Positions 1 through 64,000 of a stretch of 64,000 nt of DNA are shown piece by piece. Origin of the DNA: Candidatus Aminicenantes bacterium (GTDB lineage Bacteria > Acidobacteriota > Aminicenantia > Aminicenantales > JAFGBC01); NCBI GenBank assembly GCA_963702005.1, contig OY969696.1:3264001-3328000 (forward strand), given 5' to 3'. The notes below the pieces were generated by a model, which was not told where the DNA came from, ran no database searches, and was given only the letters and a program-made list of their open reading frames with translations. Each line of letters starts with the position of its first letter. Within the stretch, counting starts at the first letter, position 1. The translations under genes and the position numbers were made by a program.

Positions 1-1
1 G

Positions 2-679
2 CGCCTGATGGCCGAGCTCGGCCTCGACGCGATCCTGGCCGGGTTCGCCTGCGCCACGATCCTGCTCGCCTCGCTCTTGGCCTTCCGCGAGGATAACCTC
101 AAGCGCCGGCTCGCCTATTCGACGGTCGGGCACCTCTCTTACATCGTGCTCGCCTCCACCCTCCTCGCGCCGGCCGCGCTGGCCGGCGGCCTTCTCCACC
201 TGGCCTTTCACGCGACCCTTAAAATAACCCTGTTCTTTTGCGCCGGCGCCGTTTACGTCAACCTCCACAAGGAGCGGGTCAGCGAGCTCGACGGCATCGG
301 CAAGGTCATGCCTTGGACCATGGGCGCTTTTACGATCGGCGCGATCGGCCTGGCCGGCATCCCGCCCCTCAACGGATTCGTCAGCAAATGGTGCCTGGGA
401 CTGGGCTCGCTCCAGGCCGGCCGGGGTTTCGTCCCGGCTCTGCTCATCCTCAGCGGACTCCTCAACGCGGGCTATTTCTTTCCGATCGTGCGCAGGGCCT
501 TTTTCAAAGAAGGATCTTTTCCTGAGAACGCCGGGGAAGCGTCCCCGGCCTTGGTGATTCCCCTGCTGGCGACGGCCGCCCTGTCGCTCGGGCTCGGCCT
601 TTATCCCGACCTCTTCTTCCGTTTCTACCGACTGGCCGCGGCCGCGGCCGCGAGCGTCATCGGAGGCTCAAGCCTATGA
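2..679 (+). CDS. Proton-conducting membrane transporter (MrpD/NuoM-like antiporter subunit), 5' partial
   Basis: Motifs LKRRLAYSTVGHLSYI, HATLKITLFFCAG, GIPPLNGFVSKW; frame is open from the window edge. Confidence 0.85.
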   Translation, partial: RLMAELGLDAILAGFACATILLASLLAFREDNLKRRLAYSTVGHLSYIVLASTLLAPAALAGGLLHLAFHATLKITLFFCAGAVYVNLHKERVSELDGIGKVMPWTMGAFTIGAIGLAGIPPLNGFVSKWCLGLGSLQAGRGFVPALLILSGLLNAGYFFPIVRRAFFKEGSFPENAGEASPALVIPLLATAALSLGLGLYPDLFFRFYRLAAAAAASVIGGSSL

Positions 680-2400
680 TATCCGCCGGCGGAATGATTC
701 CTCCCGGCCTGATCACTGCGGTCGGCGCCGTCCTCGTCCCCTTCCTGCCGCGCCGGTTGAGGTCCTCGGCCTTTCTGTTCTTAGGCCTGCTCGCCCTGGT
801 CCTGGTCTTTGCGATTCCGGACGGCACGGTCAGGACGCTCCGAGTCGTGGATTACACACTCGTACTGGTCCGGATGGACGCCCTGAGCCGGGTGTTCGGG
901 ACGATCTTCGCCCTGATCGCCCTTGCCGGCGGCATCTATGCCTTCCACCTCAAGGACGCCGGACAGCAGTCGGCCGCGCTCCTCTACGCGGGAAGCGGAC
1001 TGGGCGTCGTCATGGCCGGGGACCTGTTGACGCTTCTTGTATTCTGGGAGGTCATGGCCCTCGCCTCAACCTATCTGGTCTGGGCGCGCCGGACCTCCGA
1101 TTCGGAACAAGCAGGGACCCGCTATCTTTTAGTCCACCTCTTCGGCGGCGGACTTCTGTTCGCCGGCATCATCGTCCATTTAGCTCAGGGAGGAACCCTG
1201 GAAATCGCCCGCCTCGCGCCGGGAGCCGCCCCGGGTCCCTGGCTCATGCTGGCCGGAATCGCCCTGAGCGCGGCCTGCCCTCCCCTTCATGCCTGGCTGC
1301 CGGATGCCTACCCGCGGGCGACCGTGACGGGCGCCGTGTTCATGAGCGCCTTCACGACCAAGGCCGCCGTCTATGTCCTTCTCCGCGTCTTTCCCGGCTG
1401 GAAGATCCTCATCGTCCTCGGCGTCATGATGACGCTTTACGGCGTCGCCTACGCGATCATGGCCAACGATATTCGCGGCGTCCTCGCCTACCACATCGTC
1501 TCTCAGGTCGGGTTCATGGTCGCCGGAGCCGGAATCGGGACCGAGATGGGGATTAACGGCTCGGCCGCCCACGCCTACAGCCATATCCTTTACAAAGCGC
1601 TCCTGTTTATGGCCGCCGGCGCCGTCATCGAGGCGACCGGCCGCTCGAAGCTGACCGAGCTGGGAGGGCTGGCCAGGGCTATGCCCAGGACTCTCGCCCT
1701 CTACATGATCGCCGCCTTCTCAATCTCCGGCTTTCCGCTCTTCAACGGATTCATCAGCAAGTCCATGGTTCTCGGCGCCGCCAAGGAGGCCCATCTTCCG
1801 CTGGCCTGGGCGCTGATGACATTAGCCTCGGCGGGCACGTTCTTCAGCGTCGGGCTGAAACTTCCTTACTACGCCTGGTTCGCGAAGCCGCAGGGGGCGA
1901 AACCCAAACCGCTTCCCAAGAACATGGAGATCGGGATGGGGCTTGTCGCGCTCCTCTGCATCGGGTATGGAATATTTCCCGGCTTACTCTACCGTTTTCT
2001 GCCCTATGCCGTCTCTTACAGGCCTTTCACGGTATCCCATCTCGCCGAGGCCGGTCTTCTTCTCAGCCTGACCTTCCTCGCTTTCTGGCTGCTTAAAGAT
2101 GTCATCAGGCCCAAAGAGAAAGTCCTCCTCGACCTCGACTGGTTCTACCGGAGACCGGCCGGGGCGGCGCGCCGAATATTCGTCGACGGTCCGGGCTCGG
2201 TTTTCGACTGGACCGAGAGGGCGGCCGGGAGAATCGTTCGAGGAGCGGTGGCCTTCGGACGAAACCCGGCCTCGATCCTGACCCCGGGAAAAGCCGGGGG
2301 CTCCTACTCGCCCGACCTCTACCGCCCGATGACCCAAGCTTTGATCATCCTCGTCCTCGCCTGTTTCATCATTCTAGCTTTGGCCGGGCTGTTCGGATAA
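676..2400 (+). CDS. Na+/H+ antiporter subunit D-family (Mrp/NuoL-N type) membrane protein
   Basis: Many TM segments; VFWEVMAL, PLHAWLPDAYP, HILYKALLF, GFPLFNGFISK; ATGA overlap with the upstream gene. Confidence 0.85.
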   Translation: MISAGGMIPPGLITAVGAVLVPFLPRRLRSSAFLFLGLLALVLVFAIPDGTVRTLRVVDYTLVLVRMDALSRVFGTIFALIALAGGIYAFHLKDAGQQSAALLYAGSGLGVVMAGDLLTLLVFWEVMALASTYLVWARRTSDSEQAGTRYLLVHLFGGGLLFAGIIVHLAQGGTLEIARLAPGAAPGPWLMLAGIALSAACPPLHAWLPDAYPRATVTGAVFMSAFTTKAAVYVLLRVFPGWKILIVLGVMMTLYGVAYAIMANDIRGVLAYHIVSQVGFMVAGAGIGTEMGINGSAAHAYSHILYKALLFMAAGAVIEATGRSKLTELGGLARAMPRTLALYMIAAFSISGFPLFNGFISKSMVLGAAKEAHLPLAWALMTLASAGTFFSVGLKLPYYAWFAKPQGAKPKPLPKNMEIGMGLVALLCIGYGIFPGLLYRFLPYAVSYRPFTVSHLAEAGLLLSLTFLAFWLLKDVIRPKEKVLLDLDWFYRRPAGAARRIFVDGPGSVFDWTERAAGRIVRGAVAFGRNPASILTPGKAGGSYSPDLYRPMTQALIILVLACFIILALAGLFG

Positions 2401-2445
2401 GAAAAAAATTTGAATACCAATCATCGCGTCTCAGGAGATAATTTT

Positions 2446-2721
2446 ATGTATTACATTCTGTTCTACAAGACGGTCGACAACTACGTTGAAAAGCGCGCTC
2501 CTTATCGGGAGGAGCATCTCGGCTATGGCCGAGCGGCGCACCGGCGCGGCGAGCTGGTCATGGGAGGCGCTCTCTCCGAACCCGCGGACGGCGCCGTGCT
2601 GGTATTCAAGGGCGAGAGCCCGGCCGTTACGGAGAACTTCGCCAAAAACGACCCTTACGTTAGGAATGGATTAATCGTCGAATGGAAAGTTCGTCCCTGG
2701 ACCGTCGTCATCGGCGGCTGA
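2446..2721 (+). CDS. YciI family protein
   Basis: RAPYREEHL, GALSEPADGAVLVF, FAKNDPYV motifs; AGGAG ribosome site before ATG 2446. Confidence 0.85.
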   Translation: MYYILFYKTVDNYVEKRAPYREEHLGYGRAAHRRGELVMGGALSEPADGAVLVFKGESPAVTENFAKNDPYVRNGLIVEWKVRPWTVVIGG

Positions 2722-2730
2722 TGGACGGCC

Positions 2731-2759
2731 TTGAAAAGTCGGCGGGGAGCGTGTATGAT
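2731..2759 (+). promoter_or_regulatory. Putative sigma70 promoter for DUF1844-ribF
   Basis: TTGAAA-N17-TATGAT, 11 nt upstream of ATG 2771. Confidence 0.55.
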
Positions 2760-2770
2760 GAGGCTCGATC

Positions 2771-3067
2771 ATGAGCGAAGAAGGCAGAACCGAAGAAGGT
2801 CAGGGGTTCCTCCCCCCGGTCGAGTTTTCGACGATCGTCCTCCCGCTCTACATCCAGGCCTCGATTAAGCTGGGCCTGATCGAAGACCCTCAGACCGGGA
2901 AGACCGAGGAAGACCTCGACTTCGCCAAGCGGCTCATCGACGTCCTCGACCTCCTCAACGACCGGACCAAGGGCAACTTGGAAAAGGAAGAGGAGGTCCT
3001 GCTCGGCTCCTGCCTCCAGCAGCTCAAGATGAACTATCTCAAGAAATCCAAGATCATCTCCCTCTGA
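2771..3067 (+). CDS. DUF1844 family protein
   Basis: LGLIEDPQTGK...DLDFAKRLIDVLDLL..RTKGNL pattern. Confidence 0.8.
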   Translation: MSEEGRTEEGQGFLPPVEFSTIVLPLYIQASIKLGLIEDPQTGKTEEDLDFAKRLIDVLDLLNDRTKGNLEKEEEVLLGSCLQQLKMNYLKKSKIISL

Positions 3068-3071
3068 AGGC

Positions 3072-3995
3072 ATGGTCCTCATCACCCGGCCGTCCCAACT
3101 TACCCGGAGCCGTCGCTTGACGGCGGTCGCCATAGGAAACTTCGACGGCCTTCATCTCGGACACCGGCGGGTCCTGAAGACGCTCGTCGAGTCCGCCCGC
3201 CGCGGCCGTCTCCGGCCGATCGTCCTCACTTTCTCCCCGCATCCCGAAAAGGTCCTGGGCGGGAGGGCGATCCATATGATCCAGACCCTGGACCGTCGCG
3301 TCGATGGAATCCGCTCCTCCGGGATCCCGGACGTGAGAATCATGGCCTTCAACCGGGCCTTCGCCGGACTCCCGGCCGCCCGCTTCGCCGAAGAGATCCT
3401 CGCCCATCGGCTCAAAGCCCGGACGGTCGTCGTCGGCGCCGGTTTTCGCTTTGGGAAAGGACAGGAAGGGACCGCCGCGGCCCTTGCGGCTTGGGGAAGG
3501 CGGCTCGGGTTTTCAGTCAGGGCCGTTCCGTCCCTGCGCAAAGACGGCGGCCTCGTCTCGAGCTCGCGGATCAGGCGGCTTCTCGAGGCGGGCCGGATCG
3601 GCGAGGCCAATCGCCTCCTCGGCCGGCCCTACGAAATCGAGGGTTGCGTCGTCCGGGGGCACGCCCGGGGCCGCGCGCTCGGGTTCCCCACCGCTAATAT
3701 CCGCACGCCCAACGAGATACTGCCGCGGGGAATTTTCATCGCCAAACTCGTCCTGGGACGTCGGGAGCTGCCCGCCCTGGCCTACATCGGAACCCGGCCG
3801 ACCTTCCGGGAAACGACGATGGAGGTCGAAGTCCATCTCCTGGGCTTCCTGGGCGATCTCTACGGCCGCGCGGTCCGCGTCCTCTTCCTGAGGAAGCTCA
3901 GGGACGACCAAACCTTCCCCCGCCCGGAAGCGCTCGTCCGCCAGATGGCAAGGGACGCGGCGGCGGCCCGCGCCCACTTCCGGCGCTTAGCTTGA
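3072..3995 (+). CDS. ribF: Bifunctional riboflavin kinase/FAD synthetase
   Basis: AIGNFDGLHLGH, SSSRIR, GRALGFPTANI, GTRPTF, EVHLL. Confidence 0.95.
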   Translation: MVLITRPSQLTRSRRLTAVAIGNFDGLHLGHRRVLKTLVESARRGRLRPIVLTFSPHPEKVLGGRAIHMIQTLDRRVDGIRSSGIPDVRIMAFNRAFAGLPAARFAEEILAHRLKARTVVVGAGFRFGKGQEGTAAALAAWGRRLGFSVRAVPSLRKDGGLVSSSRIRRLLEAGRIGEANRLLGRPYEIEGCVVRGHARGRALGFPTANIRTPNEILPRGIFIAKLVLGRRELPALAYIGTRPTFRETTMEVEVHLLGFLGDLYGRAVRVLFLRKLRDDQTFPRPEALVRQMARDAAAARAHFRRLA

Positions 3996-4084
3996 CTTTT
4001 TCCCTGAGATATAGCATTTTTAGGACTCCGAACGTCGGCCGGAGGGGCGCCTTCGGTCCCGGCAACGCTCCGAGGAGGACGGTC

Positions 4085-4642
4085 ATGGACGACAAAGTCA
4101 AAGCCAAGGTCATGGACAACAACAAGATCCGGCGCGCCCTGTACCGGATGACGACCGAGATCATCGAGCGGAACCGGAACCTCAAGAACCTGGCCATCGT
4201 CGGGATCCGGACCCGGGGCATCTACATCGGCAAGCGGATCGCCCAGCTCATCAAGGAGTTCGAGCGGGTCGAGGTCCCGGTCGGCGTCATGGACATCACG
4301 CTCTACCGGGACGACATCGGCGAAATCGAGAGCCAGCCCGAAGTCCAGAAGACCGAGATCGAATTTTCAATCAACAAGAAAGACGTCCTCCTCGTCGACG
4401 ACGTTCTGTTCACGGGCCGAACGATCCGGGCCGCCATGGACTCCCTGTTCGACCTGGGCCGGCCCCAGACGATCCAGCTCCTCGTCCTGGTCGACCGCGG
4501 CCACCGCGAGCTTCCGCTCCGGGCCGACTACGTCGGCAAATTCCTGCCGACCTCGCGCCGCGAGACCGTCCAGGTCCGGCTCAAGGAGATCGACGACAGC
4601 GACGAAGTCCTGATCACGGAGCCCGCCGACCTCAAAAAATAG
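4085..4642 (+). CDS. pyrR: Pyrimidine operon regulator / uracil phosphoribosyltransferase
   Basis: [33 protein letters not shown]; GAGGAGG before ATG 4085. Confidence 0.95.
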
Positions 4643-4658
4643 ACGAAGAGGAGACCCC

Positions 4659-5597
4659 TTGGAGCTCAAGTCCAAACACCTGCTGGGGATCGAGACGCTG
4701 GAGCCTTCGGAAATCCGGCTCATTCTCCAGACGGCCGATTCCTTCCTCGAGATCTCGACCCGCGAGATCAAGAAGGTCCCGACCCTGCGCGGCAAGACGC
4801 TCATCAACCTCTTCTACGAAGCCAGCACCCGGACGCGAAGCTCGTTCGAGCTGGCCGGCAGGCGGCTGAGCGCCGACATCCTGAACTTCAGCAGGCAGTC
4901 CTCGTCCGTCGTCAAGGGGGAAACCCTCCGGGATACGATCCTAACCCTGGAGGCGATGCGGCCGGACGCCATCATCATCCGCCACGGCTCCTCGGGGTCG
5001 GCCTACTACCTGACGACCTTCTGCCGCTCCCACGTCATCAACGCCGGCGACGGCCTCCACGAACACCCGACCCAAGCCCTCCTCGACGCCTATACGATCA
5101 GGCAGGAGAAGAAGTCCTTCAAGGACCTCAAGGTCGTCCTGTGCGGGGACATCCTCCACAGCCGGGTCGCCCGCTCGAACCTCCATTGTCTGAAGAAGCT
5201 GGGCGCCGACCTGACCCTGTGCGGCCCGCCTACCCTCCTCCCGCCCGCCTTCGGGGCCTTCGGCGTCAAGATCCAGCACGATTTCGACAAGGCCTTGGAC
5301 GGGGCGGACGTCATCATGATGCTCCGCATCCAGCTCGAGCGGATGCAGAAGAGCTTCTTCCCCTCGGTTCGGGAATACCACCGGCTCTACGGGCTGACGG
5401 CCGAACGGGTCGCCCGGGCGGCCAAGGATGCCATCGTTATGCACCCCGGCCCCATCAACCGCGGCGTCGAGATCGCCCCCGACGTCGCCGACTCGGCCCA
5501 GTCCCTGATCCTCAGGCAGGTCGAGAACGGGGTCGCCATCCGGATGGCCGTCCTCTACCTGCTCTTAGGAGGCAAAGAAAGTGAAAGTGTTGGTTAA
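4659..5597 (+). CDS. pyrB: Aspartate carbamoyltransferase catalytic subunit
   Basis: [35 protein letters not shown]; TTG start after GAGGAG. Confidence 0.97.
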
Positions 5598-6862
5598 AAA
5601 CGGGCGGGTCATCGATCCCGTCTCCGGCATCGACGAGAACTCTGGACATCCTGATCGACAAGGGCAAGATCGCCGAGCTCAAGCCCCAGATCAAGGCCGA
5701 GGATGTCAAGACGGTGGACGCCGCCCGGCTCGTGGTCGCGCCCGGATTCATCGATATGCACGTCCATCTTCGCGAGCCCGGCCAGGAGCATAAAGAGACG
5801 ATCCGGACCGGAAGCCGGGCCGCCGCCCGGGGCGGTTTCACGACGATCTGCTGCATGCCGAACACCGTTCCCCCCAACGACAACCGCGGCGTCACGGAGT
5901 ACATCCTGTCCGAGGCCCGCAAGAGCGCCGTCGTCAACGTCCTTCCCATCGCCGCCATCAGCAAGGGGCTCAAGGGCGAGGAGTTGGCCGACCTGGCCGA
6001 CCTGGCCGCGGCCGGAGCCGTCGGCTTCTCGGACGACGGCAAGCCCCTCGCGAACAGCCTTCTGATGCGCCGGGCCCTCGAGTACACGCTCCCTCTCAAG
6101 CCGCTCGTTATCGACCACTGCGAGGAGCGGAGCTTGAGCGAGGACGGCCATATGCACGAGGGCTTCTGCTCGCACCGCTTCGGGATCCGGGGCATGCCCG
6201 CCGCAGCCGAGGAGATCATGGTCGCCCGGGACATCATCCTGGCCGAGCAGGCCGGAGCCCGTATCCACATCGCCCACCTGAGCGTCAAGGGCGCCGCGCG
6301 GTTGGTCCGGGAGGCCAAGGCCCGCAAAGTCCGGGTCACGGCCGAAGTGACGCCCCATCACCTTGTCCTAACCGACGCCGCCCTGGAGAGCTACGACACG
6401 AATTTCAAGATGAATCCGCCCCTCAGGAGCGAGGAAGACGTCGAGGCCCTGCTCGAGGCCGTCAAGGACGGGACGATCGACGTCATCGCCACCGACCACG
6501 CCCCCCACGCCGCCGAGGACAAGGACCAGGAATTCGACCTGGCCTCCTTCGGGATCACCGGCCTGGAGACGGCCGTCTCCGTTCTCCTCGACCGGCTCGT
6601 CCACAAGAAGATCATCTCGCTCGCCCGGCTCATCGAGCTGTGCGCCTCGAACCCGGCCCTCATCCTAGGCCTTGAAGGTAAGGGACGGATCACTCCCGGG
6701 GCCGACGCCGACCTCGTCCTCCTCGCCCTCGGCAAGGAGATCGTCGTCGAAGCCGGCGAGTTCCAGTCGCTGGGCCGAAACAGTCCTTTCATCGGCTGGA
6801 AGCTCAAGGGGACGCCGGTCATGACGATCGTCGGCGGACGAATCGTCTACCCCTTCGCCTGA
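5581..6862 (+). CDS. pyrC: Dihydroorotase (one extra A at 5638-5639 splits the frame)
   Basis: [13 protein letters not shown] in one frame continues as [11 protein letters not shown]...[28 protein letters not shown] in the +1 frame. Confidence 0.93.
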
Positions 6863-6864
6863 CC

Positions 6865-7602
6865 ATGAATCTTTCGGCCCTGGAGAAAAAGCTCGGCTAT
6901 ATGTTCCGGGACAAAGAGCATCTCTTCCGGGCCTTGACCCACAGTTCCTTCGCCTACGAGGCCCCCGACCGGGCCGCCGGCGACAATGAAGTCCTCGAGT
7001 TTCTGGGCGATTCCGTCCTCGGCCTGGTCGTGGCCGATTTCGTCTGCGCCGCCTACCCCCACCTGTCCGAGGGCGAGTTGTCCAAGCTCAAGGCCTCCGC
7101 CGCCAGCACCCTCGGCTTGGCCGAGTTCGCGCTTAAGGTCAAGCTCGACAAGCTCGTCCTGCTCGGCAAGGGCGAGGAGAAGAGCGGCGGCCGTAAAAAA
7201 AAGACGATCCTGGCCGGCGCCTTCGAGGCCGTCATGGGCGCCCTCTACATCGACGGCGGCTACGAGTCGGCCCGGCGCGTCCTCTGGCCGATCCTGGAGT
7301 CCTCGTTCAAAAAGCTCAAAAACAAGGACATCCTGATCAACAACTACAAGTCCGCCCTCCAGGAGCACTTCCAGAAACAGGATTGGCCGCCGCCCGTCTA
7401 CCGGACCATCGAGTCGGCCGGCCCCGACCACAAGAAGGAATTCACGGTCGAGGTCGGACTCGGGGAGCGCGCCCTGGCCAGCGCCAGCGGCCCCTCCAAG
7501 AAAGCGGCCGAACAGAATGCGGCCCAGAAGGCGCTAAAGAAAATCTGGGGCCGGAAGATCAAGCCCCTGTCCCAGGACATCTTCTTCTTTAAGAAGAAAT
7601 AA
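6865..7602 (+). CDS. rnc: Ribonuclease III
   Basis: ALTHSS, NEVLEFLGDSVL, FEAVMGALYID, C-terminal dsRBD (NYKSALQE...KKAAEQNAA). Confidence 0.96.
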   Translation: MNLSALEKKLGYMFRDKEHLFRALTHSSFAYEAPDRAAGDNEVLEFLGDSVLGLVVADFVCAAYPHLSEGELSKLKASAASTLGLAEFALKVKLDKLVLLGKGEEKSGGRKKKTILAGAFEAVMGALYIDGGYESARRVLWPILESSFKKLKNKDILINNYKSALQEHFQKQDWPPPVYRTIESAGPDHKKEFTVEVGLGERALASASGPSKKAAEQNAAQKALKKIWGRKIKPLSQDIFFFKKK

Positions 7603-7620
7603 GGGCCGTCCGGCAAACCC

Positions 7621-8271
7621 ATGGCCAAGTGTTCCCGCTGCGAGACGAGAAAGGCCCGGCGCCGCTGCACGGCCTTGGGGAGCGACATCTGCAGTCTGTG
7701 CTGCGGTCGGATCCAAGGGAAGGACATCCATTGCCCGCCCGGCTGCGAGTATCTCGCCCAACATACGCCTTACCAGGAAAAAAAGGTCCTGGAACGCAAG
7801 GCCGTCCCGGCCGCCGGTTCCGCCCGGCGCAAAAAAGAGGCGGCCCTGGATGAACGGATGAAGTGGCTCCTCTTCTCCCTGGAGGCGATCCTCAAAGAGA
7901 TCGCGGACAGGAGCCCGGCTTTCCGCGATAAGGACGTCCTCCTCGCCTGCCAATACGCTAAGGACAAGCTCGCCAAGGGCGAACGCCGCCTCATCCTGCC
8001 GGGTGAAATCCATCGGCCCGGGAACGCGGCCGGGGAGGCCGTTTACCAGGCGGTCAGCCGCTGCCGCTTCGAGCGGACATCCCTGATCGTGGGCACCGCC
8101 GAAGCCTACACGTCCGAGGAGCAAACGGCCGCCCTCGATGATCTCATCCAGACCGTCAAATCCATCGCCCGGGATCAATGGGAAGGCCGGACCTTCCTTG
8201 ACCGGCTGAGTGAGCGGTTCGACCGGATCGGCGGGCTCTCCGGCGAGCCGAAGCTTATCAAGCCCGTCTGA
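7621..8271 (+). CDS. Hypothetical protein with Cys-rich N-terminal (putative Zn-binding) domain
   Basis: CSRC...RRCTA..ICSLCCG...HCPPGCEYL; host-like codon usage. Confidence 0.75.
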   Translation: MAKCSRCETRKARRRCTALGSDICSLCCGRIQGKDIHCPPGCEYLAQHTPYQEKKVLERKAVPAAGSARRKKEAALDERMKWLLFSLEAILKEIADRSPAFRDKDVLLACQYAKDKLAKGERRLILPGEIHRPGNAAGEAVYQAVSRCRFERTSLIVGTAEAYTSEEQTAALDDLIQTVKSIARDQWEGRTFLDRLSERFDRIGGLSGEPKLIKPV

Positions 8272-8290
8272 TTCTTCAAAGGAGGCTCTG

Positions 8291-9514
8291 ATGACAGAAG
8301 AAACCCCGGTCAAGGCTTACGGTTATCGCTGGCTGGTCCTCTTAGCGTTCATGGTCATCGGAGGCATGACCCAGGTCCTCTGGATCACCTTCGCTCCCGT
8401 CACCAGCGCGGCCGCCGTATTCTACCACACCTCGGACCTCATGATCGGCCTGCTCTCGATGAGCTTCATGATCGTCTACATCATCGTCGTCCTCCCCTCG
8501 GCCTGGGCGATCGACACCTGGGGGTTCCGCAAAGCCGTCGGCTTGGGGGCCGCCCTCACCGCCGTCTTCGGCCTGACGCGCGGGATTTTCGCCTCGAATT
8601 TCACCGTTGTTTTCCTGTCCCAGGTCGGCATCGCCGTCGGCCAGCCCTTCGTCATCGGCGCCATCACCAAGGTCGCGGCGCGCTGGTTTCCCGCTAAAGA
8701 ACGGGCCACCGCCTCCGCCGTCGGCACGCTGGCCCTTTACCTTGGTCCCCTGGCGGCGATGCTCCTGACGCCCTTCTTGGTGTTGCGCATCGGCCTGCCG
8801 CACACGCTCCTAGTTTACGGCGTCGCCGCGGCTGCGGCAGCGGTCCTGTTCCTGGTCATAGCCCGCGAGCATCCCCCGACGCCGGCCGGTCGGGACGAGC
8901 GCGTCCTTATGTTAGAGGGGCTCAAGTCCATGCTACGCCAGCGCGACTTCATCTACCTTCTGATTATGTTCTTCGTCGGGCTGGGCATGTTCAACGGCGT
9001 ATCGACCTGGATCGAGGACATCATCCGTCCGCGCGGGTTCACCATATCTCAGGCCGGCTTGCTGGGCGGGCTGATGCTCGTCGGCGGAATTATCGGCGCC
9101 GTCATCATGTCCCTCATTTCCGATCAGTCCCGGCGCCGCAAGCCCTTCCTGGTCCTGGCCCTGGCCGGTCTCCTGCCCGGTCTCGTCGGCATGACCTTCG
9201 CGACCAGCTCCTGGCTGCTGTACCTTTCGGGCTTTGTCCTCGGCTTTTTCCTGCTCAGCGCCGGACCGATCGGCTTTCAATACGCCGCCGAGATCACCCA
9301 TCCCGCCCCGGAGGGGACCTCCAACAGCTTGCTGCTGGTCATGGGACAGATTTCCGGCATCATCTTCATCCTGGCCATGGATGTCTTCAAGAATCCGGCC
9401 AGCAAGGCCATGACGACGTCGCTCTTGGCCCTGACCGTCATGACGGCCGGATGCGCCATGCTGGCCACCCGCCTACCCGAGTCCCCCATCTCTCGGGCCC
9501 ATCCGGAAAAATAG
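8291..9514 (+). CDS. MFS transporter
   Basis: About 12 TM segments; IDTWGFRK, ARWFPAKERATA, SDQSRRRKP; AAGGAGG before ATG 8291. Confidence 0.9.
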   Translation: MTEETPVKAYGYRWLVLLAFMVIGGMTQVLWITFAPVTSAAAVFYHTSDLMIGLLSMSFMIVYIIVVLPSAWAIDTWGFRKAVGLGAALTAVFGLTRGIFASNFTVVFLSQVGIAVGQPFVIGAITKVAARWFPAKERATASAVGTLALYLGPLAAMLLTPFLVLRIGLPHTLLVYGVAAAAAAVLFLVIAREHPPTPAGRDERVLMLEGLKSMLRQRDFIYLLIMFFVGLGMFNGVSTWIEDIIRPRGFTISQAGLLGGLMLVGGIIGAVIMSLISDQSRRRKPFLVLALAGLLPGLVGMTFATSSWLLYLSGFVLGFFLLSAGPIGFQYAAEITHPAPEGTSNSLLLVMGQISGIIFILAMDVFKNPASKAMTTSLLALTVMTAGCAMLATRLPESPISRAHPEK

Positions 9515-9576
9515 GCCCGCCCAGAAATCGGGTTTATCAAGGGAGTCGGGGTTGCGGATTCCGGGGCCGCCCCGAC

Positions 9577-10596
9577 TTAGGTGCTGAGGAGCGATTCGAC
9601 GAAGCGCAGCGAGGGGACGTTCCCGCAGACGATTTTAATGACGGCCGTGATCGGGACGGCCAGGATCATGCCGGGGATCCCCCACAGCCATCCCCAGAAA
9701 AAGAGGGAAAACAGGACGGCCAGCGGGCTGAGGCCCAGACCCTTCCCCATCAGCTTGGGCTCGACGACTTTACTGACAATAGTGTCCGAAGTCGTGATAA
9801 TGAGCAGGATCCAGAGCGCGGGCCAGATCGACCCGAACTGGAAAAAAGCGAACAGCACGGGAAGGGCATTGGCGATGATCGAGCCGATGTTGGGGATGTA
9901 ATTGAGCAGGAAAATCAGGAACCCGAAGACGATCGCGAAATCGACACCGAACAGGATCAGGACCAGAGTGGCGGAGGCCGCCGACAACAGGCTGATGATC
10001 GTCTTGATGGCCAGGTACTTCTGGACTTGACGGTCGATCTTGTCCATGACCTGGTTGATCGTCCGGGCCCGGGATTTGGGGAAGGAGCGGTCGACCTTGA
10101 CCTTGATCTTGCCGCGGCCGGCCAGCATGAAGATCAGGAAAATAAAGATCAGAAACAGGTTCGAGATGAAAGCCACAAAAGAACCCAGGGAAGCGAGGAG
10201 GAACGAGCCGATTTTATTGATGTCCAGGGCCCCGATCATGGCCGTCGGGTCCCACTTGACGTGCCATGCCGTCATCCGCCCCTTGAGGTACTCCAGAACC
10301 CCGTTTATCCGGTCCCCGTATTGGGGGAGCTGGGCGCTGAAGGTCTTCCCGCTCGAGTAAAACATGGCGCCCATCAGGTACAGGGCCAGGAAGAAGAAGA
10401 GAACGATGACCACGATGGCGACCGCCTTGGGAATCCGAAGGCGGATGAGGGCATCCAGGATGGGCGACAGGACGAAGTAAAAGAGGAGGGCCAGGCTGGA
10501 GGGGAAGAGGACGGGCTTGGCGATCCTCAGGACGACCCCGGCCAAGAAGACGAGGATAAGGACCAGGGAAACGGTCAGGATCTTATTATCCTTCAT
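9577..10596 (-). CDS. AI-2E family transporter
   Basis: LNYIPNIGS, VEPKLMGKGLGLSPL, WGWLWGIPGMILAVP. Confidence 0.9.
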   Translation of the reverse strand: MKDNKILTVSLVLILVFLAGVVLRIAKPVLFPSSLALLFYFVLSPILDALIRLRIPKAVAIVVIVLFFFLALYLMGAMFYSSGKTFSAQLPQYGDRINGVLEYLKGRMTAWHVKWDPTAMIGALDINKIGSFLLASLGSFVAFISNLFLIFIFLIFMLAGRGKIKVKVDRSFPKSRARTINQVMDKIDRQVQKYLAIKTIISLLSAASATLVLILFGVDFAIVFGFLIFLLNYIPNIGSIIANALPVLFAFFQFGSIWPALWILLIITTSDTIVSKVVEPKLMGKGLGLSPLAVLFSLFFWGWLWGIPGMILAVPITAVIKIVCGNVPSLRFVESLLST

Positions 10597-10698
10597 GATC
10601 GGCCGGAGAAGGGTATTATAGGGGAAAAAGGAAGAAAAATAAAAGCGGGGTGAGTCCCCCCGGCCTAAAAATCACCCGGGGATTCACCTTCAAAGGCG

Positions 10699-13668
10699 AT
10701 GGACGGCCCGGGGGATTGCGTTATCCTATGCCTGTTCCCGAGGAGGCGGGCGCCGTCCGGATTTCATTCGCCGGCGGCTTCCCCGGGGAAGAGTGAGAAG
10801 GAGGAGACCCCCATCATCCATCGATCCCCGGCGGCCGAGATCCTTCATTTGAACCGGCTTATCCGGGCCTGCGGAGACGTCCATGAGCTCATCAGCAAGA
10901 AGACGGACGCCCACGATCTGCTCTTGTCGGCCGGCCGGATTCTCAAGGCGGGAATCGGATTTCAGATAGTCCGGTTTTTTCTGAACGACGATAAGGGTCG
11001 GCCGCACCCCCTGTCCGAAGCCGGCGGACTGGGACCGGCCGGGGCGGCCCTCCGCTGCGGACCCCCAGACTGCGTTAGGGCCGCCAAAACGGCCCGGGAG
11101 AAGATCTCGATCCCTCCCCGCTGCCGGCTCGCTCCCGTTCGGAGCAAGGCGTGGTCGCTCTGTCTCGCGCTCGGCCACGGCCCGCTTGCGTTCGGCTTCA
11201 TGTGCGTCGTCGGACAACGGGAACTATCCCGGTCCGGGGACAACGACGTCGTCAAACTTCTCAAGGAGATCGGCCGGGACCTGGGCTTCGCCATCCGGAA
11301 TATCCGCCAAGAGGACCGGCGCCGGAGGGTCGAGGCCGAGCTGACCGCTCTCAAAGATTTCCACCAGAACATCGTGTCGAGCCTGGCCGAGGGCATCTTG
11401 ATCGAGGACGCCAAGGGGATTATCGCCTTTCTCAACCCCAGTCTGGAAAGGCTCCTGGGCTACCGGGCCGAGGAGCTCATCGGCCTGCATTGGACGAAGA
11501 TCGTCCCCGTCAAGGAGGTCCAAAAGATAGGTCAGAAAGTCCGAGCCCGCAGGACAAAAACCCTCGAAATCTATGAAGCCCGCGTTCTGACCAAGGACGG
11601 CCGGGAGATCCCGGTTTTAATCGGGGCCCAATCTCTCTTCGAACGGGGCCGCTTCAACGGCGTCCTTTCCGCTTTTACGGACATCTCCGAGCTCAAGCGA
11701 GCCGAGGAAGCTTTCCAGAAAGAGGCCAGCAAACTCTCGGCCATGATCTCCGGGATGCAGGAGGGCGTCGTCTTCGCCGACGGCCAGGAGCGCGTCGTCG
11801 AGGCCAACAGCTACTTTCTGCGGCTGTTCCGGCTGCGGCGCAATGAGGTCGTCGGCCGCAGCCTCTGGGACCTCCCGACCGGGATCGACCAGACCCGGCT
11901 GCGGGCCCTCATCAAGGGATTCAAGGCCGTCCCGACCGCGCCTCCGGTGACCGTCCAGATACCCCTGGCCGGGCTCGAAGCGGCCCTCCGCCTTCAGCCC
12001 GTCCTCCGCCATAACGCCTACGACGGCATTCTGCTCAACCTCATCGACGTGACCGAGCTCGTCCAGGCCAGGCTCCAGGCCCAGGAGGCCAGCCGTGCCA
12101 AGAGCGAGTTCTTGGCCAACATGAGCCACGAGATCCGGACCCCGCTCAACGGGATCCTGGGCATGACCGACCTCTCGCTGGGGACCGTCCTCCGCCCCGA
12201 ACAGAAAGACTATCTCCTCTCGATCCGCTCCTCGGCCGATTCCCTGATGACGGTCATCAACGACATCCTCGATTTCTCGAAGATCGAGGCCCGCAAGATC
12301 GACTTTCAACGGACCGCGTTCCGCCTGGTCGATTCGGTCCGTCAGGCCGTATCTTCGCTGGCCCTGGAAGCCCACCAGAAAGGGATCGAGCTGGCCCTGG
12401 ACACCGATCCGAACCTGCCCGCCGCCGTCATCGGGGACGCCCAGAGGCTTCGCCAGGTTCTGGTCAACCTCGTCGTCAACGCCGTCAAATTCACCGAACG
12501 GGGCGAAGTCGTCGTGACCGTCCGGCCGAAATGGATGGATAAAGACAAGGTCCTTCTGGAATTTTCGGTCAAGGATACCGGGATCGGCATCCCGCTCGAG
12601 AAACAAAACACGATCTTCCAGCCTTTCGTCCAGGCGGACGGTTCTTGGTCCCGGACGTATAAAGGCACCGGCTTGGGGCTGTCCATTTCCTCCCAGCTCG
12701 TCGAGATGATGGGAGGAACGATCTGGGTCGAAAGCAAGGCCGGTCAGGGCAGCACGTTCCGGTTCACGGTTCGCTTCGACCTCCCCCGCCTCAGAAAAGC
12801 GCCGCCCCAGGACGCGTCCGGCCGGATGCTCAAGAACAAGGTCGTCTTGGTCGTCGACGACAACGCGGCGGCCCGGCGCATCGAGTGCGGCCTCCTCTCC
12901 CGCTGGGGTCTGGTCGCCCTGCCCGCCCCCGATGGAGCGACGGCCCGATTTCTTTTAAAGGAAAAAGTCAAAGAAGGCCTTCGCGTTCCACTGGCCCTCA
13001 TCGACGCGGGCCTGCCGGACGGAAACGGATCAGCCTGGGCCGTCCGACTCAGGAAGATCCCCGGCTTGGCCGGCCTTCGCGTCATCCTGCTCGCGACGGC
13101 GGATATGTCGGGCGCGAACGCGGCGGCCGGAACGGGAATCTTCGCGTCGCTGGTGAAGCCGGTCGATCCCGCCGAGCTGCGCAGGCTCGTCGTGGCCGGA
13201 CTGACGGGCCGCTCCCGGCCTTCCCTGAGGGCGGAACGGAAAGATGGCCGCCGGGATCGGACGGAGACGCGGAGCCTCCGCATCCTGCTGGCCGAGGACA
13301 ACGTCATCAACCAGAAAGTGGCGGAACGGATGCTGGCTCAAAGGGGTCACGCGGTGGCCCTCGCCTCCGACGGCCGTCAGGTCCTGAAGCTCCTGGAGAA
13401 GCACCGTTTCGACCTCGCCCTGATGGACGTTCAGATGCCGCATATAGACGGGTTCGAAGTCACCGCCCTGATCCGACGCCGGGAACGGGCCGGCGACGGC
13501 CATTTGCCGATCATCGCCTTGACGGCCTACGCCCTCAAGGGCGACCGGGAACGCTGTCTGGCGGCCGGCATGGACGGATATCTGGCCAAGCCGCTCCATT
13601 CCGAGGATATGTTCACGACGATCGCCAAGGTCATGGCCAAGGCGCGAAAGGGGACTCGCCATGCTTAG
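10699..13668 (+). CDS. Hybrid sensor histidine kinase (GAF-like, 2 PAS, HisKA, HATPase, 2 REC); start uncertain
   Basis: [59 protein letters not shown]. Confidence 0.92.
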
Positions 13669-14653
13669 TGAAAGACCATCCGCACGCGTCTCCAATCCGG
13701 AAGCCGCCGAGCGGATGACCGTCCTCATCGCCGACGACGACGTCCTGGCCGCCAAGGTCTTGGAAAAAACGCTCAAGAAATGGGGCTACGACGTCGTCCG
13801 GGCCAAGAACGGCGAGGAGGCCTGGGAACAGCTCGAGAAGAAGAGCTTGCGTCTCGCCATCCTGGACTGGATGATGCCCAAGCTGGACGGCGTCCAGCTC
13901 TGCCGGAAGGTCCGCCGCAAGAAGGGTGCGACCTACACCTACATCATCCTCCTGACCGCCCGGGATTACTTCGAAGACATCATCAGGGGACTCTCGGCCG
14001 GCGCCGACGATTATATGACGAAACCCGTCAACCTCCTCGAGCTCAAGGCCCGGCTTCAGACCGGCCTCCGCATCCTCGAGCTCGAGGATAAGCTCCTCGA
14101 ATCCCGCCAGGAGCTCAAGGAGATGGCCGCCCACGACAGCCTGACCGGACTCTGGAACCGATCCTCCATCCTCGAATTCCTGGAGGATGAGCTCGAGAAG
14201 TCCCGCCGGGAGCGGAGCTCGATCGGCGTCATCATGATCGACGTCGATCATTTCAAGAGGATCAACGATACCTTCGGACACGCCGTCGGAGATCAGGTCC
14301 TGAACCGGATCGCGGACTGCCTCAAGACCAATATCCGCCGCTACAATAAGATCGGCCGCTACGGGGGGGACGAAATGGTCGTCGTCCTTCCCGATTGTCA
14401 GAAGGACCACCTCGAGAAGATCGCCGAACGGTTGCGCGCCTCGGTCGCCCGCCATCGCTTCAAGACCGAGCCGGGAGCCCTCAAGGTGACCATCTCCTGC
14501 GGAGGGGCCTCCTCGGAGAGCTTCCAGCACGCCACCCTTCGCCAGCTCCTCCAAGCCAGCGATCGCGCCCTGTATGAAGCCAAGGCCAAGGGCCGGAATC
14601 TCGTCGTCCTGTTCAAGCCGGGCCGGGCCAAGAGGCGGAAAAAGAAGGCTTGA
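13661..14653 (+). CDS. Response regulator-diguanylate cyclase (REC-GGDEF)
   Basis: ILDWMMP..DG, DSLTGLWNR, DVDHFKRINDTFGHAVGD, RYGGDEM. Confidence 0.92.
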   Translation: MLSERPSARVSNPEAAERMTVLIADDDVLAAKVLEKTLKKWGYDVVRAKNGEEAWEQLEKKSLRLAILDWMMPKLDGVQLCRKVRRKKGATYTYIILLTARDYFEDIIRGLSAGADDYMTKPVNLLELKARLQTGLRILELEDKLLESRQELKEMAAHDSLTGLWNRSSILEFLEDELEKSRRERSSIGVIMIDVDHFKRINDTFGHAVGDQVLNRIADCLKTNIRRYNKIGRYGGDEMVVVLPDCQKDHLEKIAERLRASVARHRFKTEPGALKVTISCGGASSESFQHATLRQLLQASDRALYEAKAKGRNLVVLFKPGRAKRRKKKA

Positions 14654-14660
14654 CGGCTTG

Positions 14661-15068
14661 ATGAAAAAACCGGAGCCGCCCCTCCCCTCTTGGGACGAGA
14701 GGGCGGCATTGCGCGCGGCGGGGGGGAACGCCGCGTTCCTCGACGAGTTGATGACCCTCTTCCTCAAGGACGCCGCCAAAGGAGTCGCCCGCATCAAAAG
14801 TCTGGCGCGCGCCCGCCGATTCGAAGACCTCGAGAAAGAGGCTCACCGGCTGAAAGGGGCTTCCTTGACTTTGAGTCTTCGGAGTCTGGCGGAGTCGCTA
14901 TCGGCATTGGAAGCGGCGGCCCGGGAGGGAAAGGACCGCTCGGTCGCCTCGAGCGCGGAACGACTCGCAACCGAACTCGACGCGCTCCGCCGCTTCCGGG
15001 CGGAAAGAACGAAACGCCCTCCGGATTCGACGGCCGGCCGTTCCCGAAACGTCAAACGCCCGGCTTGA
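14661..15068 (+). CDS. Hpt phosphotransfer domain protein
   Basis: AHRLKGAS motif, all-helical sequence, in the operon with the hybrid kinase. Confidence 0.85.
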   Translation: MKKPEPPLPSWDERAALRAAGGNAAFLDELMTLFLKDAAKGVARIKSLARARRFEDLEKEAHRLKGASLTLSLRSLAESLSALEAAAREGKDRSVASSAERLATELDALRRFRAERTKRPPDSTAGRSRNVKRPA

Positions 15069-16938
15069 TCTTGTAGACGCCGGCACCTTGGGTTCCGGCG
15101 TAAAGCGTCACCCGATCAAGCGGGTCGAAGACAAGCGATCTTAACATCATGTCGGGGCAGAGCCCGGCGCTCATCAGAGTCCAGGTTTGACCGCCGTCCC
15201 GGCTCCGATAAACCCCGAGGTTCGAGACGCCCGCGTAGAGATATTGCGGATTCTTGGGATCGATCGCGAATGCGTCGATATACCTGCAAGAGGGCAGGCC
15301 GTCGTTCATCGCCGTCCAGCTCGCTCCGTGGTTGATGCTTTTGTAAACACCGTATCCGGCCGTCCCCGCATAAAGGATGCCGCTCGGATCGGCGGTAAGA
15401 TTATAGACGTTCGTATCGGCCATCCCCACCGGTTTCCAGGTCGAGCCGGACGCGGTTCCTTTATAGACGCCCTGTGCGGAGTAGACAAAGACGACGCCCT
15501 GAGCCGAAGGGTCGAAAATCAGGCCGCCCGGGGACTTGGATTTAAGCCCCAGATAGGCCCAAGAAGCTCCGCCGTTCACGCTCCGGTAGATGCCCTTATT
15601 GTGATAGACGGCGAAAACCCTGTCCGGTTGGGCGGGGTCGATGGCGACGCATCCGCAATAATAATCGGGCAGGTTCAGCTTGGTCCAGGTCGCGCCTCCG
15701 TCCGTAGTCTTAAAAACGCCCTGGTATGTGGTTCCGGCATAAATGATCTTCGAGTTCAAGGGATTAATGGCAAAGCTGGCATAGCTCGCGCCCTTGCTCA
15801 GGGGGGGAACCACCAGGCTGCGCCAGGAGGCGCCTCCGCCCATGCCCTTGAAAAGGTCGAAATCGCTGCCGACATAGAGGAGCCCTTTCGTCTTTTTATC
15901 GAAGGCGACCGCCATGATCTTCTGGGCGGCCATCCCTTTGTTCACGGCGGTCCAGCTCTGGGCGCCGTTTGTGGTCCGGAAGACGCCATCGAAGCAGGTG
16001 CCGAGATAGATCGTGCTCGGGAGAGATCGGGCGACGGCCAAGTTATAGATTCTGAGGGAAGCCAGCCCCGTATTTTGAGAGGTCCAGGTCGCGCCTCCGT
16101 CCGTGCTCGCGTAAAATCCCGTATCAAAGCTCCCCAGATAGACGGTGCCCGAAACCTTGGGGTTGAGGGCCAGGCACCAGGGATCGAAGTCCAAACCGAT
16201 CTGAGTCCAGGTCGCGCCCGCGTTCTTGCTCTTATAGAGTGCGCCCGACACGGCGTAGAGGGTGCGAGAATCGAAGGGATCGAGGGCGACGGCCTTGGTG
16301 TCCGAGTTCAGGCCCAGGGAGGCCCAGGTCGCGCCTCCGTTCGTGCTCTTGAAAAGCCCAAGGCCGCCGTTGACGCCCGCATAGACGACCTGGGGATTGG
16401 AGGGGTCTATGGCCAGGCATAGGACATTCTGATTAGAAAACGCGGTGTTGAGCCAGACCCAACTCGTCCCGCCGTTGGTCGTCTTGTAGATGCCGTATCC
16501 CTGCGACCCGGCGTAAATCGTCTTGGAGGAGCCGGGGACGACGGCGATCGCCGAGATAGTCCTTTCACTGAGCAACGTGCCGTTGAGGGAGACCCAGCTC
16601 GTGCCCATATTCGTGCTTTTAAAAATGCCTTGTTTCGTCCCCGCATAAACCGCGCCGGGATTGCTCTTATCCACGGCAAGGCACCTGGCCTCGGGCCAAA
16701 CGACGCCCCGGCCGACGGGCTGCCAGGACGCGCCGTTATTGGTGGTCCGGAAAACCCCTCCATACCAGGTCGCGCAGTAAGCGGTTGTCGAAACGGTCGG
16801 GTGGACGGCCAGGTCGGCGATGAAACCGCCGGTCGGGCCGATCGATTTCCAGGCCGGGGCCCTGTCGGCAGCCCGTACGGGAGCTATGGCAAGGCAACAC
16901 AGCAACAGGCAGACGGACGAAACCCTTACGATTTTCAT
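15052..16938 (-). CDS. Secreted BNR/Asp-box beta-propeller repeat protein (sortilin/GH74-like)
   Basis: Signal peptide; repeated YAGT..GxFKSTxGGxTW units; GAGGAGG before ATG 16938. Confidence 0.85.
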   Translation of the reverse strand: MKIVRVSSVCLLLCCLAIAPVRAADRAPAWKSIGPTGGFIADLAVHPTVSTTAYCATWYGGVFRTTNNGASWQPVGRGVVWPEARCLAVDKSNPGAVYAGTKQGIFKSTNMGTSWVSLNGTLLSERTISAIAVVPGSSKTIYAGSQGYGIYKTTNGGTSWVWLNTAFSNQNVLCLAIDPSNPQVVYAGVNGGLGLFKSTNGGATWASLGLNSDTKAVALDPFDSRTLYAVSGALYKSKNAGATWTQIGLDFDPWCLALNPKVSGTVYLGSFDTGFYASTDGGATWTSQNTGLASLRIYNLAVARSLPSTIYLGTCFDGVFRTTNGAQSWTAVNKGMAAQKIMAVAFDKKTKGLLYVGSDFDLFKGMGGGASWRSLVVPPLSKGASYASFAINPLNSKIIYAGTTYQGVFKTTDGGATWTKLNLPDYYCGCVAIDPAQPDRVFAVYHNKGIYRSVNGGASWAYLGLKSKSPGGLIFDPSAQGVVFVYSAQGVYKGTASGSTWKPVGMADTNVYNLTADPSGILYAGTAGYGVYKSINHGASWTAMNDGLPSCRYIDAFAIDPKNPQYLYAGVSNLGVYRSRDGGQTWTLMSAGLCPDMMLRSLVFDPLDRVTLYAGTQGAGVYKIKPGV

Positions 16939-16991
16939 TGGGATATCCTCCTCAACGGTCAATCGCCGCTCTTTCCTGAGTACTTTAGATA

Positions 16992-17903
16992 TTATCGAGG
17001 GATTTTGTCAACCGCTTTCCGGATCTCGTCCAGGAACGCTCTTCCCGCTTCTTCCGAGACTCCTTTGCCCCTGATCAGCCCGAACAGGAATCGGCCCTGT
17101 CGTCCAAGGTACTGATCGTCGCCCGACGCTCCCCGGAGATGGACGTCCTCCCCGAATTCCGTTTTCGTCCAGCGGTTCCTGGTTTGAAAATCCAGGTACT
17201 GCTTAAGCATGCTCTCGACCTCTTCCGGAGAAGCGGCGGCGACGATGAAGCCGTCGAAGGCGGCGCCCTCCGGGCTGTAGCTCGCGAGATAGCCGTCATG
17301 AAGAAAGCCGAAGCCGAGGACGTTGCGGAGGATGAATTTTTCGCTGTTGGCGACGAGGCCGCGGCGCGGGAGAGACTGGAGGAGAGGCGGAAAGCCCTCG
17401 GGCTCCGCGGAAGATTTAGCGATGATGTCCCGAGCGAATCCGAGGAGCGTGGCCGAGCCGTCCCCTTCGCAATCGAAGCAGAGGAGCTTCACGTAATAGC
17501 GGCCGTGGAGAAAATTCAGGACGCCGTCCTCCGCGTAGCCCTGGCTGCCGACGTCGAGGAAGCGGCTGTCGGGAAAACGCTCGGCGCCGTAGATGCCGAA
17601 AGCGTTCAGGGCGGTCCCCATATCATAGATTTCGACGGTGACGGCGGCCTTGGAGGCGTCGGCGGCGTACTGACCCACGACAAGCTCCTTGAAGTCGTAG
17701 CTCAGATAGGCCTCGGCCCCGCCGTCGATATATTCGAAGAGGTTCTCGGGCCCGAAGGTCCGCGGCTCCTCGCCGAAATGCCAGCCGGAAAGGACCGGAA
17801 GGAGCCGGTTCAGGACGGCCGAGGAAGACGGGAGAGCGGCCGCGAACGAAACGGACAGGGTCAGCACGGCCGCGAAGGGAACGAGTTTCTTTATGAAGGT
17901 CAT
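16992..17903 (-). CDS. Exported DUF6599-like protein
   Basis: Signal peptide; NLFEYIDGGAEAYLSYDF, VEIYDMG...AFGIY; AAGGAG before ATG 17903. Confidence 0.75.
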   Translation of the reverse strand: MTFIKKLVPFAAVLTLSVSFAAALPSSSAVLNRLLPVLSGWHFGEEPRTFGPENLFEYIDGGAEAYLSYDFKELVVGQYAADASKAAVTVEIYDMGTALNAFGIYGAERFPDSRFLDVGSQGYAEDGVLNFLHGRYYVKLLCFDCEGDGSATLLGFARDIIAKSSAEPEGFPPLLQSLPRRGLVANSEKFILRNVLGFGFLHDGYLASYSPEGAAFDGFIVAAASPEEVESMLKQYLDFQTRNRWTKTEFGEDVHLRGASGDDQYLGRQGRFLFGLIRGKGVSEEAGRAFLDEIRKAVDKIPR

Positions 17904-17937
17904 GGTCCGACTCCTTGGGGCATCGAGCCCGGCTCCT

Positions 17938-17988
17938 AATGTACCCTTGTCCGCGCGCGTTGACAAGTCTCGGGGACAAGAGTAATTT
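17938..17988. promoter_or_regulatory. Back-to-back divergent sigma70 promoters with overlapping -35 boxes
   Basis: + strand TTGACA(17960)-N17-TAATTT; - strand TTGTCA(17966)-N17-TACATT. Confidence 0.55.
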
Positions 17989-17997
17989 CGTAATGGA

Positions 17998-18894
17998 ATG
18001 GCCAAGCCGAAAGTCGTCGTGGTCAAGGCCCGGGGCGTCCTCGTCGGCTCGGACGAGATCGATGGGGCGCGCCTTCTGCGCATGTACGAGCGGGGCCTGC
18101 GCGCTCTGACCGGCGCATCCTCCCTAGCCGAAGGTCTGCGCCGGTTTTTTGCGCCGGCCGACCGGGTCGGGATCAAGGTCAATACGATCGGAGGTCGGAA
18201 GCTCTCGACCCGGCCCGAAGTCGCGCTGGGACTGGCCGGAGTTCTCAAGGGATCTGGACTCTCCGAAAACAACATCCTCATCTGGGACCGGACGAACCGC
18301 GAGCTCAAGGACGCCGGCTACGGCCTCAGCTTGGGATCGAACGGCTTTAAGATTTACGGAACGGACACGGACGGGGCGGGTTACGACGACGAGCTCTACT
18401 CGCAGGGCAACATCGGGAGCCTGTTCGCCTCGATCCAAAGCCGGTTCGCGACGGCCTCGATCAGCCTGGCCATCCTCAAGGACCATGGCCTGGCCGGCGT
18501 CACGGCCGGGATGAAGAATTACTTCGGGGCCATCCACAACCCCAACAAGTACCATGACTCGCACTGCGACCCATTTGTCGCCGAGGTCTTTGCCGCGCCC
18601 AAGGTCAAGGACCGCCACCGGCTGACCGTCCTCGACGCCCTCGTCGTCCAGTTCCACCGGGGACCTTCCTTCCATGCTCAATGGGCCGACCGGAGCGAAA
18701 CGCTCGTTTTCGGGACCGACCCGGTCGCGACCGACGCGGTCGGCTGGCGGATGATCGAACGGCTCCGGGCCGCCAAGGGTTTGCCCTCGCTGTCCGAGGA
18801 CGGCCGCGAACCCCGCTATCTCCTGACCGCGGAATCGATGGGGTTGGGCAAGGCGGACTCGGCCGCGATCGAGGTCGTCGAGGAGGAGGCCTAA
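17998..18894 (+). CDS. DUF362 family (putative Fe-S) protein
   Basis: DRVGIKVN, LKDHGLAGVTAGMKNYFG, GTDPVATD. Confidence 0.85.
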   Translation: MAKPKVVVVKARGVLVGSDEIDGARLLRMYERGLRALTGASSLAEGLRRFFAPADRVGIKVNTIGGRKLSTRPEVALGLAGVLKGSGLSENNILIWDRTNRELKDAGYGLSLGSNGFKIYGTDTDGAGYDDELYSQGNIGSLFASIQSRFATASISLAILKDHGLAGVTAGMKNYFGAIHNPNKYHDSHCDPFVAEVFAAPKVKDRHRLTVLDALVVQFHRGPSFHAQWADRSETLVFGTDPVATDAVGWRMIERLRAAKGLPSLSEDGREPRYLLTAESMGLGKADSAAIEVVEEEA

Positions 18895-18898
18895 AGAT

Positions 18899-20020
18899 AT
18901 GAAAAGACGCCAATTCCTCCAGACCGCCGCCGGGACGGGGCTTGCGCTCGGGTCCCAGGCCGGCCCTTTTCTCCAGGAGCTCTGGGCCTTCGGCGAAACG
19001 GCCAACCTCTCCGAGGTCGAAGCCCGCTTCTACAAAAAGCTCCCGGACCGGGAGATCGAATGCAACCTCTGCCCCCGGAACTGCCGGCTGGGCGACAAGG
19101 AGCGCGGCTACTGCGGCGTCCGCGAGAACCGGGACGGCACCTATTACACGCTCGTCTACGGAAAGGCCTGCTCGGCCAACCCCGACCCGATCGAGAAGAA
19201 GCCCTTCTTCCACTTCCTGCCGGGAACGACGGCCTTCTCGATCGCCTCGGCCGGCTGCAACGTCAACTGCAAGTTCTGCCAGAACTGGGAGATTTCCCAA
19301 GTCCGGCCCGAACAGATCCGCCACATCGACCTCCTGCCGGCACGGGTCGCCGAGGCCGCCCGTCGGATGAGCTGCGCCTCGATCGCCTACACCTACTCAG
19401 AGCCCATCGTTTTCTACGAATACATGTATGACTCGGCCGTCGAGGGCCGCCGGCTCGGCCTCCGGAGCGCCGTCGTCACGGCCGGCCATATCAACCCCGA
19501 GCCGCTCCGGGAGCTCCTCAAGGTGGTCGATGCGATCAAGGTCGACCTCAAAGCTTTCCGCCAGGACTTCTATGCCCGGTACGTCCGGGGCGAGCTCAAG
19601 CCCGTCCTCGAGGCCATTAAGATGATCGCGGCCAGCAAGGTCTGGCTCGAGATCGTCAACCTGGTTATTCCCTCCCTCAACGACGATCCTGCCGACCTCC
19701 GCGACATGGCCCGCTGGATCCGGGACGAGGCCGGGCCCGACGTTCCCCTCCACTTCTCCCGATTCCAACCCATGTACCTCATCAAGAACCTGCCGCCGAC
19801 TCCGATCTCGACCCTGGATAAGGCTCGGGCGGTCGCCCTGGAGGAGGGACTCCATTACGTCTACGTCGGCAACGTCCCGGGCCATCCGGGCGAGAACACG
19901 AATTGCCCGAGCTGCGGCCGGCGGCTCATCGAGAGGTACATCTTCGAGATCCGCGCCATGGAAATCAAGGACGGCCGCTGCCCGTCCTGCGGGACCGTCA
20001 TCCCCGGCATCTGGAGCTGA
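18899..20020 (+). CDS. amrS: AmmeMemoRadiSam-system radical SAM enzyme with twin-arginine signal
   Basis: CNLCPRNC, DPIEKKPFFHF.PG, GCNVNCKFCQNWEISQ, YVYVGNVPG, C-terminal CxxC pairs; N-terminus MKRRQFL. Confidence 0.9.
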   Translation: MKRRQFLQTAAGTGLALGSQAGPFLQELWAFGETANLSEVEARFYKKLPDREIECNLCPRNCRLGDKERGYCGVRENRDGTYYTLVYGKACSANPDPIEKKPFFHFLPGTTAFSIASAGCNVNCKFCQNWEISQVRPEQIRHIDLLPARVAEAARRMSCASIAYTYSEPIVFYEYMYDSAVEGRRLGLRSAVVTAGHINPEPLRELLKVVDAIKVDLKAFRQDFYARYVRGELKPVLEAIKMIAASKVWLEIVNLVIPSLNDDPADLRDMARWIRDEAGPDVPLHFSRFQPMYLIKNLPPTPISTLDKARAVALEEGLHYVYVGNVPGHPGENTNCPSCGRRLIERYIFEIRAMEIKDGRCPSCGTVIPGIWS

Positions 20021-22165
20021 ATGGCGCGCCTCCCCGCGTTTCTGCTCGGCGGCCTGGCCACGAGCTGCCAGATCATCCTGCTCCGGGAATTCGCCGCCCA
20101 ATTCTACGGAAACGAGATGACCTACGGGCTCGTCCTCGCCTCTTGGCTCCTGTGGGGAGGCGTCGGCAGCCTCCTCGGAAATAGGCGGCGGATCAGGCCC
20201 GAGCGAATTCCTTACGGCTATCTGGGTCTGGTCTTGGTTTTTCCCGCCGGCTTGGCCGCGCTTCGCCTCTCCCGTTTTCTTCTGGGGATCCTGCCCGGCG
20301 AGCTGGTCGGCCTCGGCCCGGCCCTTCTTTTTGCGCTGGGGTTGGCCCTGGCGACGAGTCTCCCGCTCGGGCTTCTGTTCGTCGCGAACGCCCGCCGGCT
20401 GGGCGGCGACGTCAGCCGGGTCTATCTCCTCGAATCCCTGGGCGCGGCGGCGGCCGGCCTCGTCCTTCATTTCATCCTCGTCCCGCGCGTCTCCAACTGG
20501 ACGGCCATAGCCGTTTTCGGGACCGTGCTTGCGCTCCTGACGGTCCTTGCCTTTCCGAGCAGAAAAACCATGGCGCTCGCCCTCGCGGCCGTCGGCGGCC
20601 TGGCCGTCTTTGCCCTCATGGACGGACCGAGCCAGAGGCTCGAATGGAAGCCGTTCCAGCTCGTCGAGTCCCGCGACACTCCTTACGGGAAGCTCCAGGT
20701 CGTCCGGGCGGCCGAGCAGGTGACGCTCTATTCCAACAAGCTCAAGGTCTATTCGTGCCCGGACCCGGCCTCAGCCGAGGAAGCGGTTCATTTCGCTCTG
20801 CTTCAGCGGCCTGCGGCAGAGAGAGTTCTGCTCGTCGGCGGCGGCGCCGGCGGAGACCTTAGGCAAATCCTCAAGTATCCGGGAGTACGGATCGAATACG
20901 TCGAACTCGACCCGGAGATCATCCGCCTGTCCCAAAAATACCTCCCTGCAGAGGAGCGCAAGGCGCTCGCCGATCCCCGGGTCCGCATCCACGCCGAGGA
21001 CGGTCGCGCCTTCCTGGGAGGGACGGGCGGCGTCTTCGACGCGATCCTCCTCGACCTTCCCGAGCCGGCCACCGCCCAGGTCAACCGTTTCTACACGCGG
21101 GAGTTCTTCGCCTTGGTCCGGGTCCACCTCGCCCCGGAAGGCGTCTTCGGCTTCCGGGTCCCTTCCGCCGAGAACTACATAGGACGAGAGCTTCAGGACT
21201 TTCTGAGTACGTTGCGGACGACTCTGCGGTCCGTCTTCGCCGAAGTCGAGATCGTTCCCGGCGACACGAATATCTTTCTGGCGTCGGAGCGGCCGCTGAC
21301 CATCGACCCGGACGAGCTGGGACGGAGGATCGAGGCGGCCGGAATCGAGAATGCCTTCGTCCGGCCCGCCCTCCTTTCAGTCCGGCTCAGCCCGACGCGG
21401 AGGACCTATCTTGAAGAGTCCCTCCGTGGCGCCGCGCCCCGCATCAACTCCGACCTGCGGCCCCTTTCCTATTTTTTCAGCTCGGTCCTGTGGAGCACGC
21501 AATTCCGCGGCGTCGAGGCCCGGCTCCTCGAATCGCTGGCCCGGCTCCCCTCTTTCTGGCTTCTCGATCTGCCCCTGATTCTGTTCGTCGCGGCCCTGGC
21601 CGTCGTTTGGCGCCGCCGGAGCCGGCCCGGCATCTTCCTCATCCCGGTCGCCGTCATGGGGCTGACCTCCATCGTCTTCGAGATCGCCGTCATCCTGGCC
21701 TTTCAGGTCTACTACGGCTGCGTTTACGGCCGGGTGGCGTTGCTGCTGACTTCATTCATGGCCGGGCTGGCCCTGGGGGCGACGGCAGGGCGGGCGCGCA
21801 GAGAAGCCGCAATTCAAGATATTTTGGTCTGCCAGGGAGGTTTCCTTATCCTTCTGGCGGCCTTTCTCCTGATTTTGATGAAAACGCCAACGGAAGCCGT
21901 TCTGTTCGGGCTTCTGCTTGGCTTCGGGTTCCTGAGCGGATTGCTATTCGTCGCTGCAAACCGGCTGTATCTAAAGGGCGGGGACCGCTACGGAACCGGC
22001 TACGGTTTGGACCTTCTCGGGTCGTTCCTGGGCGCTTTGGCTGCTTCCTCGGTTCTGATTCCCCTGGTCGGGATGGACAGGCTCATCACCTATTTGATTT
22101 TGGCGAATTCGGCCTGCTTTCTATTCCTTATTCTCGGCCGAGTCGCCAGCCCCGGGAATCGTTGA
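20021..22165 (+). CDS. Membrane-fused spermidine synthase-like SAM-dependent transferase
   Basis: TM blocks flank VLLVGGGAGG, YVELDPEII, EDGRAFL, NRFYTREFF, INSDLRP. Confidence 0.85.
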   Translation: MARLPAFLLGGLATSCQIILLREFAAQFYGNEMTYGLVLASWLLWGGVGSLLGNRRRIRPERIPYGYLGLVLVFPAGLAALRLSRFLLGILPGELVGLGPALLFALGLALATSLPLGLLFVANARRLGGDVSRVYLLESLGAAAAGLVLHFILVPRVSNWTAIAVFGTVLALLTVLAFPSRKTMALALAAVGGLAVFALMDGPSQRLEWKPFQLVESRDTPYGKLQVVRAAEQVTLYSNKLKVYSCPDPASAEEAVHFALLQRPAAERVLLVGGGAGGDLRQILKYPGVRIEYVELDPEIIRLSQKYLPAEERKALADPRVRIHAEDGRAFLGGTGGVFDAILLDLPEPATAQVNRFYTREFFALVRVHLAPEGVFGFRVPSAENYIGRELQDFLSTLRTTLRSVFAEVEIVPGDTNIFLASERPLTIDPDELGRRIEAAGIENAFVRPALLSVRLSPTRRTYLEESLRGAAPRINSDLRPLSYFFSSVLWSTQFRGVEARLLESLARLPSFWLLDLPLILFVAALAVVWRRRSRPGIFLIPVAVMGLTSIVFEIAVILAFQVYYGCVYGRVALLLTSFMAGLALGATAGRARREAAIQDILVCQGGFLILLAAFLLILMKTPTEAVLFGLLLGFGFLSGLLFVAANRLYLKGGDRYGTGYGLDLLGSFLGALAASSVLIPLVGMDRLITYLILANSACFLFLILGRVASPGNR

Positions 22166-22224
22166 CGGACCGGCCTTCTGGAAGGGTTTGAGAACCCAGA
22201 GCTCGAAAGAAAAGAGGAGGGATC

Positions 22225-23505
22225 ATGAAACGGAAAGACTTTATCGCCTGGAACGCGGCGCTCCTGGGCGGCCTGGCCCTACCCCTGAGGGGCCGGCCGG
22301 CGGCCTCGATCGAAGACATCGGCGCGGCGGCCGCAACCGGCGACGAAGATGTTCTCTGGGACGTCCTCCGCGACCAGTTCCTTCTGGACCCCGAATGGAC
22401 CTTCCTGAACTTCGGCGGTCTCGGGGCCTGCCCCCTGCCGGTCCTCAACAGCCTGGTCGAATGGAACCAGGTCGAGGAGCGGGCCCCCAGCGCCGGACAC
22501 GATGAAAAACTCTGGAACGGGGTCAAGCAGAAGTTGGCCAAGCTCCTGGGGAAATCCTGCCGGATGGAGGACCTGGCCCTGATCGGAGGCGCGACCGAGG
22601 GAGTCAACATGATCGTCAACGGGCTCCCCCTCAAGAAGGGCGACGAGGTCATCACCTCGACCCACGAGCATGTCGCCGTCAACTCGGCCCTCCTCAATCG
22701 GATGCAGAAAGACGGAATCGTCATCCGGCTGTTCGAGCCGGACTTGACAAGCGGGCAGGGCAACGTCGACCGCATCGCCAAGCTCATCAACGGCCGGACT
22801 CGGCTCATCTTCATCAGCCACGTTACCTGCACGACGGGACAGCGCTTCCCCGAGATGGAAATCGGCCGCCTGGCCAAGGAGCGCGGCGTCTGGTTCGCCC
22901 TCGACGGCGCCCAGGCCCCCGTCAACGTCCCGTTCGACATCGTCGACTGCGGAGTCGACTTCTACACCTGCAGCACCCACAAGTGGGTCATGGGACCGAA
23001 GCGGACGGGATTCCTCTATGTCCGGCAGGGGTTGCTCGAGACGCTGCGGCCTCAGACCCTGGGCGGCGGGAGCTCCGAGCGTCAGGATATCTGGAAGAAG
23101 GAGCTCGTCTTCTATCCGACCGCCCAGCGCTACGAATACGGGACCCAGAACGATGCGCTTTTTTACGCCATGGGCAAAGCCATCGACTTCGTGCAGGCCA
23201 TCGGCCCCGAACGAATCTGGACCCGCGGCCGCGCTATGGCCGACCGTTTCTATGAAGGGCTTAAGGACATCCCGGGCGTCGAGAGGCTCTCGCCCGAGGA
23301 GGAGGCCTACCGCTCCTGCATGATCGGGTTCAGGATGAAGACGCACGAATTTACGGCCGTCAACGACCACCTTGCCAAGGACAAGATCCGTGCCCGGCCG
23401 GTAACCGAAGGCAAACTTAACTCGATCCGCGTTTCCTTCTTCCTCAACAACCGGATGGAGGACGTGACCAGGATCCTGGATTCGCTCAAGAAGCTGGCCG
23501 CCTGA
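22225..23505 (+). CDS. Class V PLP-dependent aminotransferase-fold enzyme (C-S lyase/isopenicillin epimerase-like), Tat-like signal
   Basis: FLNFGGLG, HEH, DGAQA, STHKW.MGPK.TG; no SufS/IscS catalytic Cys loop seen. Confidence 0.85.
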   Translation: MKRKDFIAWNAALLGGLALPLRGRPAASIEDIGAAAATGDEDVLWDVLRDQFLLDPEWTFLNFGGLGACPLPVLNSLVEWNQVEERAPSAGHDEKLWNGVKQKLAKLLGKSCRMEDLALIGGATEGVNMIVNGLPLKKGDEVITSTHEHVAVNSALLNRMQKDGIVIRLFEPDLTSGQGNVDRIAKLINGRTRLIFISHVTCTTGQRFPEMEIGRLAKERGVWFALDGAQAPVNVPFDIVDCGVDFYTCSTHKWVMGPKRTGFLYVRQGLLETLRPQTLGGGSSERQDIWKKELVFYPTAQRYEYGTQNDALFYAMGKAIDFVQAIGPERIWTRGRAMADRFYEGLKDIPGVERLSPEEEAYRSCMIGFRMKTHEFTAVNDHLAKDKIRARPVTEGKLNSIRVSFFLNNRMEDVTRILDSLKKLAA

Positions 23506-23528
23506 GGAATCGGCGACCGGAGAGAACG

Positions 23529-26500
23529 ATGCCCCCTATCATCCGAGTCCTCATGACGCTCATCCTGTCTCTAGGCATGTCCTCAATAATGCGGTCTGGA
23601 TCCGGGAATGCTGCATCGGAGTTCGTCCCGGAAGCGGAATTTTACGGCACCGGGACATGGGACGCCGCGGCGCTCGGGAACCATCGGGCCGTCCTACGGG
23701 TCGAAAGGAAGGCCGACGCCGTTTTCGCCCGTATCCCCTGGCGGCGGCGCGACATCAATCCCCAGGATAAAGCCGTCCTGGTCTACGACGCGGCGACCGG
23801 CAACCGCATCCTCAACGTATACCGCGCAAACATCAACCGCGAGTTCGGAGATATTATCTTCCAGCCGCAAACCGTTCCGGGCGACTATGACTTATACTTT
23901 ATGCCCTACAAGGCCGAGGGCCGCAACTACCCGAAAGTGACCTATCTCGCTCCCGAATCAACCGCAGACGCCTCATGGCTGACCGCGAACAAGCTCGGCC
24001 CGGAGCTATGGACGGAAGCCCGGGCTCGCCTGCTGCCCGCCGCCCGCCTCCTCCAATTCCAGTCGATCGACGCCTTCCATTCCTTCTATCCGATGGAAGT
24101 CATCGCGACCCGCGCCGAAACCGACGCCCTCCTCGCCAAGCACGCCGGCGCCGACTGCCTCGTCTTTCCCGAGAGCCGGGAGTTCCCGATACGGATGTCC
24201 CGTGACCTCCCCTATCGCTGGGTCGAACGAGGTGCGCCCGCTATCGTCCGCGGCCAAGCCGACAAAGGCGAATACTACGCGTTCCAGGCGGGGCTCTGGG
24301 CGGCCCGCAAAGGGATCGAAGACGTCGCAATCCGCTTCTCCGGCCTGCGCCGAAAGAATGGAGCGGATCTTATTCCCGCCTCGGCCTTCACCTGTTACAA
24401 CCTTGAAGGGGTGGACTGGAAAGGGATTGATTTCAAGCGGACCTGCTCCGTCCCCTTGGGACGCATCCAGGCGCTGTGGATGGGCGTCCAGATCCCGGCC
24501 GATGCCGTTGCCGGCGCCTACTCGGGCGACATCATCATCGCGCCCAAAGGGATGGCCGAGACGAAGATCGGGATCGAGCTTGTCGTGACGGATAAGGTCC
24601 TTTCCGACGCCGGCGATAGCGAGCCGCTGCGTCTATCGCGGCTCCGCTGGCTGAACTCCCGGATCGCCCTCGACGACGGGATCGTGAAGCCCTACACGCC
24701 GCTGGCCGTTTCGGGAAGCACGATCGGCTGCCTGGGACGCGAGGTCGGGCTCTCGCCGTCGGGATTCCCCGAGAGCATTCGGAGTTTTTTCGCGCCGGAG
24801 GTGACGCAATTGCGGACGACGCCGGCCGAAATCCTGGCCGCGCCCATCTCGTTCGCGATCGAAACGGCGTCCGGGGAGGTCCTCCGCTTCAAGGGGAACG
24901 GATTCCGGATCACAAAACGGGCCGAGGGCGCTGTCGCCTGGGAAGCGGAAAGCCGCGCCGGCGATTGGACGCTTTCCCTGAAGGCCCAGATGGAGTTCGA
25001 CGGGTTCGTCGATTTTCAAGCCGTTCTCTCCCCTGCCGCGGCCGTTGATGTTAAAGATATCAGCCTCGAAATCCCGGTCTCGCTCCCCGTCGCCAAGTAC
25101 ATGATGGGGATGGGCGTCAAGGGCGGACTCCGCCCCGCCGAGCTTCAATGGCGCTGGGACGAGACCAAGAATCAAGACTCGCTCTGGGTCGGCGACGCCC
25201 ACGCCGGGCTCCAGTGCGCTTTTCGCGACGAGAATTACGTCCGGCCGCTCAACACGAACTTCTACCTCCTCAAGCCGCTCCGGCTGCCGCCCTCTTGGGC
25301 TAACGATGGGAAAGGCGGATTCCATTTCAAGCCCTCTTTCGACGGCCGCACGCTTCTCATGACGGCGACGAGCGGGCCGCGCGAGGTTCGGGCCGGCGAG
25401 CCTCTCCACTTCTATTTCAGCCTCCTCCTGACCCCTTTCAAGCCCCTCGATACCCGCGCCCAATGGTCCACCCGCTACTACCACGCTTTCAAACCGCTCG
25501 ACGAGATTCAGGCGGCGGGCGCCAACACGGTCAACGTCCATCACGCGACGGAGATCAATCCCTTCATCAACTACCCCTTCCTGCGGCCCGCCGAAATGAA
25601 AGCCTACATCGACGACGCCCACGGCCGGGGGATGAAGGTTAAAATCTACTACACCGTCCGAGAGCTCTCGAACCGGGCCGCCGAGCTCTTCGCCCTGACG
25701 AGCCTGGGCGGCGAAGTCCTGATCGGAGGGCCGGGCGGCGGATTCTCCTGGCTCCAGGAGCACCTCGAGCCCGATTATATCGCGGGCTGGTTCGTGCCCG
25801 AGCTCCAGGACGCGGCCCTGATCACGAGCGGAACATCCCGCTGGCACAACTCTTACGTCCAAGGCCTCGACTGGCTCGTCCGCAACGTCGGGATCGACGG
25901 CCTGTACATCGACGACGTCGCCTTTGACCGGACGGTCATGAAGCGGGTCCGCAAGGTCCTGGAGCGGGGACGGCCGGGCGGGGCGCTCATCGACCTCCAC
26001 TCGGCGAACCAGTACAATCCCCGCGATGGATTCGCCAACTCGGCCAACCTCTACCTCGAACACTTCCCCTATCTCGACCGGCTCTGGTTTGGAGAGTACT
26101 TCGACTACGACTCTCCGCCCGATTTCTGGCTGATCGAGGTTTCGGGAATCCCCTTTGGCCTGATGGGCGAGATGCTCGAGAAGGGCGGCAACCCCTGGCG
26201 CGGCATGCTCTACGGGATGACGGCCCGCCTGCCTTGGGCCGGAGATCCACGGCCCCTCTGGAAGTTCTGGGACGCCTTCGGAATTCAGGACACAAAGATG
26301 ATCGGCTACTGGTCTCCGGACTGTCCGGTCCGGACGGGCCGTCCCGACATCCTGGCCACGGCCTACATCAAGGACGGGGCAACCCTGGTTGCGGTCGCGA
26401 GCTGGGCCAAGGCGCCCGCCCGCTTCCCGCTCATCATCGACTGGAAGGCCCTTGGACTCGACCCCCTCCGGACCCGGATGGAAGCGCCGGGCATCTCCGA

Positions 26501-26591
26501 GTTCCAGAAGGAGAAAAGCCTCCCGCCCGGCGATTTCACGGTCGTCGTCGAGTCGGGCCTCGGCCGCCTCTTTATCCTCAGCGAGAAATAA
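23529..26591 (+). CDS. Secreted DUF6067 / GH123-like putative glycoside hydrolase
   Basis: Signal peptide; LGNHRAV, INPFINYPF, DGLYIDDVAFDR, GNPWRGMLYGMT. Confidence 0.7.
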   Translation: MPPIIRVLMTLILSLGMSSIMRSGSGNAASEFVPEAEFYGTGTWDAAALGNHRAVLRVERKADAVFARIPWRRRDINPQDKAVLVYDAATGNRILNVYRANINREFGDIIFQPQTVPGDYDLYFMPYKAEGRNYPKVTYLAPESTADASWLTANKLGPELWTEARARLLPAARLLQFQSIDAFHSFYPMEVIATRAETDALLAKHAGADCLVFPESREFPIRMSRDLPYRWVERGAPAIVRGQADKGEYYAFQAGLWAARKGIEDVAIRFSGLRRKNGADLIPASAFTCYNLEGVDWKGIDFKRTCSVPLGRIQALWMGVQIPADAVAGAYSGDIIIAPKGMAETKIGIELVVTDKVLSDAGDSEPLRLSRLRWLNSRIALDDGIVKPYTPLAVSGSTIGCLGREVGLSPSGFPESIRSFFAPEVTQLRTTPAEILAAPISFAIETASGEVLRFKGNGFRITKRAEGAVAWEAESRAGDWTLSLKAQMEFDGFVDFQAVLSPAAAVDVKDISLEIPVSLPVAKYMMGMGVKGGLRPAELQWRWDETKNQDSLWVGDAHAGLQCAFRDENYVRPLNTNFYLLKPLRLPPSWANDGKGGFHFKPSFDGRTLLMTATSGPREVRAGEPLHFYFSLLLTPFKPLDTRAQWSTRYYHAFKPLDEIQAAGANTVNVHHATEINPFINYPFLRPAEMKAYIDDAHGRGMKVKIYYTVRELSNRAAELFALTSLGGEVLIGGPGGGFSWLQEHLEPDYIAGWFVPELQDAALITSGTSRWHNSYVQGLDWLVRNVGIDGLYIDDVAFDRTVMKRVRKVLERGRPGGALIDLHSANQYNPRDGFANSANLYLEHFPYLDRLWFGEYFDYDSPPDFWLIEVSGIPFGLMGEMLEKGGNPWRGMLYGMTARLPWAGDPRPLWKFWDAFGIQDTKMIGYWSPDCPVRTGRPDILATAYIKDGATLVAVASWAKAPARFPLIIDWKALGLDPLRTRMEAPGISEFQKEKSLPPGDFTVVVESGLGRLFILSEK

Positions 26592-26666
26592 TTCCGGGGA
26601 CACACGACTTAATTCTTAAGTATAAAAAGGAGTCGTGCGAATTAAGTCGTGTGTCCCCGGAATTAT
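26588..26666. repeat. REP-like palindrome, GGGGACA family, copy A
   Basis: Perfect 28-bp arms ATAATTCCGGGGACACACGACTTAATTC (26588-26615) and its reverse complement (26639-26666), 23-nt loop. Confidence 0.9.
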
Positions 26667-26684
26667 GCCCAGGGAAATGCAACT

Positions 26685-26713
26685 TTGTGAGGACGGCCCG
26701 AATTCTATATAAT
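26685..26713 (+). promoter_or_regulatory. Putative sigma70 promoter giving a near-leaderless transcript
   Basis: TTGTGA-N17-TATAAT, 8 nt before ATG 26722, no Shine-Dalgarno. Confidence 0.55.
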
Positions 26714-26721
26714 GGCATCTT

Positions 26722-27669
26722 ATGTTCGAACCTTATACCGAGCTGGAAAGGCCTAAGCTCCGCGCGCCCGGCGGTTGGGTGGCCGCGGCGCTCGCGGCCT
26801 CCTTGGCCTTCCACGCCGCTCTCATCGTCTGGATCGCCGGCTCCCACGTAACGATCAAGATCTTGGCCTTGCCGTCCGAGGTTCAGGAGGTCCGGATCGT
26901 TCCCAAGATCCCGATGGAAAAACTCGTTCTTCCCAGGGCGGTCGCGCACGCGATCGTCGGGTCCACCGTTTCGGCGGAGACCGCTCCCTCCGCCCCGGCT
27001 AAGGCTTCGGGATCGGAAACCGCCGAACCCGGACCGGGTCCCAGGACCACTTCGAGCGCGCGGGTCCCCATGATCAAAAGCGGCCCCTCCGGCCCGCCGC
27101 CCTCTCCCCTTCCCGAAATCCGGCTTCACCTCGGCTCTCTCTCGGACGCGCGAGGGATCTCCGATTTCATTCTCGTCGTCCCCGCCCCGGGCCAGAAAGG
27201 AACCCCGGGGAAAACGCCCTCGGCGCCGCCGGGCAAAGAGGTCGAAGACCTTTGGGCCTATCTTTATCCCGAGATCCCGGGCGTAGGGGGAGCGGTCGGC
27301 GGCAGGGGCGTCGGCCGCGGCCGCGCCGCCGCGCGGCGCGGCTACGGCGGGCAGCGAGCGGGCGCCGTCATCAGCGTCAAGGACCCGGCCCTCATCGCCT
27401 GGGCCGGAGCGGCCCTGTCCGTCATCATGACCCACTGGAATATGCCCTCCGACCTGCGGACGACGGAGCGGATCCGGGTCGAAATCACGGCCGTCATCCT
27501 GGCGTCGGGAGACGTAACTTCGTTCCATATCCTGAGCTCCTCCCAAAACATTCCCTTCGACCAGGCGGCCCTCGAGGCGCTGCGGGCGAGCGTCCCCTTC
27601 CCCGCTTTTCCGGAGGCGCTCCCCTACTCGAGCATCGAAATCCGGTTTCTGTTCGAGAACAATGGCTAG
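26722..27669 (+). CDS. TonB/TolA C-terminal domain protein
   Basis: N-terminal TM with SLAFH, Pro-rich linker, SSQNIPFDQAALEAL...PFPAFP. Confidence 0.8.
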   Translation: MFEPYTELERPKLRAPGGWVAAALAASLAFHAALIVWIAGSHVTIKILALPSEVQEVRIVPKIPMEKLVLPRAVAHAIVGSTVSAETAPSAPAKASGSETAEPGPGPRTTSSARVPMIKSGPSGPPPSPLPEIRLHLGSLSDARGISDFILVVPAPGQKGTPGKTPSAPPGKEVEDLWAYLYPEIPGVGGAVGGRGVGRGRAAARRGYGGQRAGAVISVKDPALIAWAGAALSVIMTHWNMPSDLRTTERIRVEITAVILASGDVTSFHILSSSQNIPFDQAALEALRASVPFPAFPEALPYSSIEIRFLFENNG

Positions 27670-28738
27670 GAAAGCTCTGCTCGCCGCCGCGCTCCTCTGC
27701 CTCGCCCTCTTCGGCTTGTGCGCCCCGGCCGGGGCGGACTGGAAGCAGGATATCCGAAACAAGCTGGGCGCGACGCCGGACTACGAGGCCGCCCGGCAGC
27801 TGCTGCTCGACGCCTGGCCGAACATCGCCGATGATGATCGCGCCTCGGCCGCCCTACTCCTTGCCTACGTCTTCTCTCGATTGGGGAAGCCCGAAGACGA
27901 ATGGACCTGGATCGAATCCTACTTCGAGACCTACGGCGAACGTCAGAACCTCTACACGTTCCTCGACGACTGGTCCCACCAGGCCGTCATGAGCTATGTG
28001 ACGGGTTGGGCCGTCCGCTACCCCCGGGTCGTGGACATTGCATTCGCCGCCGCGCCCAACGCCCCCACCTCCAGCCCGCCCCGCGAGCTTGCCATGGGCG
28101 TGGACATGGCCCGGGAGGCCTACTTCAAGGTCAGCGACGACCGAGGACCCCTCGTCGGCGGCCTTTTCCATAAAGGCTGGAACGTCCTCGCCATCAAAAC
28201 GCCCTCCTTCGAGCAGGCGGGGACCATCGTCTACAATATGGACCTCAAGGCCGGAACGATCTCCGTCCGCAAGAAGATCCGACTGGACGTGGACCTCATG
28301 GAGGAGGAGCCTCCGACGGCCGTTCCGTCCGACCAGCAACCGCCGGCCGGAAAGGGAGCCGCCTCGGCGGGAGAGCCCGATCTCAAGACCAGAGGCTACA
28401 CGCTGTCTTTGTACCTGGACGATCAACTCATCCTGTCCGGGACGAAATTCCCGACCCGGACCGCGGACTACCACATCAACCTCCCGCCTCTCTTCCCGGA
28501 CGGATACAAGCCCTGGCTTCCGCCGAACCGGCAGACCTCGATGGTCACAAATTCGACGTCGATCCTGAGCGCCATCGGCCTGATCGCCGACCTCATCAAG
28601 GGCATTCTCAGCAAGAAGAAAAAGCAGCCCGCCCTCCTCAAAATCCCCAAGACCCGGGAACGGTCGTTCGCCTTCCTCCGCTACGACAAGGCCGGAAGGG
28701 CCCGCGAGGTCCGCGTCCGGCTGACCCTCCAGTATTAA
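27662..28738 (+). CDS. Exported hypothetical protein
   Basis: Signal peptide, overlap with the upstream gene, host-like codon usage. Confidence 0.7.
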   Translation: MARKALLAAALLCLALFGLCAPAGADWKQDIRNKLGATPDYEAARQLLLDAWPNIADDDRASAALLLAYVFSRLGKPEDEWTWIESYFETYGERQNLYTFLDDWSHQAVMSYVTGWAVRYPRVVDIAFAAAPNAPTSSPPRELAMGVDMAREAYFKVSDDRGPLVGGLFHKGWNVLAIKTPSFEQAGTIVYNMDLKAGTISVRKKIRLDVDLMEEEPPTAVPSDQQPPAGKGAASAGEPDLKTRGYTLSLYLDDQLILSGTKFPTRTADYHINLPPLFPDGYKPWLPPNRQTSMVTNSTSILSAIGLIADLIKGILSKKKKQPALLKIPKTRERSFAFLRYDKAGRAREVRVRLTLQY

Positions 28739-28815
28739 GACTTTGACTTGACACGGCGACTTGATATATCTTATCGAAAGGGCCTTGGAGGAATGGGATA
28801 GGGAAGGAGACCTTC

Positions 28816-29238
28816 ATGGCTGAAGTCAAGATCGAACGAAGGACCTGCGATCGCTTCCGGGTCCCCGGGGCCACGGCCTGCTACCAGAGATATTCCACCC
28901 TCATCCCCAAAAAGGGTTTCGCCGAGGAATTCTGCCCGGTCATCGACCTCAGCCGGGGCGGGCTCCGTTTTCTGTCCCAGAAGCAGGTCAAGGTCAAGCA
29001 GAAGCTCTCGCTCGACGTCACCATTCCCGGGGAGAGATCCCCCCTCCTTATGTTCGGGATCGTGCGCTGGGTCGGATTCAATCCGGGCAAGAGCTATAAA
29101 TACCAAGTCGGCATCCAGCTCAATCCCTACGGCGACAAGAAGGGTCAGAATTCGTCAGAGACGCTGGCCAGGCTGACCGCCATGGAAGAAAAGTACCGGG
29201 CCAAGCGGACCGCCGGCGCGACCGAGCCCAAAGCCTGA
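28816..29238 (+). CDS. PilZ domain protein
   Basis: RTCDR (RxxxR) and DLSRGG (DxSxxG); AAGGAG before ATG. Confidence 0.85.
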   Translation: MAEVKIERRTCDRFRVPGATACYQRYSTLIPKKGFAEEFCPVIDLSRGGLRFLSQKQVKVKQKLSLDVTIPGERSPLLMFGIVRWVGFNPGKSYKYQVGIQLNPYGDKKGQNSSETLARLTAMEEKYRAKRTAGATEPKA

Positions 29239-29315
29239 GCGGCCTCGGCTCATTACACCCCAGCCGCGCCACCCCACTTTTTCTTTAATGAAGCCGGAAG
29301 AGACGAACGACCGCT

Positions 29316-31418
29316 TCAGGCCTTGGGCTTGATGTCGGCGCCTTTTTCGCTCTTCTCGCCCTCGACCACGATCTGGGAGTAGTCCGCGACCTCGAGGAGG
29401 AGACGGGCGAAGGCCTGGAGCAGGCCGAGTCGGTTCTGGCGGAGCTTCTTGTCCTCGGCCATGACCAGGACCTTGTCGAAGAAGGCGGCCAGCGTCGCCT
29501 GGATCCGGAACAGGATGGTCTGGGCCTGCCCGAAATCGCCCCGGACGATCATGGGCCGGACGTTCTCCTCCATGATCGTGACGCTCGAGTAAAGCTCCCG
29601 CTCCGCCTTCTCCTCGAACGCATCGGGATTGACCTTGGCGGCCGGCTGGTTGCGGAGGATGTTGTTGACCCGCTTGGCCATCAGGATCATCGGCTCGAAC
29701 TGGGGGCTGGCCTTGAGCTTGTCCAGGGCCTTGACCCGGAGGAGGGTGTGGTTGAGGTTCTCGAGGCCGGGAGCGAGCGCGGCGTTGACGAGGTCGTAGC
29801 GGAAGCCCATCCGCTCGTAGATATAGCGGAGCCGTCCCGCGAAGAACTCAAGGCAGTCGGCCTTGACCTCCTTGGCCGGCCGGGTCAGCCGGTCTCCGTA
29901 GACGGTCAAGACTTTGTCGAGAAGACGGGGGAACGAAAACGACAGCTTCCTGTCCAGGACGACCTTGCAGGCTCCCAGGGCGTTGCGGCGGACTCCGAAC
30001 GGGTCGCTTGACCCGGTCGTCTGAACGCCGACCCCGACGACGCCGACGATGGAATCGACCTTGTCGGCCAAGGACAGGACCGCGCCGGCGAGGGCCGCCG
30101 GTGATTCGTCCTCGAGGCCGACCGGCCTGTAGTGCTCATAGATGGCCTGGGCGACGGCCGCCGGGAATCCTTCGGCCCGGGCGAATAGGCCGCCCGCCTT
30201 GCCCTGGAGCGAGGGGAACTCTCGGACGAGCTCGCTGACGAGGTCGGCCTTGGAGAGTTCCGCCGCCTGGACGACATCCTCTTTGGCGCCGGCCGCCTCG
30301 ATCTTGTCGCAGAGATAGGCGGCGATTTTTTTGAGCCGCTGGGTTTTATCGTCGTAGCTTCCCAGCTTCTCCTGGAAGACGACCTGCTTGAGGCCCGGGA
30401 CGCGCTTGCTGAGCGGAACCTTGAGGTCCTGCTCCCAGAAGAAACGGGCGTCCTCGAGCCTGGCCCTGAGAACGCGCTCGTTCCCCTTGACGATCAAGGA
30501 CGAAGCGTCGCCAAGGGCGTCGGCTACGCCGATGAAATAAGGAAGCTGCTTCTTGTCCCGAACGACCGAGAACAGGTGCTGGCCCTCCCTCATGGCCGTG
30601 CTCAGGAGCTCAAGGGGCAAGGCCAGGTAATCTTTTGAGAAGGAGCCGAGCACGACGCAGGGATATTCGACGTCATAGACGAGCTTGTCGAGGAGGGCCT
30701 GATCGGGATGGAGCTTGGCCTTGAGGGGTTCGAGCTGCTCCTCGACCCGGACCAGGATCATGGCTCTGCGCTCTTCGGGATCGATGACGACGCCCCGCTC
30801 TCTCAGGCCGGCCTGATACTCGGCGAAAGACCGGACGGTCAGAGTCCGTGGGTCGTGAATCTTGTGGCCGATCGTCGAGTCGCCCGAGGCGATCCCGGCC
30901 GTTTCAAAGGCGACCGTCTTCCCGCCGAAAAGGCAAAGAAAACCCTGGATGGGACGGGAGAAGCGGAAGGCGAGCGAGCCCCAGCGCATGGTCTTGGGAA
31001 AGGACAACGAGGCGACCAGGCCGGGGAGGAAGGACGCCAGGATTTCCGCGGCCGGCTTTCCGGTCTCGGCCTTCCTGCGGCCCACGTATTCGCCCTTCTC
31101 GGTCCGGACGACTTCGAGCGCCTCGACGCCGATTCCTTGAGACCGGGCAAAACCGAGGGCGGCCGGCGTCGGCGACCCGTCCGGCGCGAAAGCGACGGCC
31201 TTGGAGGGGCCGACGACGATCCGCTCCTTGCTCTCCTGGGACTCGGCCAAGTCGGCCAGAACGATAAGCCTCCGGCAGGTTCCGAAGGTCTTGAGGTCGC
31301 CCGGGGCGACATGGGCGCTGGCGAGCTCCCGCCGCAAGCCGTCGGCGAGCTGCTCGAGGCCGGTCCGGACGTGGTCCGGCGGCATCTCTTCGGTCAGGAT
31401 TTCGAGGAGGAATTCCAT
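29316..31418 (-). CDS. glyS: Glycine--tRNA ligase beta subunit
   Basis: [47 protein letters not shown]; TGATG overlap with glyQ. Confidence 0.96.
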   Translation of the reverse strand: MEFLLEILTEEMPPDHVRTGLEQLADGLRRELASAHVAPGDLKTFGTCRRLIVLADLAESQESKERIVVGPSKAVAFAPDGSPTPAALGFARSQGIGVEALEVVRTEKGEYVGRRKAETGKPAAEILASFLPGLVASLSFPKTMRWGSLAFRFSRPIQGFLCLFGGKTVAFETAGIASGDSTIGHKIHDPRTLTVRSFAEYQAGLRERGVVIDPEERRAMILVRVEEQLEPLKAKLHPDQALLDKLVYDVEYPCVVLGSFSKDYLALPLELLSTAMREGQHLFSVVRDKKQLPYFIGVADALGDASSLIVKGNERVLRARLEDARFFWEQDLKVPLSKRVPGLKQVVFQEKLGSYDDKTQRLKKIAAYLCDKIEAAGAKEDVVQAAELSKADLVSELVREFPSLQGKAGGLFARAEGFPAAVAQAIYEHYRPVGLEDESPAALAGAVLSLADKVDSIVGVVGVGVQTTGSSDPFGVRRNALGACKVVLDRKLSFSFPRLLDKVLTVYGDRLTRPAKEVKADCLEFFAGRLRYIYERMGFRYDLVNAALAPGLENLNHTLLRVKALDKLKASPQFEPMILMAKRVNNILRNQPAAKVNPDAFEEKAERELYSSVTIMEENVRPMIVRGDFGQAQTILFRIQATLAAFFDKVLVMAEDKKLRQNRLGLLQAFARLLLEVADYSQIVVEGEKSEKGADIKPKA

Positions 31419-32266
31419 CAGGACCCCTCCCCGACCGCCGTGAAGCGCCGGGCGATTTCGATGACGACGGCCCTGATCTGGGCGATCAGCTTGACCCGCT
31501 CGGTAACGCTGATGGCGCGGCGGGCGTCGAGCAGGTTGAAGGCGTGGGAGCACTTGAGGCACATGTCGTAGGCCGGCAGCAGGAGGCCTTTCTTGACCAG
31601 GGCGCGGGCTTCATCCTCGGCGAAGGCGAAAATCTTGTGGAGCTTGGCGACGTCGGCCTGGTTGAAGTTGTACTCGGAGAACTCCTTTTCCTCGCGGAAG
31701 CGGAGGTCCCGGTAGGTCACGTCCGCCGACCAGTCGAGGTCGTAGATGTCCTCCTTGCGCTCGAGGAACATCTCGAGCCGTTCAAGTCCGTAGGTGATCT
31801 CAACCGGGACGGGGGCGAGGTCGAGGCCGCCCGCCTGCTGGAAATAGGTGAACTGGGTGATCTCGAGACCGTCGAGCATGACTTGCCAGCCGACGCCCCA
31901 GGCTCCGATCGTGGGGGATTCCCAGTTGTCCTCGTCGAAACGGAGGTCGTGCTCGCCCAGGTCGATCCCGAGCGAGACGAGGCTCTCGATGTAGAGACGC
32001 TGGATGTCGGAGGGCGAGGGCTTGATGATGACCTGGAACTGGAGGTGCTTCTGGACCCGGTGCGGGTTTTCGCCGTAGCGGCCGTCGGTCGGCCGGCGCG
32101 AGGGTTGGACGTAGGCGACCCGCCAGGGGCGCTTGTCGAGGACGCGGAAGAAAGTGTCCGGCGTCATCGTCCCGGCCCCGACCTCGAGGTCGTAGGGCTG
32201 GGCGAGGTAGCAGCCACGGCCGGTCCAGTAGCGCTGGAGGTTCATGATCAGGTCTTGGAGGCTCAT
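31418..32266 (-). CDS. glyQ: Glycine--tRNA ligase alpha subunit
   Basis: [34 protein letters not shown]. Confidence 0.97.
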
Positions 32267-32285
32267 CGGAGACTGGTCTCCCTCC

Positions 32286-33734
32286 CTACTCCGCCGGCGT
32301 CCAGCGCAGGATCGGCTTCTTGGCGGCCCTCGTCTCGTCGAGCCGCCGGACGTAGGAGGCGTGGGGCGCGGCGCGCAGGACGTCGGGCGTATCGCGGGCT
32401 TCGCGGGCGATCGTCATCATGGCGTCGACGAAGGCGTCCAGGTCGCGCCGGCTCTCGGTCTCGGTCGGCTCGATCATCAGGGCGCCGTGGACGATCAGGG
32501 GGAAGGACATCGTCGGCGGGTGGAGGCCGAAGTCGATCAAGCGCTTGGCGATGTCGATATTCTTGATCCCCTGCTCCTGCTGGAACTTGTCCGAAAAAAC
32601 GCACTCGTGGAGGGTGGGCGTCGCGTACTTGAGATGGTAGATGCCCTCGAGGCTCTTGCGGATGTAGTTCGCGTTGAGGACCGCTATCTGGGCGATTTCC
32701 TTGAGCCCCTCGGGCCCGAGGGTCAGGATGTAGGCGACGGCCCTGAGGACGACCCCGAAATTGCCGCAGAAGCTCCGGACCCGTCCGATCGTTTGGGGAC
32801 GGTCGCTGTCGAGGACGAGTCCTTTCTTGGTCCGCGTCACGACCGGGATCGGGAGGAACGGGATGAACTCCTTTTTGACGCCCACCGGCCCCGAGCCGGG
32901 GCCGCCCCCGCCGTGGGGGGTCGAGAAGGTCTTGTGGAGGTTGACGTGGAGGACGTCGACGTTCATGTCGCCGGGCCGGGCGATGCCGGTCAGGGCGTTG
33001 AGGTTGGCGCCGTCCATATAAAGGAAGCCGCCCTTGGCGTGGACGATCTCGCCGATCCGGCAGATGTCGGCCTCGAAGACGCCGAGCGTGTTCGGGTTTG
33101 TGACCATGAGGGCGGCTACGTCCTCGCTCATGAACCGGCTGAGGTCCTCGAGGTCGATCATTCCGCGGTCGTCGGATTTAATCTGTTGGACCTTGTAGCC
33201 GCAGAGGTGGGCGCTCGAGGGGTTCGTGCCATGGGCCGAGTCGGGGATGAGGACGATCCGGCGAGGATTGCCCCGGGCCTTGAGGGCGGCCCGGATGAGC
33301 ATCATCCCGGTCAGCTCGCCGTGGGCGCCGGCGGCGGGGTGGAGGGTGAAAGCGTCCAGGCCGGCGATGGCGCACAGGAGCTCCTCAGCGGTCTTGAGGA
33401 CCTCGAGGCTGCCCTGGACGAGGTCCTCGGGCGCCTCGGGGTGGCTCCGGGCGAAGGCGGGCATCCCGGCGATCTTCTCGTTGACCTTGGGATTGTATTT
33501 CATGGTGCAGGAGCCCAGAGGATAAATTCCGAGGTCGACGCAGTAATTGGCCTGGCTGAGACGGGTGAAGTGGCGGACGATTTCTGGTTCGGCAACCTGG
33601 GGGAATCCCTCGATGCCGGTCCGGACAACCGCCTCCCGCAGCGCGTCCGGGGCGGCCGGGACATCGAGCTTGGGGAAGCGGTACGGGGTCTTGCCCTTAT
33701 CGCTGAGCTCGAAAATGAGCGATTCGCGGATCAT
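32286..33734 (-). CDS. gcvPB: Glycine dehydrogenase subunit 2
   Basis: [36 protein letters not shown]. Confidence 0.96.
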
Positions 33735-35077
33735 CGGAGCGCCTCCCGGAGGGCCTTGACCAGGCGATCGATATCGTCCTTGCGGCGCATTTCGGTGACG
33801 CAGATGAGGACGGCGTTCTTGAGCTCGGGATAATCCCGGCCCAGGCCGTAGCCGCCGACGATCCCCGCGGCGCGGAGGGCCGTCTCGACGGCGGCCCAGT
33901 CCTTCCCGAGCTCGAGGACGAACTCGTTGAAAACGGGTCCGCCGAATCTTAGATTAACTCCCTTAAGGCGGCCGAGCTCGTTCAGGGCGTAGCGAGCCTT
34001 GTGGACGTTCTGGAGGGCCCATTCCCGGAGCCCCTTCTCGCCCAGGGTCTCGAGGAACATGGTCGCCCGGACCGCGCACAGGGCTTGGTTGCTGCAGATG
34101 TTCGAGGTCGCGCTCTCGCGCCGGATGTGCTGCTCGCGTGTCGAAAGGGTCAGGACGAACCCCCGTTTGCCGTCGACGTCCACGGTCTGCCCCGCGATCC
34201 GGCCCGGCAGCTGCCGAACGAAGTCCTTGGCGCAGGCCATGAACCCGAGATACGGTCCGCCGTAGGAGAGCGGCATCCCGAAGGACTGGGCTTCGCCGGT
34301 CACAATGTCGGCGCCGAGCTTGCCGGGCGCTTCCAGGATGCCGAGCGAGGCCGCCTCGGCGACGACGGCCACCGACAGGGCCTGTTTCCCGTGGGCCAGC
34401 TCGGAGAGCGCCTTGACGTCCTCCACGACGCCGAAAAAGTTCGGGGATTGGAAGACGACGGCGGCCGTCCCGCCGTCAATCTTCTTGGCGAGGTCGCCCA
34501 GGTCAGCCCGGCCGTCCGGGCCGTAGGCGAACTCGACGGCTTCGACGCCCAGGTTCTGGATGTAGGTCCGGATGACATGCCGGTACTGAGGATGGAGCGT
34601 CCGCCCGACGAGGACCTTGGTCTTGGCCTTGACGCGGTGGGCCATCAGGACCGCTTCGGCCGCGGCGGTGGCTCCGTCATAGAGCGAGGCATTGGCGATG
34701 TCGAGGCCGCTGAGCTGGCAGATCAGGGTTTGGTACTCGAAGACGATCTGGAGCGTCCCCTGGCTGACCTCGGGCTGGTAGGGCGTGTAGGGGCTGACGA
34801 ATTCGCCCCGCGAACTCAAATAATCCACGACGCTGGGGATGAAGTGGTCGTAGGCCCCGGCCCCCAGAAAAGAGAGGTAGCGGTCATAGGCGTTCCGGCC
34901 GCCCGTCTTCTCGAAATGAGAAAGAAGCTCGGATTCGGCCAGGGGACCGGGGACGGGAAGCGGCTTGCGCAGCCGGATGGAAGAGGGGATGGACTGGAAC
35001 AAGTCGTCGAGGGTCGGGACGCCGACCTTGTCCAGCATCTCCTTTTTGTCTTTATCGCTGAGAGAAATATAGCTCAT
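33731..35077 (-). CDS. gcvPA: Glycine dehydrogenase subunit 1
   Basis: YTPYQPEVSQG, NASLYDGATA, REQHIRRE.ATSNIC. Confidence 0.96.
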   Translation of the reverse strand: MSYISLSDKDKKEMLDKVGVPTLDDLFQSIPSSIRLRKPLPVPGPLAESELLSHFEKTGGRNAYDRYLSFLGAGAYDHFIPSVVDYLSSRGEFVSPYTPYQPEVSQGTLQIVFEYQTLICQLSGLDIANASLYDGATAAAEAVLMAHRVKAKTKVLVGRTLHPQYRHVIRTYIQNLGVEAVEFAYGPDGRADLGDLAKKIDGGTAAVVFQSPNFFGVVEDVKALSELAHGKQALSVAVVAEAASLGILEAPGKLGADIVTGEAQSFGMPLSYGGPYLGFMACAKDFVRQLPGRIAGQTVDVDGKRGFVLTLSTREQHIRRESATSNICSNQALCAVRATMFLETLGEKGLREWALQNVHKARYALNELGRLKGVNLRFGGPVFNEFVLELGKDWAAVETALRAAGIVGGYGLGRDYPELKNAVLICVTEMRRKDDIDRLVKALREALR

Positions 35078-35079
35078 AC

Positions 35080-35463
35080 TCAGTGCTCGAGTCCGGCCAG
35101 GTATTTTTCATATTCGGAGGCTTTCATCAATCCGCCCAGGTCGGCCCTGTTCGCGAGCTTGAGGCGGAGGATCCACCCCTTGCCGTGGGGATCCTGGTTG
35201 ACGAGCTCGGGCCCGCCCTCGAGGTCGGCGTTGACGGCGACAACCTCGCCCGCGACCGGGCAGAAGACGTCGGAGACGGCCTTGACCGACTCGATCGTCC
35301 CGATTTTCTGATGGACGGCCAGCTTGGTCCCGACGGAGGGGAGCTCGACGTAGACGAGGTCGCCGAGCTGCTTCTGGGCGAAGTCGGTGATGCCGACCAG
35401 ACCCTGGCCGCCCTCGACCTTGATCCACTCGTGGTCCTTCGTATAGTAATAATCCGGATACAT
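35080..35463 (-). CDS. gcvH: Glycine cleavage system H protein
   Basis: YTKDHEW, GITDFAQ..LGD, lipoyl-Lys in ESVKAVSD. Confidence 0.96.
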   Translation of the reverse strand: MYPDYYYTKDHEWIKVEGGQGLVGITDFAQKQLGDLVYVELPSVGTKLAVHQKIGTIESVKAVSDVFCPVAGEVVAVNADLEGGPELVNQDPHGKGWILRLKLANRADLGGLMKASEYEKYLAGLEH

Positions 35464-35508
35464 GCGATACCTCCTTAGGTCTCTATCTCGACGGCGCGGG
35501 ATTCCCGC

Positions 35509-36603
35509 TCAAGCCTTTTCGGGTCTCTTGTAGAACGGCGACGGGACGACCTTGGCCCTGACGCGCTTGTCCCTGATCCCGACCTCGAACTCGGTCCCGA
35601 CCTCGGTCGCCTCGATCGGGAGATAAACTGTGCCGATCGCCTTCTTGAGGAAGGGCGCGAAGGTCCCCGAGGCGACCTGGGACACCGGCTGCCCCTTGAC
35701 GAACACAGGATAATGGGGCCGGGCGATGCCTTTGTCGACGACCTCGAACCCCACGATCTTGCGTTTGAGGCCCTCGGCCAGCTGCTTCTCCAGGACGTCC
35801 TTGCCCAGGAAGTCGCCCTTCTTGAACTTGACGATCCACTTGAGGTCGGCCTCGAGCACGGTGGTCGTGTCGTCAATATCGTTCCCATAGAGGGGGAGCC
35901 TGGCCTCGAGCCGGAGCGTATCCCGGGCGCCCAGGCCGACCGGGAGGATGCCGAATTTCTGCCCCTCGGCCAGGATGGCTTCGGCGATCTTGTCGGGCTG
36001 GGCCGAGAGCGTGTAGATCTCGAACCCGTCCTCGCCCGTGTAGCCGGTCCGGGAGACGAGGCACTCGACGCCGGCCACCTGGCCCGGGGCGGACCAGAAA
36101 TATTTCATCTCGGCCAGGTTGATCGGAGTCAGAGGCTGGAGGATCTCCCGGGCGCGCGGCCCTTGGAGGGCGAGCTGGCTCCAGGCGTCGCTGGCGTTCT
36201 CGACCTTGACGTCGAAGCCTTTGGCGTTGTCCCGGATCCAGGCGAAGTCCTTGTCCGCGTTCGAGGCGTTGACGACAAGGAAGTAGCGCTCCGGCCCCAG
36301 GCAATAGACGAGCATATCGTCGACGAACGTCCCCCGCGGAGTCGTCAGGGCCGTGTACTGAACCTGGTTTGGGGCGAGGCGGCCGGCGTCGTTCGGGGTG
36401 AGGTGCTGGACATAAGCCAGGGCGTCCTTGCCGGTGATAGCGATCTCGCCCATGTGGCCGACGTCGAACAGGCCGGCCCGGGTCCGGACGGCGATGTGCT
36501 CGTCGATGATGCCCTTGAATTCGAGGGGCATTTCCCAGCCGAAAAACTCTATCATTTTCGCGCCGAGCTTCTTATGGAGGGCGTTCAAGCGCGTCTTATT
36601 CAT
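35509..36603 (-). CDS. gcvT: Glycine cleavage aminomethyltransferase
   Basis: GLFDVGHMG, SRTGYTGEDGFE, GLGARDTLRLEA. Confidence 0.96.
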   Translation of the reverse strand: MNKTRLNALHKKLGAKMIEFFGWEMPLEFKGIIDEHIAVRTRAGLFDVGHMGEIAITGKDALAYVQHLTPNDAGRLAPNQVQYTALTTPRGTFVDDMLVYCLGPERYFLVVNASNADKDFAWIRDNAKGFDVKVENASDAWSQLALQGPRAREILQPLTPINLAEMKYFWSAPGQVAGVECLVSRTGYTGEDGFEIYTLSAQPDKIAEAILAEGQKFGILPVGLGARDTLRLEARLPLYGNDIDDTTTVLEADLKWIVKFKKGDFLGKDVLEKQLAEGLKRKIVGFEVVDKGIARPHYPVFVKGQPVSQVASGTFAPFLKKAIGTVYLPIEATEVGTEFEVGIRDKRVRAKVVPSPFYKRPEKA

Positions 36604-36643
36604 ATCGTATGATTCCTCTTAATCAAGGCGAAATGGAAGCCTT

Positions 36644-36672
36644 ATAATATAACGACGTCCCCGGATTTGCAA
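36644..36672 (-). promoter_or_regulatory. Putative sigma70 promoter of the gcv-glyQS operon
   Basis: Minus strand TTGCAA-N17-TATTAT, followed by AGAGGA ribosome site. Confidence 0.5.
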
Positions 36673-36746
36673 GTCGCGGCGGGAAGCCCATCGAGATCCG
36701 ATTCGTCCTCGGGCGAAAGATAGGGTATGATGGAGGGCGAGCAACG

Positions 36747-37862
36747 ATGTTCCTGCTAAACGAGCTTATCTTTTTTTCGCCGCTCATCCTCTATGTCTAC
36801 ATCCGCGTCAGGCGGATCATCATCGCCAGGACCGGGAAGGCCGTTTGGACCGCGGTCTTTCTTCTTCTCATCCTGGCATTCCCCGCCGCCGAATCGCTCT
36901 CCCATCGGGGGGCGGGCGGATGGGCGAGATATCCGCTGATCGCCGGCTATGACGCCTGGCCCGTGCTGCTCTATCTCGTCCTGACCGTCATCCTCGCCGA
37001 CATCGCCGTCGGCGCCGCGCGGCTCCTCGGAATTCTTTCGCGCGACGAGGTCCGCTCTCCCCGCTTCCGGGCCGTCTATCTGTGTGTCGTATTGGCCCTG
37101 CCCGTCGCGATCGTCGGCGGCGGTATACTGAACTTCAATCACCTCCGCGTCAAAGACTATGCGATCGAAGTCCCCCGCAAATCCTCGGACCTCAGGGAAC
37201 TCAAGATCGCCTTCGCCGCCGATTTCCACCTTGGGGACAGGACTAGCCCCAGCTTCATGGAGACCTTCATCGCCAAGGTCAACGCGCTGGACCCCGACCT
37301 CGTGCTGATCGGAGGCGACGTCCTGGAGGGCGACCGCCGGGACGAGGACCTGGCCCGATACGAATCCCAATTCCGGCGGCTCCATTCGAGATACGGAGTC
37401 TATGGGGTCCCGGGCAACCACGAGAGATACGCCGGAGGAAGGGACGATTTCTTCGCCAAGGCCGGGATTCGGCTTCTCCAGGACGAAGTCCTCAAGATCG
37501 ACGGGGCGTTCTATCTGGCCGGGCGGAACGACGCCCGCTCCCGCGGCCGGAAGTCCGCCGCCGAACTCTTGGCGGGAACGCCCGACGATCTCCCCGTCAT
37601 CCTGCTCGACCACCGACCGACCGACCTCGACAACGTCAGCCGGACGATCGCCGACATCCAGCTCTCGGGCCACACCCACTACGGACAGCTGTTCCCGATC
37701 AATCTCATCATCAATCATCGGTACGAACTCAGCTGGGGCTACAAGAAAAAGAATCGAACGCATATCTTCGTGACCAGCGGCGTCCAGCTCTGGGGCCCGC
37801 CGGTCCGGACGGTGGGCGCCTCGGAAATCCTCTCGATTCGGGTCGCTTTCCGCGAGCCGTAA
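36747..37862 (+). CDS. Membrane-anchored metallophosphoesterase (YkuE-like)
   Basis: DFH, GGD, GNHE, LDHRP, SGHTH.GQ motifs after TM segments. Confidence 0.9.
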   Translation: MFLLNELIFFSPLILYVYIRVRRIIIARTGKAVWTAVFLLLILAFPAAESLSHRGAGGWARYPLIAGYDAWPVLLYLVLTVILADIAVGAARLLGILSRDEVRSPRFRAVYLCVVLALPVAIVGGGILNFNHLRVKDYAIEVPRKSSDLRELKIAFAADFHLGDRTSPSFMETFIAKVNALDPDLVLIGGDVLEGDRRDEDLARYESQFRRLHSRYGVYGVPGNHERYAGGRDDFFAKAGIRLLQDEVLKIDGAFYLAGRNDARSRGRKSAAELLAGTPDDLPVILLDHRPTDLDNVSRTIADIQLSGHTHYGQLFPINLIINHRYELSWGYKKKNRTHIFVTSGVQLWGPPVRTVGASEILSIRVAFREP

Positions 37863-37870
37863 GGAATGCG

Positions 37871-39514
37871 ATGAAGAAAGCCTCGCGGACGGCAGGCCCG
37901 CCGGCATCTCCCCCGCCCCGGAAACCCGCCGCCATCGAAATCAACGACAAGTTCCGGGCGGCGCTGGACTTGATGGAGGCCGGCGACCGCCACCTGTTCA
38001 TCACGGGCCGGGCGGGAACGGGCAAATCGACGCTCCTCGAATATTTCCGGGACACGACGCTGAAGCAGATCGCCGTCCTGGCGCCCACCGGGGTCGCCGC
38101 GCTCAACGTCCGGGGCCAGACCATCCACTCTTTCTGCCGCTTCAAGCCGGACATCACCCTGGATACGGTCAAGAAGCTTCCGCCAAGCAGCCGGGGCGGC
38201 CGGGCTGCTTTTAGAGGCGACGGCTCAGCCGACATCTACAAGCGCTTCGAAACGATCGTCATCGACGAGATCTCCATGGTCCGGGCCGACCTCCTCGACT
38301 GCGTCGAGAAATTCCTGCGCCTCAACGGCCCCAACCCCAAGCGGCTCTTCGGCGGCCTGCAGATGGTCTTCATCGGCGACCTCTACCAGCTCCCGCCCGT
38401 GGTCACTTCGGTTGAGCGGGCGCTTTTCGCCGGTCCCTACGAAACGCCCTACTTCTTCTCCTCCCAGATCTTCCGGAACCCCGCGTTCGCCATGGAGTTC
38501 GTCGAGCTGGAGAAAATCTACCGCCAGAGCGAGGAGGATTTCATCGGCCTGCTCAACGCCATCCGCAACCGCTCGGCCACGGACGCGGACCTCGGCCGCC
38601 TCAACGAGCGCTGCATCCCGGATTTCATCCCCCCCGACGACGAGTTCTATGTCACCCTGACCAGCACCAACGACCTGGCCTTCGAGCGCAACCGGGACAA
38701 GCTCGCCCGGTTGCCCGGCCGCCCCGCCGTTTACGAGGGCCTTATCGCCGGCGAGTTCGAGCGCTCCTCGCTGCCCACCGACGAGCGCCTCGAGCTCAAG
38801 ATCGGCGCCCAAGTCATGCTCCTCAACAACGACTCTAAAGGCCGCTGGGTCAACGGCTCGATCGGCCGCGTGGCGAAGATCGTCCGCGTCAAGGGCGAGG
38901 ATGACGTCGTCGTGGTCGAGCTTCAGGACGGCCCGACCGTGGACGTCCTGCCCAACGCCTGGGAGATCTTCCGCTTCGGCCTCGACCCGGACACCCGGAC
39001 GATCGTCTCCGAACCGATCGGCTCATTCACCCAGTATCCGCTCAAGCTCGCCTGGGCCATCACCATCCATAAGAGCCAGGGCAAGACATTCGACCGGGTC
39101 GTCATCGACTTCGGCCGCGGAACCTTCGCCCACGGCCAGGCTTACGTAGCCCTCAGCCGCTGCACGAACTTCGAGGGCTTGGTCCTCAGGAAACCCATCC
39201 GGCGCGGCCATATCCGCCTGGACTACGACATCGTCCGGTTCCTGACGCGGACGCAATACCAGAAGGCCGACGAGAAGCTGTCCTACGCGGCCAAGGTCGC
39301 GCTGATCAACGAAGCCATCAGCGAGGGCCGCGACTTGGAAATCCTGTATCTCAAGCCCGACGACACCAAGACCCGGCGCCGGATCCGAGCCGAATCCATC
39401 GAGATGTTGGACTTCAAGGGCAAGCGGTTCGAGGGCGTCGTGGCCTATTGCTACAAGCGCGAAGAGCAGCGCCATTTCCGCATCGACCGGATGCTGGAAG
39501 TCAAGGTGCTGTGA
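37871..39514 (+). CDS. Pif1/RecD-like SF1B helicase with C-terminal WYL domain
   Basis: GRAGTGKS, DEISM, GDLYQLPPV, AITIHKSQG, YVALSR; tail ILYLKP...AYCYKREEQRHFRIDRM. Confidence 0.88.
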   Translation: MKKASRTAGPPASPPPRKPAAIEINDKFRAALDLMEAGDRHLFITGRAGTGKSTLLEYFRDTTLKQIAVLAPTGVAALNVRGQTIHSFCRFKPDITLDTVKKLPPSSRGGRAAFRGDGSADIYKRFETIVIDEISMVRADLLDCVEKFLRLNGPNPKRLFGGLQMVFIGDLYQLPPVVTSVERALFAGPYETPYFFSSQIFRNPAFAMEFVELEKIYRQSEEDFIGLLNAIRNRSATDADLGRLNERCIPDFIPPDDEFYVTLTSTNDLAFERNRDKLARLPGRPAVYEGLIAGEFERSSLPTDERLELKIGAQVMLLNNDSKGRWVNGSIGRVAKIVRVKGEDDVVVVELQDGPTVDVLPNAWEIFRFGLDPDTRTIVSEPIGSFTQYPLKLAWAITIHKSQGKTFDRVVIDFGRGTFAHGQAYVALSRCTNFEGLVLRKPIRRGHIRLDYDIVRFLTRTQYQKADEKLSYAAKVALINEAISEGRDLEILYLKPDDTKTRRRIRAESIEMLDFKGKRFEGVVAYCYKREEQRHFRIDRMLEVKVL

Positions 39515-39529
39515 AAATCGAGAGCCGCC

Positions 39530-40282
39530 ATGCTCGATAAAGCCAAACTCAGAAAGGTGTGGCTGTGGATTGCACTGGCCGCCGTCCTGGCCTTTGTGGC
39601 GCTAACGGCCGCCATCCTCCTGACCCTTCCCGACGTCTCCGGCCTCAGGAACCAGAATCCCTCGACGACGGCCCTCATGAAGTTCCGCCAGGATCAAGCC
39701 CGCCAAAAAGGCGGGGCCTACTCCGTCCAAAAAGAATGGGTGGATATAGACAAAGTCCCGGAGCTCCTCAAGGAGGCCGTCCGCATCACGGAAGACGCCT
39801 CGTTCTACTGGCACAAAGGAATCGACCTCGAAGAACTCAAAGAGTCTTTCAAACGGGACCTGCGCGAAGGGAAGTTCGCCCGCGGCGGAAGCACCATCAC
39901 CCAGCAGCTTGCCAAAAACCTCTACCTGTCCCCCCGAAAGAACCCTCTCCGCAAGCTCCGGGAGTATTTCATCGCCCGCCGCCTGGAAAAAGCGCTCGGC
40001 AAAGACCGGATCTTCTCGCTTTATCTCAACCTCATAGAGCTCGGCCCGGGCATCTTCGGGGTCCAGGCCGCCTCGCGCCATTATTTCGGCAAGGACGTTT
40101 CCGAACTTTCCCTGGAGGAGATCGTCCGCCTGACCGCCGTCATCCCCCGCCCGGTCACGACCGACCCGCGCGCCTCGGGAAAATGGCTCAACTGGCGCTG
40201 CCGCTATATCCTGGGAAAACTCAGGCTCTACGAAAAGATCGGCGAGGACGACTATCAAACCCTTCTTGGGACGTTTCAATAG
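39530..40282 (+). CDS. mtgA: Monofunctional peptidoglycan transglycosylase
   Basis: EDASFYWHKGID, GGSTITQQLAKNLYL, RKLRE, YLNLIELG. Confidence 0.9.
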   Translation: MLDKAKLRKVWLWIALAAVLAFVALTAAILLTLPDVSGLRNQNPSTTALMKFRQDQARQKGGAYSVQKEWVDIDKVPELLKEAVRITEDASFYWHKGIDLEELKESFKRDLREGKFARGGSTITQQLAKNLYLSPRKNPLRKLREYFIARRLEKALGKDRIFSLYLNLIELGPGIFGVQAASRHYFGKDVSELSLEEIVRLTAVIPRPVTTDPRASGKWLNWRCRYILGKLRLYEKIGEDDYQTLLGTFQ

Positions 40283-40331
40283 GTCAGTAACGTTAATCGC
40301 CTTTGGCGGTCTAAGAGGTCCGTTCTGAGTT

Positions 40332-41486
40332 TCATAAGAACAGGAGCACGGACAAGACCGTTCCGAGCACGACAACCCAGAGAATGTCTGCTTTAAGGAG
40401 CAAAGCGACAAGCGCCCCGCCGGCGAGCAGAAGATGGGATATATCCCAATGGACGTTCAAGGCAAAACGTACGGTGACCGTCAAGAGCAGCCCTACAAAG
40501 GAACACAGCACACCGCCGATGATTTTATTGAAAGCGGGCGAAGCACGCAGACGGTCGAAATAAGGAGAGACGCCCACCACGACCATAAAAGAAGGCAAGA
40601 AGATGCTGACGGTGGCGACGACTCCGCCGAGCGGGCCGGCCAGCAGATAGCCTATGAATGTAGCGGTAATAACGATCGGCCCCGGCGTCACCTGTCCCAG
40701 AATAATCCCGTTCATGAACGTTGGGCCGTCCAACCAATGACGGACATGGACGATTTCGTGCAACATGAGAGGCACCGAAGCGAATCCGCCGCCGAAAGCG
40801 AACAGATCTATCCTGAACAGCAGGATTGCAAGGCTGAACAGAGTCCGGTCGAACAGGAAAAGCGCAAGGACGCCGATGGCGTAGACCGACAAGATAAACA
40901 AGATAGGCCTTACGGAAGGCGGGGTTCGCGGGGAAGGCTGAGGATGGATGGGCTTGGCTTGTTGGGGTTTGACGAGCGCTAATCCCGCCGCGGCGGCCAG
41001 TAGAATCACCAGGATTGGGTTCAGCTTGAGGGCGAACAATGCCGCCGCGCCGCCCGCGATGGCCAAGGACGTTCTGTCCCTCAAGGTGGTTTTTCCAAAA
41101 GACAGCGCGGCATTGGCCACGATGGCGACGATTATCGCTTGAAGGCCGCTGAAGGCCGAAATCATGATGGGAAGATCGTGAGCAAAGGAGTATACGGCGG
41201 CCAACGTCATCATTAAAAGAAAAGCGGGAAGGCCGAAGCCGATGAAACTCGCGCTCGCTCCGACGATACCCCGCAGTTTCAACCCCACATAAGCCGCCGT
41301 CTGCATGGCGGTCGCGCCGGGAATCATTTGACAAAGAGCGACGCCATCGTTGAAGGTTTCGGGGTCGAGCCAGCGTTTTTTTTCGACCGCCATTTTGCGG
41401 ATATAGGCGACCATGGAGGGGCCGCCGAAAGCGGTCGCACCCAAGCGCAAGAAGGAAGTGAATATCCGCCCTAACGATGGTTTCAG
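40332..41486 (-). CDS. chrA: Chromate efflux transporter (long form); start uncertain (CTG 41486 or TTG 41450)
   Basis: Two repeats with AFGGP / AFGGG, QMIPGA, GQVTPGP. Confidence 0.88.
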   Translation of the reverse strand: MKPSLGRIFTSFLRLGATAFGGPSMVAYIRKMAVEKKRWLDPETFNDGVALCQMIPGATAMQTAAYVGLKLRGIVGASASFIGFGLPAFLLMMTLAAVYSFAHDLPIMISAFSGLQAIIVAIVANAALSFGKTTLRDRTSLAIAGGAAALFALKLNPILVILLAAAAGLALVKPQQAKPIHPQPSPRTPPSVRPILFILSVYAIGVLALFLFDRTLFSLAILLFRIDLFAFGGGFASVPLMLHEIVHVRHWLDGPTFMNGIILGQVTPGPIVITATFIGYLLAGPLGGVVATVSIFLPSFMVVVGVSPYFDRLRASPAFNKIIGGVLCSFVGLLLTVTVRFALNVHWDISHLLLAGGALVALLLKADILWVVVLGTVLSVLLFL

Positions 41487-41528
41487 AGCCGCCTCACTGG
41501 GCCCGACGCGGCTAAGCGTTCCGCGGCC

Positions 41529-42740
41529 CTAAATATTTTCCAGTTTGTCCTTATCGGGGAGCTTCGGGAACGGCGCGTGAGGCTCCTGCTGGTACCAGAA
41601 AGCCACCGAAGCGATATCGTCCTGGAGAGGCAGGTAGCGCCCCCCCGACATCCAGCCCAGGGCCTGGATCGTGACTTTGAGATTCGTTTCGAACCTAATG
41701 GGGTCCATGATGTGCCAGCGGTAGAGGCCGAAGCGCTGTTGGACCTGATAGTGCCCGTCGCCGCGGATGACCTGGGGCAGCCCGCTGTAGGGCGTCGTGA
41801 ATTCGTGGTACTGGATGGAGCCGTCGGGCGCCTGGGCGTCAAAATCGTAAGAGCCGCAGAAGTAGTCCTCGGTCCCCGTGCCGCAGATCGTCGGAAACTC
41901 CTTGTCGCCGTCGATGTAGAATTTGATCTCGCCCTCGCCCCACCAGCCGTTGTTGTTGACGCCCCAGGCCAGATAAGTGCCGACGTATTGTCCCCAGCCT
42001 TTGACGCCGTCCAGGATTGTGTAGACGCCTTTATAAGGGAGGGGGTTGACGCGCCGGAATTGGGCGTGGAAATAGGCCGCGTCGGCCGGGACTTCGGTTT
42101 CCGTGTAGTTGATCTGGTAGTAGATCGAAAACTTGTCGTCGGCGATGTTCTCGAGCGTGATCTTGAATCCCTTACGGAAGGGCATCTCCCAGTAGCAATT
42201 GAAGGCGCTCCCCGGGTTGACGCAGACGGGAAGCGAGGAGATCTGGGCATACTGGCCCCAGCCGCAGGCGAAAAAGTCGCCCAGGGGGCATTCCACGGAC
42301 GGCTCGGTCTCGCCGTCCCAATAGAAGCGGATGATGGCGAAACGCCAGGTTCCGGCCGGGGTGCACCAGATCTGTTGGATCGCGCCCGAGCCCTTAACGT
42401 CGGCCATAACGAAGGTCTCCTTGGGCTTGAGCGTGACGTAAGGCGAGACCTTCCAACCCTGGCCGAGATCCCGGGCCGCGTTCTTAGCCGGGCCGTCGAC
42501 GGACATGCCCGCCTTGCCCTTTTCGCCGCTGAAATTCTCAGGGCTGACGGACCGCGTCTTGGCGTGGGACAGCCGGGACAGGTTGCTCAGACTCATTGAG
42601 AGACCCTTAAAGGTCTTTTCGTCCTGCTGACCGGAGCCGAGCGCAGCCAGGGTTGAAACGAGAACGGCCGTGACCAGGAATCCCAGGGCCGCCCTGAGCC
42701 AGGGTGAGACCCGCCGTTCCGAGCACGCTTGTTTCATCAT
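41529..42740 (-). CDS. DUF2961 / GH172-like glycoside hydrolase, exported
   Basis: RSVSPEN..GEKG, YWDGETEPSVECPLGDFF, WWGEGEIKFY.DGD, GTGTEDYF. Confidence 0.85.
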   Translation of the reverse strand: MMKQACSERRVSPWLRAALGFLVTAVLVSTLAALGSGQQDEKTFKGLSMSLSNLSRLSHAKTRSVSPENFSGEKGKAGMSVDGPAKNAARDLGQGWKVSPYVTLKPKETFVMADVKGSGAIQQIWCTPAGTWRFAIIRFYWDGETEPSVECPLGDFFACGWGQYAQISSLPVCVNPGSAFNCYWEMPFRKGFKITLENIADDKFSIYYQINYTETEVPADAAYFHAQFRRVNPLPYKGVYTILDGVKGWGQYVGTYLAWGVNNNGWWGEGEIKFYIDGDKEFPTICGTGTEDYFCGSYDFDAQAPDGSIQYHEFTTPYSGLPQVIRGDGHYQVQQRFGLYRWHIMDPIRFETNLKVTIQALGWMSGGRYLPLQDDIASVAFWYQQEPHAPFPKLPDKDKLENI

Positions 42741-42840
42741 ATCCTCCTCCTTTAACGGGTTTTATCACGGGTATCGGTTCGATACGCCGATCGCCCCATT
42801 GTAATCCTTCTGAATTCCGAGACACAAGATAAAAGGAGGA

Positions 42841-43461
42841 TTATCCGCGGTCCTCCGTTTTCGCCCGGATATATTTATGTTCAGTGCGCAGCGACCAAAC
42901 CGCCCATGCCGCGTATCCGAGTGAAGCGGGGCACCCGATGTAAGATAGTAAAAACGGGACCGTCGCGGTCCCGACCACAAACGGCCAGTGGTACACGAGT
43001 CTGAAGAGATGGAAGATCCCGACGAGGAAAAAGATCGCGCCGGAGACGATGAAGTAAAGCTTGTGAGCTAGGATAGAACCTCTACGGCGTCGAGCCTTCC
43101 GGAACTCAAGTAACTCCACCGGAGCGCCATTGTCCACGATCATGGCCGTTCTGACGCCTTCGGAAGGCTCGCTCACTTCGCCGAGAAGCCGCTTGCCCTT
43201 GATTTCGGCATCAAGATTGTCTACTTCAAAGGCGACATGAGGGACCGTCCTAATCAATTCCGAAATCGGGCTGTCGAGTTCGAAGCGCATCCACTCGATG
43301 CCGTAGGGACTGGTTTCGAAACCGGACACATATATTTTGTATGGCTCAAGATACCGTTCTCCGGGCTTGGGCTTGTCAGTGGGAATGCCCAGGTGATGAT
43401 ATCGCCATCCCTTGGCGGCGACGGCGGGCGGTTCATCATCATTTCGACGAGCTTGTGGCAT
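42841..43461 (-). CDS. VOC/glyoxalase-like domain fused to a small 2-TM module
   Basis: YHHLGIPT, PHVAFEVDNL, GAPVELLEF, then a hydrophobic tail; AAGGAG before ATG. Confidence 0.7.
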   Translation of the reverse strand: MPQARRNDDEPPAVAAKGWRYHHLGIPTDKPKPGERYLEPYKIYVSGFETSPYGIEWMRFELDSPISELIRTVPHVAFEVDNLDAEIKGKRLLGEVSEPSEGVRTAMIVDNGAPVELLEFRKARRRRGSILAHKLYFIVSGAIFFLVGIFHLFRLVYHWPFVVGTATVPFLLSYIGCPASLGYAAWAVWSLRTEHKYIRAKTEDRG

Positions 43462-43477
43462 GCTTTTTCTCCTTTGG

Positions 43478-43522
43478 TCATGTCCGGCACCTTAAGCCGC
43501 AATAAGCGATCATCTCTTTCAT
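43478..43522 (-). pseudogene. 14-codon remnant resembling a DUF3795 N-terminus
   Basis: MKEMIAYCGLRCRT*P matches the IAYCGLxCxxCP pattern. Confidence 0.45.
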
Positions 43523-43538
43523 GGGTTAGTGTGCAGGA

Positions 43539-44126
43539 TTATAGTATTAGCTCATATTCTATGACTTCCGGAACCAGGCTGTCATCTTTCTTAATAATCG
43601 ACTTCATTTTGAAGCCGATCGACGCGTACATTTTTTGTGCCGGTTTGAAGAACTCGATATTGCCTGTTTTTGCAATGATCTTTGATGGTTTCATATTTTT
43701 AATAATATCTATTCCTAACAGCAACTGCTCCACGCCTTTGCCGCGACCCTTGAATTTCTCGATAATGCAATTATGGCCTATTTCTACTGAAACAGGCATA
43801 TTCCTCGGGTCCCATGACATAAATCCAGTTATATCCGTATCATCCAAAGTCAAACCCTCGACTCCCCGGCATGAATGCCGGGGCTTGGTCAGGGTTAACC
43901 CTGAGCCGCGCTTCTCATCCCCGCCTTGAAAGGCGGGGCTTAGCGTCGGCGAACGGGTGACAAACCCACAGACATTCATGAATGAAAGATTGTCGAAAAC
44001 GAAGGAATCGAATTCCTGCCAACTATCCCTGTAGAGTTTCGATAATTCTTGGGATGTGGAATACGCGTCAAGAAGCAGATTGAATAGCGTTCCTCTTTTT
44101 GTTTCGGAGAAACGTTGTATCCTCAT
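43539..44126 (-). CDS. GNAT N-acetyltransferase carrying a 36-aa in-frame insertion
   Basis: GFMSWDPR, IGHNCI..KFKGRGKG, PAQKMYASIGF; AT-rich except for the insert. Confidence 0.8.
   Translation of the reverse strand: MRIQRFSETKRGTLFNLLLDAYSTSQELSKLYRDSWQEFDSFVFDNLSFMNVCGFVTRSPTLSPAFQGGDEKRGSGLTLTKPRHSCRGVEGLTLDDTDITGFMSWDPRNMPVSVEIGHNCIIEKFKGRGKGVEQLLLGIDIIKNMKPSKIIAKTGNIEFFKPAQKMYASIGFKMKSIIKKDDSLVPEVIEYELIL
43848..43961. mobile_element. Non-autonomous palindromic element (MITE/PATE-like) inserted in frame
   Basis: Hairpins CCCCGGCAT-GA-ATGCCGGGG (43864-83), TCAGGGTTAACCCTGA (43889-904), CCCCGCCTT-GA-AAGGCGGGG (43919-38); GTCA...TGAC ends. Confidence 0.8.
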
Positions 44127-44623
44127 AACGCAAGGATTGACTTCAAATCCGCTCCCCAGGCCTTCGCCCGCTCCAGCTCTCCGTCGCGTAGCGGGCCGTA
44201 TTTCCCCTTCACGATGAAGCGCTGAGCCTTCGCGATCGGCCGGTATCCCGCGCCCTCCAGCCCGCGAGCAATCGCTCCCGTGGCGCGCCCGGGCGAAATC
44301 TTAAGTCGGGTCTCGAACACCGCCGACCGGCCGCTCCCCTTGGGGAGCGCGTCAAGCCAAGAGCGCATCGACGGCTGCGAGAGGTCGGGCGCCACCCGCT
44401 CCCTTGCCGCGCTCGCGCCGATCGTCTTGAGCATCTTGTCCGTCGGAAGCCTGAAGCCCAGCACCGGAGCTCCGGCCACGATGAGGTCCGCGCCCGCTAT
44501 CGCCGCCCCCGTGGCCTGAGCGGTCGAGAGCGCTTGCGCCCCGGCGCCGATTCCTTCCACGATGGCGCGGGCGACGGCTGCGGTGTTTCCCCAGAGAGAT
44601 TCATACACGACGATGGCTCTCAT
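44123..44623 (-). CDS. Flavodoxin family protein
   Basis: VVYESLWGNT, AVFETR, GPLRDGELERAKAWG. Confidence 0.85.
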   Translation of the reverse strand: MRAIVVYESLWGNTAAVARAIVEGIGAGAQALSTAQATGAAIAGADLIVAGAPVLGFRLPTDKMLKTIGASAARERVAPDLSQPSMRSWLDALPKGSGRSAVFETRLKISPGRATGAIARGLEGAGYRPIAKAQRFIVKGKYGPLRDGELERAKAWGADLKSILAL

Positions 44624-44795
44624 GGCGTTCACCTTTCAAGGACCATCTTATCTTTTTAATTCTTTAAATTCCAGATATCTCCTATATTTCGTCCATAAGC
44701 GAGAGCGAACTAAAATACGTCGTGAGCATCAGTCGTTGACCTCTCACCGCGGCCAGCGCTATACTTCAGCCTAAGTGAGGGTTTAGGAGAGAGAA

Positions 44796-46228
44796 ATGTC
44801 TTATCAACGGCTAACAGGTTTTGCCATCCTGACTTGTGCTTTCGCCGCGGTCCTGGCACTCGCGTCCGACCTCCGGGCCGCGACCTATTATGTCGCGCCC
44901 AACGGCAACGACAAAAACCCCGGGACATCGTCCAAGCCCTGGGCAAGCCCGGCCTACGGGTCGCGCCGGATGAAATCGGGCGACACGCTGATCATCCGGA
45001 AAGGCCACTACATCATCAGCGTCTACGACGACGACATCATGTATCCCCCTCGGGCACGTCGGCCGCCTGGACGATCATCAAGGGAGAAGACGGGGCGCGT
45101 CCCGTCATCGCCGGCCGCGACGACCTATTCGCCGCCATCAACCTCGCCGGAAAGAAATATATTCGGGTCGAAAACCTGGAGATCACCCACGACGATCAAG
45201 TCAGCGGAGAGAAGCTCTACTTCCGGACCGGAATCACAATCTCCGGCGCCCCCTCGCGCTCGATCGTCCTCGAAAAGCTCTATATCCATCATGTCGACGA
45301 GGGCGGGGTCGACATGCAGGATGTCGAGGACATCCAGATCCTGAACAGCCGGATCGAGTATTGCGGGTTCGGCGCCGTCGGGGGGCCGGAGGGGACGGCC
45401 GGGGGCATCCGGAACCTTCTCATCCAGAACTGCACGCTGTCCTACGGCGGCCATTACTACCGGGGCGGAAACGGCAAGGACCGGCCCTATGACCGGCCGG
45501 ACGGGTTCGGCATCGAGCCGTCCGACGGCCCGATCCAGATCATCGACACGCGCGCCGAACACAACTACGGCGACGGGCTGGACTCCAAGTCGAAGAACAC
45601 GACGGTGCGGCGATGCATCGTCGCCAACAATTCCTGCGACGGGGTCAAGTTCTGGGGCGACAACAGCGTCGTCGAGAACACGCTGATCTACGGGCGGGGC
45701 GACGGCAACTCGACCACGACGCCCTGGGCCGCGATCGTCATCGGCACCAACCAGGAGGACGCGACCTTCGCCGTGACCAACGTCACCGTGGACGATTATC
45801 TGGGAAAGAACTATTTAATCTATGTTCAGTACGACGAAACCGCCCATATCAACCTCAACATCCGAAATACCATTTTCCGCGGCATGGGGACCAACTGCCC
45901 GATGTTTATCGGGAATGCGGGCGAAGTGACCCTTAAGGCGGATCACAACCTGTTTTATCTGCCGAAGAATGCGATTATCTTGAGCCATGGCGGGAAGGAC
46001 TATACAAAGGCCAACATCAAGTCCTTGGGCGCGGGCAATCTATACGGGGATCCGAAGTTCATGGCCCCCGCCTGGGGGAAAACCGGCAACTATCATCTGA
46101 AGAGCGGCAGCCCGGCGATCAATCACGGGACGGCCGTCGGCGCGCCCAAGAATGACCTGGACAAGAAAAAGCGCGACACTAAGCCGGATATTGGAGCTTA
46201 CGAATTCGTGACGAACGGCCGGAAGTAG
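44796..46228 (+). CDS. Secreted right-handed beta-helix protein (frameshift at C5 run 45045-45049)
   Basis: Signal peptide + TYYVAPNGND..PGT..KPW joins the downstream frame with one extra C; ends YHLKSGSPAI..G...PDIGAYE; upstream TTGACC-N18-TATACT. Confidence 0.8.
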
Positions 46229-46235
46229 ACGATCG

Positions 46236-47108
46236 TTATTTTCTCAGGGCCTCGATCTTTTCCGGAGTGGCCAGGATGGCGCGGACGACATCGACGGCCA
46301 GGTAGGCGACGACGAACCCGATATAACTCAGGAAAGGCACCAGTCCCGACAAGACGATGATCCGGCCCGTGTACCATGCCCTCTTCCAGTCGGCCAGGAG
46401 ACGGTACTGAGAGCCAAAGATTCCAAAGGCGTCAATGGCCAGCAGCACAAAACCGGCTACGATCCCGATCCCGAAAAGGATCGGGACTAAGCGCATGAAG
46501 CCCTTGATGAATAGAACGATGATTCCGATCGCCTCCTGGCCGGCCGAATTCTTGCCCCCCGTCTCGGTGGATACGGTTTCCGGATTGAACACGACGATGG
46601 CAAAAAGCTCGAGCAGGATGAAAAGGGCCGCGCCGGCCAGAATGAACCGGATTCCCGCGCCCTGGATCGACCGGATCGCGCCCAGGACGATCGCGATCAG
46701 GCCTCCGATGACGGCCAAGAGCCCGAGGCAGTCGTGGAAGGCCCTGGAGGTAAGCGAGCTGGGATTGTTCTCGATCAGCGAGTCCCCGGTCGTAGCGAAA
46801 CGGTGGGCGGCGTACTGAACGACAAGGATGAGAACGACCCAGGCGATTCCGTAAAGGAATGCGGAGAAAGAGTCGAGGCGAATGGCCACGATGAGCGAGA
46901 AGATAAAGCCGAGAGCCGCGGCGGCCAGAAGTCCGACATGGCCGATCCGGAATATCCAGCGGACGGCGAAATCCAGAACTTTGCGATTGAGCAGGTCTTT
47001 GGTCGAAGCCAGGACTTTCTCCAGGACGGCAACACCCCACAGCCGGACAGCCTTCGTCTTGTCTTGCGTCTTGTCTTGCGTCTTGTCTTGCTTTTTTTCT
47101 TGAACCAT
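46236..47108 (-). CDS. Hypothetical multi-TM membrane protein
   Basis: About 6 hydrophobic segments; AGGAGG before ATG. Confidence 0.75.
   Translation of the reverse strand: MVQEKKQDKTQDKTQDKTKAVRLWGVAVLEKVLASTKDLLNRKVLDFAVRWIFRIGHVGLLAAAALGFIFSLIVAIRLDSFSAFLYGIAWVVLILVVQYAAHRFATTGDSLIENNPSSLTSRAFHDCLGLLAVIGGLIAIVLGAIRSIQGAGIRFILAGAALFILLELFAIVVFNPETVSTETGGKNSAGQEAIGIIVLFIKGFMRLVPILFGIGIVAGFVLLAIDAFGIFGSQYRLLADWKRAWYTGRIIVLSGLVPFLSYIGFVVAYLAVDVVRAILATPEKIEALRK
47055..47090. repeat. 12-bp tandem repeat x3 encoding (QDKT)3
   Basis: CGTCTTGTCTTG repeated three times perfectly. Confidence 0.9.
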
Positions 47109-47254
47109 TGTTCCCTCCTAAATGTGTTTCTATTATACGTCAAGCGGGATCACGGCGGTCAATCCCACTTCATATTTATGCCTTTCAACATATTTTTTCA
47201 CTCGATAGTATTTAGTTCCAGATACCTTATCTTCGGACGGCGCGCACACCAGAC

Positions 47255-47758
47255 CTAGTCGGGGCCGGAAACGCGCAGCATGAACGTCTGCCGCCCGACC
47301 AAAGCCGGGCTCCATCGCCGCGGCGGCTGGAGGAACACTTGGGTCAACTTCGCGAGCAGCACGGACACAGGGAGCTCCCACCGTGAGATCGGGCGAAACC
47401 CAAAGTGGGCGAAGTAGCTCGGCTTAAGAGTGGCGAGCCATACACGGCTTATGTTAGCCTGGCCGGCGCGGGCGAGGCTTGCCTCCACCAACAGGCGACC
47501 GATCCCTCGCCCTTGCGCGGCGGGCTGGACTGCCACCGAAAGGATCTCCGCAAGATGCGCCGCATATTGATGCAGCGCGGCGCAGCCAACCATCCGATCA
47601 GAGCTGTCGCGTGCCACCAGAAAGTCGGAGAGCCGCATCTGGACGTTGGCCGGTGAACGCCGAAAGAGCGAGGGATCGGCCTGATTGGCCCGGAGGACGG
47701 CCACTATGTCGTCGACATCGCACTGAGCAGCGGGGTGAACCGTGATGGTATCAACCAT
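47255..47758 (-). CDS. GNAT acetyltransferase (ArgA-like); starts like a cassette gene
   Basis: VGCAALH, AEILSVAV.P..QGRGIG, YFAHFGF; GTTAGGC then AGAGGA precede ATG. Confidence 0.85.
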   Translation of the reverse strand: MVDTITVHPAAQCDVDDIVAVLRANQADPSLFRRSPANVQMRLSDFLVARDSSDRMVGCAALHQYAAHLAEILSVAVQPAAQGRGIGRLLVEASLARAGQANISRVWLATLKPSYFAHFGFRPISRWELPVSVLLAKLTQVFLQPPRRWSPALVGRQTFMLRVSGPD

Positions 47759-47787
47759 GGTCCTCTATCCGCTGTTGCCTAACAATG

Positions 47788-47815
47788 ATTATACAGACTG
47801 TATAAGTCGAGTCAA
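47788..47815 (-). promoter_or_regulatory. Near-consensus sigma70 promoter with overlapping palindrome, inside the array
   Basis: TTGACT-N16-TATAAT; TTATACAG-A-CTGTATAA at 47789-47805. Confidence 0.65.
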
Positions 47816-47850
47816 CGCCCATCGCCAAACCTCCGTGTCCTGAGTTGGTT

Positions 47851-47916
47851 ATCTAACGTTAAGGCTCGCCAGCAGTCACGCCTTCTCAGGCCATCCGATG
47901 AAGCCTGTTGTTAAAG
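47851..47916 (-). other. attC site (66 bp)
   Basis: CTTTAAC AACAGGCTTCA...GAGCCTTAAC GTTAGAT; includes the TAA stop of the upstream gene. Confidence 0.8.
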
Positions 47917-48279
47917 CTTTTTCTCAATGAACCCGATTGCAAGATCAAGCTCCTCAATAATGCGCGGACGTACTTTTGGAATAGAAATCCATGTTGCTTT
48001 CAACGCTTTCAACATACGCAATGAATAGGGGTAATAACGCTTGAAATTGCGGAGTTCGTAAATGATGGCTGCTTGGCGATCTACGAACATTGAACCACCT
48101 TCCTTCTCCGGTTCAACGAGTTCCTTAACAAGCTTGTGATATACTTCAAATTCTTTCCAGTAACGTGTAGCTCTGCGCTCAATGTGAAACTTGTAGATAC
48201 CGAAACTAAAAGCAACAGCAGCGCCCAAGGCGCTCATCTGAGTACCATAAAGTTTAAGCAACTCTAATAATGCATTCAT
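47911..48279 (-). CDS. Cassette-encoded hypothetical protein with one N-terminal TM
   Basis: AT-rich ORF bounded by GTTAAAG and CTTTAAC; GGAG ribosome site. Confidence 0.75.
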   Translation of the reverse strand: MNALLELLKLYGTQMSALGAAVAFSFGIYKFHIERRATRYWKEFEVYHKLVKELVEPEKEGGSMFVDRQAAIIYELRNFKRYYPYSLRMLKALKATWISIPKVRPRIIEELDLAIGFIEKKL

Positions 48280-48294
48280 TGGCTCTCCAATAGG

Positions 48295-48381
48295 CTTTAA
48301 CGGCTAACCTAACCGGCGCACCGCAGAGCTCGAGCACTAGAAAAAACCCGAGGACGCGTTCGATTGAGCAAATTGTTCGGC
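48295..48381 (-). other. attC site (87 bp)
   Basis: GCCGAAC AATTTGCTCAATCG...GCGCCGGTTAGGTTAGCC GTTAAAG. Confidence 0.75.
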
Positions 48382-48386
48382 GAAAT

Positions 48387-49109
48387 TTACATGAATTTTC
48401 TTCGCCTGAATGCTTGGACATCCTCTCTCGATAGTTCGAACCACTCACCGCCCTTTCTCTTAGCTTCGAACCGCCCATGCCAGTATGCCTCAATGCCGGG
48501 CGGATCGTCTGTCTTTATACTATGAATTATTCTCGCAGGTTTGGGAAGTTGTATCCCCAACTCGTACTCTCTTCTTCCAAGGGAATTGCTTCTGCCAATC
48601 TTGTAGTAACGCCCAGATTTCATAAGGTATACGTACCCGAAAGTTGGCGTAGCCGGTGAGCCTTGACCTGGCCTCGAAGTACCAGCTGCGGCCGAAAGAG
48701 GGCTGCATGTTTTGATGACATCTTCATAGCCGATCCTCGCAGAACAGTACTCTACTATTTTGTTAGCCAGCTCCGCCTTGTTTCCGAGCCGTTGGAAGGT
48801 CTTTTCATTGGGAAACGTCTTGTCAGTCCATGTCTTCAGTCTAAGCTCGTTCCGAACGGGGAAGTGACCCAATTCTCTAATCAAGAAGATAAGTCGCTCA
48901 AGCAACCACTCCTGGTTATACGATTTTTGCATCGTGTTAGGGGAAAAACCGGCTTCACGAACCGCGTCGCTCCATCGAATCCAGTACTTTCCGGACCAAT
49001 CCGATTCCTTAAGGCCCGTTTCCGCCTCAAATCTTTTTTTTCCGAGAGGCTGGCCGTTATTCTGTTGGGCCATTCGTACTATTTCATCGAGAATGTGTTT
49101 CTTTTCCAT
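48387..49109 (-). CDS. GIY-YIG (T5orf172/MUG113-type) nuclease with N-terminal helical repeats
   Basis: GYVYLMKSGRYYKIGRS, EAYWHGRF...GEWFEL. Confidence 0.85.
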   Translation of the reverse strand: MEKKHILDEIVRMAQQNNGQPLGKKRFEAETGLKESDWSGKYWIRWSDAVREAGFSPNTMQKSYNQEWLLERLIFLIRELGHFPVRNELRLKTWTDKTFPNEKTFQRLGNKAELANKIVEYCSARIGYEDVIKTCSPLSAAAGTSRPGQGSPATPTFGYVYLMKSGRYYKIGRSNSLGRREYELGIQLPKPARIIHSIKTDDPPGIEAYWHGRFEAKRKGGEWFELSREDVQAFRRRKFM

Positions 49110-49124
49110 ATCATTAGCTATGTC

Positions 49125-49184
49125 GCCGAACGTGCGGCATCAGCGGCGGCGTGTAGCGCCGCCCGCTGCATGCCATTGTTAGGT
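49125..49184 (-). other. attC site (60 bp, canonical)
   Basis: ACCTAAC AAT GGCATGCAGCGGGCGGCG CTACA CGCCGCCGCTGATGCC GCAC GTTCGGC, with two unpaired bases in the left arm. Confidence 0.92.
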
Positions 49185-49194
49185 GGCGTGGCTT

Positions 49195-49470
49195 CTACTT
49201 CTGGTTCGCCTGGATCCACTTGCTGACATCCTCTGGCATTCCATACCAAGCAGACGGCGCTGGAGACACTCCTACATAGAGCTTGTCGTTTGGATCCAGT
49301 GCTTGCCGGAGATGGTCCCGGACCTGCACAGGTGTTGCGTTGGCATAGATCAGATATGCGGAGCCGCCAAGGCGCGCCCAACTCGGGTAGGTCTTGATGA
49401 GCCTGATGAGCCGCTCGTAGTTCTGCCCTGGATTGATGAGGTCATAGCTGATAATCAGGATCTGGTTCAT
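49195..49470 (-). CDS. Small Cas2/VapD-like ferredoxin-fold protein
   Basis: ILIISYDL..PGQNY..LI..IK...W....SAYLI....VRD.L...D.ND.L.V; ATGA overlap with the upstream HEPN gene. Confidence 0.75.
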   Translation of the reverse strand: MNQILIISYDLINPGQNYERLIRLIKTYPSWARLGGSAYLIYANATPVQVRDHLRQALDPNDKLYVGVSPAPSAWYGMPEDVSKWIQANQK

Positions 49471-50222
49471 GCTCGACACCCCAGCTCATACATCTGCTTT
49501 GCTATGAGGGACACGAGCTTGATGCAGTCCTCGGCGTCCTTCTTATTCACAACGTTCTCCTTCGGCGGGTTCTCAGTGAGATTATAATCTCCACGATGAG
49601 CAATTGCGTGACGACGCTCGGTGAACCGGTTGAGGTCCTCTCGCAACTTGTCTTCATTCAACTGAGCCTTGACTGCCACCTCATGGAAAACGTCATCGTA
49701 ACCCACGATGCTGAGCTGCTCCTCGATGTTCTTGGTACCCTGGAATGAGCGCCGCTCAAAATCGCCACGAAACGCCTTCTCGACTCTCTCGAGGAGGTCG
49801 TCTTTCCGGGCAGCATCGATGAGGACATCGTCCTTAAGAAACTTCTTGATCTCCGCGGATAGGGCTGCAGGCAGGGCGACCGCCTTCGAAGCAAGCAGGG
49901 TTCTTGTTCGAGCGATGACAAAATCCCGGACGAACGCGTCGAGCGCGGAGATGGCAAGGACAATCGCTGCCCGGTGGGCGTCGGAGGTGTACTTCTCAGG
50001 CTTGCCGGCTTTACCGTGGACAGCTTCATGGAGCTTGACGAGGTTCCTAGCTCTCTGAATGCAGAGATCAAAGATGTTATACGAATTGAGTGCCCTCTCT
50101 ACCGACGGCGTGGGCGCGAGCATAGCTTTCGTCTCGGTGGCCTTCGGGCCTCCGGACTTCCCGAGGCCCTTGCCTTTCGCTTCGCGCGTCCTGTTCAACG
50201 GAGACGTCACTTCTTCCGCCAC
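49467..50222 (-). CDS. HEPN-domain putative ribonuclease (start uncertain)
   Basis: RAAIVLAISALDAFVRD helix and Rx4H motif RHAIAH; all-helical. Confidence 0.78.
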   Translation of the reverse strand: MAEEVTSPLNRTREAKGKGLGKSGGPKATETKAMLAPTPSVERALNSYNIFDLCIQRARNLVKLHEAVHGKAGKPEKYTSDAHRAAIVLAISALDAFVRDFVIARTRTLLASKAVALPAALSAEIKKFLKDDVLIDAARKDDLLERVEKAFRGDFERRSFQGTKNIEEQLSIVGYDDVFHEVAVKAQLNEDKLREDLNRFTERRHAIAHRGDYNLTENPPKENVVNKKDAEDCIKLVSLIAKQMYELGCRA

Positions 50223-50245
50223 CTAACAATGTTTATATCGATCCA
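50221..50245 (-). other. attI-like site at the head of the array
   Basis: GATCGATATAAACATT-GTTAGGT, with no attC hairpin upstream; resembles TATAATCATT-GTTAGGC at 47777-47793. Confidence 0.5.
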
Positions 50246-50422
50246 GATAATACCCCAGACATGGTATCGATTGCCATATAAGATGCCTTCGGAAAAGGCC
50301 GCGGTTCGTGTCCAAAGTGAATATCATCTTATCCGGCCCTTTCGAGGAAAGGGTAATACCGGCGCGACGGAAAGTCAACATATTGTAGATGCCGGCGAAT
50401 TTGTTATAATGAGGCGCCGCAA

Positions 50423-52360
50423 ATGATATCTTTCAAAACCGCTTTAAAAAAAAAGATTTACGAAAAGCTCAAGACTGCTTATCCGCTCGCACTCTCAGAC
50501 ATCGATCTCAATCCCGCGCCGCAGCAGAAGCTGGGCGATTACGCCATGGCCTTCCCCTTCGCGCTGGCCAAACAGCTCAAGCAGCCGCCCCGCAAGATCG
50601 CCGAAGCCATCGCTCCCCTCCTCTCTGGTCTCGAAGGCGTCGCCAAAGTCGAAGTCGCCGGCGGCGGCTACGTCAATCTGTTCCTAGATCGGGTTGCCTT
50701 TTTTTCAGGGGCCAGGCGCACAATCGTCAGCTCCGGCCTCTCGCCCCAAGAGCGAAAGATCATAGTCGAGCACACCAACATTAATCCCAACAAGGCCGCC
50801 CACATCGGCCATCTCAGAAATGCCTGCCTGGGCGATACCCTGGTCCGATGCTTGAAATATTCGGGCGAAACCGTCGAAACCCAGAATTACATCGACGACA
50901 CCGGCGTCCAGGTCGTGGATGTCGTCTTCGGATTCATGGAGCTCGAGAAGAAATCCCTGGCCGCGGTCGAGGCCCTCTCCGGGAAATTCGACTTCTACTG
51001 CTGGGACCTCTATGCCCGGACGGCGGCGTACCTGGCCGAGCATACGGAGGCCCAGCCCCGCAAGACCGCGATCCTCAAGAGAATCGAGCACGGCGAGGGC
51101 GAGGAAGGGTCCATGGCCCGCCACGTCTCGCGGCGGATAATCCAGGCGCACCTCGCCACCATGAAGCGCCTCGACATCAGCTACGACGTCCTACCCTGCG
51201 AAAGCAGCATCCTCGGCCTCGAGTTTTGGGAAAAAGCCTTCACGACCTTGAAACAGCGGCAGGCCATCTACTTCTCGGCCGAGGGAGAAACAAAAGGCTG
51301 CTGGGTTATGAAGCTCGAGGACGAGACCGACAAGGAAAAGATCATCGTCCGCTCGGACGGGACCGTGACCTACGTCGGCAAAGACATCGCTTACCAGCTT
51401 TGGAAGTTCGGGCTCCTCGAACGGGACTTCCACTACGAGCCGTTCCAAAAGGATAACGGCCATACGCTTTGGATCACGACGACCGTTCCGCATCCGGGGG
51501 AGCCCTCGTTCGGCGCCGCCTCCAAGGTCTATAATGTCATCGACACCCGGCAGTCCTACCTCCAGAAGGTCGTCTACCAGGGGCTGCGCTCCCTCCACTT
51601 CGACGAGCAGGCCGCGAAATCCGTCCATTTCTCCTACGAGATGGTCGCCCTCTCCCCCAAGAGCCTCAAGGAGCTGGGGATGGAGCTCGCGGCCGAGGAC
51701 AAAGACAAGACCTTTCTCGAGGTTTCGGGTCGGAAGGGGTTGGGCGTCAAGGCCGACGACCTCCTGGACCGGCTCGAAGGGAAGGCCCGGGCCGAGGTCG
51801 AGAAGCGGAATCCCGACCTCCCGGTCGACGAAAAAACGGCCATCTCCCGCCATATCGCCTGCGGGGCGCTCCGCTACTTCATGATCAAGTTCGCCCGGAA
51901 CTCGCTCATCATCTTCGATTTCGAGGAAGCGCTGAGCTTCGAGGGCGAGACCGGCCCTTACCTCCAGTACACGCTCGTTCGCCTCAACAGCATCTTCCGT
52001 AAGCTCGAGGAGCGGGAGGGGATCAAGGCTGACGATGTCGGCGGGCGGGGTCTATTAGCGCCCGCGTCCCTTGCGGCGCTCTCCGAAACTGAGGCGGGCG
52101 ATTTCTGGGATCTCGTGTTCTACGCCTCGCAATTCGACGAGGAAGTCCTCCGCTCCATCCAATCGCTCGAGTTCTCGCACCTGGCCAAGTTCACCTTCAA
52201 CCTCTGCCAAAAGCTCAACGCCTACTACCATGTCTACCCCGTACTAAACGAGGAAAACAAGGAGCTTAAGGATATCCGCCTCCTGACGATCCACTATATC
52301 CGGGAGACGCTGAGGAAGGCCCTGGATCTTATGGGCATCCCGGCGCCGACGAAGATGTGA
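50423..52360 (+). CDS. argS: Arginine--tRNA ligase
   Basis: VEHTNINPNKAAHIGHLRN, RSDGTVTY, FEGETGPYLQY, DALR tail; TGnTATAAT at 50402-50410. Confidence 0.96.
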   Translation: MISFKTALKKKIYEKLKTAYPLALSDIDLNPAPQQKLGDYAMAFPFALAKQLKQPPRKIAEAIAPLLSGLEGVAKVEVAGGGYVNLFLDRVAFFSGARRTIVSSGLSPQERKIIVEHTNINPNKAAHIGHLRNACLGDTLVRCLKYSGETVETQNYIDDTGVQVVDVVFGFMELEKKSLAAVEALSGKFDFYCWDLYARTAAYLAEHTEAQPRKTAILKRIEHGEGEEGSMARHVSRRIIQAHLATMKRLDISYDVLPCESSILGLEFWEKAFTTLKQRQAIYFSAEGETKGCWVMKLEDETDKEKIIVRSDGTVTYVGKDIAYQLWKFGLLERDFHYEPFQKDNGHTLWITTTVPHPGEPSFGAASKVYNVIDTRQSYLQKVVYQGLRSLHFDEQAAKSVHFSYEMVALSPKSLKELGMELAAEDKDKTFLEVSGRKGLGVKADDLLDRLEGKARAEVEKRNPDLPVDEKTAISRHIACGALRYFMIKFARNSLIIFDFEEALSFEGETGPYLQYTLVRLNSIFRKLEEREGIKADDVGGRGLLAPASLAALSETEAGDFWDLVFYASQFDEEVLRSIQSLEFSHLAKFTFNLCQKLNAYYHVYPVLNEENKELKDIRLLTIHYIRETLRKALDLMGIPAPTKM

Positions 52361-52456
52361 ATTCTGGGGACACGCACCAGAATTCAAGAGAATTCTAGAG
52401 CATGTCCCCAGAATTCGAATATGTCCCCGGAAATCGAACATGTCCCCGGAATTCGA
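52359..52456. repeat. REP-like palindrome, GGGGACA family, copy B with tandem right arms
   Basis: GAATTCTGGGGACA...TGTCCCCAGAATTC plus three ~19-bp tandem ATGTCCCCRGAAWTCGA units, between convergent genes. Confidence 0.85.
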
Positions 52457-52459
52457 CGA

Positions 52460-53865
52460 TTACTTCTTATACTCGTAGGCGCCGATATCCGGGTTGGTGC
52501 GCGTGGCGCCCGTGATATCGTAGGACACCGTGTAGGCGTCGATGGCCTTGTCGATCAGCGGAGATCCCGCCGTTAAGGCGTAGGAGCCGGACTTAAACAG
52601 TGGCGCCACGGCCAGGTTGCCCCCAGGTCGACATACGTGCCGAAAATCGTCCCCTGGGTGTTGCCGAAAGTATCGTTTCCGCCTAACCTGGCGTGTTTGC
52701 TGGACTCATCCAGGGAAATGCCGCAGCTAGCGTTCGAGCAGAAGATGTTATTGGCGACCAGGCTCCGGTCTCCCCCCGACGTATCGTTTCCCTGCAGCGT
52801 CAATCCGTGCCACCCCCCGTGCGAGACGGTGTTGAAGGCGATCGTGTTCACGCCGCCCCCCGAAGAGATGCTGGTTGTTGTATTATTCGCCAAAAGATTA
52901 TTGATGACGGTATTTCGGGTCGATTCGAGAATCAGGGCATTTTCATTGGCGATAAATCGGTTGGAATCTATCGTGGACTTCTCGACGCCTTGGAGGCTCG
53001 CATAACCGACAAGTCCCCGGATGTTGGACTGAAAGGTATTCGCGCGGATCGTGCACTTGTCGGTTCCGCCATAGCGCGCCCACTGGGATATCCCCCACAT
53101 GTTATTTTTAAATGTGTTATTCTGAATCAGGGAGGCTGAGATGCGGATATTCCCCGCCGGAGCGGCATAGATATTAATACCGACCTTATTGCCGCTGAAG
53201 GTGTTTTTTTCCACGGTGCACGAGGCGACGGACACATAATCAATTCCGGATCCGCCGGGGACCGAAAACAGGCATCCGGTCACCGTTTCAGGCGCTCCCG
53301 CCCCGGCCCCCGAAAGACCGATCGGCGTCGTCGCCTTGAAGAAGGATTTCTTAATAATCGGACGGCCTTTGCGGACTATGAGTGAGGAGACGACTGCCTC
53401 CCCTTTGAACTCGACGTTGTCAAAGGTGGGGCTGCCGCTGACGATATCGACTTGGTAGCTGCCGCCGTTGAGGAAGGTCATCGATTTGACAGCCGTGTTC
53501 GTGGGCGTCGAGGCCTTGACGTCAATCCTCAGAGACACAACCGTATTGAGGCATTTCAGAATCGTCTTGCCCCTGCCGGCCCCGACGATGATCAGCGGGT
53601 GATCGACATTGATCCCCGTATAGAGCCCTCCGGGCGAAATGTTGAAGTTTCCGGAAGCCAGCCTGATCGTATCGCCCGCGGCCGACCTGGACTCGACCAG
53701 GGTCCTGAGATCGCCGGGGTCCGCGGCGCTCGTCCCCGAGCCCGTCGCGCCCGGCGCGGCATACCAGGTCGCGGCCTCGACCCGAACGGCACCGGCGGCT
53801 AGCAAGATTGCCGCCAGAAACAGAATAACAGTGGATGAAAATATACTCCCTGAATATCTCCTCAT
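52460..53865 (-). CDS. Secreted right-handed beta-helix (NosD-like) protein (frameshift at run 52620-52624)
   Basis: Signal peptide and beta-helix repeats; adding one G restores GGNLAVAPLF...LTAGSPLIDKA...PDIGAYEYKK*. Confidence 0.8.
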
Positions 53866-54040
53866 AGCTCCTCCTCTCTCAATAGCTTTTCTGGCTCAAT
53901 TCGCGGCCATGCTATCACACTGAAGACCGCACCGTCAACGTTCCACTAAAACCCCCCAACTATGTTTATTTCTATCATAATCAATAAGATAGACGCTTTT
54001 CGGGGCAGGGGCCGCTTCTGTGCTTTCGACACCGTTCAAA

Positions 54041-54087
54041 TCGGTGACAGACACCAAATTCCAGAGAATTTGGGAGTCAGTCATCGA
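54041..54087. repeat. Degenerate palindrome related to the GGGGACA family
   Basis: TCGGTGACAGACACCAAATTC / GAATTTGGGAGTCAGTCATCGA imperfect arms. Confidence 0.55.
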
Positions 54088-54143
54088 GTCTCGGCTGCAA
54101 CGCCCGTAAGGTTTCGAGAGTTAACAATTTCTTGGGCAAGGCT

Positions 54144-54172
54144 TTGTCTGGAGGCCCGAGTTTGGCTATAAT
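54144..54172 (+). promoter_or_regulatory. Putative sigma70 promoter of the ABC operon
   Basis: TTGTCT-N17-TATAAT. Confidence 0.55.
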
Positions 54173-54196
54173 AGCCACTGTTTTACGCAATGAAGA

Positions 54197-54304
54197 GAAT
54201 TCAGGGGACACGCGCCAGAATTCGGACACCGAAGAATTCCGGGGACACGATACCGAATCAAGAGATTCGGTTCATGTCCCCGGAATTCGGCAATCCCCCT
54301 GAAT
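54197..54304. repeat. Nested REP-like palindromes, GGGGACA family, copy C
   Basis: Outer GAATTCAGGGG...CCCCTGAAT encloses GAATTCCGGGGACA(54234-47)...TGTCCCCGGAATTC(54275-88). Confidence 0.85.
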
Positions 54305-54325
54305 AACCATGAAAGGAGGTTTTGG

Positions 54326-55252
54326 ATGATTGAAGTGGCAGGACTCACCAAGAAATACGGTGACCTGCTGGCCGTTAAGGACCTGAACTTCAAGGTCGAC
54401 AAAGGCAAGATCTGGGGTCTCCTGGGTCCCAACGCGGCCGGCAAAACGACGACGATGCGGATTCTGACCGGGTTCCTCCCCGCCACGGACGGTAAAGCCG
54501 TCGTCGCGGGCTACGACGTCTTCGAGCAACCCAACGAAGTCAAGCGGATCACCGGATATCTCCCCGAAGTCGTCCCCCTCTACCCCGAGATGACGGTCGC
54601 CGACTATCTGAAGTTCGTGGCCGAGATCAAGCAGGTTCCCGCATCGAAGAAGAAAGCGGCCATGGACAGGGCCGTCGAGGCCACCGAGCTCAAGGATGTC
54701 CGAGGACGCCTGATCAAGAACATCTCGAGAGGCTTCAAGCAGAGGGTTGGGATCGCCCAGGCCCTTATCAACGACCCCCAGGTCCTGATCCTGGACGAGC
54801 CCACGATCGGCCTCGATCCGGCCCAGATCATCGAGATCCGCAAGCTTATCAAGTCCCTCAAGGGCGAGCACACCATCATGCTCTCGACCCACATCCTGGC
54901 CGAGGTCACCCAGACCTGCGACGGAGCGACGATTATCAACGAGGGGAAGCTCATGGCCTCGGGGACGCTCGACGAGATCGCCGCTTCGGTCAAGGTCCGC
55001 GAGGGCGTCGTCCTCAAGCTCCGCAAGGGAGGCGAGGAAGCGGCATCCCTAATGCGCAAGGTCGCCGGCGTCGATAAGGTCGGACGCTCCGACAAGGAAT
55101 ACACCATCGAGTGGTCCATGGGGCAAGACCCGCGCGAGGGCCTGGTCCGGCTGGCCGTCGACAAAGGCTGGGGCCTCATCGAGATGCGCTCCCTGGCCAT
55201 GAACATCGAGGACCTCTACCTCAAGATCGTCTCGGGAGGGACGGCCCAATGA
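54326..55252 (+). CDS. ABC transporter ATP-binding protein (GldA-like)
   Basis: GPNAAGKTT, ISRGFKQRVG, LILDEPT.GLDP. Confidence 0.93.
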   Translation: MIEVAGLTKKYGDLLAVKDLNFKVDKGKIWGLLGPNAAGKTTTMRILTGFLPATDGKAVVAGYDVFEQPNEVKRITGYLPEVVPLYPEMTVADYLKFVAEIKQVPASKKKAAMDRAVEATELKDVRGRLIKNISRGFKQRVGIAQALINDPQVLILDEPTIGLDPAQIIEIRKLIKSLKGEHTIMLSTHILAEVTQTCDGATIINEGKLMASGTLDEIAASVKVREGVVLKLRKGGEEAASLMRKVAGVDKVGRSDKEYTIEWSMGQDPREGLVRLAVDKGWGLIEMRSLAMNIEDLYLKIVSGGTAQ

Positions 55253-56016
55253 ACAGCATCTGGACGATCGCCAAGAAAGAGATCAAGACTTACTTCAGCT
55301 CCCCGATCGCCTACGCCGTCATCTTCGTCTTCTCGGCCCTGGTCGGGTTCTTCTTCTACAGCATCATGTGGTGGTTCAACTCCCAGGCCATGCAGATGGC
55401 CCAGAACCCCACCTACTACCAGCAGCTCAACATCAACCAGATGGTCTACTCGCCGCTGTTCGGGAACATGAGCATCATCCTGCTCTTGATGCTCCCGCTC
55501 CTGACCATGCGGCTGTTCTCGGAGGAAAAGAGGAGCGGGACCGAAGAGCTCCTTTACACCTCGCCCTTGAGCGTCTGGCAGATCATCCTGGGCAAGTACC
55601 TGGCCTCGCTCATCGTCCTGCTGACCATGCTCGGGTTGACCGGGATCCTGTCCATCTTCACCTTCGCCTACGGGAACCCCGAGCTCCTCCCGCTCCTGTC
55701 CGGCTACCTGGGCCTGTTCCTGATGGGGGCGGCCTTCATCGCGGTCGGGATCTTCTTCTCGTCGCTGACCGAGAACCAGATCGTCTCGGCCATCCTGACC
55801 TTCGGCGCCCTCCTCCTGTTCTGGGTGCTCAACTGGGCCTCGTCCTCCGCGGGCGGGGTCGGCAAGAGCGTCCTCGACTACCTGTCCATCTTCCAACACT
55901 TCGACGACTTCACCAAGGGGATCGTGGACACGACCCACCTCGTCTACTACGTGAGCTTCGCCTTCCTGGGTCTGTTCCTGACCCACTCCGTCATCCAATC
56001 CCGCCGCTGGAGGTAA
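55249..56016 (+). CDS. ABC-2 permease (GldF-like)
   Basis: YFSSPIAY, TMRLFSEEKRSGTEELL, SSLTENQIVS. Confidence 0.9.
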   Translation: MNSIWTIAKKEIKTYFSSPIAYAVIFVFSALVGFFFYSIMWWFNSQAMQMAQNPTYYQQLNINQMVYSPLFGNMSIILLLMLPLLTMRLFSEEKRSGTEELLYTSPLSVWQIILGKYLASLIVLLTMLGLTGILSIFTFAYGNPELLPLLSGYLGLFLMGAAFIAVGIFFSSLTENQIVSAILTFGALLLFWVLNWASSSAGGVGKSVLDYLSIFQHFDDFTKGIVDTTHLVYYVSFAFLGLFLTHSVIQSRRWR

Positions 56017-56019
56017 GCC

Positions 56020-57678
56020 GTGGACAAGATCAAGAACAACCTCAATTCGATCGGGCTGACGCTCATCCTGGCGGCCGTCGTCGCCATCAAGATCTGGCCC
56101 TATAAAAAGATCATCCCCGTCGTCCTGGCCGTCCTGGGGATCGCGGCCCTGGGCGTCTACATCGCCCTGAACCTGTCCTCGCTCAAGAAGGGCTTCAAGC
56201 GGAAATCCTTCCTGTACTCCTCGAACCTGGCGCTGGTCATCATCCTGGTGCTGGCCATCGTCGTCCTCTTCAACGTCATCCTGGCCCGCAACCACCACCG
56301 CTTCGACTTCACCCAGGCCAAGCTCCATTCGCTGTCCGACCAGTCGGTGACCGTCCTCAAGGCCCTCAAGAATGACATTATGGTCCGCTGCTTCTTCCGG
56401 GAGGGAAACTACGGCCGGGCGGCCATGGAGAACGTCCTCAAGAACTATGCCTACCATTCGAACAAGATCAAATACGAATTCATCGATCCCGACAAGAACC
56501 CGGGCCTGGTCAAGCGCTACGACGTGACCCAGGACGGGACGTCGATCTTCGAGGCCGGCGATAAAGAGAATCGGATCACGACGACGACCGAGGAGGACGC
56601 CACCAACGCCCTGATCAAGGTCACCCGGGAACGGAAGAAGACGATCTACTTCCTGGAGGGGCACGGCGAACACCCGATCGATGGCAGCGACGAGATCGGC
56701 TATTCGAACGCCAAGGGCGAGCTCGAGAAGCTCGGTTACGAGGTCAAAAAGCTGGCCTTGGCTCTGGCCGACAACTTCCCCAAGGACTGCGCCCTGCTCG
56801 TCATCCCCGGCCCCTCGAAGGACCTCCTCCCCAACGAGATGGAGACGATCAAGAACTATCTCGAGACGGGCGGCCGGGTCTTCTTTATGAGCGACCCCGA
56901 GACAGCGACCGGCCTCATCCCCTACCTCCGCCAGTTCGGAGTCAAACTCGAAAACGACCTCGTCGTCGACACCGTGTCGCGCCTTCTGGGCGGCGACTAC
57001 TTCATGCCGGTCGTGACCGAATACGACTACCACGAGATCACCAAGAATTTCCGCTACGCGACCTTCTTTCCGTTCGCCCGCTCGGTGGACGCCATGACCG
57101 AGGGTAAGCCCGAAAGCGTGACGCTCACGGTCATCGCCAAAACCAGCCCCAACGCCTGGTCCGAGCGCGAGCTCGACAAGAAGGAAGTCACCTTCGATAA
57201 GGATAAAGATAAGCAGGGACCCATCCCGCTCGCCGTCGTGGGCACGGTCAAGAACAAGGCCGAGGAGAAGAAGGCCGAGGAGCCCGAAAAGAAAGAAGAA
57301 GCAGCCGGAACGAAGACCGAATCCAAGACCGAAGTCAAACCCGCCGCAACAAAAGAGGAAAAGGCCGCGGCCGCGCCCAAGCCCGAAGAACCCGCCGCGC
57401 CCAAGGGCGACGGACGGCTGGCCGTCTTCGGCGATTCCGATTTCGCCTCGAACCGCTACTACGGCATGTCCGGCAACGGAAACTTCTTCCTGAACACCGT
57501 CAACTGGCTGACCGAGGAATCCGACCTCATCTCGATCCAGCCCAAGACCCAGAACCCGCGGACGATCGAGCTCAGCCCGTCCCAGGGCCGGCTCCTGTTC
57601 TTCGTGTCCGTCGTCCTCATTCCGCTCCTCGTCCTCGTCCTGGGCGTTTCGATCTGGATCAGGAGGCGAACGCTATGA
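56020..57678 (+). CDS. GldG-family ABC auxiliary protein
   Basis: DFTQAKLHSLSDQS, IYFLEGHGE, VFGDSDF..N, GNGNFFLNTVNWL. Confidence 0.88.
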   Translation: MDKIKNNLNSIGLTLILAAVVAIKIWPYKKIIPVVLAVLGIAALGVYIALNLSSLKKGFKRKSFLYSSNLALVIILVLAIVVLFNVILARNHHRFDFTQAKLHSLSDQSVTVLKALKNDIMVRCFFREGNYGRAAMENVLKNYAYHSNKIKYEFIDPDKNPGLVKRYDVTQDGTSIFEAGDKENRITTTTEEDATNALIKVTRERKKTIYFLEGHGEHPIDGSDEIGYSNAKGELEKLGYEVKKLALALADNFPKDCALLVIPGPSKDLLPNEMETIKNYLETGGRVFFMSDPETATGLIPYLRQFGVKLENDLVVDTVSRLLGGDYFMPVVTEYDYHEITKNFRYATFFPFARSVDAMTEGKPESVTLTVIAKTSPNAWSERELDKKEVTFDKDKDKQGPIPLAVVGTVKNKAEEKKAEEPEKKEEAAGTKTESKTEVKPAATKEEKAAAAPKPEEPAAPKGDGRLAVFGDSDFASNRYYGMSGNGNFFLNTVNWLTEESDLISIQPKTQNPRTIELSPSQGRLLFFVSVVLIPLLVLVLGVSIWIRRRTL

Positions 57679-59060
57679 AGTCCCGGACTCTGCTCATCCT
57701 GTCCGCGATCGTCCTCGTCCTCGTCGCCTACGTCTATTTCTTCGAGTTCAAGGGCAAGGCCGCCCGCCAGGAGGCCAAGGAGAAAGCCGCCAAGCTCATC
57801 GACGTCTCCATCGACGACGTCCAGGCCGTGACCTTTAAGAAGCCGGACGGGACGATCGCTTTCAAGAAAGACGACAAGGGGACCTGGTCCCTGACCCAGC
57901 CGTTCGCGGCGAACGCCGACGAGTCCGAGGTCCCGAACTTCGTCGACAGCTTCGCCGGCCTCACCCCCGACCGCACGGTCGAGGAAACGGCCAAGGACCT
58001 CAAGCCCTACGAAATCCCCAAGCTGGAGATCACGCTCGAGCTCAAGGGCGGCAAGCCCCCCGTCAAACTCCTCGTCGGCATGGAGAATCCCCTCGACAAG
58101 AGCTTCTTCGCCAAGAGGGATGACCAGGCCAAGGTCGTCCTTCTCAGCAGCTCCCTCAAGAGCTACCTGGACAAGACCGTTTTCGACTTCCGCCAGAAGG
58201 ACGTCTTCAAGTTCGAGCCGGACAAGGTCAAAGCCGTCGCGCTCAAGGCCAAGGACGTCGCCTGGCAGGCGGAGATGAAGGACGCCGACTGGTTCCTGTC
58301 CAAGCCCTTCGCGGTCATGGCCAAGAAGACGTCGGTCGAGAGCGTCCTGAATTCCCTCTCCGAGCTCAAGGCCAAGGCGTTCGTCTCCGAGGACAAGAAG
58401 CCCGACGAGGTCCAGAAGTTCAAGCTCGACAAGCCCGACTACGAAGTCCGCCTCCGGATGCCGGCCTCCAACCAAGAAGTCGCCTTTGCCCTCCACAAGC
58501 TCGAAGACAAGATTTACGCGACGACCTCGGCCTCGACCAAGATCGTCGAGGTCGAAGGCGCCGTCCTGACCGACCTCGAGAAGAAGCCCGACGATCTCCA
58601 GGAGAAGCAGGTCGCCGTCTTCAACTCCTGGGAGGCATCGAAGCTCGTCCTCAAGAAAGGCGGCGTCGCGCTCACGGTCGCCAAGGACAAGGACGAGAAG
58701 TGGCAGTTCGAAGCGCCCTTCAAGGGCCAGGCCGACGGCGACAAGGTCGAGACCCTCATCCGCAAAATCGAGAGCCTCGAGGCGGCCGGCTTCGTCATCC
58801 CGCCCGTGGTCCTCAAGGACGACGGGCTGGCTTCCCCCCAGGCCGACGTCGCCGTTACCGTCAAAGAGAACGAAGCCGATGGAAAGGTCAAGGAGAAAGA
58901 GGTCCGGATCCTGGTCGGACGGGAGGACGCCGAGAAGAAGCAGGTTGTCGTCAAGAACGCCCGCCTCGACTACCTGTTCTGGGTGGACTCGGAATTTCTG
59001 AAAGAGTTCCCGGCCAAGGTTGAGGACTGGAAGCCCGCCCCGCCCGAGGTCAAGAAATAA
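57675..59060 (+). CDS. DUF4340 domain protein
   Basis: N-terminal TM and three repeated W..x.P...AD units; typical fourth gene of this ABC operon. Confidence 0.8.
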   Translation: MKSRTLLILSAIVLVLVAYVYFFEFKGKAARQEAKEKAAKLIDVSIDDVQAVTFKKPDGTIAFKKDDKGTWSLTQPFAANADESEVPNFVDSFAGLTPDRTVEETAKDLKPYEIPKLEITLELKGGKPPVKLLVGMENPLDKSFFAKRDDQAKVVLLSSSLKSYLDKTVFDFRQKDVFKFEPDKVKAVALKAKDVAWQAEMKDADWFLSKPFAVMAKKTSVESVLNSLSELKAKAFVSEDKKPDEVQKFKLDKPDYEVRLRMPASNQEVAFALHKLEDKIYATTSASTKIVEVEGAVLTDLEKKPDDLQEKQVAVFNSWEASKLVLKKGGVALTVAKDKDEKWQFEAPFKGQADGDKVETLIRKIESLEAAGFVIPPVVLKDDGLASPQADVAVTVKENEADGKVKEKEVRILVGREDAEKKQVVVKNARLDYLFWVDSEFLKEFPAKVEDWKPAPPEVKK

Positions 59061-59084
59061 TTCGGGGGACACACGACTTAATTC
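59057..59084. repeat. Solo arm of the GGGGACA family, copy D
   Basis: ATAATTCGGGGGACACACGACTTAATTC, 27/28 identical to the left arm at 26588. Confidence 0.9.
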
Positions 59085-59118
59085 CCCATTTCGGACTGGC
59101 GCGGCACGAGTCGGATCG

Positions 59119-60198
59119 ATGCTTGAACAATCGGCGGTTAAGTCCGGTTTACGAGCCGGACTCCTGCGCTGGTATCGCGCCCGGCGCCGGAAGCTCCCCT
59201 GGCGTGGGACGAAGGACCCCTACCGGGTCTGGGTGTCGGAGATCATGCTCCAGCAGACAACGGTTCAAGCCGTTATCCCCTATTATAAAAGGTGGATGAC
59301 GCTTTTCCCCGACGTCCGGAGCCTGGCCCGGGCTCCGCTCCGCAAGATCCTCAAGGCCTGGCAGGGCTTGGGCTATTACCGGCGCGCTCAAAACCTCCGG
59401 GCCGCGGCGAAGATTATCATGGAGAACCACGGCGGCCGACTTCCGGAGGACCGCGACGCGATCTCGAAACTCCCCGGCGTCGGCCCCTACACCGCGGCGG
59501 CCGTCCTCAGCATCGCCTACCGAAAGCCCTATCCGGTCGTGGACGTCAATGTCCGCCGTCTGATGATGCGGGTCCTGGCCATACGCGGAGAGCCCATCTC
59601 CAAACATGACGCGGCGATCCTCGGATTCCTGAGCGCCGTCATATCCCAACGGAATCCCGGGGCCTTCAACCAGGCCCTGATGGAGCTCGGGGCCCGGATC
59701 TGCAAGCCTCGAAATCCGCACTGCCCCCGCTGCCCGGTGCAGTCCCATTGCTCGGCCTATCGAAAAGGGCTCCAGGAGGTCATCCCGCGATCAAGAAAGA
59801 CCGAACGCGCCAAGAAAGTCGAAGCCGTCGTCGCGGTCGTCGAGCGCGAGGGGCGCTACCTCATCCGCAAACGCCCCGAGCAAGGGCTCCTGGGCGGCCT
59901 GTGGGAGTTCCCGGGCGGAAAGCGGAAGCCTCGGGAATCCCGTCTGGCCGCCCTGCGCCGCGAGCTCACGGAAGAGGTCGGCGTCCCTTCGCATGACGAG
60001 AAATTCCTGGCCAAGGTCCGTCACGCCTACACCACGTTCGAGGTCGACCTCTACGCCTACCGCTGCCGGCTGGAGGGCGATCCGGACCCGCGCCGCGGAC
60101 CCATTAAATGGGTGACGTCTAAAGGGCTCCGCTATTATCCGTTCCCTTCGGGGAGCGCCAAGATCATCCGGCACCTCGAGAAGTCCGGCGAGACCTGA
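59119..60198 (+). CDS. mutY: A/G-specific adenine glycosylase with C-terminal Nudix domain
   Basis: LPWR, WVSEIMLQQT, LGYYRRA, LPGVGPYTA, Fe-S motif CKPRNPHCPRCPVQSHC. Confidence 0.93.
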   Translation: MLEQSAVKSGLRAGLLRWYRARRRKLPWRGTKDPYRVWVSEIMLQQTTVQAVIPYYKRWMTLFPDVRSLARAPLRKILKAWQGLGYYRRAQNLRAAAKIIMENHGGRLPEDRDAISKLPGVGPYTAAAVLSIAYRKPYPVVDVNVRRLMMRVLAIRGEPISKHDAAILGFLSAVISQRNPGAFNQALMELGARICKPRNPHCPRCPVQSHCSAYRKGLQEVIPRSRKTERAKKVEAVVAVVEREGRYLIRKRPEQGLLGGLWEFPGGKRKPRESRLAALRRELTEEVGVPSHDEKFLAKVRHAYTTFEVDLYAYRCRLEGDPDPRRGPIKWVTSKGLRYYPFPSGSAKIIRHLEKSGET

Positions 60199-60199
60199 G

Positions 60200-61207
60200 A
60201 TGGAAGCCGTCTACCGTTTCGTCGCCTACGGCGAGGACATCGTCCCCGAGCCGGGCGTCCTCGTCCTCGACGTCGGGATGAAGACCGTGCCCGGCGTCAT
60301 CGACCACCACCATCCCGGGGCCGAGCCCGAATGCGCGGCCTCGCTCGTCGTCAAGCATCCCGACCTCGTCCTCGGTCACGACCTCAACCCCCTCCGCGAG
60401 ATCGTCACGCACCGGTTGCCCGACTTCGACGCCCTGTCCGCGATCTTCCTGGCCCTCCGGCTGCTCGAGACGCGGCGGATCGACCCGGCCATGGAACGGC
60501 TGGCCGCCTACGCTAAGATAGTCGATTCGGCTTCCCTCCCCCCCTCGATCGACCTCGGCGCGACGCCCTACTCGATCCTGCGGGCCATGTTCGCCGGCCG
60601 CAAAGGGCCCGAGGAAGCGGCCAACGAAGCCCGCGTCGGAGAAGGCCTCAAGTTCATGAGATTCCTCCACGCGAAGGCCCAGGAGGGAGAGGATATCCTC
60701 GAGAACCGGCGCCTTTTCGGCGGCATCGAACGCTATGAAAGGGCCCAAAGAAAAATCGAGGAGGACCATATTCACTACCTCAACGACGCTCGACGCAGCC
60801 TCCAGATGATGCTCAGGTTACCCCTGGCGTCCGGACGGAGCTCGAAGGACGTGGACGGGCTCATCGTCCGCAAGCCGAGCTCGTTCCTGCTCAAGGAATG
60901 GGCCCGCCGCGACCGTGAGAATTCCCCCGGCGGTAACGGATTCGCCTTCCTGATGACGAATTTCCTGGAAACGAGATACATCCTCGGCGTCGACCCGGGG
61001 AGCGGGGTCAACCTCAAGGGACTGGCCGACCTCCTCAACCGGCGGGAGGCCGAAAAACGGCGCGAGGCCGGACGGCCCTTCACGGCTTGGTACGACGGCA
61101 ATTGTCCGTTGTTCGACTTCCGGATCATCGACTCGCCCCAGGACCAGACGGCGCTCGGGTACGAGGAAATCCTAGCCCTGCTCGCCGAATTCGGAGGCCG
61201 GGAATAA
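60200..61207 (+). CDS. Hypothetical protein with DHH-phosphoesterase-like motifs in permuted order
   Basis: VLDVG, IDHH, AASLV, then THRLPDFDA. Confidence 0.65.
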   Translation: MEAVYRFVAYGEDIVPEPGVLVLDVGMKTVPGVIDHHHPGAEPECAASLVVKHPDLVLGHDLNPLREIVTHRLPDFDALSAIFLALRLLETRRIDPAMERLAAYAKIVDSASLPPSIDLGATPYSILRAMFAGRKGPEEAANEARVGEGLKFMRFLHAKAQEGEDILENRRLFGGIERYERAQRKIEEDHIHYLNDARRSLQMMLRLPLASGRSSKDVDGLIVRKPSSFLLKEWARRDRENSPGGNGFAFLMTNFLETRYILGVDPGSGVNLKGLADLLNRREAEKRREAGRPFTAWYDGNCPLFDFRIIDSPQDQTALGYEEILALLAEFGGRE

Positions 61208-61267
61208 AATGCGGGTTTCAACCATCTAATGGTTGTTGGAGTACTCGTTTCGCGCGAATTCACGCTT

Positions 61268-61819
61268 ATGGACCAAGGCGAACAGGAGTTGCTCGATAGA
61301 GCCAGGCAGGGCGACCGCCGGGCCATGGAAGAGATCATCGTCCGCTATGAACGGCCGGTGGCGGCGACCGTGACGGGCATTCTGGGCTACAGCCCCGAGG
61401 TCGACGACATCGGGCAGGAAACCTTCGTCCGCTTTTTCCGGGCGATGGGGGGCTTTCGCGGCGATTCCCGGATCGGGACCTACATTATCCGGATTGCCAT
61501 CAACCTGTCCCGGACCGAACTCAAGCGGCGGAAGCGCTATGCCGGCTGGCCCGAGGCCGAAGTCCCGGCCGGCGACGACGCCGTCTCGGGGCGGCCGGCC
61601 GCGGAGAGCGACCGCGACGCCAAGTCGATAGTCCGGGACGGGCTCCAGAGGCTCGAGCCCAAGTTCCGGACCGTTCTCGTTCTTCGCCTGATGAGCGGCT
61701 ATTCGACCCAGGAGACGGCGAAAATCCTGCGCCTCCCCCAGGGGACCGTCTTGTCGCGGCTCTCCCGGGGCCAGGCCAAGCTGAGGGAGATCATCACGGA
61801 CTTATCCTCGCGTCAATAG
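61268..61819 (+). CDS. ECF RNA polymerase sigma factor (alternative start 61229)
   Basis: DIGQETF.RF, FRGDS..GTY..RIAIN, region 4 TAKILRLPQGTVLSRLSR. Confidence 0.9.
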   Translation: MDQGEQELLDRARQGDRRAMEEIIVRYERPVAATVTGILGYSPEVDDIGQETFVRFFRAMGGFRGDSRIGTYIIRIAINLSRTELKRRKRYAGWPEAEVPAGDDAVSGRPAAESDRDAKSIVRDGLQRLEPKFRTVLVLRLMSGYSTQETAKILRLPQGTVLSRLSRGQAKLREIITDLSSRQ

Positions 61820-61853
61820 CATTAATATTATGCCGAGAGAAGGAGAGAGAGAG

Positions 61854-62267
61854 ATGGACAAACGGATCAAAAGGCTCCTCCTCCGGTCCCTGGAGGGCCC
61901 ATTGAAAAGAAGGGACCGGCTCCGCCTGGACGGGGCCTTGAGGGATTCCGAGGAACTGAGGCGGTACCGCGACGAGGCCGACGCCCTGCGGCGGGACCTG
62001 GCCGCCGGCGCCGCCGAATCCTTTCGTCCCGGATTCCCGGGCCGCGTGCTGGCCAAGCTCGAAGCGGACAGGATCGAGGACGACCCCCAGACCGTCCACT
62101 ACAAGAGATTCAAGGCGGTCTTCCGCCGCTTCGCCTGGGCCGCCTTCCTCATCCTGGCCTTCCTGATCACCTACAACCTGGCTCACAGCGAACTCGTCCC
62201 CCGCAACGAACTTCTCTATGCCTGCGACCAGACCGTCGGCGAGTTCCTGAACCTTCCCGTCTTTTAG
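61854..62267 (+). CDS. Putative single-TM anti-sigma factor
   Basis: Directly follows the ECF sigma; helical N-terminus, F.PGF..RV motif, one TM. Confidence 0.65.
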   Translation: MDKRIKRLLLRSLEGPLKRRDRLRLDGALRDSEELRRYRDEADALRRDLAAGAAESFRPGFPGRVLAKLEADRIEDDPQTVHYKRFKAVFRRFAWAAFLILAFLITYNLAHSELVPRNELLYACDQTVGEFLNLPVF

Positions 62268-62283
62268 GGAGGAGGCAACGACA

Positions 62284-62970
62284 ATGAGCGCTAAAGCTAA
62301 AATCATTCTTCACATGGGCGTGATGTTGATCATCGGCATCGTCATCGGAGCCATGCTCAACCGGGCGATCGTCCAGAAGCATATCCGCGACATCATGGAG
62401 ATGCGGGCGGCCGGCCGGTTCGTCCCGGGCATCCAGGGCCTCCTCGACTCGACGACGCCCGAACAAGCGCCGAAGATCAAGGAGGCGTTCGAGAAACACC
62501 GGAAGAGCCTGGCCGAGATCCACGAGCGGTTCGGCCGCGAGATCCGGACCGCCATGGACGATCTCAAGAAAGAGATGGAGCCTCTTCTGACTCCGGAACA
62601 GAAAAAACGGTTCGAAACCATGCTCCCCGGCCCCCCCCGTTTCCTTCGGGGAGGAAGAGAGGGTTTTCGCATGGGAGGGCCCCCCTTCCCCGGCGGGTTC
62701 GGCATCGAATGGTTCAAGGACCGGTTGAAGCTTTCCGACGATCAACTCGCCAAGATCAAGGACATCTTCAGCCGCTACCGAAAGCCGGTTGGGCCTCGGC
62801 CCGGCGGGGAGCCGGGTCGGGAGCCGGCCTACCTTGAGAGGGACCTTTCGAAAATGGAGGCCGAGGTCGAGGGCGTGCTGACGGAAGAGCAAAAGGTCAT
62901 CTTCCGCCAAATGCGGGAGGAGCGGCGCAGGCCGCCGTTCGGGGAAGACCCCCCGCCGCTTCCGGAATGA
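62284..62970 (+). CDS. Spy/CpxP-like periplasmic helical protein
   Basis: N-terminal TM; LTPEQ, LSDDQ, LTEEQ (LTxxQ-like) motifs. Confidence 0.7.
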   Translation: MSAKAKIILHMGVMLIIGIVIGAMLNRAIVQKHIRDIMEMRAAGRFVPGIQGLLDSTTPEQAPKIKEAFEKHRKSLAEIHERFGREIRTAMDDLKKEMEPLLTPEQKKRFETMLPGPPRFLRGGREGFRMGGPPFPGGFGIEWFKDRLKLSDDQLAKIKDIFSRYRKPVGPRPGGEPGREPAYLERDLSKMEAEVEGVLTEEQKVIFRQMREERRRPPFGEDPPPLPE

Positions 62971-62985
62971 TTTTCGGGAGACGCC

Positions 62986-63885
62986 ATGAGCCGGAATTCA
63001 TCCCCTCGCCTGAGCAATATTTTACCGGCACGTCGGGCGGCGGCCGCGCTGTCCTTCGTCTGTCTGCTGGGCGCGGCCGCCTGCGCGGCGTCACGAACCT
63101 ATCAAGTCGAAAGCCTTTGGCCGAAAAACCCGGTCCTGATCGACGGCAAATCGGATGACTGGCGCGGCGCTCTCGCCTTCGTCGGCGAGGGCGAGTTATC
63201 CCTCGGTTTTTATAACGACGGGGATAACCTCTACCTGTGTCTCCTCGTCGCCGACGAGATGTCGCGCGAACGGATCATCAGAAGCGGCCTGATGGTCTGG
63301 ATCGATCCCCAAGGCGGGAAAGCCCGGACCTTGGGAATCCGCTATCCGGCCGGGCCGCCGGCGGGAGGCCCTCCCGAAGAATCCGAGACGGAACCGACGG
63401 ACAGACGTTCCGGCCGGGAGAGGCCTCCCGACCGGGAGATGGGACCTCCCTCGGAAGGCGCCCTGGACGAAATCGAAATCATCCGCTCCGGAAAAAACGA
63501 ACCGGAGCGTATCAAGCTCGACCAGGTCCACGGACTCGAGGTCAAGATGGAAGAAGCGAGCGGCCTGCTCGTGTACGAGCTTAAGATCCCCCTTCTCGGC
63601 GACGGCCAGTCCACCGTGTCGATCGGGGCTAAGCCGGGGGCGACCGTCGGAATCGGGCTTGAAACCGCCGAATTCAAGAGGCGCGGGCGCGACATGATGG
63701 GCCCCGGCGGGATGCCTCGGGGCGGAGGGGGGATGTCTCCCATGGGAGGCCGCGGCAGGTTCGGAGGGCGCATGCCCGCCAATTTCGACTTCCCCAAACC
63801 GCTAAAAATCTGGGCCTTCGTCAAGCTGTCGTCGGGGGCGGGCGCCCCCTCCGCCGCCCTGATGTCCCTGGAAAACTTGGACTGA
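62986..63885 (+). CDS. Hypothetical lipoprotein (IDGxxDDW carbohydrate-binding-like fold)
   Basis: AAAC lipobox, IDGKSDDW, NDGDNLY, YELKIPL. Confidence 0.7.
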   Translation: MSRNSSPRLSNILPARRAAAALSFVCLLGAAACAASRTYQVESLWPKNPVLIDGKSDDWRGALAFVGEGELSLGFYNDGDNLYLCLLVADEMSRERIIRSGLMVWIDPQGGKARTLGIRYPAGPPAGGPPEESETEPTDRRSGRERPPDREMGPPSEGALDEIEIIRSGKNEPERIKLDQVHGLEVKMEEASGLLVYELKIPLLGDGQSTVSIGAKPGATVGIGLETAEFKRRGRDMMGPGGMPRGGGGMSPMGGRGRFGGRMPANFDFPKPLKIWAFVKLSSGAGAPSAALMSLENLD

Positions 63886-63999
63886 CCGGAGCTTCCGGAC
63901 GGCTTGTTCGAGGACGGCCGCGACCGCGGCCCGATGGGATTGAAGCGTCGAGGGATCGTCCGTATATTCCATGGTCGACCGGACGATGGAGCCCGGAAT
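63802..63999 (-). CDS. Possible 3' end of a gene entering from beyond the window
   Basis: Open frame IPGSIVRSTMEYTDDPSTLQSHRAAVAAVLEQ... to TAG at 63802, overlapping the convergent gene. Confidence 0.3.
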   Translation of the reverse strand: MPGSIVRSTMEYTDDPSTLQSHRAAVAAVLEQAVRKLRSVQVFQGHQGGGGGARPRRQLDEGPDF

Positions 64000-64000
64000 G

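Follow-up and report, generated by a model that had tools for sequence, protein, structure and literature searches.

A CALIN upstream of argS in an Aminicenantes bacterium that retains a putative attI-type site

Results

Genes and features between argS and a membrane-protein gene

The window, that is, the whole stretch of 64,000 nucleotides analyzed here, comes from a genome (G000) assembled as a single 4.31-Mb contig, which is 94% complete by marker genes. A small gene array lies in it between argS (50423-52360), on the upstream side, and a membrane-protein gene (46236-47108) on the far side. All five ORFs of the array are on the minus strand and the GC content is 44-50% across 47800-49200, compared with 57-63% for most of the flanks, so that the strand bias and the AT-richer cargo given in the original prediction both hold. 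Read along the minus strand, the array would consist of an attI-type site, three cassettes that each end in an attC site, a short stub of a second attI-type element (type B) and a GNAT acetyltransferase gene.

Cassette 1 (49131..50226, minus strand) is a two-gene module. Its HEPN gene (49467-50222, minus strand) belongs to the RiboL-PSP family (Pfam PF18735, E 2.1e-12) and is followed by the gene for a 94-aa protein, p94 (49195-49479, minus strand). The pair is also present in two Verrucomicrobiota MAGs, at 55-56% and 60-65% identity, and the small partner stands beside HEPN in 2 of 2 homolog loci, which is consistent with a conserved HEPN pair of putative toxin-antitoxin or defence type. No attC was found at the two HEPN homolog loci in genome contigs. 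Sequence searches of the PDB with HEPN and p94 gave no match. The structure model of p94 (pLDDT 81) is weakly matched to a Cas2/GhoS-like ferredoxin fold, not to MNT: the best 20 Foldseek matches are mostly Cas2 entries with GhoS at rank 4, at E values of only 4e-3 to 4e-2.

Cassette 2 (48301..49130, minus strand) encodes a 240-aa protein with a MUG113/T5orf172 domain (48387-49109; Pfam PF13455, E 2.4e-13). Homologs of this protein have an attC match at most 15 nt downstream, on the same strand, in 10 of 80 metagenome loci. Cassette 3 (47857..48300, minus strand) encodes a 122-aa protein (47911-48279) that has no match in Pfam, NCBIfam or PADLOC and falls into unnamed clusters only in an Atlas look-up. 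Its sole homolog among 401 genomes of the phylum, in G463, is 27% identical and has a 28.2-bit attC match 13 nt downstream on the same strand. The GNAT gene (47255..47758, minus strand; Pfam PF00583, E 1.1e-12) is the only one of the five cargo genes that NCBIfam names; PADLOC names none. The cargo was originally said to lean towards nucleases. This is borne out for three of the five genes (HEPN, Cas2/GhoS-like fold and MUG113/T5orf172), but at the level of family and fold names only.

attC sites

We searched for attC sites with two covariance models of our own. For R1 we used class 1 plasmid attC sites alone (loci L037-L046): the 10 shorter ones of 17 went into the model, and the 7 long ones were held out. 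R2 was built from 51 attCs, to which G000 contributed none. R1 recovered four of the seven held-out sites (dfrA12, arr-3, IMP-56 and dfrA17) and missed three (dfrA14, dfrA1 and qnrVC1), and thus its sensitivity is moderate. The full set of 17 class 1 sites was also aligned with MAFFT, but the L' boxes of the 60-nt sites were misplaced and this alignment was dropped. A rule-based attC scanner was dropped as well: it caught attC1 but neither attC2 nor attC3, and several true class 1 sites escaped it. Rfam (evalue mode, 46-51 kb) returned no attC family and sub-threshold chance matches only.

On the 64-kb window with default filters, R1 gave only two matches at E≤10, attC1 and attC2, and with the filters off over 44-54 kb these were still the best two of 8 matches. 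The top three R2 matches in the whole window are attC1, attC2 and attC3, and the next ones are found inside the GNAT coding region (15.5 bits) and at 22727 (13.9 bits). A genome-wide R2 search, which scored 150 of 2928 first-look candidates, gave 7 matches at E≤1. They fall into three loci, with two matches in the present array, four downstream of a deleted intI and a single one at 3.9687 Mb.

The first site, attC1 (49125-49184, minus strand, 60 nt, R'' ACCTAAC, R' GTTCGGC), is canonical, with scores of 40.7 bits by R1 (E 7e-8) and 56.8 bits by R2 (E 7e-11). Its bottom strand is the window plus strand; the DNA fold of this strand has an energy of -24 kcal/mol and carries two bulged bases, both on the 3' arm. 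The geometry is the canonical one: after spacers of 5 nt and 6 nt come paired segments of 3, 6 and 5 bp, each separated from the next by a bulge. Its extrahelical bases are C and C; those of attC sites are usually G and T.

The other two sites have the attC architecture in part. The decayed site attC2 (48295-48381, minus strand, 87 nt, R'' GCCGAAC, R' GTTAAAG) still has its boxes and the first bulge, with a decayed stem and a weak fold (-8.4 kcal/mol). It scores 22.5 bits by R1 and 22.0 bits by R2 (E 0.0067 in the window), close to the noise level, and its genome-wide E value is 0.12-0.45. Its equivalent in L085, also 87 nt long and in a 93%-identical cassette, scores 47.6 bits, and the window copy differs from it by substitutions in the stem and a 5-nt duplication. 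The degenerate site attC3 (47851-47916, minus strand, R'' CTTTAAC, R' GTTAGAT) is probably a real attC. It keeps only the boxes, the spacers and the 3-bp L box, folds poorly (-9.2 kcal/mol) and scores 16.7 bits by R2 (E 0.11) and 3.4 bits by R1, which is non-significant when taken alone. In the search of homolog loci, a 19.8-bit match was seen on the strand opposite the query gene, a level of noise near the attC2 score. Neither model failed on all three predicted sites: two were recovered by both R1 and R2 at the exact coordinates and strand, and the third ranks third by R2 yet falls short of significance.

Cassette borders

In all three cassettes the start core is the reverse complement of the cassette's own R'' at 7 of 7 positions, as had been predicted, non-canonical cores included; the start core of cassette 1 is at 50221-50227. 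Adjacent R''/R' pairs match at only 5/7, 3/7 and 5/7 positions, and the chance expectation for each core 7-mer is 0.002-0.009 per 60 nt. The G|TT borders of cassette 2 are backed by an independent copy. Metagenome contig L085 is 93% identical to window 49131..48299 over 833 bp, and the flanks are unrelated past both crossover points.

An attI-type element between cassette 1 and argS

From its sequence features, the stretch of ~80-100 bp between cassette 1 and argS (50221..50320, minus strand) appears to be an attI-type site, newly recognised here. Its R box, GTTAGGT, occupies 50227..50221 of the minus strand, where G50227 and T50226 flank the crossover. Next come an AAC-N3-GTT core, a conserved palindrome (TTATA...TATAA) and repeats of the CCRTATAA type. 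A terminator scan places a terminator-like hairpin at 50285-50299 on the minus strand. Among the copies of the element this hairpin shows compensatory changes in 4 of 5 pairs, and the 20-bp palindrome is conserved in sequence with compensatory changes absent.

Among 121 genomes of the order, 13 carry the element, with 20 copies in all. In each of the 18 aligned copies, homology begins precisely with the AAC in the R box, and beyond the box three or four bases vary as cassette-derived TTRRR(Y). Thus, in 18 of 18 aligned copies the crossover falls in a GTTRRRY box with a conserved side and a variable cassette side, as in an attI. Of 18 testable copies, 16 head attC arrays, with an R2 match on the expected side and strand; the two copies that have no attC nearby are both in G017. 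Over the 19 element loci searched with R2, there are 21 attC matches and none on the other strand.

The element also holds the attI position between intI and the first cassette. It lies there next to a full-length IntI (cut-off 265 bits) in G068:C94 (478.5 bits) and G089:C18 (477.1 bits), and a variant element does so in G001:C36 (489.5 bits). In G000 and G023 it adjoins deleted intI genes as well. In its core the element shares the AAAC-N3-GTTAG geometry of attI1 (locus L037), and the likeness to IntI-binding boxes is one of motif only: AAC-N3-GTT as in attI1 and repeated CCRTATAA-type words. The element may bind IntI and act as the actual recombination partner, and a promoter within it may drive the cassettes. 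We also considered the element as an attC or half attC; this was rejected, since no copy has an R'' box at its far end and neither R1 nor R2 gives a match on it.

A second attI-type remnant upstream of GNAT

A short type-B attI-type remnant was located by motif scan directly upstream of the GNAT gene (47777..47815, minus strand). It contains an R box GTTAGGC and the palindrome TTATACAGNCTGTATAA, and a predicted promoter, TTGACT-16-TATAAT, which matches 11 of 12 consensus positions, reads into GNAT. Copies in G001:C252 and C464, both of which head attC arrays, match its first 29 nt at 100% and 96% identity. The C464 copy adjoins a C-terminal stub of intI; the corresponding stub in C252 is a by-eye reading only. 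A candidate ~15-nt intI 3' stub at 47812-47850 in the window was set aside, as it has a non-significant, visual resemblance to G001:C464 only. No attC match for the GNAT gene itself was found between 47100 and 47255.

Cassette content differs in a congeneric genome

In G001, a genome of the same genus, contig C182 carries the same flanks, the membrane gene and argS, with different cassettes between them. It matches the query at 1-884 and 3987-6125 only, with ~1.96 kb of different cassettes in between, and homology resumes at the crossover base. The variable region thus spans 47120..50220 of the window, and the flanks are kept at 86-90%. Relatives with identical, fixed gene content would have spoken against an integron; in the one informative relative, G001, the content has turned over between species. 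The contig of G002, the third genome of the genus, stops at the array border and is uninformative. The GNAT gene is within the variable region and is missing from the orthologous G001 locus. The argS array of G001 is also without an intI of its own, and an intact IntI, 52% identical to IntI1, is found on another contig.

Integrase loss in G000

The search of the whole genome with TIGR02249 gave a single IntI-class match, which covers model positions 163-315 and scores 238.6 bits, and 17 further matches of at most 78 bits. The IntI-class gene sits 620 kb from the array and corresponds to residues 1-16 and 192-344 of the G001 IntI, with residues 17-191 deleted. A tblastn search with the G001 IntI agrees with this result and gives no match in the window. 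At 3.969 Mb there is a clean intI deletion, both sides of which are 94% conserved relative to the G001:C36 locus. G000 is therefore without an intact intI, and an unassembled copy is conceivable at 94% completeness. Between the element and argS (50286-50425), neither blastn nor six-frame reading revealed an intI remnant.

The proposal that the integrase was lost is thus right for G000, where one intI is internally deleted and a second locus is cleanly deleted compared with G001. The alternative offered with it, an integrase that acts in trans, could hold for G001 with its intact IntI, but does not apply to G000 now. The core and the argS ATG are 195 bp apart, as predicted. The assumption that intI would stand there divergent from the first cassette is wrong for this lineage, in which intI as a rule lies just upstream of the attI-type site, in the same orientation as the cassettes.

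Discussion

The array upstream of argS is confirmed as a CALIN, a known kind of locus, in agreement with the original prediction. CALINs are clusters of attC sites lacking an integron-integrase, of which 279 were counted in a survey of integrons (Cury 2016, PMC4889954). With our covariance models R1 and R2 in place of the attc_4 model of IntegronFinder, at least two attC sites (two by R1; two and a marginal third by R2) lie on one strand and at most 4 kb apart. TIGR02249 over the whole genome and tblastn with the G001 IntI place no intI nearby (4-10 kb), and thus the array does not have the intI adjacent to attI that makes a complete integron. In a broader sense, window 47120-50320 is very probably the remnant of a sedentary chromosomal integron, with an attI-type docking site and three cassettes. 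Since the attI-type site seems to be retained, the array would be a decapitated integron rather than a bare cluster of attC sites.

We suggest that the cassettes entered as circles, and that IntI would have joined each attC, as a folded bottom strand (the window plus strand), to the attI-type site, as double-stranded DNA, by recombination at G|TT. Insertion of a circle at this point makes each cassette start with the complement of its own R'' core, which is the pattern seen here. Only the relatives point to a former intI at the argS locus; it would have gone without a trace, leaving 195 bp between the crossover and the start of argS. After the loss of intI, cassette turnover at the locus would have used an integrase in trans. 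Since there is no intact intI in G000, the array is frozen, with no further rearrangement and with decaying attCs.

The evidence can be read in other ways. The most serious competitor, though an unlikely one, is that the element is a portable regulatory leader, made up of an intI terminator and a cassette promoter or operator, which abuts the true crossover and is not itself a recombination site. The terminator-like hairpin with its compensatory changes, the near-consensus promoter in the type-B copy and the conserved 20-bp palindrome that lacks covariation, typical of a repressor operator, would all suit such a leader. However, it does not account for a homology that starts exactly at the R-box AAC/GTT in 18 of 18 copies and gives way to the cassette-end signature TTRRR(Y), nor for the attI1-like AAC-N3-GTT geometry and the attI position beside full-length intI. 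The two roles are also compatible, as attI regions of known integrons carry Pc too (Cury 2016, PMC4889954). We give less credence to insertion by a trans integrase at a secondary attG-type site upstream of argS, where no platform would ever have existed. Cassette insertion outside att sites is reported in a preprint (10.1101/2022.09.11.507474), and the interval from the element to argS contains no intI remnant; but the argS side is the same ~80-100-bp element that occupies the intI-linked attI positions in three other genomes.

Slightly less probable still is an array that remains active, served in trans by an integrase elsewhere in G000. An assembly 94% complete leaves some room for this, and congeneric G001 has an intact IntI on one contig and an argS array without one on another. 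Against it, the sole IntI-class gene of G000 is without residues 17-191, the second intI locus is deleted, and attC2 has decayed relative to its 93%-identical copy. That chance GTT/AAC cores and ordinary terminator hairpins in a small defence islet mimic an integron is the least credible reading, of negligible probability. The weak folds of attC3 and attC2 (-9.2 and -8.4 kcal/mol) and the defence-like cargo fit it, but models built from unrelated attCs match the exact coordinates, the own-core rule holds at 7/7 positions three times, the borders of cassette 2 are precise in a different context as well, and G001 has other content.

As a tentative extension of this reading, which we regard as possible though the less probable side of the question, the argS site could be a satellite docking platform of a distributed integron, in which scattered attI-type sites share one IntI in trans. 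Genomes across the order would then have several attI-type sites each, mostly without an integrase of their own, which would keep capturing and losing cassettes via a single trans-acting IntI. The argS platform would have lost its intI, or never had one, before G000 and G001 split, with a full turnover of cassettes afterwards.

The array resembles the CALINs described in the survey in having at least two same-strand attCs, no intI near, a small size and mostly unknown cargo (PMC4889954). The origin by integrase loss that is proposed there is directly visible elsewhere in G000. According to the survey, intI pseudogenes are near only 15 of 279 CALINs, and the attI of most integrons is not known and hence not searchable (PMC4889954). 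Unlike the CALINs as presented there, the argS array keeps a recognisable putative attI-type site, which would mark a former or satellite integron platform. It is like class 1 mobile integrons in the geometry of attC1, which is that of aadA-type 60-nt attCs, in the usual gene direction relative to attC and in the AAAC-N3-GTTAG core common to the element and attI1. It is unlike them in being chromosomal and sedentary, without resistance genes or integrase, and the intI orientation of the lineage is reversed. In chromosomal integrons of the Treponema denticola type intI is transcribed toward attI (PMC3607928); those integrons are from another phylum, and the window has no intI. The delta-attI-type cassettes of mobile integron arrays, in which attI-derived sites can replace attC (Sci Rep 2026, PMC12901181), are paralleled by an element inside a >30-kb array of G023 and by the type-B stub at 47777-47815. 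The delta-attI sites belong to class 1 and class 2 in clinical integrons and their recombination was shown; the sites here are putative ones. No description of an integron in the Aminicenantes lineage turned up in the literature searched.

The argS array is a real but ordinary integron remnant, one more of the abundant CALIN class. Its value is that of a clean, well-delimited example in an uncultivated lineage. This lineage is caught in the midst of integrase loss, with an internal deletion in one intI, the clean excision of another and a platform that would have lost its gene without a trace; the docking sites and cassettes persist. The survey left the origin of 95% of CALINs open (PMC4889954), and the attI-type element may serve as a marker for tracing the origin of integrase-less arrays. 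If the satellite reading is true, the attI signature would offer a general means of identifying many CALINs as integrons of the decapitated or satellite type.

Results

Genes and attC sites of the array

The window lies at 3264001-3328000 on C1, the single 4.31-Mb contig of the source genome G000 (94% complete). Between a membrane-protein gene (46236-47108, minus strand) and argS (50423-52360, plus strand) there are five ORFs, all on the minus strand as predicted. From the argS side they encode a HEPN protein of the RiboL-PSP family (49467-50222), a 94-residue protein (p94, 49195-49479) whose ORF overlaps the HEPN gene, a MUG113/T5orf172 protein (48387-49109), a 122-residue protein (47911-48279) and a GNAT acetyltransferase (47255-47758). 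The GC content is 44-50% over 47800-49200 versus 57-63% in most of the flanks. The membrane protein carries an N-terminal (KTQD)n run, encoded by a tandem GTCTTGC/GTCTTGT repeat (47047-47095), with fewer units in the ortholog of the congeneric genome G001 (MVQEKKQDKTKAV... versus MVQEKKQDKTQDKTQDKTKAV...).

Since Rfam has no attC model, we built covariance models from independent material. Class 1 integron arrays were collected from plasmids using the G001 IntI as a probe, and their attC sites were located downstream of annotated cassettes. The first model, R1, was made from 10 shorter class 1 attCs (alignment A2) with the textbook R/L-box structure. It matches 49125-49184(-) (attC1, 40.7 bits) and 48295-48381(-) (attC2, 22.5 bits), with no third match at E ≤ 10 anywhere in the 64-kb window. 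R1 is specific, and its sensitivity is moderate: of seven long class 1 attCs kept out of the model, it recovered four. Across the genome (150 of 4367 first-look candidates scored) it gave four matches at E ≤ 1, namely attC1, attC2 and two near 3.94-3.97 Mb. The second model, R2, consists of 51 matches realigned to the model, 20 from plasmids, 31 from Aminicenantes relatives and none from G000. Its top three matches in the whole window are attC1 (56.8 bits), attC2 (22.0 bits) and attC3 (47851-47916(-), 16.7 bits); genome-wide (150 of 2928 candidates scored), its seven matches at E ≤ 1 are confined to three loci. The covariance-model check proposed with the original prediction thus does not fail, R1 finding two sites and R2 ranking all three first. 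Both models place attC1 and attC2 where they had been predicted and on that strand, while attC3 (R2 E 0.11; R1 3.4 bits) is not significant on the model alone and scores narrowly above a 15.5-bit R2 match within the GNAT coding region. The latter (47584-47651(+)) and a 13.9-bit match at 22727-22819(+) are probably noise and mark the noise level of the model.

The attC1 fold (-24 kcal/mol) has spacers of 5 and 6 nt and a stem of 3, 6 and 5 bp separated by two bulges. The bulges are on the 3' arm of the plus strand, so the recombinogenic bottom strand is the plus strand and coding is on the minus strand, the same arrangement as in class 1 arrays. The predicted core rule is exact: each of the three cassettes opens with seven bases that match the reverse complement of its own R'' at 7 of 7 positions, and neighbouring R''/R' pairs agree at only 3-5 of 7.

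Cassettes in other contexts

In metagenome contigs we found 227 relatives of the MUG113 protein. Among the 80 loci kept, 10 have an attC match on the same strand within 15 nt of the gene end. One contig, L085, shares an 833-bp stretch with the window (49131..48299) at 93% identity; the match begins at the G of GTTCGGC and ends at the GTT of the core that follows, and outside it the two sequences are unrelated on either side. On this sequence comparison, cassette 2, the MUG113 cassette, is independently proven to be a cassette. Its attC2 is real but decaying, since the 87-nt attC of L085 scores 47.6 bits versus 22 bits for the window copy, which has stem substitutions and a 5-nt duplication relative to L085. 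Upstream of the cassette 2 copy, L085 is AT-rich at 300-410, with ATAATAT-type words, and resembles the intI-proximal regions of genomes G008 and G074; this segment may be another attI type. The 122-residue protein has a single relative among 401 genomes of the phylum, and there an attC (28.2 bits) lies 13 nt downstream.

The HEPN gene and p94 of cassette 1 form a conserved two-gene module that is also found in two Verrucomicrobiota MAGs, where no attC was detected at the module. The p94 model (pLDDT 81, from a 3-sequence alignment) has a beta-alpha-beta-beta-alpha-beta ferredoxin fold. Its best 20 Foldseek matches are mostly Cas2 entries and GhoS ranks fourth; the E-values are weak (4e-3 to 4e-2). 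The module could plausibly act as a toxin-antitoxin or defence pair.

No attC of the GNAT gene was detected by the model. Directly upstream of GNAT there is a second short R box (GTTAGGC) with a different palindrome (47777-47815). Over its first 29 nt this stub matches elements that head arrays in G001, at 100% (contig C252) and 96% (C464) identity. The C464 element adjoins an intI C-terminal stub (tblastn); the C252 stub was read by eye only. At 47788-47815(-), TTGACT-16-TATAAT reads into GNAT, a predicted promoter of near-consensus sigma-70 type (11 of 12 positions) whose -10 box is part of the stub palindrome.

A putative attI beside argS

Some 80-100 bp next to the crossover (G50227|T50226), on its argS side, recur as 20 copies; these come from 13 of the order's 121 genomes, and we discarded one further match, L059, as spurious. 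An alignment of 18 copies shows conservation beginning at the AAC/GTT of the R box. The bases past it vary (TTAGG, TTCGG, TTAGC, TTGGA, TTATG, TTAGA, TTGGG); they are cassette starts. Leaving aside two copies at contig ends, 16 of the remaining 18 have an R2 attC match within 2.7 kb on the expected side and strand, the other two both being in genome G017. In a dedicated search of 19 element loci, none of 21 attC matches was on the other strand.

In G068 (C94) and G089 (C18) a full-length intI (478.5 and 477.1 bits; cut-off 265) points at the element, which is about 165 nt past the intI stop codon; in G068 attCs follow on the same strand, and G001:C36 has an element variant in the same position relative to intI. 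Integrons in which intI and the cassettes read in the same direction have their attI at this position, an arrangement reported for Treponema (PMC3607928), and the element is a putative attI. The element and attI1 of a class 1 plasmid, L037, share an AAC-N3-GTT core geometry (...ATATAAAC-ATT-GTTAGGT and ...CCTAAAAC-AAA-GTTAGCC, respectively). A hairpin at 50285-50299 (GCCTT...AAGGC), terminator-like on the minus strand, has compensatory changes in 4 of 5 pairs across the 18 copies; it is probably the terminator of intI, which orphan copies have retained. The 20-bp palindrome of the element is conserved in sequence only.

Relatives were compared at argS, as had been proposed. In G001:C182 both flanks are the same, the membrane-protein gene at 90% and argS plus the sequence upstream of it at 86%, and the content between them differs: a 208-residue ORF, a 132-nt attC that scores 32-52 bits, and a DUF3800 gene. 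Homology restarts exactly at the crossover base. In the other congeneric genome, G002, the contig breaks at the array.

Loss of the integrase

Two of the 20 element copies adjoin a full-length intI and four adjoin stubs of 22-56 residues; no intI or stub is found beside the other 14, the window copy included. Neither blastn nor translation detected an intI remnant at 50286-50425. The single IntI-class gene of G000 (3940761-3941219) corresponds to residues 1-16 of G001 IntI fused to residues 192-344. It is followed by a diverged attI-type element and a first cassette for a 433-residue ATPase-like protein, in a second integron (3931264-3941219) with four same-strand attC matches (32.7-41.3 bits). 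A third locus (3968690-3970460) is orthologous to the intI-bearing G001:C36, with 94% identity on both sides of a clean deletion of about 1.03 kb that removes intI at 3.969 Mb. A variant of the attI-type element (3969311) and an attC of 61.7 bits (3968690) remain; a fused AbrB/MazE-PemK-like gene, named by eye from its sequence, lies upstream. With one intI internally deleted, one excised and the argS platform bare, G000, at 94% completeness, has three or more integron platforms but lacks an intact integrase. For this genome, loss of the integrase, one of the two possibilities originally offered, is therefore right.

Elsewhere, genome G023 (C1:2516000-2548000) has a cassette array longer than 30 kb, in which all 25 R1 attC matches are on one strand, interspersed with about seven attI-type element copies and several intI fragments. 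One of its cassettes encodes a BsuBI/PstI-type restriction endonuclease and an Eco57I-type methylase.

Discussion

On all of this evidence, the observation of a CALIN upstream of argS and its interpretation are right. The locus fits the published definition of a CALIN in PMC4889954, which also proposes loss of the integrase as an origin of CALINs and says that most integrons have no known attI. Such an origin is directly visible elsewhere in G000. Sites derived from attI within arrays of class 1 and 2 integrons are described in PMC12901181. The integron remnant here thus belongs to a known kind, and what this locus adds is an attI-type marker together with a documented serial loss of intI.
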